Positions 1-64,000 of a stretch of 64,000 nucleotides of DNA are shown one piece after another. The notes beneath the pieces are model-generated. The model saw only the letters and a list, made by a program, of their open reading frames with translations. It ran no database searches and was not told the DNA's origin. Within the stretch, counting starts at the first letter, position 1; every line of letters starts with the position of its first letter. Source of the stretch: an uncultured delta proteobacterium (lineage in GTDB: Bacteria > Myxococcota_A > Polyangia > Polyangiales > Houyiibacteriaceae); assembly GCA_963699755.1 (NCBI GenBank), contig CAVOVB010000001.1:1248001-1312000 (forward strand). Direction: 5' to 3'. The position numbers were made by a program, and so were the translations under genes.

Positions 1-1817
1 AGCTCGACACGCTGTCGGCGAGCCCAGGGGCGTTGCGCTCTCAAATCGAAGCCTGGCTCGAGATGCCGCAAGCCGACGCGAAGTTGCTCCGCTTCTTCGA
101 AACGGCATTTCAACAGGACGGGTTCGAGGAACAAGCGCTCGTCGACCTCTGGGGATACAGCAACTTCCAGATGGGGCGACTTAGTGACGGAACCGCGGCC
201 GACGATGCCTTCATTCGAACCTTTGAAGAGAGCTTCGGCCGGACCGTCCTCGACATCGTACGCTCGAATCGGCCGTTCACCGATGTGCTCACGACGCGGA
301 CGGTTCATCTCACGACGGCACAAATGGTGGCCCTGGCGCTCAGCGACGACCGCGAGATCGATGACGACGACGACCGAAGCTACAAGCACTCACGCAGCAT
401 GATCGACCAGCTCGTGTTCACGACCTCGGACGTGCCGCTCTCAGAGACCTTGAATCCCAGCTCTCCGAGCTGGATGCGGTTCAGCATCCCCGCCGAAGGG
501 CTTCCGGAAGGATGCGGAGGCGAGGCCGTGAAGACCAATGGCGATCTGGTTCGGGCCGCGTTTGCCGCTCTGTTCGGCTTCTACACCAACAACGACGGCT
601 GCATGCCCGACACCTATCGCACGACCCCGGCCCTCGGCGAGGAGGCCTTCTTCGACTGGCGTCCGGTGACGATCCGCGCACCGGGCCCGGGCGAAGAGCC
701 GACCATGTTCTGGGAGCTGGACGCGATCCGTGCGTCGAATGAGCTGGTTCTGCGAGTCCCGCGATCCGGATTCATGACCACGCCTGCGTTCTTCGCCACC
801 TGGCCGACCAACGATGCGAACCAGGCTCGGGTGACCATCAACCAGACCTTGATCGTGGCGCTTGGAAAGAGCTTCGATAGTGAAACGACGCTCGTGCCTG
901 CTTTCGACGACGCGCTCGACGATTCGCACGCCGATCCCACATCGGTGTGCTGGGGTTGCCACGTGAACCTCGACCCGATGCGGCAGTATTTCCGCAACTC
1001 GTTTACGTACTACTATCACGCCCAACAAGATGCCTCCGTGCAGGCGCTTCGACCGTCCTTCGCCTTCCAGGGCGTCTCGGTCGAGGGCGCGCCGGGCGAC
1101 GGGATCGACGAGCTCGCCAATACACTCTCGAGCCACCCACGCTTTGCGCCCGCCTGGGTGCAGAAGGCCTGTTACTTCGCGAACAGCGCGGCTTGTCCCG
1201 AGGGATCTCAGGAATTCCAGAAAGCGGTCGACGTCTTCGAGCAATCCGGGATGAGCTTCCGCGCGATGCTCGTCGAGCTCTTTGCCTCGCCGCTGGTCTC
1301 TGCAGCCAGCTGTGTCGAGGACGCGGGCGGCGATATTCCGTCGGTGGCGCGCGCGCGTCATTTCTGTGCGACCGTCTCCAACCGGCTCGGCATCTCGGAC
1401 GCCTGTGGCACAGAAACCTACTATCAGTCCGAACGGCGCGGGGAACGTGGCATCAACCGGCAGCTGATCGAGGTCGTTCCTGATGACGGCTACAGCCGTG
1501 GCGGCGAGATCCCCGTCGTCATCGCAGACCCGAACCTCTTCATTCGCGCAGCGGGCGAGGCGATGTGTGAGGGCTTCAGCAATATGGTGGTCACGGCGGA
1601 CGGGAAGTTTCCTCCGACCGATCCGGAGGGCGCGATCCGCGCCTTGGTCACCGACCTCGCGGGCTTGCCGGAGTCCGACCCGCGGCACGCCGGCATGCTC
1701 GACATCCTGAGCAGACACTTCGAACAGGCGGAAGCCCAGACCAGCGGCACCAATGCGCTCCGCTCCACATTCATCGTCGCCTGCACGTCTCCGAGCGTGC
1801 TCGGCATGGGCCTTTGA
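1..1817 (+). CDS. DUF1592/DUF1588-like (PSCyt-type) protein with CxxCH motif, 5'-truncated by window edge
   Basis: Frame is open from position 3 (LDTLSASPGALRSQ...). Contains R-SG-F-MTT, CWGCH and LDPMR motifs; followed by a Tat-signal DUF1501/1552-like gene. Confidence 0.7.
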   Translation, partial: LDTLSASPGALRSQIEAWLEMPQADAKLLRFFETAFQQDGFEEQALVDLWGYSNFQMGRLSDGTAADDAFIRTFEESFGRTVLDIVRSNRPFTDVLTTRTVHLTTAQMVALALSDDREIDDDDDRSYKHSRSMIDQLVFTTSDVPLSETLNPSSPSWMRFSIPAEGLPEGCGGEAVKTNGDLVRAAFAALFGFYTNNDGCMPDTYRTTPALGEEAFFDWRPVTIRAPGPGEEPTMFWELDAIRASNELVLRVPRSGFMTTPAFFATWPTNDANQARVTINQTLIVALGKSFDSETTLVPAFDDALDDSHADPTSVCWGCHVNLDPMRQYFRNSFTYYYHAQQDASVQALRPSFAFQGVSVEGAPGDGIDELANTLSSHPRFAPAWVQKACYFANSAACPEGSQEFQKAVDVFEQSGMSFRAMLVELFASPLVSAASCVEDAGGDIPSVARARHFCATVSNRLGISDACGTETYYQSERRGERGINRQLIEVVPDDGYSRGGEIPVVIADPNLFIRAAGEAMCEGFSNMVVTADGKFPPTDPEGAIRALVTDLAGLPESDPRHAGMLDILSRHFEQAEAQTSGTNALRSTFIVACTSPSVLGMGL

Positions 1818-1828
1818 GGGACAGGAAG

Positions 1829-3139
1829 ATGAAGCTCCACAGACGCAAGATGCTCTACGCGGCGCTTTTCGGCGCAGGAGGGCTCGGCCTCAAGTCGCTG
1901 GCCACCGGCATTCCCATGTCCATTCTGGCCCGGCCTTTGGCGGCGCGCGCGCAGGACGCCGCGACGACGCGCATCTTGATTCTCTCCTCGTCCTCTGCCG
2001 GCGACCCCATCAACGCGAACGTGCCGGGCACCTACGAAGACCCGGCCGTCGAGCACCCGAACGGACCCGAGATGGCGCCGACGCTCATGACCATTGGCGG
2101 ACAGCAGCGCACGGCAGCGAAACCCTGGGCGGAGCTCCCGGCGAGCATGCTCGCCAAGACGGTGTTCTTCCACCACGGAACCTACACCAACTCGCATCCG
2201 AACCACCCCAAGGTGATGCGGCTGATGGGGAGCACCGAGCGCAACGAAATGCTCGTCAGCGTCTTTTCCGACGCCCTTTCGAGCGTCCTCGAGACGGTGC
2301 AACAGGAGCCGATCAGCGTCGGGGCGCGCGGCGGCAACGAGATCCTCACCTTCAAAGGTCGCTCCCTGGCTAACGTCTCGCCGGTTGCGCTCAAGACGGC
2401 CCTCGCCCAAGACGAGAACGCGCTTGGCGATCTGCGCCCCCTTCGCGACCAGACCGTCGACGAGATCTACGCGCTCTATCGGCAGCACGGCACCGAAAAC
2501 CAGCGCCGCATGCTCGACCGCTTCGTCGCGACGCGTGACGAAGCGCGATCGCTATCGCTCGACTTGGTGGAGCGGCTAGCCAGCATCGATGGCAACAGCG
2601 AGACCGACCAGGTGCTTGCAGCCTCGGTCCTTGCGGCGATGAACGTCTCGCCGGCCATCACCCTTCGCATCAATTTCGGTGGCGACAATCATACCGACCG
2701 TGAGTTCGTGAAGGAGACTGAACAATCGGTTGCAGGCGTTGGCCACCTGAAGGCGCTCGTCGAGACGGTCGAGGGCATGCGCGCCGAGGGTGTGCTCCGA
2801 AGCGACGTCATCGTCGGCACGCTCAACGTGTTCGGACGGGATCTCGCGCGAAAGGGCCGAGCCGGGCGCGACCACAATGGGCGACACCACTGTGCGGTCC
2901 TCATCGGTGAAGGGCTTCGCGGCGCTGTGGTGGGCGGCATCGAGCCGACTGGGAAGGACTACCAAGCGCAAGCCATCGACTCCGCGACTGGACGCGCGTC
3001 CGCTTCGGGCGACATCCCGCACGAAGAGACTTTCCAGTCGATGGCGAAGACACTCGGCGTGGCACTTGGCGTCCCGCGCACGCGGCTCGATGAAGCGATT
3101 AGCGGAGGCAAGGTCATCGAGACGGCGCTCGCGGGCTGA
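1829..3139 (+). CDS. DUF1501/DUF1552-like Tat-exported protein
   Basis: ATG at 1829; twin-arginine leader HRRKMLYAALFGAGG; GGDNH and FGR...GRDH motifs; 11 nt after the upstream stop. Confidence 0.7.
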   Translation: MKLHRRKMLYAALFGAGGLGLKSLATGIPMSILARPLAARAQDAATTRILILSSSSAGDPINANVPGTYEDPAVEHPNGPEMAPTLMTIGGQQRTAAKPWAELPASMLAKTVFFHHGTYTNSHPNHPKVMRLMGSTERNEMLVSVFSDALSSVLETVQQEPISVGARGGNEILTFKGRSLANVSPVALKTALAQDENALGDLRPLRDQTVDEIYALYRQHGTENQRRMLDRFVATRDEARSLSLDLVERLASIDGNSETDQVLAASVLAAMNVSPAITLRINFGGDNHTDREFVKETEQSVAGVGHLKALVETVEGMRAEGVLRSDVIVGTLNVFGRDLARKGRAGRDHNGRHHCAVLIGEGLRGAVVGGIEPTGKDYQAQAIDSATGRASASGDIPHEETFQSMAKTLGVALGVPRTRLDEAISGGKVIETALAG

Positions 3140-3213
3140 CGCTCGGCTGATCGAGCCGGTCCCCGACCGCTGCGAGCCTGCATAGACTCGGCAACCCGAT
3201 CTTCGTCAGTCGC

Positions 3214-5568
3214 TCACTGCACGCAGATGATCGTGACATCATCGGAGTTGTTGTCCTCGTTGCACTCGGTGGTCGTCCGGCCGCCTTCGCCATCGTCGTT
3301 CACGACCATGGTGATCTTACCCTCGATGTCTACGTCGATCATGCACGAGACCTCGAGACAGCCGCCGACTGGGACCGGGCCCTCCGTGTACGAGACGCAC
3401 AAGACGTTCTCATCCCCCGGGTCCCCAACGTAGAACGTCGCCGGCATCGATGCGCCGACCGTACGGGTGCCCCGGTTGCACACAGTCGCCGTCAGAATGC
3501 GCGTCTCTCCCGAGGTTCGGCACACGGTCTCGTCGACGTCGCCGGTGATGTCGGGTTGTGAGCCTGCTGCAGCGCCGCCTTGTACGTTCTGCCGAAAGTT
3601 GTTCAGGTCCGGTTCACTGAAGTTCGCGGTCCATTCCGAAGTTCTCGGCACCGTGCCGTCGTCGTTGATGTTGGTCACCGAGTAGCTGTGTTGATTCCAC
3701 ATCGGGCGCGACGAGACCCAGCGATCGAGCGCATCGCGAAGCACCCGGAGGCCCACCTGCCCAACGCCTGGCGGATGCTCGGCCCTGCAGGTATTGCCGC
3801 TGCCTGGCGTTCCCGCGATGGTCGTCTTGCACGCGTAGCCTTCGAGGCACTCCGAGTCGCTCGCGCAACGACAAAACCCCTCGTTGCAGACGCCGGAGAG
3901 GCAGTCAGCGCCCGTTTCGCAGCGGTTGCCGCGGTGAATCGGGTCGATCTGCGGGCAGCTTCGGTCGCAGTTCGCATTCGAGCCGATGAGGATCTCGGTG
4001 TTTGAGTCCCCGTCGGGGTCCGCGATGACCGGGTTTTCGAACCATGTGCACGAGGTGCGAAACGCCGAGTACAAGACCTCGCCCGTCGAGCCCTCGTAGA
4101 TTCGCGTGAAGCACTCGTCCGCATACACCGCCTCTGCGGCGCCGTCGCCCTCGAAATCGAACACCGAAGAACCGGTCCGATTGGAAGAAAGGTCTTGCGA
4201 GGAAGTCGACCAACGAATCTCCGTGGTCAGACAAGATGGGTCGGTCGCGCAATCGAGATCGAAGAGTCGGTAGAAGTTCCCCCCAGCCGACGCGAATTCC
4301 GGGTGGCCGTCATCATCGAAATCTCCGATGGTCGGTGGACCCCCGCCCAGGATGTCCGAGCTCACGTCCAAGAGGACTTGGCCCGAGAGCGTCATCAAAC
4401 GAGCCTTGCCGTTCCCGGTCGAGACGATTTCGGCGACTCCATCGAAGCTGTTCGCGTCGAACTCCGCTGCCGTCGCGCCGGGCGTTCCGAAATCTGCAAC
4501 CGCCCAAAACTGTGCGCTGTGCCCGAGCGGATATGCGAGGTCCCATCGATCCGTCTCCGCATTCCAGCGATAGATGTCGCGCGCCGTGATTTCGACCTCA
4601 CCATCTCCGTCGACGTCTGCGACCGCCGGAATGCTCATCTCACCCGCGCTCGGCAACACCTGGCCGGCATTGAGTCGGTTGCCCGTCGGCCCATCGTAGA
4701 CTTCACTCGCGGAGAGCACCTCGGGAAGTCCGTCGTCATCCAAATCGTGCAGGGCGATCCCATCCCAGCGCGAGCCGCTGATGTCGTTGCCGAGGGCCAC
4801 CCAAAGGCGGGTGTAGGTCTCGGCGGGCGCGCTCCAGCCGTACGCGACCAGGCCGCCCAAGGCGCGATGCGTGACGATGTCTGGAAAGCCGTCGCCGTTG
4901 ATGTCCCCGATGGCTGGGGGCGAAGCCGCAATCACGCGGTTCGATGGGTCATCGAGGTTCACGATCTGCTCGCAGGTCTGGCCGTTCAAGATTCGAATCA
5001 CACCGAAGCGAGCGGGGTTTGTACCCTCAGCTGCTTCGGAGCCGCCGTCGAGGCCGTTGTACGTCACGATCACGATCTCTTTGGCAGCTCCCGAGTCGAA
5101 GGGCAGGTCAGCGACCAATGGAGTCGTGAGAACCTGGACATGCTCAGGGAAGGGATCGCCCGCCGGCGGCCCCGTCCATTCGCATTGAACGTCCGCTTGA
5201 AAAAGACCGATGGTGATGTCGCCAAGGCAGAGCTCGTTCACCTCGCCACGCGGGCCAGTGCCATAGGAGATGCAGCTCGCGCCGTCTTTCGGATCGGACA
5301 GGCAATCGACCCCGCAACAATAGGTGTCGCCGCCGCAGTCGTCGTCGTTGCTGCACTCACCCTGAGTGGCGAGACACTCCTCTTGAACGCAGACCTCACC
5401 CGGAGCGCAGGGGCACCCGGAGACAGAACCATCCTCGTCGACGCCCGCATCACTGCCGCGGCCATCGCCCAGGGTGGATTCCGACGAGCAAGCCCCCGTC
5501 AGCATCAAACCGAAGCACAGGCACAGCGCGCAGCTGTACGAAAAGATTTCTCTCTCCCCCATCGTCAT
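3214..5568 (-). CDS. FG-GAP/VCBS-repeat, Cys-rich surface lipoprotein with C-terminal CARDB-like domain
   Basis: Lipobox-like LMLTGAC; repeated Ca-binding motifs DINGDG, DLDDDG, DVDGDG, DFDDDG, DFEGDG; C-terminal ECNEDNN. Start uncertain (5568 or 5562). Confidence 0.75.
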   Translation of the reverse strand: MTMGEREIFSYSCALCLCFGLMLTGACSSESTLGDGRGSDAGVDEDGSVSGCPCAPGEVCVQEECLATQGECSNDDDCGGDTYCCGVDCLSDPKDGASCISYGTGPRGEVNELCLGDITIGLFQADVQCEWTGPPAGDPFPEHVQVLTTPLVADLPFDSGAAKEIVIVTYNGLDGGSEAAEGTNPARFGVIRILNGQTCEQIVNLDDPSNRVIAASPPAIGDINGDGFPDIVTHRALGGLVAYGWSAPAETYTRLWVALGNDISGSRWDGIALHDLDDDGLPEVLSASEVYDGPTGNRLNAGQVLPSAGEMSIPAVADVDGDGEVEITARDIYRWNAETDRWDLAYPLGHSAQFWAVADFGTPGATAAEFDANSFDGVAEIVSTGNGKARLMTLSGQVLLDVSSDILGGGPPTIGDFDDDGHPEFASAGGNFYRLFDLDCATDPSCLTTEIRWSTSSQDLSSNRTGSSVFDFEGDGAAEAVYADECFTRIYEGSTGEVLYSAFRTSCTWFENPVIADPDGDSNTEILIGSNANCDRSCPQIDPIHRGNRCETGADCLSGVCNEGFCRCASDSECLEGYACKTTIAGTPGSGNTCRAEHPPGVGQVGLRVLRDALDRWVSSRPMWNQHSYSVTNINDDGTVPRTSEWTANFSEPDLNNFRQNVQGGAAAGSQPDITGDVDETVCRTSGETRILTATVCNRGTRTVGASMPATFYVGDPGDENVLCVSYTEGPVPVGGCLEVSCMIDVDIEGKITMVVNDDGEGGRTTTECNEDNNSDDVTIICVQ

Positions 5569-5649
5569 AGGGTAGCGACCGATGCTATCCGGCGCCAATG
5601 CAAGCAAGGTCACAAAACGAGGATCGAGCCGACCTTGCAGCAATCGAAT

Positions 5650-7242
5650 CTAGCGACCCGCCGCCGACACGAGCGCCCAGTTGGGCAGCACGCCGGGCTC
5701 GATTTCGAAGAGGGCAGTCCCGAGCACGTAGAAGACGACGGAAATGAGGACAGCGCCGATCAGGTTCAGCGCGAGTCCCACTCGCGCCATTTCCGGGATG
5801 CTGACGCGCTGACTTCCGAACACGACGGCATTCGGAGGCGTCGCGACTGGCATCATGAATGCGCACGACGCCGAGAGTGTGGCTGGGATCATCAAGAGGA
5901 GCGGGTGGATGCCTGTAGCGACCGCAATGGAGGCGAGTACCGGGAGGACCATTTCCGTGGTCGCCGTGTTGGATGTGAGCTCGGTCAGAAACGTCAGGCC
6001 TAGGCAGGTCACGAAGACGACGAGCAGTGGCGGCACCCCGGCGAGCCCGGTGAACTCCTCGCCAATGAATGCGGCGAGGCCCGTCACCTGAAAGCCGTGC
6101 GCCAGGGCGAAGCCGCCGCCAAAGAGCAAGACGATGTTCCAGGGGAGCCGGCGGATCACACCCGGCCCCATGATCGTCGCAGACTCGGCCCCAGCGGACC
6201 GGGCGGGGATCAGAAACATGATCGAGGCCATGCAAATCGCGACCGTCGCATCGTCGAAGAGCTCCCCGTACGGCAAGAGTTGCGACCACCCCGGCACCCT
6301 GAGCGATCCGAGCACCAGAGGCGCCCGAAACAACCAGAGCAAGGCCGTCGACACGAAGACCGCGAGGACGATCCGCTCCTCGTGACTCATCGACCCGAGC
6401 TTCTCCGCCTCCTCCTCCACCACCGATTGGTCCACCGTCACCAGATCGGGGATTCGGTAGAACAGCCGCGTGAGCAATAGCCAGGCCACGATGAGTAGGA
6501 TCGCGGCAATCGGAACGGCCATCATGAACCAGACGCCGAAGCCGATCGGGGCTGCATCGGGAAACGTGATCTGAAAGATCCGCTGCAGGGACAGATTCGG
6601 CGGCGTCCCGACCAGCGTCGCGATGCCGCCGATCGAGCAGGAATAGGCGATTCCCAACATGACGGCGACGGAGAAGTTGTGGGTCGTCTCTGTGCCGAAC
6701 TGCTCTTCCATGCGGAGCACGATCGCGAGCCCGATCGGGATCATCATGATCGCCGTGGCGGTGTTCGAGATCCACATGGAGAGAAAGGCACCCGCCAACA
6801 TGAAGCCGAGAATGATCCGATCTGCTCCGCCTCCGACGTTGCGAATGATCCACAGGGCGATTCGACGGTGGAGATTCCACTTCTCCATGGTCAGCGCGAT
6901 CATGAAGCCGCCGAGAAACAAGACGATGGTGCTGTTGAAATAGACGGGCGCCGTGTCACCCGTACGCTCGATGCCGAGCAGCGGGTAGAGGATCAGCGGC
7001 AGGAGCGCGGTTGCAAAGAGAGGAATCGCGTCGGTGATCCACCAGGTCGCCATCAGAACGGCCACCGCGGCCATCCGCGTGACCTCGGGCCGCTCGGGGT
7101 CGAGCTCGAAGAAAAGCAAGAATACGAACAGGGCAGGGCCGAGAAACAGGCCGATCCGCTGACCCCTCGTCCGTCTGCCTCGCCCGGGGAGCCCGCTATG
7201 ACCCCGCTCCGGCGGTAGCAACTCTCGCGACTGCGATTTCAT
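5650..7242 (-). CDS. SLC13/DASS family sodium:dicarboxylate(sulfate) symporter
   Basis: Two SNT motifs (WISNTATA, LTSNTATT), GTPPN and VATPPNA signatures, many TM helices; ATG at 7242. Confidence 0.9.
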   Translation of the reverse strand: MKSQSRELLPPERGHSGLPGRGRRTRGQRIGLFLGPALFVFLLFFELDPERPEVTRMAAVAVLMATWWITDAIPLFATALLPLILYPLLGIERTGDTAPVYFNSTIVLFLGGFMIALTMEKWNLHRRIALWIIRNVGGGADRIILGFMLAGAFLSMWISNTATAIMMIPIGLAIVLRMEEQFGTETTHNFSVAVMLGIAYSCSIGGIATLVGTPPNLSLQRIFQITFPDAAPIGFGVWFMMAVPIAAILLIVAWLLLTRLFYRIPDLVTVDQSVVEEEAEKLGSMSHEERIVLAVFVSTALLWLFRAPLVLGSLRVPGWSQLLPYGELFDDATVAICMASIMFLIPARSAGAESATIMGPGVIRRLPWNIVLLFGGGFALAHGFQVTGLAAFIGEEFTGLAGVPPLLVVFVTCLGLTFLTELTSNTATTEMVLPVLASIAVATGIHPLLLMIPATLSASCAFMMPVATPPNAVVFGSQRVSIPEMARVGLALNLIGAVLISVVFYVLGTALFEIEPGVLPNWALVSAAGR

Positions 7243-7468
7243 GCGTCGATCCCGTTCACGCCGCTTCGACGACAACGCCTCCGTGCTTCGCCCGACGCCC
7301 CGTCGACATACCCGAACGCCGGTGCGAAAGCCAACAAAACAGGACCGACGCGTATGCGCCGTCCTCGGCTTGGTTCCGGCCGAAGACCTCGTCAATAAGA
7401 GGAGGCGGGCCTAGGTCGCTCCGATGGGACCCTGCTGTCTCGTCTTGCCAAGCCGCTGAGACCGGGCG

Positions 7469-8500
7469 ATGGTTGCTTCGATGCGGACAGTTTCCCTCGG
7501 CCTGTTGCTTCTCACCATCGCCGCTTGCTCTCAACAAGGCGCCCTGAGCGAGATCGACCCAACGCTCAGTCACGCCTTCGAGCCGATCATGGTGGATGTG
7601 GCCGAAGAGGTGAGCGGTACCTGCCAAAGTTGGACGCTCGACAACGACGAACCGATCTTCGTCTCGAAGATACGCCAGACGAACGATGGCGCCTGGCATC
7701 ACTCGAACTGGTTTTTCGTCCCCGAGGGGATGTACCCCGGGCCGGACGGGACTTGGCCCTGCGATCAGCGCGGCTTCCACGACGTGACCGCCGGGCTCGC
7801 AGGCGGCGCCTTCTTCGCTCAGTCCACGCAAGCCCTTCAAGAGCTTCAAGCCTTTCAAGAGGGAGCGGTGCTCGAGATCCCGCCCCGTTACAAAATCGTC
7901 GGCGGCGTCCATCTCGTGAACATCACGGCCGGCGCGCTCGAAACTGCGCTACGCTTTGACATCGAGACGGTTCCCGAAGAGCAGGTCCAAATTCGTCTTC
8001 GACCCATCGCGTTTACCAACACCACGCTCGACATCGAGCCGCAGGCCAGGTCCCGTTACGGCATGACCTGCGACCTCGAGCCGCAGTTCCAGAACGTTCT
8101 CGGACGCGACCCCGACTACAACATCTACTATGTCCTTGCGCACTATCACGAGTGGGGAAACTACTTCCGCCTCAGCTTCGTCGATGACGTAGGCGCCGAG
8201 CGAACGATCTTCGAATTCGAGGGCTCGGTTGGCCAGCCGCTGGGAACCACCCTCGACCCGGCGATCAACTCGCAGGGCGCTGGGAAGCTTCGGTTCGAGT
8301 GCGGCTACATCAACAACACCGACCAGCGAATCACCTACGGCCTGGCAGGCAAAGAGATGTGCGTGTTCCTCGCGTACAGTGACGCGGACTTGAAAATCGG
8401 TGCGACCTCTGGCGTCAACACACCATTGGGGCCAAACCAGGACGGCGTATTCATGAACGAAACGGAGTGCGGGCCACTCGTCGCCGCCGCGGCTGACTGA
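7469..8500 (+). CDS. Copper type II ascorbate-dependent monooxygenase-like (PHM/DBH family) lipoprotein
   Basis: Lipobox IAAC; WHHSN, VHLVN, AHYH and KEMC give the CuH (3 His) and CuM (2 His + Met) ligand pattern. Confidence 0.7.
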   Translation: MVASMRTVSLGLLLLTIAACSQQGALSEIDPTLSHAFEPIMVDVAEEVSGTCQSWTLDNDEPIFVSKIRQTNDGAWHHSNWFFVPEGMYPGPDGTWPCDQRGFHDVTAGLAGGAFFAQSTQALQELQAFQEGAVLEIPPRYKIVGGVHLVNITAGALETALRFDIETVPEEQVQIRLRPIAFTNTTLDIEPQARSRYGMTCDLEPQFQNVLGRDPDYNIYYVLAHYHEWGNYFRLSFVDDVGAERTIFEFEGSVGQPLGTTLDPAINSQGAGKLRFECGYINNTDQRITYGLAGKEMCVFLAYSDADLKIGATSGVNTPLGPNQDGVFMNETECGPLVAAAAD

Positions 8501-8513
8501 CCTTCGATCGGGG

Positions 8514-9413
8514 TCATAGGTCGCTTGCCGGCCTCACGAGCACGCTGCCCCAGAGCATGGCTCGGTCGTCGTCGGCGCGGTTTGCTGGGGAGTCGGCATC
8601 TGCATCGCCGAAACTGCGCAGGACCGTGACCGCGTCGGGGCTGGCTGCGCGTCTCACGGCGGCGAAGAGCCTTTGCCGATAGTCCTCGTCGGTGCCGTCC
8701 AAGATATTCGAGAGAGTGAAGCCATCGAAGCTCGCGGCTGGCTGGCTCTCCAAAAAGCTCGCCGCATCCGCGTGGACGAGCTGCACGTCTTTGGCCTGCG
8801 GCGGGGGCGGATCCGAGGAAAGCTCACCGAGCAGAAGGGAACGTGCGTAAGGGTTACTTCGATTGGGGTGTCGCGCGAAACAGCGTTCCATGCGCCCGCG
8901 CATGACCGAGCCCAGGCGCTTCGGCAGGAAATCGAGAAATCGTGGCGCGTACACCGCGCGAAGTGCCGTCACCGAAAACAGCCCATCCACCGCGGCGCGA
9001 AAGCGCCAGGTGTTGAGCTCCCGTTTCCAGTACTCCATTTGTGCGGCCGGATCGTCGAGCTCGACGAAGGCACGCACCTTCGACGGCCACCAGCCTGCCA
9101 GCGGCCCGAAGAAGCGCATGAAGTCCATGATGCGCTCGGCTCGGCCGCGAACGCCGGGGTCGCCATCGAAGCGCCGCTCCGCATAGGCGAGCTGTACCGG
9201 ATTGATGTCGACCGCGACGACCTCGTGATGAGGTGCGAGCCGCATCGCCGTACAGCCCGCCGAGGCAATGCAAAGGACGCGGCTCTGAGGTCGAAAGGCT
9301 TCGAGCTCGATCGACGGATCCTCGTACATGCGGCCGAAAAGCACCTGCCGAGGCCCGAGGCGGGCATCGAGTCGCCCCCGCTCCCAGATCGTCACCGCCG
9401 TGCTCGCGCTCAT
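8514..9413 (-). CDS. DUF3419/BtaA-like SAM-dependent 3-amino-3-carboxypropyl transferase family protein
   Basis: YEDPSIE, IASAGC, VDINPVQL and FTLSNILD motifs; ATGA overlap with the upstream gene at 9410-9413. Confidence 0.7.
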   Translation of the reverse strand: MSASTAVTIWERGRLDARLGPRQVLFGRMYEDPSIELEAFRPQSRVLCIASAGCTAMRLAPHHEVVAVDINPVQLAYAERRFDGDPGVRGRAERIMDFMRFFGPLAGWWPSKVRAFVELDDPAAQMEYWKRELNTWRFRAAVDGLFSVTALRAVYAPRFLDFLPKRLGSVMRGRMERCFARHPNRSNPYARSLLLGELSSDPPPPQAKDVQLVHADAASFLESQPAASFDGFTLSNILDGTDEDYRQRLFAAVRRAASPDAVTVLRSFGDADADSPANRADDDRAMLWGSVLVRPASDL

Positions 9414-9799
9414 GGCGCCCCCGCGCCCGGCAAGCTCGCGGCCACCCAGGCCAGCACCAGGAAGGCGAAGTTCTTGACCAGCATGCCGCGCGGATCGTGA
9501 ATCACGTGCCTCGACCAGATCCAGCCATTCGCGTTCAGTGACACCAGCAGCACGGTTTGCGCAAGCGCGCAGAGGAAGGGAGCGAAGCTGGTCAACACCC
9601 AGACCCCGATCGCGACCTCCACCGCCCCCAAGGTCATCAAAAAGGGCACACCGAATCGCTCTCCGTAGCGCGGCACCGCTTTGACGACATCGAACTCGCG
9701 CGGCTCGCCGCGGAGCAACTTGCACCAGAGTCCTTCGTAGAACCAGACCGCCGCAACCGCGGCACGAATCAACCAGGTCGGTGGCATGAGCTCAGGCAA
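9410..9799 (-). CDS. DoxX-like membrane protein
   Basis: AVWFYEGLWCKLL...GAVEV...HDP..MLVKN pattern, 4 TM segments. Start may be 9787. Confidence 0.7.
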   Translation of the reverse strand: MPELMPPTWLIRAAVAAVWFYEGLWCKLLRGEPREFDVVKAVPRYGERFGVPFLMTLGAVEVAIGVWVLTSFAPFLCALAQTVLLVSLNANGWIWSRHVIHDPRGMLVKNFAFLVLAWVAASLPGAGAP

Positions 9800-9808
9800 C
9801 TCGGTCCC

Positions 9809-10339
9809 TCACCCGGCTTCGATCTGGCGTCGCATCGTGCTCAGGAGGTAGCGGTGAAACCAATGGCAGACCATTTTCTCCAGTGGCTTCCAGAGCCAAC
9901 GCGGCCACTTGCGGCTGAGGTAGCGGGTTTCGACCGCGACCTCGGTTTGGCCGTCGGGCAGGCCGCGCAAGGTGTAGCGGCCGCCGCACAGGCGCATGCC
10001 GCCCCCCACCGTCAGCGCTTGCTCGGCGACTTCGAACTCGTAGAGGTCGCCCTTTTCAATCTTCGTGATGCGCTTGAGGAGGTGCCCGTGTTCATAAAGG
10101 CAGGTCGCCTCATCACCGACCTCCGAGACTTTGCCCTCATTGCGGATCGGAACCGGCAAGAGCAAACGCAAGTGCCATGGCGGGCGCCCGCCGAGCTCCT
10201 CGTAGAACACGAGGCCGTTCCACACGCGCTCGGGCGGCGCCGCGAAAACCATTCGGGTGACGACCGACACAGGCTGCACGGCACTTGTGTCCGACTCGAC
10301 GAGCTCTTCGGCCACCGCGGCCTCCATCTCCTGGGTCAT
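9809..10339 (-). CDS. SRPBCC (START/polyketide cyclase-like) family protein
   Basis: AAPPERVWN motif; AAGGAG Shine-Dalgarno upstream of ATG 10339. Confidence 0.65.
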   Translation of the reverse strand: MTQEMEAAVAEELVESDTSAVQPVSVVTRMVFAAPPERVWNGLVFYEELGGRPPWHLRLLLPVPIRNEGKVSEVGDEATCLYEHGHLLKRITKIEKGDLYEFEVAEQALTVGGGMRLCGGRYTLRGLPDGQTEVAVETRYLSRKWPRWLWKPLEKMVCHWFHRYLLSTMRRQIEAG

Positions 10340-10446
10340 GACTTCGCTCCTTAACGGAGTTCCATAGGGCCAACAAGTGGTCAAAACACTCCCTTCCGTC
10401 CTCCGACTGGATGGCATGGCCCCGTCCCGCGTAGTAAGAGGCCGAG

Positions 10447-11154
10447 ATGGGCATGCTCGACCAACTCGACCTCGACGCCGTGAAGCGGCTCTACCGCGCC
10501 GACTTACCAGCGCCCGTGGACGTGCTCAACCTCATCCATTTCAAGGATGAGGAGGCTTACAAGTGGTATGGGCTCCTCACCCTGCCGCTCTTGAAGGTGG
10601 TGGGCGCCGAGGTCGGCTGGATGGGCGCTCACGTCGCGTCGCTCCTCGGCGAGTCGCGGGCCGATGAGCTGCTGGTCGTCCGGTACCCAAACCAGCGACG
10701 CTTCTTCGGCTTGGCGCTCAATCCTTACTACATGCTGGTCGCAAATCCGCAGCGCATGAAGGCGGTTCGCAAGTTCGAGGCCTCGTTTACACACTCGTTC
10801 GACTCGCTCGACGACTTGCGCCGCTGCAAGTGGGTGCTGGCGCTGCACTTCCATCAGGCGCCCGATGCGGTGCAGAGCATCGTGGAATCAGCCGGCGGCA
10901 AGCTCGTGTACCAGAGCAACGAAACCTCGTCCATCGTGATTAGCAAGCGCCCTCATCCTGCGAACACCAATCCACTCGTGTTCAAACGCACGGCTCTCTT
11001 TCGCTTCGAAGACCAGCAGAGCTGCGAGGCGGCGATGCGGCCGGAGGTTGTGAGCCAGCTTCAGGAGGCCGGCGGCGATGCATCGGTCCAGCTCTACCGT
11101 CGGGTCCCGCGAAGCAAGGCCCTGCCTGCTGAGCTCGGGAAGCTACTGCGTTGA
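10447..11154 (+). CDS. DUF1330-like dimeric alpha+beta barrel protein
   Basis: VLNLIHF..EAY..Y....GAEV.W....D.LLVVRYP pattern; divergent from the SRPBCC gene. Confidence 0.6.
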   Translation: MGMLDQLDLDAVKRLYRADLPAPVDVLNLIHFKDEEAYKWYGLLTLPLLKVVGAEVGWMGAHVASLLGESRADELLVVRYPNQRRFFGLALNPYYMLVANPQRMKAVRKFEASFTHSFDSLDDLRRCKWVLALHFHQAPDAVQSIVESAGGKLVYQSNETSSIVISKRPHPANTNPLVFKRTALFRFEDQQSCEAAMRPEVVSQLQEAGGDASVQLYRRVPRSKALPAELGKLLR

Positions 11155-11205
11155 ATTTCGCTCGAAGTTGCGCCAGCAGATGCGACTCCTTATCGTGACG
11201 ATCGC

Positions 11206-12465
11206 GTGTCCGAGGGTAGGCCCAAAGTCTCAATTGGTGTTCCCGTATACAACGGTGAAGCGACGCTGCCCGACGCCTTGGCGAGCCTCGCTGCGCAGAC
11301 CTTCGAGGACTTCGAGGTCGTCATGTGCGACAACGACTCGAGCGATGGGACCGAAGCGATTTGCCGCGCCTGGTCGGAACGCGACCCTCGCTTTCGCTAC
11401 TGCCGAAACGTAGAGAACTTGGGCGCTGCCGGCAATTTCAACCGGACATTCGAGCTCTCTCGGGGAGAGTATTTCAAGTGGCACGCAGCGGATGACACCC
11501 TCGAACCGGACTACCTTCGCGTTTGCGTAGAAGCCTTTCGCAGCGCACCCGACAGCGTCATCCTGTGCTTTCCCAGGCGCCGATTCCTGAGGCCAGATGG
11601 CTCCTTCGCCGGAGATTGCAGCTTCGAGCTCCCTCGGCTCGTCGACGGTCCAACACGCGAGATCCGAACGATCCGCTATGCGGAGCTTCTTCGCCTGGGT
11701 GATCAGCACGCTCCGGCCATCGTGTTCGGTCTGATTCGAAGCGAGGTTCTTAGGCGCACCGGTTTGATACGGCCTTTCAAGGCCGCTGACGTCGTTCTCA
11801 ATGCGGAGCTCGCGCTCTACGGCGAGCTCTGGCAGCTCCCCGAGCCTCTGTACAATCAGCGCATGCATCCTCCCAACTCGGCACGTGCGCGCATGTCGGA
11901 AGAAGAAGAAGCGCGCTGGTACGACCCTGCGGCTTCAACGGGCACCGCCAACCTCGCCTGGCACCTGTTTCGCGAGCACGCCCGTTGCATTCGTCAGTCC
12001 GAGATCCCGCTCCGTCAAAAAGCGGCTCGCCTGCGCGACCTCGCCTCGTTTCCGCCTGCAAGAGCGCAGATCGCGTTCAATCTGGCACTGGGCGAGGCCG
12101 AGTATCGTCTCATCCAGAGCCTCTCCGATCGGTCCCAGCCCAAGATCAAGACGCTGAAGGCATGGATGCTCTATCAACGCTTGCGCAGGGCCGCTCTCCC
12201 GCGCTGGAAGGGGGTTGCCGATCAGGTGACAGGGGCCGATGAAGAAACCGTCTTACAGCATTTTCTAACCCTCTGCGTAGACACCGGGCATCCGCTTGCG
12301 GTCTCTGTCGTGCTCCGCTGGCTCGAGGACCGTGACAGCCACAAAGCCCACGCAGCGGCCGGTACCATCGCTGAGCGTTCCGAGTTGTTTCGAAGCCTCG
12401 CGCGCGATGGTTTCGGCAGCGAGCTTCAAGCATCGCTCGACGAAGCTTTGGCGGGTTCGAGCTAG
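11206..12465 (+). CDS. Glycosyltransferase family 2
   Basis: VSIGVPVYNGE, DNDSSDGT, ENLGAAGNFN, YFKWHAADD motifs. Confidence 0.9.
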   Translation: MSEGRPKVSIGVPVYNGEATLPDALASLAAQTFEDFEVVMCDNDSSDGTEAICRAWSERDPRFRYCRNVENLGAAGNFNRTFELSRGEYFKWHAADDTLEPDYLRVCVEAFRSAPDSVILCFPRRRFLRPDGSFAGDCSFELPRLVDGPTREIRTIRYAELLRLGDQHAPAIVFGLIRSEVLRRTGLIRPFKAADVVLNAELALYGELWQLPEPLYNQRMHPPNSARARMSEEEEARWYDPAASTGTANLAWHLFREHARCIRQSEIPLRQKAARLRDLASFPPARAQIAFNLALGEAEYRLIQSLSDRSQPKIKTLKAWMLYQRLRRAALPRWKGVADQVTGADEETVLQHFLTLCVDTGHPLAVSVVLRWLEDRDSHKAHAAAGTIAERSELFRSLARDGFGSELQASLDEALAGSS

Positions 12466-13796
12466 GTGAACGTCAGCCCCGCCCAAACGACCAGGGCGGA
12501 GATCGCCAAGCCTGCGAGATCATACATCGGTAGCCATACGCGATAGCGTATCGAGATCCAGACTTGGAGCGGGTAGTAGACCACGTAGGAAACGGCGATC
12601 GCGATGATCAGACCCTTCGCCCCCGCAAGATAGCCGCCAAGCACCATCCCCGGGAGCAGAACGGCCGCCCGAATCGCCACGGCGACGAGTCCAACCCAGG
12701 ACTCTCCACGTGCAAGATGAATCGGTCCGACCGCGCCGATGACGAAGAAGAAAGAGCCCGCGCTGATGATTTGAACCATCCAGCCCGCATCCCAGTAGCG
12801 CTCATCCCAGAGAAACTCGACGATATCGTCGCCGAAGACGATGAGAATCCAGATTGCAGGCAGAAAGAGACCCATCCGAACGAGCCTGTAGCGCGCGATG
12901 CGACTGAGCAGCTCGGGCGTCGTGGTCTTTCCGACGCGAGAGTAGATCGGGAACAAGACCGTTTCATCGACCTTGTTCGTGACGTCCTCGACTTGGCGGG
13001 CCACCAGGGCCGCGATTGAATAGACCCCGAGCTCACCCATGCTCATGAACGCGCCCATGACGAGTCGATCGCCTTGGCCGAGCATATAGGCAAGGAGGGA
13101 GCTGAGGAAGATCCAGCGACCAAAGACCGCCATGTCGCGGAGTGTTTCGCGCTCCCAGTGGAAGCGCGGCATGCGACCGTCGCTCAGAACGTAGCTCAGC
13201 ACGGTCCAGATGAGACTTGCCACGACGCCGCCAATCGCGAGCGGCCAAACCGAGCGCCAAAAATAGGCCAGCCCCAGCATTACCGCGACCCCGCCGATTT
13301 GCATGCTGAGCTCGACTAGCACCAGGGCGCGCAAGCCGAGCTGACGATTCAGAGTCATCAACGAGGTGTGCGCCAGGCCGCGCAGGATCGCGCTGCTCGA
13401 AGCCACGGGAATGAGCCACATGAGAAGCGGCTCGCCGTAGGCGCGGGAGATCGGATAGGCCAGAATGGAGGCAAACGCCCAGAGACTAAAGCCGCGTACG
13501 ACCTGAACGGTCCACGCCGTATCGAGGAAGGCCACGTCTTCGCGTTCGTGTTGGATGATCGACTGCGCGATGCCCACGTCCGAGAACATCTCGAGGCCGA
13601 TGATGACCGCGTTGACAATCGCCATCATTCCGAACGCATCGGGGAACAAGAGCCTCGTCAAAATGAGGTTCGCACCGAGTCGGATGACCTGCCCGATGAG
13701 CACGCCTGCGGCTGCCCAGGTAGACGCACTCAAGGCTGAAGCCCGAAACCGGGCTCCGCTTGCGGCTGCAGTTTCCCCTGATTGAGGCTGGCTCAT
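12462..13796 (-). CDS. wzx: Oligosaccharide flippase (Wzx/PST family)
   Basis: LILTRLLFPDAFG, SDVGI..SIIQ, LGVYSIA motifs; about 12 TM segments. Confidence 0.85.
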   Translation of the reverse strand: MSQPQSGETAAASGARFRASALSASTWAAAGVLIGQVIRLGANLILTRLLFPDAFGMMAIVNAVIIGLEMFSDVGIAQSIIQHEREDVAFLDTAWTVQVVRGFSLWAFASILAYPISRAYGEPLLMWLIPVASSSAILRGLAHTSLMTLNRQLGLRALVLVELSMQIGGVAVMLGLAYFWRSVWPLAIGGVVASLIWTVLSYVLSDGRMPRFHWERETLRDMAVFGRWIFLSSLLAYMLGQGDRLVMGAFMSMGELGVYSIAALVARQVEDVTNKVDETVLFPIYSRVGKTTTPELLSRIARYRLVRMGLFLPAIWILIVFGDDIVEFLWDERYWDAGWMVQIISAGSFFFVIGAVGPIHLARGESWVGLVAVAIRAAVLLPGMVLGGYLAGAKGLIIAIAVSYVVYYPLQVWISIRYRVWLPMYDLAGLAISALVVWAGLTFT

Positions 13797-14026
13797 CGCG
13801 AATCTGGACCGATCCTCCCGCCCGGCGCCCGGCGTATCCTTTGCGCGTCCATCTGGCAAGTAAGGACGATCACAATGCTTACAGCCTCGGTGATAGAGCT
13901 TACAAAAGCCAGGAACCCCATCTGGTTACACATTTGTGTTCAGGTACGCTACAGTTATGGACCTGCCTTGGCGCGCGCTTTCCCCGCGGCGCTAAGGGAC
14001 TAAGATCACATCGGAGACTGACACTG

Positions 14027-17000
14027 ATGCTCGCCTTCCAGCCTCGCAGCCGAACCGCGGCGCCGTTTGGATTTCTTCTGTCGTTGATGCTCGTCGCATG
14101 CTCTGGGAACGACGGCGCGGGTGGGGGCGACTTTGGGAGCAGCAGTGTCGCGCTAGGGTCCGCGCACGGGATCACTTCCGACGACTTCAGCACCGGCACG
14201 CTCGATACTCAGCGCTGGCAGGTGGTCGACCCGCAGGGCGATGGCACGGTGGCTTTGGTCGGCTCGGGCACGCCAGATGCCCATCTCCTCCTCTCGGTCC
14301 CGGCGGGCACCGTCCACGACCCATGGACGACCAACACGGCGCTTCGCGTGATGCAGCCGGCCGACAACGAAGACTTCGAGATCGAGGTCAAGTTCGAGTC
14401 GGAGCCGGCGCTCGCATACCAGAGCCAGGGGCTGTTGGTTCAGCAGAACGCCACCAACTACGTCCGTTTCGACGTGTTCAGCGACGGAAGCGCCTTCAAC
14501 GTCTTTGGCGCCGCGTTCACCAACGGATCACCGGCGATTCCGATTTACGCAGGCATCGCTTCGGCGCCGACGATTTACTTGCGCCTCGGGCGCAGTGGCA
14601 ACCAGTGGACGGCGCGATACTCCTATGACGGAACGAGCTGGACGACGGCAGGCACCTTCAATCACACCCTCACCGTCTCGTCCGTTGGCGTGTTCGCGGG
14701 GAACTTCGATCCGAACCCGGCTTACACGGTCGCAGTAGACTACTTCTACGAGACCAGCGTCCCCATCGTCGACGAGGATCCGGCGCTCTGCGATCCGGGC
14801 GACCAGCTGGTCCTGACGACACAGGCGAGCAACGGCACGATCCTTCGCAGCCCGGATCAAGCCACCTACGCCTGCGATTCGCTCGTCACACTGACCGCGC
14901 AGCCCGACCCGGGCGCGACATTCCTCGGCTGGGGTGGCGCACTGAGCGGTAATACGAATCCGACGGTCCTGACCATCAGCGCGGATACGACGGTGACCGC
15001 GAGCTTCCTGCTGGATCAAACCGCTCCTCAAATCAGCAGCGTCACCGCGGTAGCGGGTCAGACCTCCGCGACGGTGAGTTGGCAGACCGACGAGCTCAGC
15101 ACCGGCTTCGTCGAGTACGGTCTGACCGCCTCCTACGAGATCGGCTCAGTCGCATCGGCTACGCCTGCGACCGCCCATGCGGTGACTTTGCCTGCGCTCT
15201 CGGAAGGGACTCTTTATCATTACCGCGTCAACGCTGAGGACAGCTTCGCAAACAGTGGCAACACGGCGGACGCGACCTTCACGACCGGTACCAGTGGAAC
15301 CGGTGGGACTGGCGGCTCCGGCGGTAGCGCAGGCACGGGCGGCAGTGCGGGCTCGGGCGGAACCGGCGGAACAGTGCCGGGCGCCATCACCTCCGATGAC
15401 TTCCACACCGGCTCCCTGAACACAGGGGTCTGGCAAGTGGTCGACCCACAAGGCGACGGCACGGTGGAGCTGGTGGGCGCAGGGACGCCCGACGCACATC
15501 TCGTGCTCTCGGTGCCGGCCGGCACCGTTCACGATGCCTGGACGAGCAACACGACGCTCCGAGTCATGCAGCCGGCTGCCAACGAGGACTTCGAGATCGA
15601 GGCCAAGTTCGAATCGGAGCCGATGCTTGCGTTCCAGGGCCAGGGCTTGCTGGTTCAGCAGGACGCGACCAATTACATCCGCTTCGATGTCTTCAGCGAC
15701 GGTGGCTCTACCAACGTCTTTGGGGCCGCGTTCACCAATGGCTCACCCCAGATTCCGATCTACGGCGCAATCGCTTCGGCCCCGGCGATCTACTTGCGCC
15801 TCGGACGCAGTGGCAACCAGTGGACAGCGCGGTACTCCTACGACGGAACGAGCTGGACCACGGCCGGCACGTTCAACCACAGCCTGGCGGTTTCCTCGGT
15901 CGGGGTCTTTGCGGGCAACTTCGACCCCAACCCTGCCTACTCGGTGGCCGTCGACTACTTCTACGAGACCTCGGCTCCTATCGCTTCTGAAGATCCGCCA
16001 CTCTGTGATCCGGGCGACCAGCTGGTTCTGACGACGCAGGCCACGAACGGCACGATCCTTCGGAGCCCCGATCAGAGCAGCTATAGCTGCGGGTCCGAGG
16101 TGACTCTGATCGCGCAGCCCGCCGTGGGCGCCACCTTCCTCGGCTGGTCTGGGGCGCTGAGCGGGACGAGCAATCCTGCCGTCTTGACGCTCGACGCGGA
16201 CGCGACGGTGACCGCGAACTTCCTGCTGGACACGATTCCTCCACAGATCAACAACGTCAATGCAGCGGCCGGTCAAACCTCCGCGACGGTCAGCTGGCAG
16301 ACCAATGAGCTCAGCACGGGCTTGGTCGAATACGGCCTCACCGCCGCGTATGAAATTGGCGCTGCGGCCTCGGCCACGCTGGCGACGGCGCACGCGGTCA
16401 CCTTGCCCGGCCTCAGCGAAGGGACGCTCTACCACTACCGCGTCAGCGCGACCGACGCCTTCGGCAACGGCGGAAGCACGTTGGATGCGACCTTCACAAC
16501 CGACAGCACTGGCGGCGGCGGGAGCGGCGGCACGGGCGGGAGCGGCGGTACGGGCGGCAGCGGCGGCACGGGCGGGAGCGGCGGTACGGGCGGCAGCGGC
16601 GGCACGGGCGGGAGCGGCGGCACGGGTGGCAGCGGCGGCACGGGTGGCAGCGTAGGTTCGGGCGCGATCGTTTCCGATGATTTCCATAGCGGCGTCCTCG
16701 ACACGCAGCTATGGGAAATCGTCGATCCGCAAGCGGACGGGACTGTGACATTGGTCGGCGCCGGGACCTCGGACGCTCAGCTCTTGCTCTCGGTCCCAGC
16801 CGGCACCGTCCACGACCCATGGACGAGCAACACGGCGTTGCGAGTCATGCAGCCGGCCGCGGACGAAGACTTCGAGCTCGAGGTCAAGTTCGAATCCGAG
16901 CCGACCCTGGGGTTCCAGAGCCAAGGCCTCTTGGTCGAGGACGACGACTCGAACTACATCCGTTTCGACGTCTATAGCGACGGAAGCTCGCTCAACGTCT

Positions 17001-18748
17001 TCAGCGCAGCGTTCACCAATGGCTCGCCCTCGATAAAGGCTCAGCAGAGCATCGCCTCGGCATCGACGATCTACATGCGCCTGGGGCGTACCGCTAACCA
17101 GTGGACTGCGCGTTACTCCTACGACGGCGTGAGCTGGGCGACGGCGGCGAGCTTCTCGCATACGCTCACCGTTTGGTCGGTCGGCGTCTTTGCGGGCAAC
17201 TTCGATCCGAACCCCGCGTACACGGCGGTGGTCGACTACTTCTTCGAGACCTCCGCACCGCTCGTCCCCGAGGACGGCCCCCTGTGCAATCCGGGCGATC
17301 AGTTCACAGTGAGCACCTCGGCGATCGGACAAGGCACGGTGGCGCGAAATCCCGATCAGAGCGCCTACGCCTGCGGCTCCACCGTGACGCTCACCGCCCA
17401 ACCGGGTCCGGGTGCATCCTTCGTCGGCTGGGGCGGTGCGCTCTTCGGCATCACGAACCCGGCTGTTCTGACAGTGGAAGCGGATGCGACGGTGACGGCG
17501 GAGTTCCTGCTCGACTCGACCCCGCCGCTCATTAGCAACGTCAATACGACGCCGTTCGAAACCTCGGCCACGGTCACTTGGCAAACAGACGAAGGCACGA
17601 CTGGCTTCGTCGAGTACGGCCAGACGAGCTCGTACGAGTTGGGCTCCGTCGCCTCGAGCACCTCGTCGACGTCCCACACGGTATCGCTCCCCGGCCTTAG
17701 CGATGGCACCGTCTATCACTACCGCGTCACCGCAGAAGATGGCGCCGGCAACAGCTCGAGCACGGGCGATGGCGTCTTCACCACCGGTACGAGCGGCGGA
17801 GTCGGCGGACCGGTCATCGATGTCTGGTACGGGCCGTACCAGCGGTTTGGCGCGGCAGGCATGCCTCAGCGGTTCATCAACGTCCTGGGCAACGTCCAGG
17901 ACTTGGACGGTGTCGCCTCCCTCACCTACTCGCTCAACGGTGGCCCGGAGCTCCCGCTCACGCTGGGCCCGAACGGAAGCCGACTCGCGGCGTGGAACGA
18001 CTTCAACGTCGAGATCGGCTACGACGAGCTTTCGCCCGGCCTGAGCGACGTGACGATTCGCGCGCGCGACAACTTGGGCAATACCAGCGTCGAGTCAGTC
18101 CAGATCGACTATATCGACGGTGTGGTCACGCCCACCACCTACAGCATCGACTGGAACACGGTGAGCGATGTGTCGGACGTGGCGCAGATCGTCGACGGCA
18201 AGTGGTCACTCGAGAACGACGGCCTGCGGTGCATCGAGCCAGGTTATGACAGGCTGGTTGCGATAGGGGATTTGAGCTGGACCAATTACGAGGCGACCGT
18301 CGAGGCGACCCTCAATGCACCAATCGACCGCTTCCAGGCTCCGATCATCGGACTCGCCATCCGCTGGACCGGGCACTTCGACTGGAACGGTCAACAGCCT
18401 CGCCTTGGCTGGCATCCCCTCGGTGCCCTGATGGCCTACATTTGGCTTCACGACTTCTACTGGGGTCTCGCGACCTGGGAGAGCGATGGCTTCCAGTCCT
18501 TTGGCCCCGGGGTCACTCCTGCGCCTCAGGTCGGCGTCACTTACGTGTTGAAGATGCGCTCCGAACCTCTTCCAAACGGCGACATCGAATACAGCTACAA
18601 GATGTGGCCGAAGGGTCAGGCCGAGCCCAGTGCTTGGGGCATCACCTACGTCTCCGACCAGTCGCCGGTGGGCGGCTCGCTGCTGGTGGTTGCGCACTAC
18701 GTCGACGTCACAATTGGGAATGTTGCGATCGTACCTGTCGGCAATTAG
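14027..18748 (+). CDS. 1573-aa surface lipoprotein with three [DUF1349/ConA-like + InlB-B/Flg_new-like + FN3/PAP-N-like] modules and a distinct C-terminal region
   Basis: GGAG SD before ATG 14027; lipobox LMLVAC; three near-identical modules starting ITSDDF/IVSDDF; Gly-rich linkers. Confidence 0.8.
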   Translation: MLAFQPRSRTAAPFGFLLSLMLVACSGNDGAGGGDFGSSSVALGSAHGITSDDFSTGTLDTQRWQVVDPQGDGTVALVGSGTPDAHLLLSVPAGTVHDPWTTNTALRVMQPADNEDFEIEVKFESEPALAYQSQGLLVQQNATNYVRFDVFSDGSAFNVFGAAFTNGSPAIPIYAGIASAPTIYLRLGRSGNQWTARYSYDGTSWTTAGTFNHTLTVSSVGVFAGNFDPNPAYTVAVDYFYETSVPIVDEDPALCDPGDQLVLTTQASNGTILRSPDQATYACDSLVTLTAQPDPGATFLGWGGALSGNTNPTVLTISADTTVTASFLLDQTAPQISSVTAVAGQTSATVSWQTDELSTGFVEYGLTASYEIGSVASATPATAHAVTLPALSEGTLYHYRVNAEDSFANSGNTADATFTTGTSGTGGTGGSGGSAGTGGSAGSGGTGGTVPGAITSDDFHTGSLNTGVWQVVDPQGDGTVELVGAGTPDAHLVLSVPAGTVHDAWTSNTTLRVMQPAANEDFEIEAKFESEPMLAFQGQGLLVQQDATNYIRFDVFSDGGSTNVFGAAFTNGSPQIPIYGAIASAPAIYLRLGRSGNQWTARYSYDGTSWTTAGTFNHSLAVSSVGVFAGNFDPNPAYSVAVDYFYETSAPIASEDPPLCDPGDQLVLTTQATNGTILRSPDQSSYSCGSEVTLIAQPAVGATFLGWSGALSGTSNPAVLTLDADATVTANFLLDTIPPQINNVNAAAGQTSATVSWQTNELSTGLVEYGLTAAYEIGAAASATLATAHAVTLPGLSEGTLYHYRVSATDAFGNGGSTLDATFTTDSTGGGGSGGTGGSGGTGGSGGTGGSGGTGGSGGTGGSGGTGGSGGTGGSVGSGAIVSDDFHSGVLDTQLWEIVDPQADGTVTLVGAGTSDAQLLLSVPAGTVHDPWTSNTALRVMQPAADEDFELEVKFESEPTLGFQSQGLLVEDDDSNYIRFDVYSDGSSLNVFSAAFTNGSPSIKAQQSIASASTIYMRLGRTANQWTARYSYDGVSWATAASFSHTLTVWSVGVFAGNFDPNPAYTAVVDYFFETSAPLVPEDGPLCNPGDQFTVSTSAIGQGTVARNPDQSAYACGSTVTLTAQPGPGASFVGWGGALFGITNPAVLTVEADATVTAEFLLDSTPPLISNVNTTPFETSATVTWQTDEGTTGFVEYGQTSSYELGSVASSTSSTSHTVSLPGLSDGTVYHYRVTAEDGAGNSSSTGDGVFTTGTSGGVGGPVIDVWYGPYQRFGAAGMPQRFINVLGNVQDLDGVASLTYSLNGGPELPLTLGPNGSRLAAWNDFNVEIGYDELSPGLSDVTIRARDNLGNTSVESVQIDYIDGVVTPTTYSIDWNTVSDVSDVAQIVDGKWSLENDGLRCIEPGYDRLVAIGDLSWTNYEATVEATLNAPIDRFQAPIIGLAIRWTGHFDWNGQQPRLGWHPLGALMAYIWLHDFYWGLATWESDGFQSFGPGVTPAPQVGVTYVLKMRSEPLPNGDIEYSYKMWPKGQAEPSAWGITYVSDQSPVGGSLLVVAHYVDVTIGNVAIVPVGN
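14171..17785 (+). repeat. Intragenic triplication: units 14171-15286, 15386-16501 (372 aa each) and 16667-17785 (373 aa)
   Basis: Each unit runs from I[TV]SDDF to FTT and shares VVDPQ.DGTV, VGVFAGNFDPNPAY and LYHYRV/VYHYRV segments. Confidence 0.9.
16517..16651 (+). repeat. 18-bp coding tandem repeat (GGSGGT)x7 plus GGS
   Basis: Seven ggcgggagcggcggcacg-type units at 16517-16642 and a half unit to 16651. Confidence 0.95.
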
Positions 18749-18890
18749 GCTGAGGCTATGATTCGGTTCACCCCGACACTTCGGTGGTGCGCAGGGTTCC
18801 CTCTAGGATCTAGTCGACTTGGCAAGTGGAGGTCTCGATGAATCGGGCAACGGTTAGGGTGAGCTTCAAGCTGGCAGGCGCGGTGCGCTC

Positions 18891-19955
18891 ATGAAGGTTC
18901 TTGTCACTGGCCACAACGGCTACATCGGCGCGGTGATGGTCCCTTTCCTGCAGGCGGCGGGCCATGAAGTCGTCGGACTCGACACCTATCTGTTCGAGGG
19001 CTGCCACCATGGGCCCGCGCCCGTGGATCCGCCGGCGCTGCGAATGGATCTCCGCGACGTCAAGCCGTCCGACCTGGAGGGCTTCGATGCGGTGCTGCAC
19101 CTGGCGGCGCTCTCGAACGACCCGCTCGGCGATCTCAACAAGCAGTTCACCTACGACATCAATCTACACGCGTCTGTGAATCTTGCGAAGGCCGCGAAAG
19201 AGGCCGGCGTCGAGCGCTTCCTCTTCTCGTCGTCTTGCTCGCTCTACGGAAAGCCACCGAGCGACGACCCGGTCGATGAGACGGCGCCGTTCGGCCCCAT
19301 CACGCCATACGGGGAATCCAAGATCAGGGTCGAGCAAGAGGTCGCACCGCTCGCAGACGAGAGCTTCAGCCCGACCTATCTGCGGAACACGACAGCATAC
19401 GGATGGTCTCCGCAACTGCGCGGCGACATCGTGGTCAACAATCTGACGGCCTATGCCTTCATCACAGGGGAGGTTTTGATCAAGAGCGACGGCACTCCCT
19501 GGAGGCCATTGGTCCACGTCGAGGACATCTGTCGCGCATTCCTGGCGGTGATGGAAGCGCCGCGTGACGTCGTTCACAACCAGGCGTTCAACGTCGGACG
19601 GACCGACGAGAACTTCCAGATCTCCACCGTCGCAGACATGGTCGCGGAGATTGTACCCAACAGTAAGGTGGTCTACGCGCCGGGCGGCGAGCCGGATACT
19701 CGAAGCTACCGCGTCGACTTCTCGAAGATCGCGAATGCGCTCCCCGCTTCGAAGCCCGAGTGGACGGTTCGCAAGGGCATCCAGCAGCTACTCGAGGCCT
19801 ACCAGAGATACGGCCTGACACTCGAGCAGTTCGAGGGAACATACCTCCGCATTCGGCACCTGCAGCGACTGCTCAACGAAGGTCGCCTTGGAGATGGCAT
19901 TCGTTGGCAGACGCCCTCGGGAGCCACAGGCGACAGGAAACAGGGCAGACGATGA
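18891..19955 (+). CDS. NAD-dependent epimerase/dehydratase (extended SDR), NDP-sugar modifying
   Basis: [32 protein letters not shown] (YxxxK). Confidence 0.9.
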
Positions 19956-21205
19956 CCGACGCATCTTCGCAATTGACCGGCGCGCGGTGCCGGTTCTGCA
20001 ATACACCGCTTCACTTCACCTTCGTCGACCTCGGCATGTCCCCGCTCTGTCAGACGGTCATTCGCGAAGAACAACGAAATCTGATGGAGCCCTTCTATCC
20101 GCTCCACACCTACGTCTGCGACGAGTGCTACCTCGTCCAGCTCGAAGAGTACGTGAAGCCCGCGGACATTTTCACAGAATACGCCTACTTTTCGGCGTAC
20201 TCGGACAGCTGGCTCTCTCATGCGAGCAACTACGTCGACATGATCTCCGAGCGGCTGGGGCTGGACGAGAAGTCGAGCGTCGTCGAGCTAGCGAGCAACG
20301 ACGGCTATCTTCTTCAATACTTCGTGAAGAAGGGCATCCCTGCGCTTGGCATCGAGCCCGCGGCCAACGTCGCCAAGGCGGCCGAGGAGCGCGGCGTGAC
20401 GACGATCGTCGAGTTCTTTGGTGCCGATCTGGCAAGCCGGCTCCGGTCGGAAGGAAAGAGCGCTAACCTTATTCTCGGGAACAACGTCCTCGCTCAGGTG
20501 CCTGACATCAACTCCTTCGTCGAAGGCATCAAGATCCTTCTCGCGCCGGGCGGAGTGGTGACCATCGAGTTCCCACACCTATTGAAGCTGATGAACGAGA
20601 ATCAGTTCGATACGATCTATCACGAGCACTTCTCATATTTCTCGTTTGCGACCACCTCCCGGATTTTCGCGGCGCACGGCATGGCGCTCTTCGACGTCGA
20701 TGAGCTTCCGACCCACGGCGGCTCGCTTCGCATTTACGGGCGCCATACGGACGACCACAGCAAGCCGATCACTGCGCGAGCCAAGGACCTCCTCGAGCGA
20801 GAGGCTGCCGCTGGTCTAGGAGGCCTCGACGCCTACCGACAGTTCCGCGAGCAGGTCGAAGCTACCAAGCGCGATCTTCTCGAGTTCCTCATCGAGAAGC
20901 GCCGTGAGGGCAAGTCGATCATTGGATACGGTGCACCGGGCAAGGGCAATACCCTCCTCAACTACTGCGGCATTCGGACCGACTTCCTCGAGTACACGGT
21001 GGATCGCAATCCGTACAAGCAAGGCACGTATCTTCCGGGGACCCACATTCCGGTGCACAAGCCCGAAAAGATCGCCGAGACCAAGCCAGACTACATCCTG
21101 ATTCTGCCTTGGAATCTCAAGGATGAGATTGCGGCCCAGCTCGCGTACACTGCGGCCTGGGGGTGCAAGATCGTCGTACCGATTCCTCGGGTGCAGGTTT
21201 TATGA
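19952..21205 (+). CDS. NDP-hexose C-methyltransferase (TylC3/NovU-like, Zn-binding N-terminus)
   Basis: CRFC...[41 protein letters not shown] overlap with the SDR gene. Confidence 0.9.
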
Positions 21206-21248
21206 AGACCGCGAAGCTCACCTTCAGGCCAGCATGGGGAGTCTCCCC

Positions 21249-22037
21249 ATGAAGGTGGTCTTGTTTTGTGGCGGGCAGGGCACGCGCCTTCGCGACTATT
21301 CCGAGAGCGTCCCGAAGCCCATGGTTCCCGTCGGGTATCGGCCCATCCTCTGGCACGTCATGAAGTACTACGCCCACTATGGGCACCGGGATTTCATTCT
21401 TGCGCTTGGCTACAAGGCCGATGTCATCAAGGACTTCTTCCTGAACTACAATGAGGCCGTGTCGAACGACTTCGTGCTCTACGAAGGCGGCAAGCGAATC
21501 GAGCTCGCGAACAGCGACATCGAGGACTGGACGATTACCTTCGTAGACACCGGGGCGAGCTCGAACATCGGTGAGCGGCTCTGGAGGGTGCGTTCGTACC
21601 TCCAAGACGAGGAGATGTTCATGGCTAATTACAGCGATGGCGTCACTGATCTTCCGCTCGCCGACTATGTCGACGAGTTCAAGAAGCGCGACAAGGTCGG
21701 AAGTTTCGTCGCGGTTCGCCCTCCGGGCAGCTACCACGTCATTCAGATCAGCGAGGAGGGTGAAGTTTCGGGGATTCAGCCGATCATCGACACCGGCGCC
21801 TGGATCAACGGCGGCTATTTCATCTTCAGAAAAGAGATCTTCGACTACATGCGGCCCGGTGAAGAGCTGGTCGAGAAGCCCTTCCTTCGACTCATCGAAG
21901 ACGGGCAACTTATGGCGCATCGCCACCAGGGATTCTGGGCTCCCATGGACACCTTCAAGGACAAGCAGCGGCTCGACGAGCTCAACCGCAGTGGGGAAGC
22001 GCCTTGGCAGGTTTGGCTGCGCAACGACGAATCTTGA
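21249..22037 (+). CDS. rfbF: Glucose-1-phosphate cytidylyltransferase
   Basis: MKVVLFCGGQGTRLR, PKPMVPVG, LWHVMKYY, INGGYF, GFWAPMDTFKD. Confidence 0.85.
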   Translation: MKVVLFCGGQGTRLRDYSESVPKPMVPVGYRPILWHVMKYYAHYGHRDFILALGYKADVIKDFFLNYNEAVSNDFVLYEGGKRIELANSDIEDWTITFVDTGASSNIGERLWRVRSYLQDEEMFMANYSDGVTDLPLADYVDEFKKRDKVGSFVAVRPPGSYHVIQISEEGEVSGIQPIIDTGAWINGGYFIFRKEIFDYMRPGEELVEKPFLRLIEDGQLMAHRHQGFWAPMDTFKDKQRLDELNRSGEAPWQVWLRNDES

Positions 22038-22055
22038 AGAGAGGACGAGCCGCCT

Positions 22056-22715
22056 GTGCAAGAATTATCGCTGCCGACCTCGAGCCCAACCATCCTCTGC
22101 CTCGGCGCGCACAGCGACGACATCGAGATAGGCTGTGGAGGCTCACTCGTTCGCTTGCTCGGCAAGATGCCGGGGGCTTCGGTTCACTGGGTGGTCTTCA
22201 GCGCCGAAGGCAACAGGGCCGATGAGGCACGTCACGGCGCAAAGGTCTTTGCCGGAGAGCGGCTCGACTCGATCGAGCTCCACTCCTTTCGTGACGGCTT
22301 CTTCCCAGATGTCTTTGGCGCGATTAAAGAGCGCTTCGCGGCCCTTCAAAAGGCCGTGGACCCAGACTTGATCTTCACGACCTGGCGCCGGGACCTGCAC
22401 CAGGATCATCGGATGGTTTCCGAGCTCACCTCTCAGACGTTTCGCAATCATCTAATTCTCGAATACGAGATCAGCAAGTACGATGGCGACCTGGGCTCGC
22501 CCAACGTCTACGTGCGACTCGACACCGAGGAGGCCGACCGAAAGATCGAGAACCTGATGACGGTCTTCGCCTCCCAGCGCGACAAGTACTGGTTCAGCAG
22601 GGAGACCTTTGCTGCGCTCATGCGCGTGCGAGGCGTCGAATGTCGCGCGGCGAGTGGCTATGCCGAAGCTTTCTATGGGCACAAGCTCGTTTTTGGCGCT
22701 GGCTCCCCGCTATGA
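22056..22715 (+). CDS. PIG-L/LmbE family deacetylase
   Basis: GAHSDDIEIGCGG (HxDD), DLHQDH, YAEAF; GTG start. Confidence 0.85.
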   Translation: MQELSLPTSSPTILCLGAHSDDIEIGCGGSLVRLLGKMPGASVHWVVFSAEGNRADEARHGAKVFAGERLDSIELHSFRDGFFPDVFGAIKERFAALQKAVDPDLIFTTWRRDLHQDHRMVSELTSQTFRNHLILEYEISKYDGDLGSPNVYVRLDTEEADRKIENLMTVFASQRDKYWFSRETFAALMRVRGVECRAASGYAEAFYGHKLVFGAGSPL

Positions 22716-23881
22716 CTGGCAAGTGTTGGAGTTGCGGCAGAGCCGATCCCCAGCCGTTCTATCGCCTAGAGAGAATTCCAATCTCGAGCTGCGTCTTGCT
22801 CGACTCCCAGGCCGAGGCGCGTGGCTTTCCCAGAGGTGAGCTCGAGCTCGCCTTCTGCGAAGGCTGCGGCTTCATCCAGAACAGCCTCTTCGATCCAGCG
22901 CTCCTCGACTACAGCCAGGACTACGAAGAGAGCCAGGGCTTTTCCCCGACATTCGGTACCTTTGCACAGGGGCTCGTGGACCGACTGGTCGAGCGTTACG
23001 ACATTGCTGGCAAGAAGGTGTTCGAGATCGGGTGCGGCAAAGGCGATTTTCTGTCCTTGCTTTGCAAGACCGGGCAGAACCGAGGCCTCGGAATCGATCC
23101 AGGTTACCGCGCAGGCCGTCTGGCTCCCGAGATCGACGCCAAGGTCATCGCGGAGCTCTTTACCGAGCCAGGGCCCGAGCTGACTGGAGATCTGATCTGC
23201 TGCCGGCACACGCTCGAACACATCCAGCCCGTGGGCGAGTTCCTGAGCTTGGTTCGCAAGTCGGCCGAGCAAACCGTCGGGTCCGTCACGTTCTTCGAAG
23301 TCCCCGACACGTGGCGCATCTTGCAAGAGGGCGCGTTCTGGGACGTGTACTACGAACACTGCTCGTACTTCACACTCGGCTCCCTCGGTCGACTCTTTCG
23401 CAGAACCGGTTTCGACTTGGCTTCACTTCGAACCGGCTATGGCGATCAGTACTTGCTCCTCGAGGCAAAGATCAGCGATGGTCGGTCATCGAATGCATTT
23501 CCCGGCGAAGACGACTCGGAAGCCGTTCGGTCCGCGGTTCGTTCTTTCGTCGAGACGACACGAGAAGCGATGCGCGGATGGGACCGCCGTCTTTCAGAGA
23601 CTGCGGCTTCTGGAAAGAAGATCGTCATCTGGGGGGCGAGCTCTAAGGGTGTGGCATTCCTGACCAGCCTGGAGTCGGGCGGTACCGTGGAGTACGCCGT
23701 CGACATCAATCCTTACAAGCAGGGCCGGTTCATGCCCGGCGCAGGCCAGGAAATCGTCGGACCCTCCTTTTTGAAGGACTACGCCCCTGACCTGGTCGTC
23801 GTGATGAATTCGATCTACCTCGAGGAAATCCGAGGCGATCTAGCGAAGTTGGGGCTTAAACCCGAGATGCTTGCGGTCTAG
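22712..23881 (+). CDS. SAM-dependent C-methyltransferase-like protein (paralogue 2)
   Basis: CWSC...CEGC, EIGCGKG, RHTLEH, YYEHCSYF, WGASSKG; ATGA overlap with PIG-L gene. Confidence 0.85.
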   Translation: MTGKCWSCGRADPQPFYRLERIPISSCVLLDSQAEARGFPRGELELAFCEGCGFIQNSLFDPALLDYSQDYEESQGFSPTFGTFAQGLVDRLVERYDIAGKKVFEIGCGKGDFLSLLCKTGQNRGLGIDPGYRAGRLAPEIDAKVIAELFTEPGPELTGDLICCRHTLEHIQPVGEFLSLVRKSAEQTVGSVTFFEVPDTWRILQEGAFWDVYYEHCSYFTLGSLGRLFRRTGFDLASLRTGYGDQYLLLEAKISDGRSSNAFPGEDDSEAVRSAVRSFVETTREAMRGWDRRLSETAASGKKIVIWGASSKGVAFLTSLESGGTVEYAVDINPYKQGRFMPGAGQEIVGPSFLKDYAPDLVVVMNSIYLEEIRGDLAKLGLKPEMLAV

Positions 23882-23950
23882 CGCCCCGCTGGCCGCCACT
23901 CTGTGGCCGACTGCGCCGCGGACTGTTAACTTGAACCTGAAAGCGAGCCA

Positions 23951-25159
23951 ATGGAAAGCACCCGTTCCTCAGCAGAAGGCCATCGCGCGCCAACGGCCAT
24001 CGTGCAATGCCCGGCATGTGGGTCCAGGCAGCTCACGCCGTTCCACAGCATGCAGAGCATTCCGGCTCTGAGTTGCACCATTTGGGACAGCGCCGAAGAG
24101 GCGAGAAGTTGCCCGCAAGGCGACATCGACTTGGCGCTTTGCCAAACCTGCGCCTTGCTTCTGAACACCGCATTCGACCCCGAGCTTCTCCATTACGACG
24201 AGGCGTACGAAGCATCCCTGCACCACTCACCGCTGTTCACGCGCTACGCCGAGGAGCTGGCCCAAGGTCTCATCGAACGATACGACCTCCACCAAAAGGT
24301 GGTTCTCGAAATCGGCTGTGGCAAAGGGGCGTTCCTCAAGATGCTGGTCGAGATGGGGAACAACCGGGGACTCGGCTTCGATCCCAGTTACGACCCGGAG
24401 CCCGGCGAGGTGCCAGACGAGCGGATCACCTTCGTGAAAGAGTTCTATACCGAATCGCATCTCGACATCGCTCCAGATTTGGTCATCGCACGGCAGCTGC
24501 TCGAGCACGTGGAAGAGCCCTTCGAGTTCTTGACCGGGCTAAGACGCACGCTCGGCGATAGGCACGAGACCATCGTGGTGTTCGAGGTCCCGAACGCACT
24601 CGACATGCTCCAGCGTGCTGATCTCTGGGATGTCATTTACGAGCACCCCATCTACTTTACTCCGCTGGCGCTCGATAGGCTTCTCCGCTCTGCCGGCTTC
24701 GACGTGCATCGCGTACGACCGGGCTACGAAGGGCTTTTTCTGATCATCGAGGCGTCGCCGAGCGCCGAGCCTCCCAAGCCGCAGGAAGCGGTCGGGCACC
24801 TCGTGAAGGACGAAGTCGAGGGTTTCGCCGCTGCTTACACAGAGCGCGTGAGACGCTGGGGGCAGCGCCTCGGGGAGATCAAGAGAAAGGGGCAGCGCGC
24901 CGTCCTCTGGGGAGCCGGCGCCCGTGGCGATACTTTCCTCAACGCGATTGGCATTCGCGAGGAGATTCCCTTGGTGGTGGACCTCAACCCGCGCAAGTGG
25001 GGCAAGCACATGGCCGGCACCGGCCAAGAGATCCAATCGCCCGAAACCTTGAAGGCCAACCCGCCTCAGGTCGTCGTGATCGCCAACGAGATCTACAAAG
25101 ACGAAATCGGCAAGAGCCTTCGCGAGATGGGGATCGACGCGGAGATCCTGGTCGCCTAG
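23951..25159 (+). CDS. SAM-dependent C-methyltransferase-like protein (paralogue 3)
   Basis: CPAC...CQTC, EIGCGKG, IYEHPIYF, WGAGARG. Confidence 0.85.
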   Translation: MESTRSSAEGHRAPTAIVQCPACGSRQLTPFHSMQSIPALSCTIWDSAEEARSCPQGDIDLALCQTCALLLNTAFDPELLHYDEAYEASLHHSPLFTRYAEELAQGLIERYDLHQKVVLEIGCGKGAFLKMLVEMGNNRGLGFDPSYDPEPGEVPDERITFVKEFYTESHLDIAPDLVIARQLLEHVEEPFEFLTGLRRTLGDRHETIVVFEVPNALDMLQRADLWDVIYEHPIYFTPLALDRLLRSAGFDVHRVRPGYEGLFLIIEASPSAEPPKPQEAVGHLVKDEVEGFAAAYTERVRRWGQRLGEIKRKGQRAVLWGAGARGDTFLNAIGIREEIPLVVDLNPRKWGKHMAGTGQEIQSPETLKANPPQVVVIANEIYKDEIGKSLREMGIDAEILVA

Positions 25160-25161
25160 CG

Positions 25162-26238
25162 ATGCTCTTTTTCTGGACACCGGACAACGCGATCCCTATC
25201 GGTGGAGTCAAGCAGATCTACCGTCATGTCGAGATCCTCGGACGAGCCGGTATCGAGGCGCGCGTCTTGCACACACGGCCGGGCTTCGCGTGCACCTGGT
25301 TCGAGCACAGCGCGCCCATGGCGTACCTGGGGGAATCTGCCCTAGGCCGCGTTCGCCGTGAGGTCTGGTTCGGCGTCCACCGCTCGGCTCCACCGGCAGA
25401 TTTGAATCTCTTCGATGGCCGCAAGATCAAGCTTGCCGATGGTCGCGGCTCGTACCGTAACCATCGGCTGAGCAGCTCGGATGTCCTGGTCATGCCGGAA
25501 TACCTCGGCGCATCTCTCGCCCATGCCGACATCCGTCTGCCGATGGTCATCTTCAACCAAAACGTGCACGGGACCTTTTGGGGCTACGGTTTCGGTGAGA
25601 ATGCGGGCAACAGCGTGTATAGACGCCCCAACGTGCTCGGTGCCGTCGTGGTGTCCGAGCACAATCGGCGGTACCTAGAATACGCCTTCGAGGGCCTCGA
25701 GGTTCACCGGGTAGTCAACGGCGTCGATTCGGCCTTGTTTCACCCGAACGACTCGCCCCGGCGCAGGCAGGTCAGTTTCATGCCGCGAAAGAAACCTCAA
25801 CATCTCGAGCAGCTGATCAACATTCTCGCGAATCGCGGCACCTTGCGCGGCTGGGAATTGGCTCCAATCGATGGTCTGGACGAAGCCGGCGTAGCCGACA
25901 TTCTTCGGCACGCCTTCGTCTTCCTCAGCACCTCTTATGAAGAAGGTTTCGGATTGCCTCCGGTCGAAGCGGGGATGGCGGGCTGCCTGGTGGTTGGGTA
26001 CACGGGCAGTGCCGGCGACGAGTACTTCGAAGAAGGTCTTTGCGAGCGGGTCGATCAAGACGATATCCTCGGCTTCGCTCAGGCCGTCGAACGAACGCTT
26101 TCCTATGTGGAAGCCGACGAGGCAGGAGCAATCGAACGGGGCCTCGCGTTTTCCAAGTTCTTGAGTGGGCGCTATTCCCTCGAGCGCGAAGTCGAGACGG
26201 TCCTGGCCGCCTGGCAGGCACTTCTCGAAAGGCGCTGA
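25162..26238 (+). CDS. Glycosyltransferase family 4 (GT-B)
   Basis: GGVKQIY at N-terminus, EEGFGLPPVEA motif; ATG 2 nt after the upstream stop. Confidence 0.8.
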   Translation: MLFFWTPDNAIPIGGVKQIYRHVEILGRAGIEARVLHTRPGFACTWFEHSAPMAYLGESALGRVRREVWFGVHRSAPPADLNLFDGRKIKLADGRGSYRNHRLSSSDVLVMPEYLGASLAHADIRLPMVIFNQNVHGTFWGYGFGENAGNSVYRRPNVLGAVVVSEHNRRYLEYAFEGLEVHRVVNGVDSALFHPNDSPRRRQVSFMPRKKPQHLEQLINILANRGTLRGWELAPIDGLDEAGVADILRHAFVFLSTSYEEGFGLPPVEAGMAGCLVVGYTGSAGDEYFEEGLCERVDQDDILGFAQAVERTLSYVEADEAGAIERGLAFSKFLSGRYSLEREVETVLAAWQALLERR

Positions 26239-26254
26239 AGCCGGGCCCTGCTCT

Positions 26255-27619
26255 TCAGCGGGGCCGGACACGAAGCGGTAGGTTGTCGAGCGGCCTCGTG
26301 AACGGAAAGTGCTGCAACTTCGCGGGGAAATAGTTCTCCTCGGCGAACTCGATTCGATACTTCCCGATGAGCTCGCGGAAAGTGATCAGGAAGAGCATGC
26401 GCGCGAAATGCATCCCGATGCACTTGTGCGCGCCGCCTCCGAAGGGTACCCACATGAAGTTGTGCTTCCGGTGCTCGGCCACCTCTTCGGAGAAACGCAA
26501 TGGGTCGAAGCGGTCCGGATCCTTCCACCAATCCGGAAGACGGTGGATGTAGTTCCCCGGGATGCAGACCATCGTGTCGGCCGGCACACGCAGCTCTCCA
26601 ATCTGGCACTCGCGAATCGTGCGCCTGAGAAACAGCGGCACCGGCGGGTGCATTCGAATGGTCTCATAGAATACGCAAATCAACTCGTTCACCGAATGGA
26701 ACACGGTTTCGAAGCTGAGCTCCTCGGGCCAGGAGGAGACCTCGGCTGCGAGTCGACCTTGAAGCGCCTGGTCGTTGCTCAAGTAGTAGGCCGCCATGGT
26801 CGAGGCGCTCGTCGTCGTGTCATGCGCGGCCAACATGAGGAAAACCATGTGGTCTGCAATGTCCTCGTCGTCGTAGTAGTTGCCGTCTTCCGTTTTCTCC
26901 TTGCAGAAGTGCGCAAAGACATCCTGGTCGTCGGACGCTCGCTTCTTCTCCACCAAGTCCATGAAGAAGCTCTTGAGATAGCGACGGCCTTCGAGGCCCC
27001 GGTGGTACTGGAACCCCGGGATGTCTAATCGGACGATGCCGAGCGCTCCCTCCATCATGTCGGTGAAGGCGCGGTTGATCTTTGGAACCGTGCTCTCCGA
27101 ATCTTCGACCCAACAAAACACGTTGAACGCGATCTCGAGAAGCAGCCGTTTCATTTCTTCATAGAAGAGGATGCTATCGCGGGCAGCCCATCGCGCGACC
27201 GTCGTTTCGGCGATCGCCTGAATCTTCGTCGCGTACTCGCGCATGGCGGGCGGCTTGAACGAGCTCTGCATGATGCCCCGATGCAGGCGATGCTCCTCGT
27301 AGTCACGCATGACCAGGCCGCCTTGAAAGAAGTCGGCCATCACCGATTGCCAACCCATCTTGGTCGAGAAGTTCTTCTCGCGATCCATCAGCACCCGCTG
27401 CACATGATCGGGGTGCAGCAGCAGCACGCACTTGTTGCCGGTGATCGAAATGCGACTGACCGGTCCGTACTTCTCGTAGTAGTGAGAAAAGAGTGACTGG
27501 GGGTCATGAAACATCGCCAGGGTCTTGCCGACGAAGGGCCAGCCGTATTCGCCCTGCAGGTGGCTGAGGTCACGATTGGCCGGGCGCTGGTCGTAGGGAA
27601 GCTCGGAAGCACTGTCCAT
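26255..27619 (-). CDS. Cytochrome P450
   Basis: AAHDTT I-helix, ETIR (ExxR), FDPLRF, heme motif FGGGAHKCIG. Confidence 0.95.
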   Translation of the reverse strand: MDSASELPYDQRPANRDLSHLQGEYGWPFVGKTLAMFHDPQSLFSHYYEKYGPVSRISITGNKCVLLLHPDHVQRVLMDREKNFSTKMGWQSVMADFFQGGLVMRDYEEHRLHRGIMQSSFKPPAMREYATKIQAIAETTVARWAARDSILFYEEMKRLLLEIAFNVFCWVEDSESTVPKINRAFTDMMEGALGIVRLDIPGFQYHRGLEGRRYLKSFFMDLVEKKRASDDQDVFAHFCKEKTEDGNYYDDEDIADHMVFLMLAAHDTTTSASTMAAYYLSNDQALQGRLAAEVSSWPEELSFETVFHSVNELICVFYETIRMHPPVPLFLRRTIRECQIGELRVPADTMVCIPGNYIHRLPDWWKDPDRFDPLRFSEEVAEHRKHNFMWVPFGGGAHKCIGMHFARMLFLITFRELIGKYRIEFAEENYFPAKLQHFPFTRPLDNLPLRVRPR

Positions 27620-27623
27620 CCCT

Positions 27624-27655
27624 CAAGTATACGGTTTGTAAACTTGCGAGGGCAA
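27624..27655 (-). promoter_or_regulatory. sigma70-type promoter TTGCCC-N18-TATACT, 6 nt before the P450 ATG, overlapped by the palindrome CAAGTATAC-N5-GTAAACTTG
   Basis: -10 hexamer at 27626-27631 and -35 at 27650-27655 (minus strand); 8/9 inverted repeat at 27624-27646. Confidence 0.5.
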
Positions 27656-27695
27656 GTCGGAAAACGTGCATTCTGTGCTCCGGCGGGCTCTGCTC

Positions 27696-28256
27696 CTAGC
27701 CGTGCTGCGCGAGTGAAGCCCTACCTTCCAAGGGAAGACCGACCGCAAACGCCCCTGGCAGCTGGCGTTCATCGAAGCGCGCGGCGCGCCGGGTGATCAG
27801 CTTGCCCTCGAGTTGAAGTGGACCAAAGCCCGCTGGGCGAGCGAAGCCGGTGCCGATCCTGGGTCTATGTCGTTCTCTCGGGCTGAGCGCTTGTGCCTGT
27901 CCGCTGGGGTCGACGACATAGGCCAGACTGTCACCGACCGATGCCCCCATCACCACGCCCTGCTGGACGAGCATGACCAGCGCACTGGTTTCCCCCGCAT
28001 CAGGGTCGCCCAGCACGGCATGGTCGATGCCCTCTAGCAGCATCACCCAACCTCGGGGATCTTGAGGAAGGGCGCCGCTGCGGAAGCACCGGGCGAGCTC
28101 GGTGACGGTTCGCGCCGCAGCCGCCTGCGCGGCGTCGCGCGAGTCCACCCCATCTGCGAGCGCGATCAAAGTTCGATGTGCGTCCCTCAGCACGCAGAGC
28201 CGATCGTGGCTCGTGTCGTGGCTCGGTCGTTGCGATGCGCTGATTTCGAGTTTCAT
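27696..28256 (-). CDS. PP2C/PPM-family phosphatase-like protein lacking the C-terminal metal-binding motifs
   Basis: SHD, IALADG, GETS and SVGDS motifs present; no downstream DG or DN/DD motifs. Confidence 0.6.
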   Translation of the reverse strand: MKLEISASQRPSHDTSHDRLCVLRDAHRTLIALADGVDSRDAAQAAAARTVTELARCFRSGALPQDPRGWVMLLEGIDHAVLGDPDAGETSALVMLVQQGVVMGASVGDSLAYVVDPSGQAQALSPRERHRPRIGTGFARPAGFGPLQLEGKLITRRAARFDERQLPGAFAVGLPLEGRASLAQHG

Positions 28257-28335
28257 TTGGGCCCCCACTTGATTGCTTGTACTGACAGCAACAGGGCGCG
28301 GTTGGGCGCTATTCTCGCTCCGTACACCAAAGTAC

Positions 28336-28352
28336 ATTGCCAAGTTGGCAAT
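28336..28352. promoter_or_regulatory. Perfect operator-like palindrome ATTGCCAA-G-TTGGCAAT
   Basis: 8-bp perfect arms in the intergenic region between divergent PP2C-like and MFS genes. Confidence 0.5.
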
Positions 28353-28445
28353 TCGAGCCCTGGGTCGCGCAAGCCCCTGGGGTTTGGCGCTTTTTCAGAG
28401 CTCGTGAGTTATGGTCCCCCCTGATGTCGTTCGGGATCCTCTCCA

Positions 28446-29756
28446 ATGTCTAAACGCCCAACCTTGCGCGACGTCCTCAAACGCAAACCCGTCGTCGCCT
28501 GGGCCCTCTACGACTGGGCGAATTCCGCGTTCGCAACGACGGTCATGGCTGGCTTCTTCCCCGTCTTCTACGGTGCGATCAGTCAGGAGCTCAGCACCGA
28601 GGACTCCCAGTTCTGGTTCAACGTCACCTTGGCGGCGGCGAGCGTGCTCATCGCCGTCTTCGCTCCAATCCTCGGCGCCGTCGCCGACCGGGGCGGTTCG
28701 CGAAAAAAAATCCTCGTCTTCTTCGCGAGCATCGGCATCCTCATGACCGCCGGTTTGGCCTGGGTGCACGCCGGACACTGGTGGATGGGTTTGCTGCTCT
28801 ACGGCCTCGGGACGGTCGGCTTTTCCGGCGCCAACGTCTTCTACGATTCCATGTTGGTCGACGTCGCCGACGAGACGGAGCTCGATCTGATTTCAGCGCT
28901 CGGCTACTCGTTGGGCTACATCGGCGGCGGTCTCTTGTTCGCGCTCAACGTGCTCATGGCGCAGAAACCCGAATGGTTCGGCTTTGAAAATGCGGGCAGC
29001 GCAGTCAAGGCGTCGTTTCTGAGCGTCTCCCTTTGGTGGGCGATCTTCACCGTACCTTTGCTTCGCTTCGTGGACGAGACCCCAACCGAGGATCGGGTAG
29101 CGGCCCTCGAATCGATTCGCGCGGGCCTCCGACAGCTGCGAGACACGCTCAAAGAGATCCGCAGCTTCAAGGTCTTGGTACTCTTCCTCGTTGCATACTG
29201 GATTTACATCGACGGCGTGAACACCGTCATCAAGACCGCGGTGTTCTTTGGAGACCGGGTTCTGGGCCTCGAGCAAGGGGCTCTGATCACCGCGTTGCTC
29301 TTGACGCAGTTCGTTGCTTTCCCGGCAGCGCTCGGATTCGGCTGGCTCGGCCAACGGATCGGTGCGAAGCCAGGCATCTTGATTGGCATCGCCGTCTACC
29401 TCGCAGCCCTGGTTTACGCCTGGCGCTTCCTCGAAGACGAAAGCGATTTCTACGTGCTCGCCGTCGCGATCGGATTGGTTCAAGGTGGTGTGCAAAGTTT
29501 GTCGCGCTCGCTTTATGCCCGCCTCGTGCCGCCCTCGAAAACAGCCGAGTTCTTCGGCTTCTTCAACATGGTGGGGAAGTTCGCGACGCTCTTCGGCCCT
29601 CTGCTGATCGCCTTCACACCGATGATCATCCCTCGGTCCAGTGAACGCGACGGGATCTTTTCGCTCACTCTTCTGTTCCTCGTAGGTGGTTTCCTGCTAA
29701 GTCGCGTACGGGTAGCGGAAGGTGTAGAGGCGGCCCAGGCTTTCGATCAGAAGTGA
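28446..29756 (+). CDS. MFS transporter, UMF1/ATG22-like family
   Basis: WALYDWANSAF, APILGAVADRGG, GYSLGYIGG, QSLSRSLYARL, EFFGFFN. Confidence 0.9.
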   Translation: MSKRPTLRDVLKRKPVVAWALYDWANSAFATTVMAGFFPVFYGAISQELSTEDSQFWFNVTLAAASVLIAVFAPILGAVADRGGSRKKILVFFASIGILMTAGLAWVHAGHWWMGLLLYGLGTVGFSGANVFYDSMLVDVADETELDLISALGYSLGYIGGGLLFALNVLMAQKPEWFGFENAGSAVKASFLSVSLWWAIFTVPLLRFVDETPTEDRVAALESIRAGLRQLRDTLKEIRSFKVLVLFLVAYWIYIDGVNTVIKTAVFFGDRVLGLEQGALITALLLTQFVAFPAALGFGWLGQRIGAKPGILIGIAVYLAALVYAWRFLEDESDFYVLAVAIGLVQGGVQSLSRSLYARLVPPSKTAEFFGFFNMVGKFATLFGPLLIAFTPMIIPRSSERDGIFSLTLLFLVGGFLLSRVRVAEGVEAAQAFDQK

Positions 29757-29797
29757 TGCGCAAGCTTTGCGCGAGCTAGGCATGATAAAAATTACGT

Positions 29798-30568
29798 ATG
29801 GTCCCAGCGTCGATGCGCGCCTATGTTCCCTCCGCAATGAAGAGGATTTGGTTGGTAGGGGGGGGCGCCTTTGTGTTCACGCTGGTGGTCGGGATTCGAA
29901 GCATGGGTATCGCCTCGGCGCCTTTGCCAACTGAGACTCGGCTGCTGACTCATCATCTCGGCGTCGCCCTCTCACGATTGGACCCGGGGCCTCGTTCGCG
30001 GGAGTACAGGGAAAGCCTGGCCTATCTTCGGCTGCACGCCGCAGAAGCCGTCTCCGAGCTGCGCGGGCCGCTGCTCGGCGAGCCGGGCAGCTTTCGCAAG
30101 TGGCAACTCACGTATCTGCTCGGCGAGTTCGGTGACCAGAGCGCCATCGACCTGCTCCGAACCTTCATGGACGAGCCGATGCCTCAGCCTGAGCCCGCCC
30201 ACCCGGGAGGTCACGAGATCGATCTCCGGTACAGCGAAGAGAGCGTCTCGCGTGTCCAGGCAGTGACCTCGACCGCGAGGATCGCCTCTCACCGGCCCGA
30301 GCTCCGCGACCAGGTCATCGAGAGCCTGGTCGCGGCTGCCCAAGGTTCTCCCCGGCTCGAGGCCACCGCGATGTTCGAGCTGGGCGAGCTGATGGGTTCC
30401 GAGCTCGAGTCGCTGCGTGGCGTTTTCGGCCCTGAGAAGGCCCAATACTTCGAGCCATTCATGCCGCCCCCCGAGTGGCAAGGTCTGCTCAGCCGCCGAA
30501 TGCAGAAGCATCGAGGAGAGCAGGAAGAGCGCCGTGAGAAACGGAAACCGCTATGCCGGGCAAACTGA
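29798..30568 (+). CDS. Hypothetical membrane-anchored protein with a HEAT-like repeat
   Basis: N-terminal hydrophobic segment; YLLGEFGDQSAIDLL HEAT/PBS-like motif. Start uncertain (29798, 29813 or 29837). Confidence 0.55.
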   Translation: MVPASMRAYVPSAMKRIWLVGGGAFVFTLVVGIRSMGIASAPLPTETRLLTHHLGVALSRLDPGPRSREYRESLAYLRLHAAEAVSELRGPLLGEPGSFRKWQLTYLLGEFGDQSAIDLLRTFMDEPMPQPEPAHPGGHEIDLRYSEESVSRVQAVTSTARIASHRPELRDQVIESLVAAAQGSPRLEATAMFELGELMGSELESLRGVFGPEKAQYFEPFMPPPEWQGLLSRRMQKHRGEQEERREKRKPLCRAN

Positions 30569-31602
30569 AGCTCAGGCTCGATCGAGCGACCGCGCTTCTG
30601 GCTGTGGTTCTGTTGGGCGTCCTCGCGTACATGTTCATGCCGAGCTGTTCCATGCTCGCGGATGCCGACGACACGCTCTGCTATGCGATCGCCAACCCGA
30701 AGGACGGCGTGGTTGACTGGCCTGACGACGAGTACCTGCAGGACCCGACGCGATGGCACGAAGATTCCGAGGGCGCATGCCACCTCTTCGACAGCATCAT
30801 GACGAACCCCTGGGTGCAGAGCGAAGATGCCCGCCTCTACATAGAGGGATTCGGCCTCGTCCAAGGCCACAACTGGGGCGATTTGGGGCGCCCGGAGCCG
30901 GCGACCTTCAACCCGAAGACCGAGTACCTGGAGATCGATACGCCGATGGGCCGGACCTACAATGGATACTCGAACATCGTGTTCGCGAACCTCGAGGGCA
31001 TCGAGCTCGACAGAGGACGCTCTTTGAGTGACTTCGAATACTACGACACCTTCCTCAAGTGGGCATCCGCGTTCGTTTCGCAGCGTACCTATCGAGTCAA
31101 TGGCAACTGCTACCGAAGGTGCGAGACCGTGGACAGCCATCGCTGCGTCATCGCAAATACGGTGACCGGCCCATTCCGAAACGACTACATCGATCTCTTT
31201 CAAACGTTCTTCTACGAGATCGATTCGATTTGGCGAGGCGCGACCATCGTGCACGAGGTGAGGCATGCGCGAGATCAGGTTGCCCATGATGGAGGCTCGG
31301 GTTGTCCGCACCTTTCGGCCTGCGACAAGCGCTGGTCGACCGCTGGCGCCAACACCTACGAGCTTCTCTGGCTCGCCGCCTACTATTGGACCCCCGTCGA
31401 CCACCCCTTCATCACGCCGGCGCGAAGGAACAGGGCCCAAGCGCTATTCAACTCGCGGCGTTACGAGATGTTCAACGAGCCCGTCAGGTGGAAACTCGGA
31501 GACCTCGCGGAAATCAACGAGCTGCCGGAGTTCTACGTGGAGCAGGTCGCATGCTCGGAAGACCCGAACCACCCTCACTATTGCCTTGTCTTGGCCAACT
31601 AG
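30553..31602 (+). CDS. Secreted Cys-rich hypothetical protein with HEXXH zinc-metallopeptidase motif
   Basis: Signal/TM N-terminus; IVHEVRHARDQVAH followed by C....ACD; overlaps the upstream gene by 16 nt. Confidence 0.6.
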   Translation: MPGKLKLRLDRATALLAVVLLGVLAYMFMPSCSMLADADDTLCYAIANPKDGVVDWPDDEYLQDPTRWHEDSEGACHLFDSIMTNPWVQSEDARLYIEGFGLVQGHNWGDLGRPEPATFNPKTEYLEIDTPMGRTYNGYSNIVFANLEGIELDRGRSLSDFEYYDTFLKWASAFVSQRTYRVNGNCYRRCETVDSHRCVIANTVTGPFRNDYIDLFQTFFYEIDSIWRGATIVHEVRHARDQVAHDGGSGCPHLSACDKRWSTAGANTYELLWLAAYYWTPVDHPFITPARRNRAQALFNSRRYEMFNEPVRWKLGDLAEINELPEFYVEQVACSEDPNHPHYCLVLAN

Positions 31603-31611
31603 GAGGCACCC

Positions 31612-32163
31612 ATGACGCGACGACGATGCGTTCCAACCACGATGCTCTCAGCCGCTCTTGTCTGCGGCCTGCTGCAGTTCGGCTGCACCACAGAAGAGCA
31701 AGTCTCGTCAACCGCAGGCGGCTATACGTTTTCCAGGGATTTCGATGGTGAACGACGTGTTCTCCGACTTGATCCCTCAGACGAGCAGTCGGTGCAATGC
31801 ATGATGGCGAGCCTACCGGCCCCGACAAACGCTGCCTGGAGAGAGGCCTTCCTCAACCCAGAGCTTCATCTCGCCCTGATCGACCTCGTCTTCGACGAGG
31901 CACGCCTGCCCTCCTATCAAGCCGATGCGGACGCCATCGACGCGAAGGGGTCTTTCGTTTGCAGTCCGCGCCCTGGCGAGCCGGACTTCTGCTATTTGCC
32001 GCAACTGGTCGTCACCGGTGACGTGCCGAGACTGCTCTCGCACGGTGACAGCTCACCCCTGCGCTTCGGTCTCCAGCCCGAAATTTCGCTCTCCGAAGAC
32101 GGTCAAGAGCTCCTCGACACGTTCGTCGTCGTCCACGAGGCCTGCTGGGACGCAGCCGACTAG
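31612..32163 (+). CDS. Hypothetical lipoprotein
   Basis: AGGAGG SD; lipobox-like LQFGC; 9 nt after the HEXXH gene. Confidence 0.55.
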   Translation: MTRRRCVPTTMLSAALVCGLLQFGCTTEEQVSSTAGGYTFSRDFDGERRVLRLDPSDEQSVQCMMASLPAPTNAAWREAFLNPELHLALIDLVFDEARLPSYQADADAIDAKGSFVCSPRPGEPDFCYLPQLVVTGDVPRLLSHGDSSPLRFGLQPEISLSEDGQELLDTFVVVHEACWDAAD

Positions 32164-33476
32164 CCGAGCAGCTCGAAGCGATCGCAATAGCCCGCGAAAC
32201 GTTCGTGGATTGCATCGGTGTCGAGGCCGAAGCCCTCGCTGCTATGAACGTGTCGCGGGCTCGGCTTCGCGCGCTTTGCCCGCATGTACTCGTGCATCGC
32301 GATCCTCGCCTCCTCTGTAAGCTCCATCCCGAGTGCCTGATACGCCTTCGCGATCGTCCCCACCGGGTCCCGACTCAGATCCGGCGATCGGACGTGTGCG
32401 ACGCGTCCGGCGGGAAGGCGGTCTAGCGTGCGAACCGCAGGCTCGAGCAATCGAGTCATGTAGCTCTCCGAGAGCTCGGCGCCGATCGCCCTGGCGTCGA
32501 CATCAGTGCTGAAGACCGAACGCGCGTAGGCGTGAAGACTACAAATCGAGCTCAGCGTCTCGGCCGGATCCCGGTGCATGAACACGAACTTCGCGCCCGG
32601 AAACACCTCGAGGATCTCCTTCACGAAAAAGGTGTGCGTAGGATCCTTGAGGACGAACCTCTTTCCATAGGGCCGATGGTGCTGCACCAGCTGGAGCTGG
32701 CGGCGGTGCTGGCGGTACGCGATGCGGGCATCCTGCACGAGGAGCCAATCCAGGTAGCCGGCCACCCTGTACTGCACGTTGAATTGTGGCGTCCGAAAGA
32801 CGTTGGTGAACATGCCGCGGCACTCGTCGGTTTGCTCCGCATCCATCGGATGAATCGCTTTGATGCTTGGCGAGAGGATGTCGGCGAGCATGAGCGTTCT
32901 AGCGAGCTTTCGCTGTCGCGGCTCCGGTCCTTCCGGCGTATAGACAGGATCGAAGCTCTCCCAGTGAGGCAGGGTTCGGTTGTCGGGGTCTTCGCCGAGC
33001 AAGCGATGCAGAACGGTCGTCCCGCTCCGGAAGAGACCCAAGACGAAGACAGGGCTTGGGAGCGAGGTCTCCTCGATTGCGGGAGTGTCACGAAGCGCCT
33101 GCTCGACCCGCAAGTGCGTGCCAGCCATGCGCGTGCAGTCGATCCACGCCGCAATCTTCCCGATGAAGTTGAGCGCCGCGTCCTGATTGAGCGATTCCGT
33201 CAGAGCGACTAGCGCTGATTGTGCCTCCGCACTTGGATCGCCGGCATCAGGGTTCAAGCGCTGCGCGCGCTCCCAGTAGAGGTCCGCCGAAGGCCGGCCC
33301 AGGGGCTCAAATGAACCGCCCATCGCGTTGATCGCGCGCACCCACCATGGATGCGAATCGCGCGCATGAGTGAACTGAGGAACCCGTACCTCCGGGCGCC
33401 GTCGCAGTCGAATTGCGGACGGAAGCTCGAGGTCGATCGCAACAGGTGGCGGCGGATAGGTAGACTGTCGGCCCAT
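32160..33476 (-). CDS. Sulfotransferase family protein (Sulfotransfer_3)
   Basis: 5'-PSB loop GLFRSGTT, VLKDPTH, 3'-PB motif HRDPAETLSS. Start uncertain. Confidence 0.85.
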   Translation of the reverse strand: MGRQSTYPPPPVAIDLELPSAIRLRRRPEVRVPQFTHARDSHPWWVRAINAMGGSFEPLGRPSADLYWERAQRLNPDAGDPSAEAQSALVALTESLNQDAALNFIGKIAAWIDCTRMAGTHLRVEQALRDTPAIEETSLPSPVFVLGLFRSGTTVLHRLLGEDPDNRTLPHWESFDPVYTPEGPEPRQRKLARTLMLADILSPSIKAIHPMDAEQTDECRGMFTNVFRTPQFNVQYRVAGYLDWLLVQDARIAYRQHRRQLQLVQHHRPYGKRFVLKDPTHTFFVKEILEVFPGAKFVFMHRDPAETLSSICSLHAYARSVFSTDVDARAIGAELSESYMTRLLEPAVRTLDRLPAGRVAHVRSPDLSRDPVGTIAKAYQALGMELTEEARIAMHEYMRAKRAKPSPRHVHSSEGFGLDTDAIHERFAGYCDRFELLG

Positions 33477-33591
33477 GGACAACTGGCGGTACCAAACCAC
33501 GATCGACGATCTGCGGGTAGTTTTCGACGTTTTCTGGCTTTGAGGGGGTGACCCCGGGCCCAAAGAGGCCTAAAGTCGCCGTACTGAGCCG

Positions 33592-34203
33592 ATGAGAAGT
33601 CTCGCACCAGTCCTAGCCGCGAGTCTGCTGTGCCTGATGGGCGCTGCGCCAGCATCGGCCGAAAACCCGGGGCAGGAGGGTGCGGTCGTGACGGTCGACA
33701 CCCTCGGCGCGGCAGCCGACTACCCGGTGCTCACCCGCGGCCAGGTGATGCTCATCAACGCGCAGCGCCTCATCGTCACCGAGGAGCCGCTCCCGCTTGC
33801 CAAGGTCGCCGAAGCGCCGCCCGCGCCAGAAGCGATCGAGGCCGACAGACCCAGCGCGCCCTATGCCGGCGCGATTTGGGTCGCACCGCACTGGATCTAC
33901 GGTCCAACGGGCTTCTCCTGGGTCGCCGGCCGCTACGTCGCGCCGCGGGCAGGTCACGTCTTCGTCCCGCCGCGCTGGGCCTCTTTCGAGGAGCAGTACT
34001 TCTACTTCTCGGGCTTCTACGTTCCGTACGGTGTCTATGTGCGCAGCTACTTCAACCGCTACTACTACAGCGGGGTGCCCAACCGGCAGTCACGGCCCGA
34101 CCACGGTCCGTACTGGCCTATCGGCGCACCGACCCGGGCGAACAGCGCGCTGAGCAGCGCCAGCGCGCGTGACCCGTACTGGCCGATCGGCGCTCGCCGC
34201 TAG
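33592..34203 (+). CDS. Secreted YXWGXW/WXXGXW-repeat-like protein
   Basis: Signal peptide ending ASA; WVAPHW, WVAGRY, FVPPRW units; duplicated PYWPIGA at the C-terminus. Confidence 0.6.
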   Translation: MRSLAPVLAASLLCLMGAAPASAENPGQEGAVVTVDTLGAAADYPVLTRGQVMLINAQRLIVTEEPLPLAKVAEAPPAPEAIEADRPSAPYAGAIWVAPHWIYGPTGFSWVAGRYVAPRAGHVFVPPRWASFEEQYFYFSGFYVPYGVYVRSYFNRYYYSGVPNRQSRPDHGPYWPIGAPTRANSALSSASARDPYWPIGARR

Positions 34204-35573
34204 AGCGCCAAGCCGCTCAAGGGGCCCTGGCTGTACTGCGGCACACCGAAGGTGCTGGCGGGTTTGTCCATCGCGTGCGTCAGCGAGACCAGAAGCTTGC
34301 CGTGGGGCTCACCTCCGAAGTCGATGTGCTGCCCGGTCCTGAAATAGCCCTGACAGCCTCCCGCCAAGATGATCGGAATGTCGCGGCGCGTGTGCGAGTT
34401 CCCTTTGCCGAGCTCGTTGACCCAAACGACCACGGTGTTGTCCAGCAAGCTGTTGTCGCCCTCCTGAATGCCATCCATCAGGCCGAGCAAGTAGGCGAAC
34501 TGCTCCGAATACCACTTGTTGATCTCGAGAAGGTCCGCTTTCGCGCTGCCATCGCTGTCGTCGTAGTGCGAAAGGCCATGGTGCCCTTCACCGAGGAGCT
34601 GCGGGACCCAGTTGAAGCGGACGCCACTCACCGAGCGTGACCATTGGAGCGAGGCGACCCGCGTGAGGTCGCAGGCGAGCGCCATCACGAGCATGTCCAT
34701 TTGGGCCTTGCCGGTGAGCGGATACATGTCGTTCTGCTCAAAGGCGCTCCCAGGCAGATTCAGCGCGGGAGAGACGCAGGCCTCACCAAAGCTCGTCGTG
34801 ATTTCGAGCCTTTGCTCGAGGTCTCGAATCGACTGCAGGTGCTTGTCGAGCTTCTGCTTGTCCTCGTAGCCGAGCCGGCTCTGGAACGCCGCGTGGTCCT
34901 CCATGACCGCGTCGAGCACGCTCTTTCGCCGTTTCTGGATGAGCCTCAGCGCGAACGGATCGGAGTCGATGTCACTGAAGAAGTCGGTGAAGTTCTGGTT
35001 CGGGTCTTCGCGCGGAGGTACGGGCTGATCGGGAGCCGAGTACGACATCCGGGACCAGACCGACGAGCTCTTCACCTGTACGCCGAGCTCGAGCGACTTG
35101 AACTTGGTGACGACGTCCTTGGCGACTTCGTCCGCAATGTACTGATCGACCGACTGGCCGCCGCCCCAGCCGACGTATTGCTCGTTGCCCGCGTCGCAGT
35201 TCCCCTCGCAGAACAAGCTGCCGGGAAGGATCTCGGCGTTGGTCAGCAGGCAGGCCATACCGGTCTGATGGCCGTCGCCGATCGAGTCGTAGGCCACGTC
35301 TTGGTCGACGCCGTCGAGGAAGATCAGCTTGTTCGAGAAGGGCGCCATCGCTGCGTGAAGAGGGTGCCCGCTCAAGTCCATGTTCCCGGGTGGGCTCCAG
35401 ATGTCTTGTCTCGTGCCGTTCGCCGTGAACCAGAAGACGATGCGCTTGGGCCCCGCCCCGGCTTGAGCGAAGCCCTTACGCGGCAGCATCGCATCGAGCA
35501 TCGGCAAGCCGATGGCCACCGTGCCGCCAAAGAGCGTGCCCTTGAGCATGGCGCGACGTTTGATCCGCTTCAC
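34200..35573 (-). CDS. DUF1552 domain Tat-exported protein
   Basis: IKRRAMLKG Tat leader, GLPMLDAM, SVDQYIA, SLELGV, ALACDLTRV, HHGLSH, LLDNT, GNSH. Confidence 0.9.
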   Translation of the reverse strand: MKRIKRRAMLKGTLFGGTVAIGLPMLDAMLPRKGFAQAGAGPKRIVFWFTANGTRQDIWSPPGNMDLSGHPLHAAMAPFSNKLIFLDGVDQDVAYDSIGDGHQTGMACLLTNAEILPGSLFCEGNCDAGNEQYVGWGGGQSVDQYIADEVAKDVVTKFKSLELGVQVKSSSVWSRMSYSAPDQPVPPREDPNQNFTDFFSDIDSDPFALRLIQKRRKSVLDAVMEDHAAFQSRLGYEDKQKLDKHLQSIRDLEQRLEITTSFGEACVSPALNLPGSAFEQNDMYPLTGKAQMDMLVMALACDLTRVASLQWSRSVSGVRFNWVPQLLGEGHHGLSHYDDSDGSAKADLLEINKWYSEQFAYLLGLMDGIQEGDNSLLDNTVVVWVNELGKGNSHTRRDIPIILAGGCQGYFRTGQHIDFGGEPHGKLLVSLTHAMDKPASTFGVPQYSQGPLSGLAL

Positions 35574-37252
35574 AGCACACCTCCATTGGCGTCGGGTTCG
35601 AGCCCGACCGCGCGGCGGTAGAGGAAGGCATTGGTCTGCGTCAGGGCGACCAGGAGCGCCTTGATGTTGAAGCCCGAGGCACGAAACACATCATTGAGCT
35701 GCTCGACGCTGCAGCTGTCTTCGGCCGTGACGGTTCGGTTGTATGCGAAACGGAACCACTGGGACGAGACGCACTCTCGTACTTGCGTACTCCCGGCGAG
35801 AGCGCTCGCGAGCTCGATCGCGCCGTCGTAGTCGCCATCGATGTCATCGGTCTGCACGACCTCCCCGGTCGCATCGATGTTCTTGCCGTTCTGCTGGTCA
35901 CGCCACTGCCCAATGGCGTCGTAGTGCTCGAAGATGAAGCCGATCGGGTTCATCAGGGTATGGCAGCCGGCGCAGGCTGGATTAGCGCCGATCTCCTCGA
36001 ACTGCTCCTTGGTGGTTTTGGTCGGGTCGAGCTCTGGCGGCACGATGACCAAATCGTTGGGCGGAGGCGGCAGCGTGTTGCACATCAGCTGCTCGCGCAC
36101 GAACTTTCCGCGAAAGACCGGCGAGCTCTGGTTGACGTTCGCATGCGTCGCCATGAGGCCTGCGCTCGTGAGGAAGCCCGCCCTGCGTTCCGGATCGACC
36201 TGCACCTGCCGAAACTCCGGTCCCGAGACCGATTCGAGCACGTCACCACCGTAAAAGCTCGCGAGCTCTTCGTTCATGAAGCTGTAGTCGGCGGTCAGGA
36301 GGGTTTCGAGCGAGCCGTCACCTTCGAGAATCACCTGCTCGACGAAGGTTTGAATCTCTTCCTTCCACAGCCCGCGGAGGGAGCTCTGGTAGGCGGGGTA
36401 GACCGCCGTGTCTTTGGTCACGCTGTCGAGATGGGTCAGCTGGAGCCACTGCGTGTGGAAGTTTCGGATGAGGTCGCGCGCCTTCTCGTCCTCGAGCATG
36501 CGCGTGGCCTGGGCCGCGATTTGCTCTTTCGTTCGCAGCTCGTCGGCCTCAGCCGCAGCGAAGAGCGCGTCGTCGGGCATCGTGTTCCAGAGCATGTAGG
36601 AGAGCTTGGTGGCCATCTCCCAGCTAGTAAACGGCACCACATCGCCTTCGATGGGAGTCTCCGCGCCAAGCTCGGGACGATAAAGGAAGGAAGGAGATTG
36701 CAGCATCACTTGAAGAACGACTTCGATGCCGTCTTCGAATCGCCCGAGGTCGGCGTCGGCGATCGCCCAGTCGAATACGCTCTGGAAGCGTTCGATTTCA
36801 GGCTCAGACAACGGTCGCCTGAACGCGCGCTTTCCAAAGTCCTCGATGAAGGACGAGGCGCAGGCGTCGTGGCCGTCGAGCTCCGGGTCGCAGCCGGGGA
36901 TGAGTGCGCTCATGTTGCCGACGGCCCGCGCGCTGATGTCCTCGGCGACCTTCATGTACTGCTCGATCAGCAGGTCACTGCTCGTGAGCGCGGCGGCCTG
37001 GTTGTTGAAGCCCGCGACTTCTTCTTCGGGCGGAAGCGCATCGGCCGGACTGCTGGTATCGCCGAGCAGGTCGCGGACGGTGCGGTTGTACTCGAACCGC
37101 GTTAGGCGCCGGATCGGCGTGTCGACGACGCAGAGGCTCTTGGCAACGGTATCGTTGATGGCGCGTTCGCCTTCGCCACCGATTGCACCGTTGCAGCCCG
37201 CGAGGAAAACGGCGGCGAGCATTGGATAGAATTTACTCCCTTGGGGCGGCAA
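35570..37252 (-). CDS. DUF1587/1595/1592/1588/1585 domain lipoprotein with CxxCH
   Basis: AAGGAG SD before TTG; lipobox LAGC; IRRLTRFEYNRTVRDLLG, LQSPSFLYRPE, SSPVFRG, CAGCH; GTGA overlap with the DUF1552 gene. Confidence 0.9.
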   Translation of the reverse strand: MPPQGSKFYPMLAAVFLAGCNGAIGGEGERAINDTVAKSLCVVDTPIRRLTRFEYNRTVRDLLGDTSSPADALPPEEEVAGFNNQAAALTSSDLLIEQYMKVAEDISARAVGNMSALIPGCDPELDGHDACASSFIEDFGKRAFRRPLSEPEIERFQSVFDWAIADADLGRFEDGIEVVLQVMLQSPSFLYRPELGAETPIEGDVVPFTSWEMATKLSYMLWNTMPDDALFAAAEADELRTKEQIAAQATRMLEDEKARDLIRNFHTQWLQLTHLDSVTKDTAVYPAYQSSLRGLWKEEIQTFVEQVILEGDGSLETLLTADYSFMNEELASFYGGDVLESVSGPEFRQVQVDPERRAGFLTSAGLMATHANVNQSSPVFRGKFVREQLMCNTLPPPPNDLVIVPPELDPTKTTKEQFEEIGANPACAGCHTLMNPIGFIFEHYDAIGQWRDQQNGKNIDATGEVVQTDDIDGDYDGAIELASALAGSTQVRECVSSQWFRFAYNRTVTAEDSCSVEQLNDVFRASGFNIKALLVALTQTNAFLYRRAVGLEPDANGGVL

Positions 37253-37346
37253 TCTGGATGCTCCTTTAGCTGGAGCCTTCCAGGATACATCCTAAAGGGT
37301 CGTGACGCACATTCAGTGTTCAGTTGAAATCGTATGCCGTCTCACC

Positions 37347-37386
37347 GAAAAAGGGGACAGTCTCCTTTTCTGGAACTGTCCCCTTC
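37347..37386 (-). terminator. Hairpin AAGGGGACAGT-N13-ACTGTCCCCTT followed by a U run; probable intrinsic terminator of the acs-actP-porin operon, REP-like sequence
   Basis: Perfect 11-bp arms at 37351-37361 and 37375-37385; T5 tract on the minus strand; about 50 nt after the porin stop. Confidence 0.6.
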
Positions 37387-37435
37387 GTTGGTTTGTGCGC
37401 TATCCCACGGACAGCCCACGGCCGCTGCCGCCTGC

Positions 37436-39046
37436 CTAGATGAACAGGTGCATTTGAAGGATGAACGAGTTGCCTTTTCGGCTTTCCACCGTCCCGTCCG
37501 GGTTGAAGATCGGGCGATTCCGGTATTCGAGGGTCACCTTGGCGTTGTGCTTCTCGATGAACATGTTCACGCCGAGACCGAAGTGAGCCATGATGTCGCT
37601 GTAGGCCTCCCACTTCGAGATCTGCGTGTTGACGTACGGCTGGAACTGGATCGACTGGCCCACCGTCCCCGGCAGCAGGAACCCGAGCTCGCTGTACGCC
37701 GTGTGGCCAGTTCCGAGAAGGGTGTACGCGTTTCCTCCTCCGTTCAAACCCGTGCCCGGGTCCGCGGGATTCATGATGCCGATGGGGCGGATGTGGTTCG
37801 GCCCGTAGTCGTTGTAGTAGTAGACGCCGTACCAGGTCGCCGCTCCTCCGTGTTCGGTCTTGAACGGCATGTCGAGGAACAAGTCCGCCCCAATGTTCAA
37901 CAAAGTCCGCTCTCGGATCGATGCCGGGTCGGCCGCATCCGCTAGGTACACGATACCCTTGGGTTGTGCGTGGAATCCAAACCCGAAGTTGAAGACCTTC
38001 TTCGATCCGATATAGGTCCCCACCGTGTACGGAAGCACGTTCGATTCGATGTCGAGAAACTGGAACTGGAAGTATCCCTGGTAGGCCCAGTTGTTCGCGG
38101 TGGCGTTGTAGTTCCCAACCGCGCCGACCTCGGGCACCGTCCCGGCGACCAACGAGACTTCGTAGGGAGTAAACGGCCTGGTGAACGCGAAACGGTAGTC
38201 GAACAGCCCGAGCTTGCCTTTGGCGTAGATCCCCAATTGGCGCGCGAACTGGTCGGTGCGCTCGATGGTGGTCCAGTTCACGATCGGTGCATCCAGGCTC
38301 ATCAAGGTGATCGTACTCGCGTTGGTCATACGTGAGACGCCGTTCCAGTACAGAAGCCCGGCGCCGACGTAGAGCTTGTTGTTCCTCGATAGCTGGAACT
38401 CGGCCCAGGCGTCGTGAAAGAAGAGCTGGGGCTTCCGAGCGTTTCGGAAGGTCTGGTTGTTGATGCCGATGTGCATCAGGAGAAACACGCGCGGGAAGAT
38501 CTGACCAAACGCCAGAAAGCGTGCGCGCCGGAGGCCGACGTCCGCATACCAGGGGTCCGCGTTCCCAAGCACCTCGGTGCCGGGGTTGAGCTGCATCGCC
38601 CGCGTCCAGACCTGCAGCCACATGGCGAGCCGGAAATACAGGGTTCCGTCGTCGTTCAAGCTCCATTGAAGCTTCTTGGCGCGGCCATCCGCCGAGACCA
38701 GGCCCACTCCAGTGCCCGGCGCTGATGTGGGCTCGGGGGCCAGCTTGCGGCCCATCAGCTGCATCTGGCGTTTGGCGTCCGCTAGCCGCTTTTCCATTTC
38801 CGCGATGGCCGCCTCGGCCTCGTCGAGCTCTTGCTCGAGGTCCTGCTCTGTCGGCTCGGCCGCTGGCTGGAACGCCTCCGCTTCCGCTGCGTCGTCCGCG
38901 TCGTCGATGGCTGTCTCCCCAGGAGCCGGTTGGGCCAAGGTTGAGGTGGGGACGAATCCCGCTAGCGCAACCCAGGCGATCGCTGTGAACCAGGCGCTCC
39001 ATGCTCGTTGCGGCCGAGGGCCGTCTCTACGTTCTTGCCTCATCAC
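37436..39046 (-). CDS. Outer-membrane beta-barrel (porin-like) with N-terminal acidic coiled coil
   Basis: Signal peptide; coiled coil LEQELDEAEAAIAEMEKRL; LRRARF and FHDAWAEF porin-type motifs; amphipathic last strand; last gene of the acetate operon. Start uncertain. Confidence 0.7.
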   Translation of the reverse strand: MMRQERRDGPRPQRAWSAWFTAIAWVALAGFVPTSTLAQPAPGETAIDDADDAAEAEAFQPAAEPTEQDLEQELDEAEAAIAEMEKRLADAKRQMQLMGRKLAPEPTSAPGTGVGLVSADGRAKKLQWSLNDDGTLYFRLAMWLQVWTRAMQLNPGTEVLGNADPWYADVGLRRARFLAFGQIFPRVFLLMHIGINNQTFRNARKPQLFFHDAWAEFQLSRNNKLYVGAGLLYWNGVSRMTNASTITLMSLDAPIVNWTTIERTDQFARQLGIYAKGKLGLFDYRFAFTRPFTPYEVSLVAGTVPEVGAVGNYNATANNWAYQGYFQFQFLDIESNVLPYTVGTYIGSKKVFNFGFGFHAQPKGIVYLADAADPASIRERTLLNIGADLFLDMPFKTEHGGAATWYGVYYYNDYGPNHIRPIGIMNPADPGTGLNGGGNAYTLLGTGHTAYSELGFLLPGTVGQSIQFQPYVNTQISKWEAYSDIMAHFGLGVNMFIEKHNAKVTLEYRNRPIFNPDGTVESRKGNSFILQMHLFI

Positions 39047-39074
39047 AACCTACCTCTCTGCTTCGAGTAAATCG

Positions 39075-40901
39075 CTAGTGCATAGCCGTTGGTGCCGACG
39101 AGCCCGCGGGGATGCGGATGTGCTCGACCATCTCCTGTACGTCCTGGGGTGGCGGCGGGGTGAAGCGGCCAACCACGAATGCCACCACGAAGTTGAGCAG
39201 CATGCCGAGCGCGCCGATCCCCTCCGGTGAGATCCCGAACCAGTATTGGTCGGGGGTGCCGCCCATGAACTTGAAGTAGATGATGTACGCTGCGGTGAAG
39301 GTGATTCCCACCAGCATGCCGCTGACCACGCCTTCTCGGTTGGCCTTCTTGGCAAAGACGCCGAGGATGATCGCCGGGAAGAACGACGAGCATGCGAGAC
39401 CGAAGGCAAAGGCGACGACTTGCGCGACGAACCCCGGTGGGTTGATGCCAAAGTAGCCGGCGATCAAGACCGCGACGCCGGCCGCGACACGCGCGGCAAG
39501 CAGCTCCTGTTTCTCCGTGATCGACGGGACAAACACGCGCTTGAGCAGGTCGTGGCTGATCGACGTGCTCACGACGAGCAACAAGCCAGCCGCCGTTGAA
39601 AGCGCAGCAGCCAAGCCGCCCGCAGCGACCAGCGCGATGACCCAGGCCGGCAGGTTTGCGATCTCCGGGTTGGCGAGGACGATGATGTCGCGGTCGACGT
39701 AGAGCTCGTTCTTGGTGTTCGGGTCAGCGTTGCTAACGACGCGTTGGCCGTGATCGCCGCGTGCCGGGCTGCCATCGGCGGCCTTGGCGAACTCGGGCTT
39801 ACCGGCGAGCGCAGCCCCTGCGACGTATTGGACCTTGCCATCGCCGTTCTTGTCTGCCCACGCGAGTAGGCCGGTGTCCTCCCAGGTCTTGAACCACTGG
39901 GGAATCGACTTCTCTCCCTCGACCTGCGCGTAGTTGGCTTCGCTGACCGTCTCAATCAGATTCGTACGTGCGAAGGCAGCGACTGCGGGAGCCGTGGTGT
40001 AGAGAAGCGCGATGAAGAAGAGTGCCCAGCCGGCGCTGAGGCGGGCATCACGAACTCTCGGCACCGTGTAGAAACGAACGATGACGTGGGGTAGGCCAGC
40101 GGTACCCGCCATGAGCGCGCCGGTGATGCACAGGACGTCCAATGTCGATTTGCTGCCCGACGTGTACTCGGCAAAACCGAGCTCCGTATTCAACTGATTG
40201 AGCTTGTCCAGTAGCTTGATCGTTTCTCCCCCTGCGACTTTCGAACCGACCGCACCGCCGAGCGACGCGCCGAAGCCAATCTGGGGAATCAGGTGATCGG
40301 TGAGCAGAATGCTGATGAAGATGGCCGGAACCAGATAGGCGAAGATCAAGACACAGTACTGGGCGGCCTGCGTGTACGTGATGCCTTTCATGCCGCCGAG
40401 AACGGCATAGAAGAAGACGATCGCCATGCCGATAGCGACGCCGACGTTGATCTCGACCTCGAGGAAGCGGCTGAAGACGACGCCCACGCCGCGCATCTGC
40501 CCGGCGACGTAAGTAAACGAAACGAACACGGCGCAGACGACCGCGACGATACGGGCACCAGTCGAGTAGTACCTGTCTCCGACGAAGTCAGGGACTGTGA
40601 ACTTGCCGAACTTGCGCAGATACGGTGCCAATAAGAGCGCGAGTAAGACATAGCCACCGGTCCAGCCCATCAGGTAGACGGCTCCGTCGTAGCCCATGAA
40701 CGAGATCAGGCCCGCCATGCTGATGAACGAGGCTGCGCTCATCCAGTCAGCGCCGGTCGCCATGCCGTTGACCACTGGGTGGATCCCTCGGCCGGCGATG
40801 TAGAAGTCACCGGTCGTGCTGGCACGCGACCAGATCGCGATGCCGATATAGAGCGCGAAGGTCCCGCCCACGATGATGAATGTCCAAGTCTGTACGTCCA
40901 T
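39075..40901 (-). CDS. actP: Cation/acetate symporter, SSS family (ActP-like)
   Basis: NGMATGADWMSAASFIS, GKFTVPDFVGDRY, GTAGLPHVIVRFYT, AAALSTAAGLL; AGGAGA SD. Confidence 0.88.
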   Translation of the reverse strand: MDVQTWTFIIVGGTFALYIGIAIWSRASTTGDFYIAGRGIHPVVNGMATGADWMSAASFISMAGLISFMGYDGAVYLMGWTGGYVLLALLLAPYLRKFGKFTVPDFVGDRYYSTGARIVAVVCAVFVSFTYVAGQMRGVGVVFSRFLEVEINVGVAIGMAIVFFYAVLGGMKGITYTQAAQYCVLIFAYLVPAIFISILLTDHLIPQIGFGASLGGAVGSKVAGGETIKLLDKLNQLNTELGFAEYTSGSKSTLDVLCITGALMAGTAGLPHVIVRFYTVPRVRDARLSAGWALFFIALLYTTAPAVAAFARTNLIETVSEANYAQVEGEKSIPQWFKTWEDTGLLAWADKNGDGKVQYVAGAALAGKPEFAKAADGSPARGDHGQRVVSNADPNTKNELYVDRDIIVLANPEIANLPAWVIALVAAGGLAAALSTAAGLLLVVSTSISHDLLKRVFVPSITEKQELLAARVAAGVAVLIAGYFGINPPGFVAQVVAFAFGLACSSFFPAIILGVFAKKANREGVVSGMLVGITFTAAYIIYFKFMGGTPDQYWFGISPEGIGALGMLLNFVVAFVVGRFTPPPPQDVQEMVEHIRIPAGSSAPTAMH

Positions 40902-40928
40902 GGTTCTCTCCTTTTGTGACTCGAACGA

Positions 40929-41267
40929 TCAGTCCTCGTGAACGTCAAACTCTTTGTCGAGCTTGTTCATCAACCAGGAGTAGATGAAGATCAGGGCTAC
41001 GAACACGTAGATCGAACCCTGCTGCGCAAACCAGAAACCAACCTTGAAGCCGGTGCCCGGGATGGTGAAATTGTCGAGCGCGCCCACCCAGAGAATCCCG
41101 GCGCCGTACGAGACGAGCCACCAGATAGCGAGAAATGCGAACAAGAGTCGAAGATTCCTTTTCCAGTAGCGCGTCGCGTGCTCCGCGCTGTGTGGCGCGC
41201 GGTCGTCCCTTCGTTTCGATTCGGTCGTCATCGTGTGTTCCGTTTCTCCGCCGTCGGCGGTAGTCAC
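40929..41267 (-). CDS. DUF4212 small membrane subunit of the SSS transporter
   Basis: YWKRNL, GFWFAQQGSIYVF, MNKLDKEFDV; GTGA overlap with acs stop (alternative ATG at 41231). Confidence 0.9.
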   Translation of the reverse strand: MTTADGGETEHTMTTESKRRDDRAPHSAEHATRYWKRNLRLLFAFLAIWWLVSYGAGILWVGALDNFTIPGTGFKVGFWFAQQGSIYVFVALIFIYSWLMNKLDKEFDVHED

Positions 41268-43180
41268 CCCTTCTTCAACAGCGCCTCGACCACGCTTGGG
41301 TCGGCTAGGGTCGAAAGATCTCCGAGTTGGTCTCCTTCACCGGCAGCGATCTTGCGGAGGATGCGCCGCATGATCTTTCCGGAGCGGGTCTTCGGAAGGC
41401 CGGGCACGACCCGGATTTCATCCGGCGTGGCGATCGGACCGATCGCCTGGCGCACCTGCTCTTTGAGTGCGCCTTGAAGCTCGTGTGGCTCCCAGTCTCC
41501 GCCCGCGATCGGGACGACGAAGGCAAAGATGCCCTGACCTTTGATCTCGTGCGGGCAGGGAACCACCGCTGCCTCCGCGACTGCCTGGTGCGCCACGAGC
41601 GCACTTTCCACCTCGGCAGTGCCCAGACGATGGCCGGAGACATTGATCACGTCGTCAACGCGCCCCGTAATCCAGTAGTACCCATCCTCGTCGCGTCGGC
41701 AGCCGTCGCCGGTGAAGTAGTACGGTGGATACTGAGAGAAGTACGTCTCGATGAAGCGCTTGTGGTTGCCATGAATCGTACGCGCCTGGCCCGGCCATGG
41801 GTGCTTGATGCAGAGCAAACCACTGACGTCGTTCCCCTCGAGCACCTTGCCTTCTGGGTCTACGATGACCGGCTCGATGCCGAATAGCGGGAGGGTCGCC
41901 GAGCCTGGTTTGGTAGGAGTTGCGTTCGGAAGCGGGCTGATCAGGATCCCGCCGGTTTCGGTCTGCCACCAGGTGTCAACGATGGGCACTTTACCGTTGC
42001 CCACGACCTCGCTGTACCAGCGCCATACCTCGGGGTTGATTGGCTCACCAACGGTGCCCAAGACCCGCAGGGACTTGCGGCTCGAGCCCTTGACCGGCTC
42101 CGAGCCCTCGCGCATGAGGGCTCGGAGCGCGGTGGGCGAGGTGTAGAGCGTCGTCGCGCCGATGTCATCGATGACGTTCCAGTACCTACTCGCGTTGGGA
42201 TATGTGGGAACCGATTCGAACATCACCGTGGTTATGCCGTTCGCGAGCGGACCATAAATGATATAGCTGTGGCCCGTGATCCAACCGATGTCCGCTGCGC
42301 AGAAATGAATGTCATCGGGCCGAATGTCGAAGACGTACTTGAACGTCGACGCCGCGTACGTGAGGTATCCCGCGGTGGTGTGAACCAAACCCTTCGGCTT
42401 TCCAGTCGAGCCGGAGGTATAGAGAATGAAAAGCGGGTCTTCCGAAGCCATCCATTCGCTCGGGCAGGTGATGCGCTGCTCGGCCATTGCCTCGTGCATC
42501 CAGATGTCCCGGCCTTGCTCCATGGGCACTTCGGTGTCGGTGCGCTTCACGACCAAAACACTCTCGACGATGGCAAGGCCCTCGACCGCATCGTCGGTGA
42601 TCTTCTTCAGAGGGATGCGTTTCCCGCCACGCAGGCCCTCGTTTGACGTGACCACCACCTTTGCCTCCGCATCGATGATCCGGTCACGGAGCGCGTCGGC
42701 GCTGAAACCCCCGAACACAATCGAGTGAACCGCCCCGATACGGGCGCATGCAAGCATTGTGTAGGCCAGCTCGGGAATCATCGGAAGATAGATACAAACC
42801 CTGTCGCCCTTCCGGACACCCAATGATTTCAGCGCGTTGGCTACTCGACCGACGTAGGTCTTCAGGTCGCCGAAGGAGATGTGCTCGTATTCGCCGGGCT
42901 CGTCCGCGACGAAGATGATCGCGGTCTTGTTGGGGTCCTTGGCCACGTGCCGATCGATGCAGTTGACCGCCGCATTGAGTCGACCGCCTCCAAACCAGAC
43001 GAACTCCCCCGGCCCATGTTCCTCGAACACACTGTAGGACGGGTAGAACCAGTGCAGTTCCTCGCCCTGACGTTTCCAATACTCCTGGGGGTCGGTGACG
43101 CTGTCTTCGTAGAGGCTCTGGTACTCCTCCAGATCGGTGATGCGTCTTCTGTATTTGAGCGGGGGTTGTGAGAGTGTCAT
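41264..43180 (-). CDS. acs: Acetyl-CoA synthetase (AMP-forming)
   Basis: LYTSGSTGKPKG, VGEPINPEVWRWY, DTWWQTETGG, LPKTRSGKIMRR; AAGGT SD 6 nt before ATG 43180. Confidence 0.95.
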   Translation of the reverse strand: MTLSQPPLKYRRRITDLEEYQSLYEDSVTDPQEYWKRQGEELHWFYPSYSVFEEHGPGEFVWFGGGRLNAAVNCIDRHVAKDPNKTAIIFVADEPGEYEHISFGDLKTYVGRVANALKSLGVRKGDRVCIYLPMIPELAYTMLACARIGAVHSIVFGGFSADALRDRIIDAEAKVVVTSNEGLRGGKRIPLKKITDDAVEGLAIVESVLVVKRTDTEVPMEQGRDIWMHEAMAEQRITCPSEWMASEDPLFILYTSGSTGKPKGLVHTTAGYLTYAASTFKYVFDIRPDDIHFCAADIGWITGHSYIIYGPLANGITTVMFESVPTYPNASRYWNVIDDIGATTLYTSPTALRALMREGSEPVKGSSRKSLRVLGTVGEPINPEVWRWYSEVVGNGKVPIVDTWWQTETGGILISPLPNATPTKPGSATLPLFGIEPVIVDPEGKVLEGNDVSGLLCIKHPWPGQARTIHGNHKRFIETYFSQYPPYYFTGDGCRRDEDGYYWITGRVDDVINVSGHRLGTAEVESALVAHQAVAEAAVVPCPHEIKGQGIFAFVVPIAGGDWEPHELQGALKEQVRQAIGPIATPDEIRVVPGLPKTRSGKIMRRILRKIAAGEGDQLGDLSTLADPSVVEALLKKG

Positions 43181-43214
43181 CGGCAAACCTTACATTTAGG
43201 CGCACCGATTTCCA

Positions 43215-43231
43215 CGCAATACTCGTACCAA
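43215..43231 (-). promoter_or_regulatory. sigma54 (RpoN) -24/-12 promoter of acs
   Basis: Minus strand TTGGTACGAGTATTGCG matches TGGYAC-N5-TTGC with exact GG-N10-GC spacing, 35 nt upstream of the acs ATG. Confidence 0.8.
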
Positions 43232-43283
43232 CAAGGCCGATCAAGAAACCACTTTGGATCTTCGTCTAACGCGGCGCGGCAAG

Positions 43284-43320
43284 CGTTACGATTCGTAGCA
43301 GCGCGCTACAGATCGAAACG
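43284..43320. promoter_or_regulatory. Putative CbrB enhancer (UAS): GTTAC-N5-GTAGC and GCTAC-N5-GAAAC, 20 bp apart
   Basis: Units at 43285-43299 and 43305-43319; the whole element is a 13/16 inverted repeat; about 55-90 bp upstream of the -24 box. Confidence 0.55.
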
Positions 43321-43336
43321 CTCTGGAAACGCGTAT

Positions 43337-44674
43337 TCACTGTCCAGGTGGGCGGGAATCGCGCCGAGGAATGCCCATGCGTTGTCGGCGTTCCCAGAGA
43401 GTCTTGCGGCTGATGCCAAGACGCTTCGCCAGCTCGGTCTCGCTCAGCTCGTCCTGATGCGAAAGGACGAATCGCTTGAGGTATGCTTCGAGGGACGCGT
43501 CGTCGCCATTGACCTCGCTCGGGATGCTATCGGACGGACGCGACGAAGGCAGTCCAAGCAGCTCCGCAGTGATTGGCCCAGACTCGTGAAGAATCACCGC
43601 GCGTTCGACGGCGTGCTGAAGCTCGCGCACGTTTCCGGGCCATCTGTACCCTCGCATCGCAATCACCGCGCCCCTGTCGAGCTCGAGCGGTTGGCGCCCG
43701 AGCTTCGTCGTGGCGCGTGCGATGAACACTTCGGCGAGCGCGGGGATATCGTCGCCACGTTCGCAAAGCGGTGGGAGCTCGATCTCGACGACCTTGATGC
43801 GGAAATACAGATCGGCCCGGAATTGCCCGTGTTCTACGAGCATTGGAAGGTTCCGATGAGTCGCCGCAACGAGCCGGATGTCGACCGACTCGGCCTTTCG
43901 CGCGCCGACGCGCCGGACCTCGCGCTGTTGAAGGATTCGCAGCAAGCGCGCCTGTGCGGCCTGGGACAACTCGCCGATCTCATCGAGGAAGAGCGTTCCG
44001 CCGTCGGCGGCATGCACCAGACCTTGCTGCCGGCTCGAAGCGCCCGTGAACGCGCCCTTCTCGTGTCCGAACAGCTCGGATTCGAGCAGCGTTTCTGGAA
44101 TCGACGCGCAGTTCACCGGGACGAATGCACCCGTGCGGGCGCTTTGGTTGTGCACCGCGCGCGCGATCAGCTCTTTGCCCGTGCCCGACTCACCGAGGAT
44201 CAACACCGTTGCCTCGGTCGGCGCGACTTTGCGCGCCCAACGCAAGGTTTCCTGCATTGGGCTCGATTGGGTTGCAACGATGTCGTAGGGATCTGCCTTT
44301 GCGCTCACGTCGCCCAATGCGAGCGCGGCACGCTGGCGGAGCACGCGCTCGACGGCGGCGCTCAACTCGTCTGGCTCGAAGGGCTTCGAAAGATAGTCGG
44401 CCGCACCCCGTTTCATCGCGTCCACCGCCGCGCTCACCGAACCATAGGCCGTCATCACGATGACCGGGACCTGACCTACGCGTTCAAGCAAGACGTCACC
44501 CGCCTCACCGGCCAGCCTCACGTCGGTGATCACCAAGTCGAAGCACTCGGGGCGCTCTCTTTCGGCCGCCGCAACACTCGCGACGGCGATGAGCTCGTGC
44601 CCATCCCGTTTGAGGATACGCTCGATCTCCGCGCGGATGACCCGCTCATCCTCCACCAAAAGGATCTTCGCCAC
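43337..44674 (-). CDS. cbrB: sigma54-dependent response regulator (REC-AAA+-HTH), CbrB-like
   Basis: REC domain; GESGTGKE, ELFGHEKGAFTGA; C-terminus SLEAYLKRFVLSHQDELSETELAKRLGISRKTLWERRQRMGIPRR resembles the Pseudomonas CbrB tail as I recall it. Confidence 0.8.
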   Translation of the reverse strand: MAKILLVEDERVIRAEIERILKRDGHELIAVASVAAAERERPECFDLVITDVRLAGEAGDVLLERVGQVPVIVMTAYGSVSAAVDAMKRGAADYLSKPFEPDELSAAVERVLRQRAALALGDVSAKADPYDIVATQSSPMQETLRWARKVAPTEATVLILGESGTGKELIARAVHNQSARTGAFVPVNCASIPETLLESELFGHEKGAFTGASSRQQGLVHAADGGTLFLDEIGELSQAAQARLLRILQQREVRRVGARKAESVDIRLVAATHRNLPMLVEHGQFRADLYFRIKVVEIELPPLCERGDDIPALAEVFIARATTKLGRQPLELDRGAVIAMRGYRWPGNVRELQHAVERAVILHESGPITAELLGLPSSRPSDSIPSEVNGDDASLEAYLKRFVLSHQDELSETELAKRLGISRKTLWERRQRMGIPRRDSRPPGQ

Positions 44675-44714
44675 CGGTGATTAGTACCAAAGGAGTGCAC
44701 TGTCCTTCAATCCC

Positions 44715-47582
44715 TCAGTTTTCATAGGCTTGGAGGGCGATCGTGAACCGGCTTCCGCCGGCCCGACGTGGCTCGTAACGGAGTGAGCCCCCAAAGCGCT
44801 CCACGATCTGGCGAGACACCGAAAGACCCAGCCCCGTGCCCTGGCCGTCCGGCTTCGTAGTAAAAAAGGGCTCGAAAACGCGGGAAGAAAGCTCTTCGGG
44901 GATGCCCGGGCCCTCGTCGTCCACCTCGATGAGCACCGAACCGTTGTCGACGCGCGTCCGCACGTACACGGTTGCGCCGGACGAGCAGGCCTGGCGCGCG
45001 TTGTTCAACAGGTTTACAAGGACCTGAGTTAACCCATCAGGGCTTGCCATCGCAGGTGCGTCGACGGAGAGATCCAGGTCGATTCGACAGCCCTCGGTCT
45101 CGAGCTTCGCGAGCTCCGCGGCGTTGCGGATCACTCCAGCGACGGGGATAGCCTGTAGCTCGACCGGGGTCTCATCCCGCCGGCTGAAGGTGAGCAGGCT
45201 CTGCACGATCCCGTGAATGCGCTGTGCCTCATCCACGATGATTCCGAGTCGATCGGCGGCGTCGGCCGCGCCCGGGTCCGCTGCGAGGTTCTTGGCAACC
45301 ATCAAGATTCCGGTCAGCGGGTTGCCCACTTCGTGGGCGACGCCCGAGGCCAGGGTGCCAATCGAGGAGAGGCGATCCTTGTGTGCCACGTGCCGTTCGA
45401 GCTGCCGGAGCGCAGTCACGTCTTCGACGACGAACACTCGACCCTCCTCGGACTCGCCGGGGATCGTCGCGGTTTGCGCACGCAGCTCGATCTTTCCGTC
45501 TCCCAGGTCGTACTCACGTTCGACGACCGAGCCCGTTGGCTGACGGGCGAGCTCGTCGAACAGCGGCCACCAAGGGTCTGGGATGTCATGCATCGCGTGA
45601 CCGCAAATGTCGTCTTCATCCAGGCCCGAAATGCGCTCGAGCTGTGCGTTCCAGATGACCACCTCTTCGTGGTCATCGACCGTACAGACGCCCACTGGCA
45701 GCTCCGACATCAGCCGTGAAAGGTAGCGGCGCGCCGCCTGTGCGGGTGAGTTTCGCTGCGACCCTACGGCGTAGCGCGAGTCGAGCTCTCTGAAAGCGCG
45801 CAGCCGTTCCGCGAGCGCATCTGCACGAACCGGTCGGCCACCTTGGACGTAGGTCCGGGCCGCCAGAGGGCCTATGCGCTCGCTGAGGCGTCCTTCGAGC
45901 TCGGTGATCAACCGAAGGAGCTCCGGCCGGTCCCGCGGCGGCCAGAAGACGTCGGCCGCGGCCGCGGCCTGGTAGATCTCCTCGATTGCGGTTCTCTTTC
46001 CGACGTACGAGGTCAAGCGTTCCTGAAGCGCCTCGGCGGAATCGGGGACTTGCAAGAGCCGAGTCACGCGCGGTTCACGACAGGCCTCCGCGGCGTTGCG
46101 CTCCTCAGCAGAGCGTGTGGTGAGCAGGGAGACGCCCATGAAGACGAACGCATGCGCCGTGAAGCTCAGCCAGATCGCCGGTCCTCTGGCGCCCGGGTCG
46201 GTGAAACCAAAGAGCGCGTAAAGGCTCGACGCGTCGAACTCGACGCCGAACAATGGTGATGCGGTCAGCAGCGCCCAAGAGGTCGCGCCCACGAATAACC
46301 CCGCTAGCACTCCGGCCCGTGTCGCGCGCCGCCAAAAGAGCGCGCCGAGCAATCCGGGTAGCAGATGAGTGACCGCGACGAACGAGGCGAGCCCGAGATC
46401 GACGAGCGAGCGCGTCCGCGGAAGGGTGAAATGAATGAGCAAGCCGGCGACGACGACCCCGATGATGGTCGAGCGGCGAAAGACCGCCCAACGCGTCAGC
46501 AGCGACTCAGGACTCGGCCCGAACCGCGGTACGAGATAGTTCGAAACCATGCCACTGAGGGCGATCGAAGACACCAAGATCATCGCACTTGCGGCGGACA
46601 CGGCTCCGAGGAATGCAAGCGTTTGGAGAGCTGGAGAGCTTTGAACCGCGACGAGAACATAGACGTCGGGTCGGACGCCCGGCGCTGCGAGGTCGCGGCC
46701 GGCCCAGTAGAGGATCGGCACCGGTAGGTTGATCGCGAATAGGTAGAGTGGCAGGGCCCATCGGGCGGTTTTGAGGCTTCGCGGGCCGGGTCGCTGAACA
46801 AACGCGACGAAGAACTGACGAGGAAGCAGGAACGCCGCGCAAAACGTGACGAACACAAGTGCGATCCAGGAGTCGCCCATCACCGGGCTGACCATGTTCT
46901 CGACGAGATTAGGCTGCGCTCGCAGATACTCGTTGAGGTCGCGGAACCCGCCAAAGACGGCGAACAAGGCCGCACCGCCGACCACAAGCAAAGCGATGAG
47001 CTTGAACACGCTCTCGAACGCCAGCGTTGCGATGAGCCCGGGCCGATGCGCGCGACCGTCGGCGTAACGCACGCCGAGCGTCACGGCAAATGCGCTCAAC
47101 AAGAGCGCGTAGACGGAGCCGAGCTCTTCGCTTGGTGCCTCGCCGACCAGAATCGCGGCCCCGTCCGCAACCGCACGGAGCTGCAGCGCGATATAGGGCA
47201 GCAGACCTGCGACCATGAAAAGCGAAACCGCAGCGCCCAGGGTGCGGCTTTGGTATCGAAAGGCGAAGACATCAGCGATGCTCCCGAGCCGATAACGGTC
47301 GACGAGCTCCGCCACTGGCGCCCAGAGAAAGGGGATCGCGATGCAGGACAGGGTGACGCCGAAGTAGATCGCCAAGAAGTCGTAGCCTTCGGTCGCAGCG
47401 AACCCGACGCTTCCGAACAAGGTCCAGGTCGTGGCGTAGACGCCGAGAGCGAGCGCGTAGCTGAAACGGTTGCGCCCCAGGCGGCCCCAGCGTGGCGAGC
47501 GTTCGACGACCTCTGAGCCGAGGATGTAGAGGCCGAGCAGTGCGACCGCGAGGAAGAAGAGGATGAAGTGATTAAGCTGCAT
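44715..47582 (-). CDS. cbrA: SLC5-STAC-PAS-HisKA-HATPase sensor histidine kinase, CbrA-like
   Basis: YALALGVYATTW.LFGSVG, ESVFKL, LLPRQF SLC5 sensor motifs; STAC-like helices; PAS; GVAHEVGNPLTGI H-box; no C-terminal REC domain. Confidence 0.82.
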   Translation of the reverse strand: MQLNHFILFFLAVALLGLYILGSEVVERSPRWGRLGRNRFSYALALGVYATTWTLFGSVGFAATEGYDFLAIYFGVTLSCIAIPFLWAPVAELVDRYRLGSIADVFAFRYQSRTLGAAVSLFMVAGLLPYIALQLRAVADGAAILVGEAPSEELGSVYALLLSAFAVTLGVRYADGRAHRPGLIATLAFESVFKLIALLVVGGAALFAVFGGFRDLNEYLRAQPNLVENMVSPVMGDSWIALVFVTFCAAFLLPRQFFVAFVQRPGPRSLKTARWALPLYLFAINLPVPILYWAGRDLAAPGVRPDVYVLVAVQSSPALQTLAFLGAVSAASAMILVSSIALSGMVSNYLVPRFGPSPESLLTRWAVFRRSTIIGVVVAGLLIHFTLPRTRSLVDLGLASFVAVTHLLPGLLGALFWRRATRAGVLAGLFVGATSWALLTASPLFGVEFDASSLYALFGFTDPGARGPAIWLSFTAHAFVFMGVSLLTTRSAEERNAAEACREPRVTRLLQVPDSAEALQERLTSYVGKRTAIEEIYQAAAAADVFWPPRDRPELLRLITELEGRLSERIGPLAARTYVQGGRPVRADALAERLRAFRELDSRYAVGSQRNSPAQAARRYLSRLMSELPVGVCTVDDHEEVVIWNAQLERISGLDEDDICGHAMHDIPDPWWPLFDELARQPTGSVVEREYDLGDGKIELRAQTATIPGESEEGRVFVVEDVTALRQLERHVAHKDRLSSIGTLASGVAHEVGNPLTGILMVAKNLAADPGAADAADRLGIIVDEAQRIHGIVQSLLTFSRRDETPVELQAIPVAGVIRNAAELAKLETEGCRIDLDLSVDAPAMASPDGLTQVLVNLLNNARQACSSGATVYVRTRVDNGSVLIEVDDEGPGIPEELSSRVFEPFFTTKPDGQGTGLGLSVSRQIVERFGGSLRYEPRRAGGSRFTIALQAYEN

Positions 47583-47739
47583 GGTCGGTGCGATGAATCA
47601 GCGCCACGACCGCGATCATCCCCAGCCAGAATGCAAAGGGAGACCACCAGGTCTGAAGCCAGACAGCCCGAACCGGGGTCGCGATGAGCACGATCGCAAC
47701 CGCGAACAGAAGCAGCGCACGCTCTTGCTCCCTGTTCAT
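47572..47739 (-). CDS. cbrX: 55-aa two-TM small protein, CbrX-like (not in the ORF track)
   Basis: MNREQERALLLFAVAIVLIATPVRAVWLQTWWSPFAFWLGMIAVVALIHRTDHAA*; ATG abuts the prpE stop (TAAATG); stop overlaps the cbrA start by 11 nt. Confidence 0.75.
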   Translation of the reverse strand: MNREQERALLLFAVAIVLIATPVRAVWLQTWWSPFAFWLGMIAVVALIHRTDHAA

Positions 47740-49626
47740 TTATGCGTAGCCGATGGCCTGCAGGCGTTCGGCGATTTCGTCGAGGATGACCGGGTCGTCG
47801 ATCGTTGCCGGCATCTTCCATTGCGCCCCGTCCGCGATCTTCTTCATCGTGCCGCGCAGAATCTTGCCTGAACGAGTCTTGGGTAGGCGCTGCACGACGA
47901 TCGCGGTCTTAAAAGCCGCAACCGGGCCAATCTCGTCGCGGACCATCTGGATGACCTCGGACACGATCTCGTGCTCGGGGCGATCGACGCCCGCATTGAG
48001 TACCAAGAGGCCAAGTGGGATCTCGCCCTTGAGCTGATCGGCGACGCCCATGACCGCGCATTCGGCCACGTCTGCGTGCGCCGAAATGACTTCTTCCATG
48101 CCGCCGGTCGATAGGCGATGTCCGGCAACGTTGATGATGTCGTCGGTCCGGGACATCACGTAGACGTAGCCATCGTCATCGATGAAGCCCGCGTCCGCGG
48201 TCTTGTAGTAGCCGGGAAACTCGGTCATGTACGAGCTCACGAAGCGGTCGTCGTCGTTCCAAAGCGTCGGCAGCGATCCTGGAGGAAGCGGAAGCTTGAC
48301 CACCAACGCCCCTGTCTTCCCGCGCGGAAGCTCGTGACAACCCTCGTCGACGACGCGAACGTCCCAGCCGGGCACGGCAATCGTCGGCGACCCGTGCTTG
48401 ATCGGAAGCTGCTCGATTCCTAGGCAATTCGCACAGATTGCCCAGCCGGTTTCGGTTTGCCACCAATGATCGATGACCGGTACGCCAAGCTTTGCTTCCG
48501 CCCATTGCAAGGTATCGGGGTCAGACCGCTCGCCGGCTAAGAACAAGGCGCGCAGCGTGCTCGTGTCGTAGTCGCCGAGCAGCTCTCCGTTGGGGTCTTC
48601 CTTCTTGATCGCACGAAACGCGGTCGGAGCGGTGAAGAGGCAGTTGACCCCATGGTCCTCGATGACTCGCCAGAATGCACCGGCATCCGGCGTCCCCACC
48701 GGCTTCCCCTCGTAGAGGATCGTCGTGGTTCCGTTCAGAAGCGGCCCGTAAACGATGTAGGAATGGCCGACGACCCAGCCCACGTCTGAGGCAGCCCAGT
48801 ACACTTCACCAGGCTGAACACCATAGACATTGCGCATCGACCACCGAAGCGCGACCGCATGACCTCCGTTGTCACGAACCACGCCTTTGGGGATGCCAGT
48901 GGTTCCGGAGGTGTACAGGATATACAGGGGATCGGTGGCGGCAACGGGCACGCAATCGTGTGGCTTGGCTGCTGCCACCGCGTCTTGCCAGGATGTGTCA
49001 CGGCCCTCGGTCAACTCACACTCGCAGCTTTCGCGCTGCCGGATGATGCATCTCTCGGGCTTGTGCTTCGATAGCTCGATCGCCTGATCGAGCAAGGGCT
49101 TGTATTCGATGACGCGCATGCCTTCGATGCCGCAAGACGCGGAAACGATGATCTTTGGCTCGGCATCGTCGATGCGGGTTGCCAGCTCCTGCGGGGCGAA
49201 TCCACCGAACACCACCGAGTGCACTGCACCTAGCCGCGCGCAGGCTAGCATCGCGATGACCGCCTCGGGGATCATCGGCATGTAGAGCAGGATCCGGTCG
49301 CCCTTGACGACGCCTTGCGATGCCAGAGCGCCTGCGAAGATGGCGACCTCCTTTCGGAGCTGACGATAGGTGTAGGTTCTTCGCTGGCGTGTGACCGCGC
49401 TGTCGTAGATGAGGGCCGCTTGATTCCCGCGCTTCTCGACGTGCCGGTCCAGGGCGTTGTAACAGGTGTTGAGTTGCGCTCCGGTGAACCAACGATAGAA
49501 CGGAGGGTTCGAGCTATCGAGGACCTTGTCCCAGCGCTTGATCCAGTCAATTCCCTCTGCCTGCTCTGCCCAAAAACCTTCTGGGTCTTCGAGCGAACGA
49601 CGACGCATTTCCAAAGTTGCCGACAT
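47740..49626 (-). CDS. prpE: Propionyl-CoA synthetase
   Basis: LYTSGTTGIPKGVVRDNGGH, FLAGERSDP, DHWWQTETGW, LPKTRSGKILRG; GGAG SD. Confidence 0.9.
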   Translation of the reverse strand: MSATLEMRRRSLEDPEGFWAEQAEGIDWIKRWDKVLDSSNPPFYRWFTGAQLNTCYNALDRHVEKRGNQAALIYDSAVTRQRRTYTYRQLRKEVAIFAGALASQGVVKGDRILLYMPMIPEAVIAMLACARLGAVHSVVFGGFAPQELATRIDDAEPKIIVSASCGIEGMRVIEYKPLLDQAIELSKHKPERCIIRQRESCECELTEGRDTSWQDAVAAAKPHDCVPVAATDPLYILYTSGTTGIPKGVVRDNGGHAVALRWSMRNVYGVQPGEVYWAASDVGWVVGHSYIVYGPLLNGTTTILYEGKPVGTPDAGAFWRVIEDHGVNCLFTAPTAFRAIKKEDPNGELLGDYDTSTLRALFLAGERSDPDTLQWAEAKLGVPVIDHWWQTETGWAICANCLGIEQLPIKHGSPTIAVPGWDVRVVDEGCHELPRGKTGALVVKLPLPPGSLPTLWNDDDRFVSSYMTEFPGYYKTADAGFIDDDGYVYVMSRTDDIINVAGHRLSTGGMEEVISAHADVAECAVMGVADQLKGEIPLGLLVLNAGVDRPEHEIVSEVIQMVRDEIGPVAAFKTAIVVQRLPKTRSGKILRGTMKKIADGAQWKMPATIDDPVILDEIAERLQAIGYA

Positions 49627-49754
49627 GATGAAGCTCTCCGGCGCGTTACAATACTGCGGCGCTCCGTCGAAAGCGAGCGTCTTCGAACGAAGAGAGCGCC
49701 CCTGGGGTTGACTTCGCGCGTCAGCTAGTCAGTGTTTCCGGAGGAGACTCGTGA

Positions 49755-50609
49755 ATGAAGTCTGGAATTTCTTGCTGCTCCCGCATGTTCGCATTCGCTT
49801 TCGTGTTCGGTCTTGGATTCTCGCTCGTTTCCTGCAAGGCGGATCAGCTCAGCGGCCTCGGCGCCGAGATTGTTCTGCTCTACGACGAGCCCCTAGGTTG
49901 CGAGAACCTCGGCGAGGTCATCGGGCGAGGCGGCGGCCTGACGGGAGCCTACTCCAAGCCATCCATCAATGAGGAGTCCGCGGAGAACAACGCCCGGAAT
50001 CAGGCCGCCGAAAGAGGCGCAACCCATCTCTTGTTGCGTGCGGAGGAAGTCGCTCAGGGCGATGGCCATCAGCCGGACGAGAAAGACACGGAGCCTGAAT
50101 TGGCCCATGGGTACGGCACGGGCTCCAACGTCACGGTCTCGGGAACGGCGTTCAAGTGCCCTCCAGGGGCGGCTCCAAAGACGAGCGCGATGCAGATCGA
50201 GCGGGGGACCGCCCTCGTCGAAATTCCTGCGCCGACGTCGATCTCGGTGGCTCCCCTCGGACCGCTCAAGAGGGTGATCGTCTTCCATCGATCTCCGCTT
50301 CCATCGGGGGGCGGGATGGGTGAAACCGAACAACTCAAGGTCGAGGACCCAGCGGAGATCCAGCAGGTTGTCGATTCGTTGCAAGAGCTGGCTTTGGATC
50401 CGATGAAGTTCATTCCTACACATCGCGTGGAGCTCGTGGGTGAGCTGGGTGTTCAATCGCTGCTCTATGGATTTGGGTATCTGCAGTACGCGGGCGCAGT
50501 CTACCGACTCACGACCGCTGACTTCGAGCTCGTCTTGCAGCTGAGGGAAGCGCCGCCGCCGGAGCTCGAGCCGCGGCCACCCATGGTGGAAGACTCGGCG
50601 GGGCCGTAG
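49755..50609 (+). CDS. DUF4156-like lipoprotein with extra C-terminal domain
   Basis: GGAGGAG SD; lipobox LVSC; CENLGEV...ARNQAAERGATH...GTAFKC pattern. Confidence 0.6.
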   Translation: MKSGISCCSRMFAFAFVFGLGFSLVSCKADQLSGLGAEIVLLYDEPLGCENLGEVIGRGGGLTGAYSKPSINEESAENNARNQAAERGATHLLLRAEEVAQGDGHQPDEKDTEPELAHGYGTGSNVTVSGTAFKCPPGAAPKTSAMQIERGTALVEIPAPTSISVAPLGPLKRVIVFHRSPLPSGGGMGETEQLKVEDPAEIQQVVDSLQELALDPMKFIPTHRVELVGELGVQSLLYGFGYLQYAGAVYRLTTADFELVLQLREAPPPELEPRPPMVEDSAGP

Positions 50610-50622
50610 TCCTTCGAGCCGC

Positions 50623-51648
50623 CTATGCGAGATCGAGCCTTCGTACGAATCGGCGCAGGTGGCCGATCGCGCTCGGCATGTGGGGGATGAATCCCATGTG
50701 GCCCGTTCGGTACCAATGAATCTCGGGCTCGCCCCAGCGTCTCCACATCGCGCGCATCACCTCTGCATCGAAGAAGCGGTCGTGCTCTGCCGCGAGGAGC
50801 AGGATGCGTTCGCTCGGTATGACGGGCACTAGCTCGTTCCAGCCGATTCTTTCGAAAAAATTGCCAAAGTCCGAAGGAGTCCAGCCAAACCGGGCGAGGT
50901 CTTTCCGCATCGCGCCCAGCACCGGGGCATCCCGGAGCAGCGCGCCCATGTGCATGTGCGCGATGAGCGGTGCTGCAAAGGCGAAGCGAGGCTCGAGGCA
51001 GGCTAGGCTTGCGGTAAACGCCCCCCCGAGTGAAAGGCCCGCCACGCCGACCGGGCTCGGCGATTGGTCGAACATGACCGAAAGCAGGGTTCGGGCGTCG
51101 AGAATGGTTTGGCGCATGGCCTCGAAGCTCCGCACCACGTCGGCCGTCCAGAAGCGCTCGCCGTCATAGGGGGAGCTGCGCGGCTTGCGGCGGCCGTGGT
51201 ACGGCGGCTGAAGGTGGAAGATCTCGATGTCGAGCGTTCGAGCGATTGCACCTAGCAATCCGTGCTCCTCGACCACCGTCTCCGGCTGCATGTAGCCATG
51301 GATGTAAAGAAGTCGCGGACGGCCCTCAGTGCCCTTGGGTCGAATACGCCGTACGTAGACGGTCTGGATGCGGCGGCTGCGCGCATGGTAGTGCGCGTTG
51401 AAACTCGGCTCGATGGGCTCGTGCTGCGAAGCGAAAGACAAGTCCTCGTTGTCGAAACCGGGCAGCGACCATCGCCGGCGCTTACGAACCCGCGGAAGTC
51501 GGTCGGGCGCGGGGAAGAGCTCCTCGCGCGTGGCGCCCTCGTAGGCGGCAAGACGGCCGAGCGTATTGTGCGGACGCGAACGAAGGAGCTGCAGCGGGCG
51601 CACCAGCACGCCCGTTACGTCATCGAGATTCGGCAAGGAGCCCTTCAT
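50623..51648 (-). CDS. Alpha/beta hydrolase (ABHD18/DUF2048-like)
   Basis: YIHGY, PYHGRR, nucleophile elbow GLSLGG, HDRF, TGHM. Confidence 0.8.
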   Translation of the reverse strand: MKGSLPNLDDVTGVLVRPLQLLRSRPHNTLGRLAAYEGATREELFPAPDRLPRVRKRRRWSLPGFDNEDLSFASQHEPIEPSFNAHYHARSRRIQTVYVRRIRPKGTEGRPRLLYIHGYMQPETVVEEHGLLGAIARTLDIEIFHLQPPYHGRRKPRSSPYDGERFWTADVVRSFEAMRQTILDARTLLSVMFDQSPSPVGVAGLSLGGAFTASLACLEPRFAFAAPLIAHMHMGALLRDAPVLGAMRKDLARFGWTPSDFGNFFERIGWNELVPVIPSERILLLAAEHDRFFDAEVMRAMWRRWGEPEIHWYRTGHMGFIPHMPSAIGHLRRFVRRLDLA

Positions 51649-52612
51649 TCACCAACCAGTCGTAGTTGTCTTTGACGGCAGCCTGCATGGGTTGGATTCG
51701 ATAACCGAGCTCGCGAATCGCTCGGTCGCTCGAGAAGTGTGCCTCGGTTCCGCTCGTGATTGCGGCGATCTCAGGCGTAATGTCAGGCTCGTTGCCGGTA
51801 ACGGCGGCCAGCATCACGGAAAGCCGGCCGAATACCTTGAGCACCCAGGCGGGTGCAGTCCTCGGGGCCTTGGCGCCTGACAGCCGAGCTACTTCTGCCA
51901 CGAACTCCGCCATGGTGCAGTCCTGGCCGCATAGAATGTATCGCTCGCCGTTCCGGCCTTGGGTAACCGCGCTGAGATGCGCCTCCACCACGTCCCGGAC
52001 GTGGGTGAACGAGGTCAGACCAGGGGGAACTGCCGGTAGAGCACGGTCGCGGAGCAAAAAGAAGATCTGCCCCCAGTTGCTGGTATCATACGGACCCACG
52101 ACGTTCCCGGGGTTCAACACCACGACTTTCATGCCGAGCTGGACCCCTTTGAGCGCCTCGAGCTCGCCCAGATGCTTACTGCGTTCGTAGTTGATCCACG
52201 AGTCCTTGCCCTCGCGCGGAGTTTCTTCGGTCACGCGACCTTTGACACGCCCCCAGGCGGCGTTGCTCGAGGTGTGAACGAAGGTGCCGACCCCCTTTGC
52301 CGCGGCCGCCTCGACCATGTTTCGGGTTCCGTCGATGTTGATCTCGTTCTGCCTGGCATTGCCTTTCGACCAGAAGCTGGTGTCCCCTGCAACATGGAAG
52401 ACGACGTCGGTGCCAGCGGGGATCGCTCGATCGAGCGATGCGCGATCGGTGATGGAGCCTTCGGCGAGCTCGATCGGCAAACGGTTCAGATAGCCGAGCT
52501 TGGAGCTAGAGCGATGGAGCGCCGTGACTTTCCAGCCGCGCTCTACGAGCAATTCGACGAGATTGATTCCGATGAAGCCGGTCCCGCCGGTTACGAATGC
52601 GGACTGTGGCAT
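51620..52612 (-). CDS. NAD-dependent epimerase/dehydratase, dihydroflavonol-reductase/HpnA-like SDR
   Basis: FVTGGTGFIG, VFHVAG, YERSK, HVRDVVEAH, GERYIL. Confidence 0.85.
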   Translation of the reverse strand: MPQSAFVTGGTGFIGINLVELLVERGWKVTALHRSSSKLGYLNRLPIELAEGSITDRASLDRAIPAGTDVVFHVAGDTSFWSKGNARQNEINIDGTRNMVEAAAAKGVGTFVHTSSNAAWGRVKGRVTEETPREGKDSWINYERSKHLGELEALKGVQLGMKVVVLNPGNVVGPYDTSNWGQIFFLLRDRALPAVPPGLTSFTHVRDVVEAHLSAVTQGRNGERYILCGQDCTMAEFVAEVARLSGAKAPRTAPAWVLKVFGRLSVMLAAVTGNEPDITPEIAAITSGTEAHFSSDRAIRELGYRIQPMQAAVKDNYDWLVNEGLLAESR

Positions 52613-52762
52613 AGCGAGTCTTCTTTCTTGCGCACGATAGTCTCCGCTTGATCGCGGCCGTGTCAATCAGCCAGGCGAGGTCCGAGGAGTCTCCTCGGAG
52701 TGCGGCCCATGTCCGCATGACCCGATCTTGCGGCGGCTATCGGATCGACCCAGACTCCGGCC

Positions 52763-53977
52763 GTGGCTGGAAATGAGACTCGCGTCCTTCTTCTCGAAGG
52801 CATTCACGAAACCGCCGTCGACAGCTTCGCCGCCGCCGGCTACCCGAACGTCGAGCGCCTCGGCCATTCCTTGGCCGGCTCGGATCTGCTTACTGCCATT
52901 GCGAACGTCGATCTGATTGGGATCCGATCCGGCACCAAAATCGACGCTGCGGCGCTCGCCGCTGCGAAGAAACTCAAGGCCGTCGGATGCTTCTGTATCG
53001 GCACCAACCAGGTCGACCTGGACTCGGCTCGACGCCTCGGCATCCCCGTTTTCAATGCGCCCTTTTCAAACACCCGAAGCGTTGCCGAGCTTGCAATCGC
53101 CGACATCATCTTGCTGATGCGCGGAATTCCCGAGAAGTCGGCTCGCGCCCGGCGTGGCGAATGGGCCAAGACGGCACGTAACGCCTACGAGGTTCGCGGG
53201 AAGTGCTTGGGGATCGTCGGCTACGGCCGAATCGGAACCCAGCTCGGTATCCTAGCAGAGGGCCTCGGGATGCGCGTGCTCTACTACGACATCGAGCACA
53301 AGCTTCCGCTCGGCAACGCCGCGCCCGCGGCCACTCTCGAAGAGCTCTTCGCCCAGGCTGACGTCGTCAGCCTCCACGTCCCCGAGACGCCGGCCACACT
53401 CAACATGATCGACGCGAAGGCGCTGAGCGGCATGCGTCCGGGCTCACTCTTGATCAACGCGGCGCGCGGCACCGTGGTCGACATCGAGGCGCTCGCCGAA
53501 GCCCTCGCATCGGGGCAGATCGGAGGCGCAGCAATCGATGTCTTCCCAGTCGAGCCCAAGTCGAACCAAGAGATCTTCGAGTCACCGCTTCGCCAGTTCG
53601 ACAACGTGATTCTCACGCCACACATCGGCGGCGCCACCGAAGAAGCACAATACAACATCGCCCGCGAGGTGGTGGCCAAGCTGGTGAAGTATCATGCCAA
53701 CGGCTCCAGCGTGTCGGCCGTAAACTTCCCGCAGGTCACGATTCCCGATCACCGAGGTCGCCGACGCATTTTACATATCCACAGAAACGAGCCCGGAGTC
53801 ATGGAGCAGATCAACCGCGTATTCTCTTCGCACGGGGTGAACGTCGCTGCACAGTACCTGGAGACCTACGCGGACGTCGGCTATGTCGTGATGGATGTGG
53901 AGCTCGACGACGCCGGCTCGCTTCTCAGCGAGCTCGAGGCCATTGCGGCAACGATCCGGGTACGAATTCTTCGTTGA
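52763..53977 (+). CDS. serA: D-3-phosphoglycerate dehydrogenase with C-terminal ACT domain
   Basis: GCFCIGTNQVDL, NAPFSNTRSVAEL, GYGRIG, LTPHIGG, HIHRNEPG. Confidence 0.95.
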   Translation: MAGNETRVLLLEGIHETAVDSFAAAGYPNVERLGHSLAGSDLLTAIANVDLIGIRSGTKIDAAALAAAKKLKAVGCFCIGTNQVDLDSARRLGIPVFNAPFSNTRSVAELAIADIILLMRGIPEKSARARRGEWAKTARNAYEVRGKCLGIVGYGRIGTQLGILAEGLGMRVLYYDIEHKLPLGNAAPAATLEELFAQADVVSLHVPETPATLNMIDAKALSGMRPGSLLINAARGTVVDIEALAEALASGQIGGAAIDVFPVEPKSNQEIFESPLRQFDNVILTPHIGGATEEAQYNIAREVVAKLVKYHANGSSVSAVNFPQVTIPDHRGRRRILHIHRNEPGVMEQINRVFSSHGVNVAAQYLETYADVGYVVMDVELDDAGSLLSELEAIAATIRVRILR

Positions 53978-53979
53978 GG

Positions 53980-55092
53980 CTACCGTATCTCGGTCGCCGC
54001 GGTTGCGACGTCCCCCTCGTCCGTTTGGGAATCGTCGACCCAGGCCATGAATACCGTATAGCCGAGCGACAAGACCACTGCGCCGACGAACAAGCCGAGG
54101 ATACCACCCGCGATGAACCCGCCAATCGAACCCATGAAGAGGACTAACATCGGCACGGGCGAGCCGCGCCCCATCAGCAAGGGTTTCAGGACATTGTCGC
54201 TCAGTCCGACCGAGACAGACCAGATCGCGAACAGAACGGCTACGGCCGTCGAGCTCGTGTAGAACACGTAGACGATCACCGGAATCAAGACCAGCGCCGG
54301 CGGAAGCTGCATCACCGCGAGAATCAGGATGAATAGCGTCCACAAGCCGGCGGCTGGTACGCCTACCAGCAGCATCCCCAGGCCGGAAAGGAGGGACTGA
54401 ATCGCGGCGACCCCGAGAACGCCACGCGTCACGCTTTGCACGCTGGATGCTGCCAAATCGGCGAGCTTGGGGCCTCGTGGCCCGACGATGATGTACGCGA
54501 CCTTCTCTGCCAGTCGTGCAGCTCGCTCGCCATTAGGGAGGATTGCGCCCGCAATCAAGATCGCCACGATGAAGAAGGCCAGACCCACGCCTAGGTTCCC
54601 GACGCTCGACACCAGCCAAACTCCAAAGTCCCTCATGTAGGGTGCGAGCTTCACCAAAGCGGTCTCCAAATTCTGAGACGCCCCGAGCCACAGTGCGTGC
54701 AGTTGAGAGCCGATGACCGGCCAGTCCGCAACGAAATCTGGCGGCGCTGGGATCGTAATCTGGTCGCGGGTGAAATCAGCCGACAGACGGTCGATCGAAT
54801 CCACCAGGCTTGCTCCGAGGGCGACGGTTGGAACGATGAGCAGGAGCAGTGCGACCACCACCATTAGCACGGCGGCGAGCTTCGGGCGCCCGCCGAGCGC
54901 GCGGGTCAGCTTCGCATAGGGCGTCTTTACGGCGATCGCGATCACGACGCCACCGATGATCGGGTTGAGGAACGGCGCCAGGATCCTCAGGCACCAGAAT
55001 ACCAGCAGAGCGAGAAGGCTCAGGCGAACCGCGGCCTGCGTCACGCGACGGTCAAATGCGCGTTCCTCTTCCGTGCTTTGGCGGGCTGTCAT
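53980..55092 (-). CDS. AI-2E family transporter
   Basis: PFLNPI, DNVLKPLLMGRG, GGILGLFVGAVVL motifs. Confidence 0.85.
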   Translation of the reverse strand: MTARQSTEEERAFDRRVTQAAVRLSLLALLVFWCLRILAPFLNPIIGGVVIAIAVKTPYAKLTRALGGRPKLAAVLMVVVALLLLIVPTVALGASLVDSIDRLSADFTRDQITIPAPPDFVADWPVIGSQLHALWLGASQNLETALVKLAPYMRDFGVWLVSSVGNLGVGLAFFIVAILIAGAILPNGERAARLAEKVAYIIVGPRGPKLADLAASSVQSVTRGVLGVAAIQSLLSGLGMLLVGVPAAGLWTLFILILAVMQLPPALVLIPVIVYVFYTSSTAVAVLFAIWSVSVGLSDNVLKPLLMGRGSPVPMLVLFMGSIGGFIAGGILGLFVGAVVLSLGYTVFMAWVDDSQTDEGDVATAATEIR

Positions 55093-55093
55093 T

Positions 55094-55834
55094 TCAGCTC
55101 TCGCCAACCCAGAGCAGCGCTTGGTCTCTCGCGTCCATCGGGAAGGCGCGAACCTCGGCATCGACGAAGCGTGATGCAATTCGTGGCAGCGACGACACCA
55201 CGCGGTCGCCAGTCACGAACGCGACCCGCCGAATCTTGCTGTGATGCTCCCGGACGAAGCGAACATGTGAGCTGAGCGCGGCGAAGTCATCCCAGCCAGG
55301 GAAGTGCTCCGTGACGACCATCAATCCTTTGAGAAGCCCTGCCTTCTCGATGTAAGGGTCCACCTCCGCGCTCAGGCGTTCGAAGTCGGCGGCCTCGAGC
55401 TCTCCCTTTGGCTGCAGAATCAAGACGCCCTTATCCTCGATGAGCTCGAACGACAAATGGCCGCGCGATGGCGGCTCCGATATCCATTGGCGTGCGTCCT
55501 CGAGATCGTCGCCGTCGAACACGCGAACCTCTCCCGGCAATGCGAAGCCGAACGCCTTCACCATCTTTTCGATCCAGTCGACATTCGTCACGACGGCGAC
55601 TCGCTCGAAGGAGGTCAGGTGCTTCATGCCAACCTTGGCGTCTTCCCATGCGGCCCCGCCCGAATAGCCTTTGAACTCGTCCCCGACGACGTACAAGAGG
55701 CGCACCTTCCGGTGCTTGCTGAGCCGCGCTTCGATGGCGGGAACCAGCACGGTTCTGTAGTCCTCAGCGGTGACTTCGCCGCGGGCTCTGAGCCCCAGCA
55801 CGCGGTCGGGAAGGTCGGTCATCACTTCGATCAT
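55094..55834 (-). CDS. Tandem SpoIIAA-like (STAS/SEC14) domain protein
   Basis: GAGGAG SD; two domains, GEVTAEDY...ERVAVVT and GELEAADF...RRVAFVT. Confidence 0.8.
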   Translation of the reverse strand: MIEVMTDLPDRVLGLRARGEVTAEDYRTVLVPAIEARLSKHRKVRLLYVVGDEFKGYSGGAAWEDAKVGMKHLTSFERVAVVTNVDWIEKMVKAFGFALPGEVRVFDGDDLEDARQWISEPPSRGHLSFELIEDKGVLILQPKGELEAADFERLSAEVDPYIEKAGLLKGLMVVTEHFPGWDDFAALSSHVRFVREHHSKIRRVAFVTGDRVVSSLPRIASRFVDAEVRAFPMDARDQALLWVGES

Positions 55835-55976
55835 GGGAGGCTCCTCTCGATAGGTTGGCGATCCTGCCACAATCGCAGAGGCAGACCAATCTGCGCTCCT
55901 CTGCACGCCGACGATTCCTTCGGGCGTGCAGAGCGGTAGCGCTTCGCTTGAAATATGGCACCTTCCCACCAAGCTC

Positions 55977-56465
55977 ATGAGCCGCAAGATCACAATAAAC
56001 AAGGTCGTCACGCTCTCCTACGTCCTGCGCGACAACAGTGGCGAAGTCATCGACGAGTCTAGCGACGGAAGCCCGCTGCTCTACCTTCACGGCGCCCAGA
56101 ACATCGTTCCCGGTCTCGAGGAGCAGCTCGAGGGCGTGGCCGAAGGCGCGTCGATCAAAGCCACGGTCTCGCCTGAAAAGGGATACGGCCCGCGCATCGG
56201 TCAAGCCCAGGAAGTTCCGCGCAACCTCTTTCCCGCCGACGCCGAGCTCACAGCAGGCATGCAGGTCGTTGCACACGACGATCAGGGCCGACAGATCCCA
56301 TTCTTCATCACCGCGATCACCGAAGAGACGATCACGGTGGATCCGAACCATCCGCTCGCCGGTGAAACCCTGCACTTCGAGGTGACCGTCGAGTCGCTCC
56401 GCGATGCATCCGACGAGGAGATCGCGCACGGTCATCCACACGGCCCTGGTGGTCACCACCACTAG
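55977..56465 (+). CDS. slyD: FKBP-type peptidyl-prolyl isomerase SlyD
   Basis: YLHGAQNIVPGLE, VDPNHPLAGETLHFEV, His-rich tail HGHPHGPGGHHH. Confidence 0.92.
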   Translation: MSRKITINKVVTLSYVLRDNSGEVIDESSDGSPLLYLHGAQNIVPGLEEQLEGVAEGASIKATVSPEKGYGPRIGQAQEVPRNLFPADAELTAGMQVVAHDDQGRQIPFFITAITEETITVDPNHPLAGETLHFEVTVESLRDASDEEIAHGHPHGPGGHHH

Positions 56466-56477
56466 CCCTTCCCGAAA

Positions 56478-58112
56478 TCAGAAGAGGAACTGGAGCTGCA
56501 GGAGGAACGCAAAGCCGTTCCGTCGACCGGCCTCCCAGCGCTGTGCAACCCAAGCGGCTTCGGCGACCACCTTGAGACTGTTTCCGATGATGTGTGAGGT
56601 GCCTGCGATCGCCAGCTCATTGTTCGTGGTTTGCTCGCCGTTCTGGCCGTACTGCTGGAGCGCGGACGCCCGGTCCGTGGCAATTTCGATCTGAAACGCT
56701 CCGTAGCTGCTGCTGTCGCTCCGGAGCCAAGGGGTCAGGTAGGTCATGCTGTACCGAACTGCGAGCTCCCAGGTGACGGAGAACCGATAGCCCGTCTCCG
56801 CCATGAACCCGATCGGCCCAAAGAGGATCTTCCCTCCCTGCCAGGGCTTGTACCAAGCCAGGTAGCTGATGATGTTCATGTGCAGGTGCCTGATTTTGCC
56901 GAGCCACTCGGCGGAGAGTCGCAGCCCTAGGTCCTGCGCTGCGACGGGGCGCGCATCCCAGGCGATGCCCGCGCCCAGACTGTGGCGAAGCTCTTTGGAG
57001 CCCGTGACGTCACTATTGGTGTCGGTGTTGATCTCTCCGAAATTCTTTGCGACACGGCCGACGAGCTCGGGATGGAACGAGCTCACGACCTCCCCATCGC
57101 CGAAGTTCGATGGGTTATCGGGCGGGTTGCCGTAGACCTCGCTAATCGCCACGCCATGGGATGCCCGGGCGTTGACTCCGCTGAAGATCCCGGCGGCATA
57201 CTCCAGGTTGAGAAAGCCGCCGCTTGCCAGCATCTCGGCGCCAACCTGGCGTTCGGAGCCGAACATGCGCGTCGTAGGCGCCCAGTCGACGAGCGAAAGA
57301 GCGGCAAAGGATTGGGCGCGATATCGGTCGTAGGGGATCTTGAACTGACCCATGCGGAAGGTCGCGAACTTGAAGCGCGTGAACGAGAACCACATGTCGA
57401 TTAGCTCGAACGCGCTCGGCGTCATGTTGATTTGAAAACGGCTCTGGATCCGCCCGTCGATGAAGGAGCTCGACAAGGTCGTTCGAATCCGGCGAAATTC
57501 GAGCGTCGTGCTGGACGCGCTTGGAATCCCAGCGCCCGCAAACTGCTGCTCGTACTCGAGCTCCATTTGTGCGGCAAAGCCGATCCCGATCCAGTCCTCG
57601 GTCTTCCCCACCTTGATGCGAACGGGGCCAAGCCGCATCGGAAGCGTTCGGCCGGCAGGAGCCTCTCCCTCCGCTTCGGCAAGTGTCGTCGTGCTGGGCT
57701 CGGCGGCGAGTGCGTCCCCCGAGTCGTCGCCCGTTTCCTCGCTGATCGAGCCTTTTTCCCTGGCGACCTGCAGCGTGCCCTTCTTCTGCTCTTCCTTCTT
57801 TTCTTCCTCGGCGAGCTGGGCCTCGAGACAATCGAGGTCGCAGGCGTCCTCTTCGGTCGCGGTCTCACCCCCTACGTTGGCAGCCGGCCCCTGCTCGGTC
57901 TCGGTCAGCGACGGCTCGCCCCCGAGCTGCACGTTGTCCTCGCGATCGCCCTTGGGCTTCAGCAGGCGCGGGTGCTTGTCATCCGGCTCCGCTTCGGGCG
58001 CGGAGTCGGCGTCCCCCTGGCCTGGCGCAACGGCATCCGGCTCCTCGGCTAGCGCGGCCGAGGCACAACCCAGCATCATGATCGCCAGCATCGATCGTAC
58101 CTCGAAGCGCAT
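56478..58112 (-). CDS. OprO/OprP-like porin with long acidic N-terminal extension
   Basis: Signal peptide; EFRRIR, GQFKIPY, RQVGAE motifs; C-terminal Phe strand LLQLQFLF. Confidence 0.75.
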   Translation of the reverse strand: MRFEVRSMLAIMMLGCASAALAEEPDAVAPGQGDADSAPEAEPDDKHPRLLKPKGDREDNVQLGGEPSLTETEQGPAANVGGETATEEDACDLDCLEAQLAEEEKKEEQKKGTLQVAREKGSISEETGDDSGDALAAEPSTTTLAEAEGEAPAGRTLPMRLGPVRIKVGKTEDWIGIGFAAQMELEYEQQFAGAGIPSASSTTLEFRRIRTTLSSSFIDGRIQSRFQINMTPSAFELIDMWFSFTRFKFATFRMGQFKIPYDRYRAQSFAALSLVDWAPTTRMFGSERQVGAEMLASGGFLNLEYAAGIFSGVNARASHGVAISEVYGNPPDNPSNFGDGEVVSSFHPELVGRVAKNFGEINTDTNSDVTGSKELRHSLGAGIAWDARPVAAQDLGLRLSAEWLGKIRHLHMNIISYLAWYKPWQGGKILFGPIGFMAETGYRFSVTWELAVRYSMTYLTPWLRSDSSSYGAFQIEIATDRASALQQYGQNGEQTTNNELAIAGTSHIIGNSLKVVAEAAWVAQRWEAGRRNGFAFLLQLQFLF

Positions 58113-58162
58113 CGGCCCCAGGATGCCAGCCGACTAGCCCTTGGGACCAGTTTTTCGGGGGG

Positions 58163-58618
58163 CTATCGGCGAAGTCGATGCTTGAGGATCGCGGGCAGAC
58201 TCCGGCCCATCTCGCCGAGGAGCTTTGCCCAGCTGAACCGGTCGACCCAGTCGGCGACCAGGCCATCCTTGACGCGGAACTCGCCCTGGACGGGAAGGTT
58301 CATCGTCAGGCCGCCCCCCTCGAAGATGTCGATCCGGTCCGTGTAGACAACGCCGTCTCCACGCTCGTGGATGTCGGAGTACTGGACCTCGAAGCGGGTG
58401 GCATCCTTGAACATCGCTCTCAGCACCTTCTTGAAGCGGTTCTTGTTGGTGGAGGTCTTCCACGGGACGTTGACCCATCGGATGTCGTCCGAAACGAGTG
58501 CGGACGCTCCTTCCAGGTCTAGGCGCTCCAAAGCGGAGAGGAAGGCTTCGACGACTTGCTGAGGGGAACGCTCGCTCGGGGCTTCTGTCGTGGTGTGGTG
58601 GCCGATTTCGTTGGTCAT
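58163..58618 (-). CDS. Limonene-1,2-epoxide hydrolase / NTF2-like family protein
   Basis: QVVEAFL, WVNVP, VYTDRID, LPVQGEFRVKDGLVADWVD. Confidence 0.8.
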   Translation of the reverse strand: MTNEIGHHTTTEAPSERSPQQVVEAFLSALERLDLEGASALVSDDIRWVNVPWKTSTNKNRFKKVLRAMFKDATRFEVQYSDIHERGDGVVYTDRIDIFEGGGLTMNLPVQGEFRVKDGLVADWVDRFSWAKLLGEMGRSLPAILKHRLRR

Positions 58619-58630
58619 GGCCGGATCATA
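58619..58630 (-). promoter_or_regulatory. -10 box TATGAT 6 nt before the ATG (leaderless-type)
   Basis: Minus strand TATGAT-CCGGCC-ATG; no SD. Confidence 0.45.
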
Positions 58631-58707
58631 GCGAGATCGAAAGCGAAGAAAAGGGGCCGAGCCTCGATGCTCTCATAGAGCCCGGATTTGTGGTACTCCA
58701 CTCGTCC

Positions 58708-59919
58708 ATGGGGGCTCCCCCTCGCTCCGCCATTCAGCTCGCACTCGTGGCTCCGGCGATCGCCCTGGTCACCGCTTGTGCCCACGTGCCCAAGCGCTCC
58801 CCGCTTCCTGTCGACCACGTTTACGACGCCGAGGTCCTGGGGATTCCCCGCGCCCGCATGTGGGGGGATGCGCCTCCGCCCTGGGAGCCCGACTGGTTCG
58901 AGAGGAGCAAGGCGGAGCTCCAGGAACGATACTCCGGCGTGTTTGGCCGTCCTCACACCTATCTCGCGATTTCTGGCGGAGGCGAGAACGGCGCCTTTGC
59001 GGCCGGGATGCTCCTAGGCTGGACCGCGGCGGGGGATCGCCCGGAGTTCACCACAGTCACCGGAATCAGCGCCGGGGCGCTCGTGGCCCCTTTTGCGTTT
59101 CTTGGACCCGAGTACGACGAGGTCCTCAAGCGCGTCTCCTCGGAGCTCAAGGCGGGCGACGTCTACAAGAAGCGCGGCTTGATTCGGGCCCTTCGCACAG
59201 ATGCTATGGCCACCACCGAGCCGCTGCAAGCCCTGATCGCGAAGTACGTGGACGAAGAGGTCATCGAGAAGATTGCCGCGGCGCATCGCGAGGGGCGCTC
59301 GCTCAACATCGGCACGGCGAATCTCGACTCGATGAGGCCGGTCATTTGGCGCATCGGGCCGATCGCCAATAGTGGTCACCCCGATGCCCTGGCGCTCATC
59401 CGAAAGATCCTTCTCGCCTCCGCCTCCGTGCCCGCTGCGTTTTCTCCCGTGCTCATTCCGGTCGAGGTGGACGGTCGGACCTACGACGAGCTGCACGTCG
59501 ACGGCGGCGCTGCCTCGCAGGTGTTCCTCTACCCCGTCGGCGTCGACTACGATGAAGTGTTGACGAAGCTCCGGGTGCCCGGCCGCCCGAAGGTCTACAT
59601 CATTCGCAATTCCCGCCTCGACCCCATGTACGAGCAGGTCGAGAACAAGCTCTTCCCGATCGCTGGGCGCTCGCTCGCCTCCCTCATTCGCACGCAAGGC
59701 ATCGGCGACCTCTACCGCATATACCTCCAGACCTGTCGGGACGGGCTGGAGTTCAACCTCGCCTATATCCCTCCCGATTTCACTGCGAAGCCCGACGAAG
59801 AGTTCGATCGGGCCTACATGCAGGCGCTGTTCGACCTGGCCTACGAACGGAGCAAAGCCGGCTACCCCTGGTCGAAAATGCCGCCCGAGCTTCAGCAAGC
59901 CCCGATCGAGTGCCGATGA
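58708..59919 (+). CDS. Patatin-like phospholipase family lipoprotein
   Basis: Lipobox LVTAC; GGGENG, GISAG (GxSxG), DGG. Confidence 0.88.
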   Translation: MGAPPRSAIQLALVAPAIALVTACAHVPKRSPLPVDHVYDAEVLGIPRARMWGDAPPPWEPDWFERSKAELQERYSGVFGRPHTYLAISGGGENGAFAAGMLLGWTAAGDRPEFTTVTGISAGALVAPFAFLGPEYDEVLKRVSSELKAGDVYKKRGLIRALRTDAMATTEPLQALIAKYVDEEVIEKIAAAHREGRSLNIGTANLDSMRPVIWRIGPIANSGHPDALALIRKILLASASVPAAFSPVLIPVEVDGRTYDELHVDGGAASQVFLYPVGVDYDEVLTKLRVPGRPKVYIIRNSRLDPMYEQVENKLFPIAGRSLASLIRTQGIGDLYRIYLQTCRDGLEFNLAYIPPDFTAKPDEEFDRAYMQALFDLAYERSKAGYPWSKMPPELQQAPIECR

Positions 59920-59937
59920 GGAGCTTGCTTGCTGGCC

Positions 59938-59965
59938 TTGCTAGGCCCTGAGCTGGCTCTACGAT
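59938..59965 (+). promoter_or_regulatory. sigma70-type promoter TTGCTA-N16-TACGAT, 7 nt before the rhodanese ATG
   Basis: Hexamers at 59938-59943 and 59960-59965. Confidence 0.4.
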
Positions 59966-59972
59966 CTGGATC

Positions 59973-60425
59973 ATGCGAACACTTCTCCTCTCCCTTCTCC
60001 TCACCGTCGTCCTCGCGGGCTGCAGGGACGCCAAGCCATCGGCCGCGGCGGAGCCTGCCTCTGACCAGAAGTCCGAGCCAGCTTCCGAAGCCGCGGTTTC
60101 AATCATCTCGGTCGATGACGCCGACAAGGCACTTCAATCGGGTGCCGTTGCGGTGGATGCCAACTCCGACAGCACGCGCAAAAAGAATGGCACCGTGCCG
60201 AACGCTGTCCTTCTGACCTCGTCGTACAAGTACGACCTCGCGCAGCTACCAGACGACAAGAGCAAGGATCTGATCTTCTACTGCTCGAACACGAGCTGCA
60301 CCGCTTCGGACGCCGCTGCCGGGCGGGCCTCCACGAATGGATACAAAAACGTCCACATCATGCGTGAAGGCATCAAAGGCTGGAAAGACGCCGGCAAGGC
60401 CACCACCCCTTACCCGCAGAGCTAG
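59973..60425 (+). CDS. Single-domain rhodanese-like lipoprotein
   Basis: Lipobox LAGC; IFYCSNTSCTAS active-site loop; GIKGWKDAG. Confidence 0.85.
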   Translation: MRTLLLSLLLTVVLAGCRDAKPSAAAEPASDQKSEPASEAAVSIISVDDADKALQSGAVAVDANSDSTRKKNGTVPNAVLLTSSYKYDLAQLPDDKSKDLIFYCSNTSCTASDAAAGRASTNGYKNVHIMREGIKGWKDAGKATTPYPQS

Positions 60426-60447
60426 AAACGCAACCGGGCCGCAGCGG

Positions 60448-61848
60448 TCAGCGTTCCATCAGAGCGAGTAGGATCCGATCTGGCGCGTCTTCGAAACTAC
60501 CGTTCGACATGACTACGATCGTGTCCCCCGGACGCGCTTCAGCCGCTGCCGCGTCGACCGCTTCGCGAACGCTTCTGCACGCCCGTGCCTGCCCGCCACG
60601 AGCCACGATCGCTGCTGCGATCTCCTGCGTGTTGAGCTTCTCCTCCGAGGGGATCTCAGTCCGAGCTACCGGCGCCAATATGCAAACGTCTGCCGGCGCG
60701 AAGGCATCTGCATAGGCGTCCTGGTGCAAGCGCCGTGACGCGGTCGCACTCCTTGGTTCATAAAGCGCGATCAGTCTTCCCTTCATGCGCTCGCGGAAGC
60801 CGAACAGAGTTTCCTTCACAGCCGTCGGATGGTGCGCGAAGTCGTCGTAGACTTCCACTCCGTTGCTGATTCCGACGAGCTCTTGGCGACGCTTGGTTCC
60901 ACGAAAGCCGGGCACAGCGGCCATCAACTTGTCGAGAGGCGCGCCAGCGGCTTCGCATGCCATGGCAAGCGCCGCAACGGTGTTCCGCGCATTGTAGCGG
61001 CCCAGCAATGGCAGTTTGGCGCGCCCGCAGAGCGAGCCGCTCCCGAATAGGTCCATGGTGCCGCCCGGAGCGGGCATACCGAGCCACGTCGGGTGAATGT
61101 CGCCGCAATCGTCGCCGTCCAGTGCGTAGAAATGCACCTTGCAATGCGCGACGGAGGCGACCTCGCGGACCAGTGGGTCTCCCGCCCATGCGAAGAGCCA
61201 GCCGCCTCGAGGAATCAGCTCGACGAACCGACGAAACGCAGCGACGTATGCGTCCGCGTTGGGATAGATGTCGACGTGGTCGTACTCGATCGAGGTTAGA
61301 ATCGCGGCGCTTGGATGGTAGCTCCAGAACTTAGGCTCTTTTTCGAAGAACGCGCTGTCGTATTCGTCGCCCTCAACCACGAAGGGAGCGCCTTCGGACC
61401 CGAGGCGTGAGCTTCGATCGAAGTTCAATGCGATCCCCCCAATGAAGAAGCCGGCGTCTATCCCGGCCTGCCGAAGAAGGTATGCGAGCAACGTCGACGT
61501 CGTCGTCTTTCCATGTGTACCGGCAACGACCAAGGGCTTGCGCCGCGCAAGAACTTTTGCCGCGAGCGCTCCGGGCATCGATAGCGTCGGAAGCCCGCGA
61601 CTCATCGCCTCTTGGGCTTCGGGGTTGTCTCGCCTACAAACGTTGCCAACCACGACGAGATCCGGATTCGTGTCCAGGTTCTTGCTTCGCCAACCCTCGA
61701 GGCATTCGATGCCGAGCTCTGCCAGGTACGGGCCAACCGGCGGGTCAAACGCCGTGTCGCTCCCGCTGACGCGATGCCCCCCCTCGATCAGGAGCGCCGC
61801 GAGCGCGCTCATCCCCGTGCCTGCGATCCCGATCAGATGAACGTGCAT
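60448..61848 (-). CDS. mpl: UDP-N-acetylmuramate:L-alanyl-gamma-D-glutamyl-meso-diaminopimelate ligase (murein peptide ligase)
   Basis: GIAGTGM, AGTHGKTTTS, EGDEYDSAFFEK, DDFAHHPTA, EPRSAT, MSNG; GGAG SD. Confidence 0.88.
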   Translation of the reverse strand: MHVHLIGIAGTGMSALAALLIEGGHRVSGSDTAFDPPVGPYLAELGIECLEGWRSKNLDTNPDLVVVGNVCRRDNPEAQEAMSRGLPTLSMPGALAAKVLARRKPLVVAGTHGKTTTSTLLAYLLRQAGIDAGFFIGGIALNFDRSSRLGSEGAPFVVEGDEYDSAFFEKEPKFWSYHPSAAILTSIEYDHVDIYPNADAYVAAFRRFVELIPRGGWLFAWAGDPLVREVASVAHCKVHFYALDGDDCGDIHPTWLGMPAPGGTMDLFGSGSLCGRAKLPLLGRYNARNTVAALAMACEAAGAPLDKLMAAVPGFRGTKRRQELVGISNGVEVYDDFAHHPTAVKETLFGFRERMKGRLIALYEPRSATASRRLHQDAYADAFAPADVCILAPVARTEIPSEEKLNTQEIAAAIVARGGQARACRSVREAVDAAAAEARPGDTIVVMSNGSFEDAPDRILLALMER

Positions 61849-61894
61849 GCGCGCTCCAGATCACTGCAATTGCCATGCAATATTGGGTCCGGTG

Positions 61895-61922
61895 TTGACA
61901 GAGTCACTGCTGGTTCCATTAT
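61895..61922 (+). promoter_or_regulatory. sigma70-type promoter TTGACA-N16-CATTAT
   Basis: Perfect -35 at 61895-61900 in an AT-rich intergenic region, directly upstream of the small ORF. Confidence 0.5.
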
Positions 61923-61931
61923 GAAGGGAAC

Positions 61932-62081
61932 GTGGCCGAAAGTTCGAAAAAGTTTTCCGATCGGGTGCGCGAGGTGATGGATGCCTTGATCGACGCGCTC
62001 GAAGGCTTGCTCAGCCCGCCCCCGGTAGCCGTTCCGGTGCGCGTCAGGCCGCCACGTCTGCCTAGCAGACGCCGTCGCTGA
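61932..62081 (+). CDS. 49-aa small protein (amphipathic helix plus Pro/Val/Arg-rich tail; not in the ORF track)
   Basis: GTG start; MAESSKKFSDRVREVMDALIDALEGLLSPPPVAVPVRVRPPRLPSRRRR*; fills the gap between mpl and the Mo-enzyme gene. Confidence 0.6.
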   Translation: MAESSKKFSDRVREVMDALIDALEGLLSPPPVAVPVRVRPPRLPSRRRR

Positions 62082-62088
62082 GTCCGGG

Positions 62089-64000
62089 TCACTCGGCTGC
62101 GGCGACCCGTTCTGCGGCCTTGAGCGTCACGGGTACTCCGCTGAACGCTGCGTTTCCACTGAGCTCGTCGATCAGCTGGTCGTCGGTCAGGTCGTTGACG
62201 CTCACGCCCGGGTGATTCGTGGCAACGCCCAGCTTCACGCCTTCGCGACCATGACCGAAGCCGTGCGGGAGGCTTACGACCCCGGGCATCATGTCGGCTG
62301 TGATCTCGGCTGGAGCGGTAACCTCGCCGACGCGCGAGCGCAATGTGACCTCGTCACCGGCCTTCACACCGAATCGCTCGGCGTCGTCCGGGTGGATCAT
62401 CAGCGTGCACCGCGTCTTTCCCTTCATGAGTCGAGGGCTGTTGTGCATCCAGGAGTTGTTGCTGCGAAGGTGCCTGCGCCCGATGAGGAGGAGCTTGCCC
62501 TCCGGGGTGGCCGACACCTGGGAAGCGAATCGCGAACGAAGCCGCGCGAGGTCCTCTACGAAGAGCTGAGGCGCCAAGTCGATCGCGCCATGGGCTTCAG
62601 GGATCCGTTCCGGCAAACAACTCTGAAGGGGCCCGAGGTCGACTCCGTGTGATTCCTTCTTGAGCTTGCCGAGCGAAAGGCCGGCTCCGAGCGGGTTGAA
62701 TCGTCTTCCATAAGGGCCCAGTCGAAGGCCGAGGTCGAGCACACGCTCTGGGCCCGCCTTCTGCGCTGCCCGAGCCATCAAGTACTCCTTGCTCAGCTTT
62801 CCGTGACGCTTGGCCGCCATTCGGCAGCTCAGCTCGCTCAGGATCTCCCAGTCGTCGAGCTCGTCTTCGGCAGTAGCGAAGGGCGGTGGGGAGTAGTTCG
62901 CAGTATTGCGGACAGCCACCAGATTGAGGGCAAGGTCGTAGTGGCTCCGCTGAATCGGCGAGACCGGGGGTAGGATCAAGTCCGCGTGCCGGCTCGTCTC
63001 GTTGATGAAGAAATCGATCGCCAAGGTGAACTCGAGCGATTGGAACGCCTGGTCGAGGCGTCCGCCGTTCGGGGTCGACAGAATCGGGTTGCCCGCAAGG
63101 ATCACCATCGCCCGGATCTGCCCATCGCCCTCGGTGAGGATTTCTTCAGCCATCACCGACGACGGCAACTCGCCTCCAAACTCGGGCAAGCCCCGAACGC
63201 GACTGCGCCAACGTCCGTACGAGCCGCGTCCGAGGCCGAAACCCGCGATCTTCTGAAGGGAGTCGATCGCTGGGGTCGCGAACATCCAGCCACCGGGCTC
63301 GTCGAGGTTCCCAGTGACCGCGTTGAGGGCGTTGATGAGCCACATGTTGAGACCGCCGAACTCCTGCGTGCAGGCGCCCATTCGGCCATACGCGACGGCT
63401 GTGGCGGCGCCTTGCATCTCGCGCGCAAGCCGTTTTACCGTGGCTGCCGGAATTCCGGTGATCGCCTCGCTCGTTTCGGGTGGATACGTCTCGGCGATTT
63501 CGATCAGACGATCGAGGTTTTTCACGTGCGATTTCAATCGACCGAGGTCGACCCCCGAAGCGCACACTTCGTGCAGCATGCCGAGAAGGAACAGCGCGTC
63601 GGTACCCGGTTGGATGAAGACGTGCTCGTCCGCGATCTGCGCGGTCTCGGACCTCCGGGGGTCCACCACGACGACTTTGCCGCCGCGCTTGCCGATCGCT
63701 TCGAGACGCTTCTTGATTCCGGGGGCCGACATGAGGCTCCCGTTCGATGCAAGCGGGTTGGCGCCGATGAGCATCATGAAGTCGGTCCGATCGACGTCCG
63801 GCACGGGAAACAGCAACTGGTGCCCGTACATGAAGTACGAGGCGAACATGAGCGGCCACTGGTCACAGGAGCTTGCCGAGAACCGATTTTTGGTACCGAG
63901 CGCACGGAAAAACGCAGGGCCGTAGACGAGCGTTCCGAAATTGTGGGCGTTCGGGTTGCCGAAATAGAGCCCAACAGCGCTGAGGCCGCTCTCTTGCTGA
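62089..64000 (-). CDS. Molybdopterin (bis-MGD) oxidoreductase, 5'-truncated by window edge
   Basis: Frame is open to the window end (YFGNPNAH...FSASSCDQWP); GANPLASNGS, VDPRRSETA, RSNNSWMHN, IHPDDA, PGVVSLPHGFGH. Confidence 0.9.
   Translation of the reverse strand, partial: QQESGLSAVGLYFGNPNAHNFGTLVYGPAFFRALGTKNRFSASSCDQWPLMFASYFMYGHQLLFPVPDVDRTDFMMLIGANPLASNGSLMSAPGIKKRLEAIGKRGGKVVVVDPRRSETAQIADEHVFIQPGTDALFLLGMLHEVCASGVDLGRLKSHVKNLDRLIEIAETYPPETSEAITGIPAATVKRLAREMQGAATAVAYGRMGACTQEFGGLNMWLINALNAVTGNLDEPGGWMFATPAIDSLQKIAGFGLGRGSYGRWRSRVRGLPEFGGELPSSVMAEEILTEGDGQIRAMVILAGNPILSTPNGGRLDQAFQSLEFTLAIDFFINETSRHADLILPPVSPIQRSHYDLALNLVAVRNTANYSPPPFATAEDELDDWEILSELSCRMAAKRHGKLSKEYLMARAAQKAGPERVLDLGLRLGPYGRRFNPLGAGLSLGKLKKESHGVDLGPLQSCLPERIPEAHGAIDLAPQLFVEDLARLRSRFASQVSATPEGKLLLIGRRHLRSNNSWMHNSPRLMKGKTRCTLMIHPDDAERFGVKAGDEVTLRSRVGEVTAPAEITADMMPGVVSLPHGFGHGREGVKLGVATNHPGVSVNDLTDDQLIDELSGNAAFSGVPVTLKAAERVAAAE

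Follow-up and report, generated by a model that had tools for sequence, protein, structure and literature searches.

Does CbrAB, the master regulator of catabolite repression in pseudomonads, act in a myxobacterium as a local switch for acetate genes? The question is raised by a locus in the 64,000 nt stretch of DNA analysed here (the window), where genes resembling cbrX, cbrA and cbrB adjoin genes for short-chain acid uptake and activation. A 2022 review describes CbrAB as unique to Pseudomonadaceae and builds its argument about how the system arose on this restricted distribution (PMC8871633), and according to a 2026 structure paper the activating signal is still elusive (PMC13022988). A literature search found no description of a CbrAB-acetate operon wiring. 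The initial annotation had proposed eight co-oriented genes with a -24/-12 site in a host probably outside the Gammaproteobacteria. Inspection of strands, gene order and site showed both to be real, with all eight open reading frames on the minus strand in the order proposed, and close relatives of the host are labelled Polyangiales (Myxococcota). The features, in the direction of transcription, are as follows.

49648..49678, minus strand: conserved element upstream of the prpE-cbrXAB unit, with a sigma-70-like -10; putative promoter
47740..49626, minus strand: PrpE-like short-chain acyl-CoA synthetase, 628 aa; top NCBIfam matches are PrpE, under cut-off
47572..47739, minus strand: CbrX orthologue, 55 aa, from PDB, profile and modelled-complex matches
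44715..47582, minus strand: CbrA-type SLC5-STAC-PAS-histidine kinase, 955 aa, without REC, with H750 and a CrbS-like pocket
43337..44674, minus strand: CbrB orthologue, a sigma-54 activator (D51, GAFTGA, CbrB-type HTH)
43266..43309, no strand assigned: predicted enhancer block, core palindrome GCTAC-N5-GTAAC at 43285-43299
43215..43231, minus strand: sigma-54 -24/-12 promoter
41264..43180, minus strand: acetyl-CoA synthetase, acs (TIGR02188, 967 bits against a cut-off of 725); the start is most likely the conserved ATG at 43180
40929..41267, minus strand: DUF4212 symporter small subunit, its start overlapping the acs stop
39075..40901, minus strand: VC_2705-family solute symporter (TIGR03648), not ActP proper
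37436..39046, minus strand: probable outer-membrane porin, from a weak ExtI match and Atlas porin clusters at 0.97

Some of the original gene labels needed revision. The symporter, first called actP, scores 849 bits with the VC_2705 family model TIGR03648 (cut-off 321) and 123 with the true-ActP model TIGR02711 (cut-off 1099), and is renamed. The name prpE is kept only in the form PrpE-like: the product is 66-72% identical to enzymes encoded within or close to prpBCD clusters, but falls below the cut-offs of both PrpE equivalog models (scores 770/955 and 717/827; models TIGR02316/NF007815). The element upstream of this gene is retained across an alignment of 12 upstream regions; a simple promoter and terminator scan gave results at chance level. 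Elsewhere the genome encodes rpoN, ccr and, away from the locus, ethylmalonyl-CoA genes. A search of the genome for Hfq, isocitrate lyase and a CrbS-type kinase found none. One metatranscriptome was set aside as uninformative on expression (9% of sampled words; contigs mostly <95% alike, and mixed).

Judged from their sequences, the kinase, the activator and the 55-aa peptide are orthologues of CbrA, CbrB and CbrX. Residues 34-585 of the kinase align with the cryo-EM chain of the CbrA SLC5-STAC region, 10ED_A (E=5e-94), and are followed by PAS, HisKA and HATPase domains with no REC, which is the SLC5-STAC-PAS-DHp-CA layout of CbrA. The LGPxxA-type STAC motif, as defined in PMC4834066, is present (G571-P572-A575). 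An SLC5-STAC tree places the protein in the CbrA group and not with CrbS; its kinase core is 39% identical to CbrA and 23-26% to CrbS, and the PAS domain is 30% identical to that of CbrA (E~1e-13), with no meaningful CrbS match. Foldseek with the full-length kinase model returned only kinase folds among the matches listed and added nothing on the SLC5 domain. The regulator is a REC-AAA+-HTH protein with D51, Walker A and B motifs and GAFTGA at 207. It is 51% identical to CbrB, with which its HTH aligns, and the two group in a single clade that excludes 20 paralogues from its own genome (support 1.0 in FastTree; 81 as printed after re-rooting in IQ-TREE). No other carrier of a CbrB-type HTH was found in the genome.

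The 55-aa open reading frame begins directly after the prpE stop and shares 11 nt with the beginning of the kinase gene. Its sole PDB match is CbrX, 10ED_X (E=0.2 with the single sequence, 0.036 with a profile), and a profile search places open reading frames upstream of cbrA in the first ranks. The overlapping peptide is predicted to pack on the SLC5 domain: the modelled peptide-kinase complex scores 0.87 against 0.00 for the best control, with runs in 100% agreement and a partner pLDDT of 85. The mark used for this score is attained by 116 of 157 solved pairs and 2 of 215 mismatched pairs; the high value may itself reflect likeness to 10ED. Together these results bear out the presence of CbrX in the module.

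In its transporter pocket the kinase instead resembles CrbS, an acetate sensor. Eleven of 12 pocket sites are shared with Pseudomonas entomophila CrbS (among them T51, T54, I72, T246 and R255) and 6 of 12 with CbrA, and the histidine pocket of CbrA is thus incomplete. The PRQF pocket is common to the whole family, including one archaeal protein, and is therefore ancestral rather than acetate-specific. In chimera and deletion studies the SLC5 domain was exchangeable or dispensable in signalling (PMC5715377, PMC6591292), so that the pocket need not set the signal.

The cis-acting sequences point to the target. The -24/-12 pattern occurs in 45 copies genome-wide, or ~6.5e-4 per 154 nt, and only the copy at acs has the palindrome upstream. 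This predicted enhancer, GYTAC-N5-GTAAC, lies 68-71 nt before the -24 box and is composed of CbrB half-sites; these match the consensus subsites TGTTAC/GTAACA (PMC8871633), with a difference in spacing. Neither element is present upstream of the prpE-like gene in an alignment of upstream regions, and sigma-54 control of that gene was dropped. The sigma-54 promoter sits downstream of the prpE-like gene, and the proposed wiring can include only acs-DUF4212-symporter-porin. A genome-wide regulon was likewise discarded, as the genome scan found a single palindrome-plus-promoter site. At C1:1806905 there are similar repeats ahead of a gene labelled TetR-like by inspection, without a paired -24/-12 in the scan.

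Among same-genus genomes, retention of enhancer and promoter tracks a working activator. Where the activator adjoins acs, the enhancer is present in 26/26 genomes at a fixed 68-71 nt from -24, and the -12 TTGC in 24/26. Genomes lacking the activator have the palindrome in 1/20 and an intact -24/-12 in 1/20, figures that overstate independence, because in many of the 20 a single deletion removed activator and promoter together, or acs stands in another context; five only are informative. G164 has a broken GAFTGA loop and a decayed -12 and keeps the enhancer; in G015, G193 and G014 the activator is lost and the -12 or -24 has decayed; G019 is regulator-less, yet its -24/-12 is intact. On the acs tree the activator losses fall on several separate branches. 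The kinase N-terminus is unmatched in 26 of 55 genus genomes, most of which retain acs. The acs of G008 (52% identical) was excluded from the promoter tally, and the separation of kinase and regulator in G448/G449, which involves truncated genes and maybe an assembly break, was not counted as loss.

The reading preferred here, with a probability of about 0.68, is that the CbrX-CbrA-CbrB module is a local acetate or short-chain-acid switch that activates the adjacent acs operon through sigma-54. The kinase would respond to acetate, propionate or a cytoplasmic derivative, autophosphorylate at H750 and pass the phosphate to D51. The activator would then bind GYTAC-N5-GTAAC ~70 nt before the promoter, where its GAFTGA loop would open the sigma-54 polymerase. 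Porin and symporter would import the acid, Acs would convert it to acetyl-CoA, and the ethylmalonyl-CoA genes would assimilate it. Transcription of the prpE-like gene and the regulators probably starts at a separate promoter upstream of them. A single operon appears to make up the whole regulon, without a CrcZ/Hfq layer. The suggestion that a CbrAB architecture does the work of CrbSR gains support from the CbrA/CbrB grouping, from the lack of a second SLC5 kinase in the genome searched and from an enhancer that travels with the activator.

Two other readings concern the locus itself. With the same wiring, the kinase might use its PAS domain to monitor the carbon status of the cell in general, a mode proposed for Pseudomonas CbrA, and the operon would be a scavenging unit induced by starvation instead of by acetate. 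The CbrA-like PAS and kinase core favour this, as does P. putida, in which the PAS domain is required but the membrane domain can be spared (PMC6591292); the single enhancer-plus-promoter site in the genome and module neighbours that are acetate or propionate genes in three phyla speak against it, and it is considered rather unlikely. That the adjacency is incidental, acs being driven by another of the ~20 sigma-54 activators, is very improbable: NtrC-like paralogues are indeed many, but the palindrome is CbrB-like, only this regulator has a CbrB-type HTH and the promoter decays once this activator is lost or broken.

Four further Myxococcota lineages have the same wiring, as do Gammaproteobacteria other than pseudomonads, with palindrome and -24/-12 preceding acetate genes at loci L120, L121 and L122 and at L243, L245, L248, L252, L254 and L259. 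The gammaproteobacterial loci have 30 palindromes in 16/20 (shuffled mean 1.05). Fourteen of the 20 lie near short-chain-acid genes; of these, 6 have enhancer plus promoter, 6 lack the combination at the gene start and 2 have the palindrome only. A Desulfobacterota variant has the same DNA-binding domain and operator at an SLC5-kinase acetate cluster. Trees, which come from fast searches and have no fixed root, nest the pseudomonads inside the group, with CrcZ at the acetate-operon start position and a leftover acs nearby. An ancestral or a rewired circuit had been envisaged; as the wiring is widespread, with no local oddity, the ancestral alternative is favoured over the rewired.

Recent horizontal acquisition was rejected: cluster GC is 60-65%, and GC3 and codon adaptation lie inside the genome range. 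An old transfer from Gammaproteobacteria, bringing a ready-made acetate cassette, is a possibility of lesser weight; the regulation would be unchanged, but the copy in this genome would not inform on a shared ancestor. It would fit the patchy spread (17/401 Myxococcota genomes, 11 of them of the host genus), the lack of a CbrA-type kinase score in 251 Alphaproteobacteria, with one borderline match in 301 Desulfobacterota, and the grouping of one Myxococcota regulator (L123) with gammaproteobacterial ones. However, the kinase and regulator tree puts the Myxococcota group outside all sampled Gammaproteobacteria, 4/5 Myxococcota acs genes from module loci group together, and codon usage is native (9th-94th percentile).

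Direct switching-on of neighbouring acetate uptake genes by the myxobacterial CbrAB is likely on the sequence evidence, and control of acetate genes may be its original job. A somewhat better than even case can be made that CbrAB was at first a sigma-54 switch of local reach for acetate and other short-chain acids, persisting in Myxococcota and many Gammaproteobacteria and related through DNA-binding domain and operator to the Desulfobacterota cluster. The pseudomonad master regulator would be its descendant, formed as a CrcZ-type RNA captured the promoter that follows cbrB and the pocket underwent remodelling; the acs gene found several kb beyond cbrB in Pseudomonas, on the downstream side (AcsA-II), would be a fossil target. 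This offers a concrete route from local catabolic switch to global regulator. In this one-operon version the operator is sharp, the output is defined and loss mutants exist in nature, so that a simple reporter could address both the identity of the signal and what the transporter pocket does.

The closest known system is CbrX-CbrA-CbrB-CrcZ of Pseudomonas and Azotobacter. Gene order and overlapping peptide gene are alike, as are the REC-less SLC5-STAC-PAS kinase, the NtrC-type activator, K194 at the position of K196, the GTTAC/GTAAC half-sites and the sigma-54 promoter right after cbrB. The target here is a protein operon instead of CrcZ: no Rfam match and no AANAANAA motif was found, and a CrcZ-type RNA feeding Hfq/Crc is not indicated. 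The half-sites are 5 nt apart rather than 12-19, the pocket lacks S53, A56, C74, F248, S251 and H257 of Pseudomonas CbrA, and the host is a myxobacterium in which no Hfq was found. RpuS/RpuR of Sinorhizobium fredii is similar in having an SLC5/STAC kinase that controls a monocarboxylate symporter, and differs in responding to pyruvate and acting on MctP (PMC9100948). CrbS/CrbR (MxtR/ErdR) of Vibrio and Pseudomonas resembles the module in its SLC5-STAC sensor, whose pocket residues coincide, and in the kind of targets predicted for the module (acs, a symporter with its small subunit; in relatives also a CBS-nucleotidyltransferase gene). CrbS, however, is a hybrid kinase with a C-terminal REC and another kinase core, and CrbR is a LuxR-type protein acting at RpoD promoters with a GAC-N4-GTC motif (PMC5715377; bioRxiv 10.64898/2026.09.07.749794), whereas the regulator here is a sigma-54 activator. 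The myxobacterial module would represent a second, sigma-54-dependent control of the acetate switch alongside CrbS/R.

The eight open reading frames proposed in the initial annotation are all present on the minus strand, in the order described. The stop codon of the prpE-like gene abuts the start of a 55-amino-acid peptide gene, which overlaps the kinase gene by 11 nt, and the acs and DUF4212 genes also overlap. Pfam and NCBIfam bore out the domains, but two gene labels were corrected by NCBIfam: the symporter, labelled actP, is of the VC_2705 type, and the enzyme labelled prpE scores below the PrpE cut-offs and is here termed prpE-like. A non-gammaproteobacterial host had been suggested, and the named close kinase homologues are indeed Polyangiales, Myxococcales, Myxococcota or Deltaproteobacteria by their source labels. 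Per-gene codon usage, checked for horizontal transfer, is native in all eight genes; genome completeness is 100% and contamination 9%. A DUF1592-family and DUF1552 gene pair (window 34200-37252) is found directly downstream of the porin gene.

The module is a genuine orthologue of CbrXAB, and its predicted output is local and differs from that of Pseudomonas. Alignment of the kinase with the cryo-EM chain of CbrA spans the SLC5 and STAC domains (E=5e-94), and the kinase core shares 39% identity with CbrA vs 23-26% with the acetate-control kinase CrbS. The proposed CbrA affinity is upheld by an SLC5-STAC tree of 89 of 112 sequences (23 near-duplicate or partial rows dropped), in which the window kinase falls among CbrA-type kinases, a long branch apart from CrbS. 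The regulator, 51% identical to Pseudomonas CbrB, likewise forms one clade with CbrB, apart from 20 paralogues of its own genome, in trees whose support labels may move by one node upon re-rooting. CbrX is the sole PDB match of the 55-amino-acid frame, and a profile built from Myxococcota copies only ranks next the open reading frames upstream of gammaproteobacterial cbrA. A modelled peptide-kinase complex obtained a score of 0.87 against 0.00 for the best control, with 100% agreement between runs and a pLDDT of 85 for the partner; this clears a mark that 116 of 157 solved pairs and 2 of 215 mismatched pairs attain, and likeness to the known CbrX-CbrA structure may be the source of this pass. 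The predicted contacts, on kinase residues 67-85, 217-243 and 271-289, would fit the TM3/TM8/periplasmic loop site described for CbrX in PMC13022988, with the helix order assigned by our own reading.

The gap between the regulator and acs displays a conserved block centred on GCTAC-N5-GTAAC, a predicted CbrB-type palindrome, plus a -24/-12 site. The palindrome is 68-71 nt before the -24 box in 26 of 26 same-genus genomes with the activator adjoining acs, and 24 of these have the full -12. Among genomes with no activator beside acs, many of them plain deletions or other contexts, the palindrome is found in 1/20 and an intact promoter in 1/20. Five cases of activator loss or damage are informative, and they lie on separate branches of the acs tree. 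In genome G164 the enhancer persists, and both the GAFTGA loop and the -12 are gone; G015, where the enhancer and 24 codons of the regulator remain, has a -12 that is broken; in G193 and G014 the enhancer is lost and the promoter weakened or lost; and in G019, closely related to the window, the enhancer is lost with -24/-12 still intact. This comparison argues that the CbrAB module would directly control the acs operon (probability about 0.9). A short-chain acid is a probable signal, less well supported than the control of acs.

A genome scan found no second enhancer-plus-promoter site in the window's genome. In the same genome a TetR-like gene is preceded by tandem GTTAC/GTAAC repeats (G000:C1:1806890-1806935), which are likely its own operator. 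At six loci (L162, L164, L168, L174, L181, L194) a shared deletion joins the prpE-upstream region to acs, making a TATAAG hexamer; with the entire module gone, this hexamer is possibly a new sigma-70 promoter. Searches of the window's genome recovered rpoN and three genes of the HU/IHF family, with no hit for Hfq, isocitrate lyase or a further SLC5 kinase. This genome also has ccr beside genes for B12 mutase, acyl-CoA dehydrogenase and a RamB-like regulator (L183:7619-15210, contig C8), a cluster that we take to belong to the ethylmalonyl-CoA route and that suggests the probable presence of this route.

A review (PMC8871633) restricts CbrAB to Pseudomonas and Azotobacter, and SLC5 kinases in general are described as widespread. 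The literature searched, largely open-access, yielded no account of acs being driven by CbrAB or of a myxobacterial CbrAB. The kinase was detected in 29/55 genomes of the window's genus and in 17/401 Myxococcota genomes. Five of six Myxococcota matches outside the genus have a CbrB-type partner; four of these five adjoin acs and a symporter, each arranged differently, and three of the four display the palindrome plus -24/-12. Sorangium cellulosum So0157-2 has the kinase with no regulator within 10 kb.

A qualifying kinase score was obtained in 41/400 gammaproteobacterial genomes. Twenty of these 41 loci were fetched by high score and long contigs, a choice biased towards the window's type, and all 20 have the PRQF pocket. 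Genes for acs, symporter or prp are near 14 of the 20, and a tRNA-synthetase-like gene, presumably gluQ, directly precedes 13, as it does Pseudomonas cbrA. The palindrome plus -24/-12 lies ahead of acid-uptake genes at six loci, the palindrome only at two and no such unit at six. Palindromes are strongly enriched in the fetched loci (30 vs 1.05 shuffled); for comparison, 34 pseudomonad-branch loci give 8 vs 1.7, and 23 unrelated kinase loci give 1 vs 0.65. A single GYTAC-N5-GTAAC just upstream of cbrX (L241-L246, L248-L252, L254, L256-L258, L030, L032, L072) suggests autoregulation of the cbrXAB operon; the window's layout has no palindrome at this position. The GAFTGA loop of CbrB has been lost repeatedly (L127, L033, L249, L034, L041), and in L033 and L249 the operator is kept before symporter genes with no -24/-12 seen, possibly a switch to sigma-54-independent control.

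None of 251 Alphaproteobacteria yielded a kinase scoring in the CbrA range. A CbrB-type HTH is present in 15 of 301 Desulfobacterota genomes, and four loci (L273, L293, L294, L295) combine such a regulator with a PRQF kinase and a symporter; acs and a prpE-like gene join them at two of these loci, and the palindrome plus promoter is seen at three. The catalytic part of the one Desulfobacterota regulator put in the tree is outside the CbrB clade, which points to a cousin system. Loci L273, L293-L296 and L305 share a cluster of an SLC5 kinase and two tandem sigma-54 activators with a CBS-nucleotidyltransferase gene between them. Activators at L298, L299, L302 and L304 have the CbrB-type HTH with neither a matching REC domain nor an SLC5 kinase nearby; at L299, two palindromes and a -24/-12 lie downstream.

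Of the 12 positions that the structure paper describes as lining the histidine site or in contact with it, the window kinase shares 11 with Pseudomonas entomophila CrbS and 6 with CbrA; His257 and Phe248 of CbrA correspond to Arg255 and Thr246. The PRQF signature is common to CrbS, an archaeal protein and non-pseudomonad CbrA-type kinases, and only the pseudomonad branch differs; by this distribution the pocket of pseudomonad CbrA is the derived state. The CrbS-like pocket is not proof of acetate binding, and the SLC5 domain is reported to be exchangeable or dispensable for signalling (PMC5715377, PMC6591292). A Methanothrix SLC5-STAC protein (L039:9890-13009) has the PRQF pocket, and a small hydrophobic open reading frame overlaps the start of its gene as cbrX does.

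In a 39-taxon kinase-plus-regulator tree (midpoint-rooted, fast search), Myxococcota are separate from Gammaproteobacteria and the pseudomonad branch is nested among PRQF gammaproteobacteria. In 24/27 pseudomonad-branch loci, cbrB is followed by a sigma-54 site and then an A-rich tract. Of seven sources, the Pseudomonas locus alone was recognised by Rfam as carrying CrcZ, the sRNA activated by Pseudomonas CbrAB. A sigma-54 promoter, CbrB half-sites and a AANAANAA-rich tract are present just after cbrB in L035, L036, L038, L040, L042-L044, L046-L048, L053, L060, L062, L065-L068, L070 and L073; hosts include Marinobacter, halomonads, Cellvibrionaceae, Halieaceae and Oleispira. These tracts are probable CrcZ-like RNAs, and Rfam gave no match on the three loci compared with it.

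In the acs tree, pseudomonad acs located 5-8 kb downstream of cbrB groups with the cbrB-adjoining acs of PRQF loci (support 93), and CrbS-linked acs forms a separate clade (support 97). Locus tags of P. putida accord with this closeness (cbrB, PP4696; AcsA-II, PP_4702). The simplest reading of these trees and gene orders is that the link of CbrAB with acs would be old and CrcZ overlaid later; the odds slightly favour local control of acetate or short-chain acids as the ancestral function of CbrAB.
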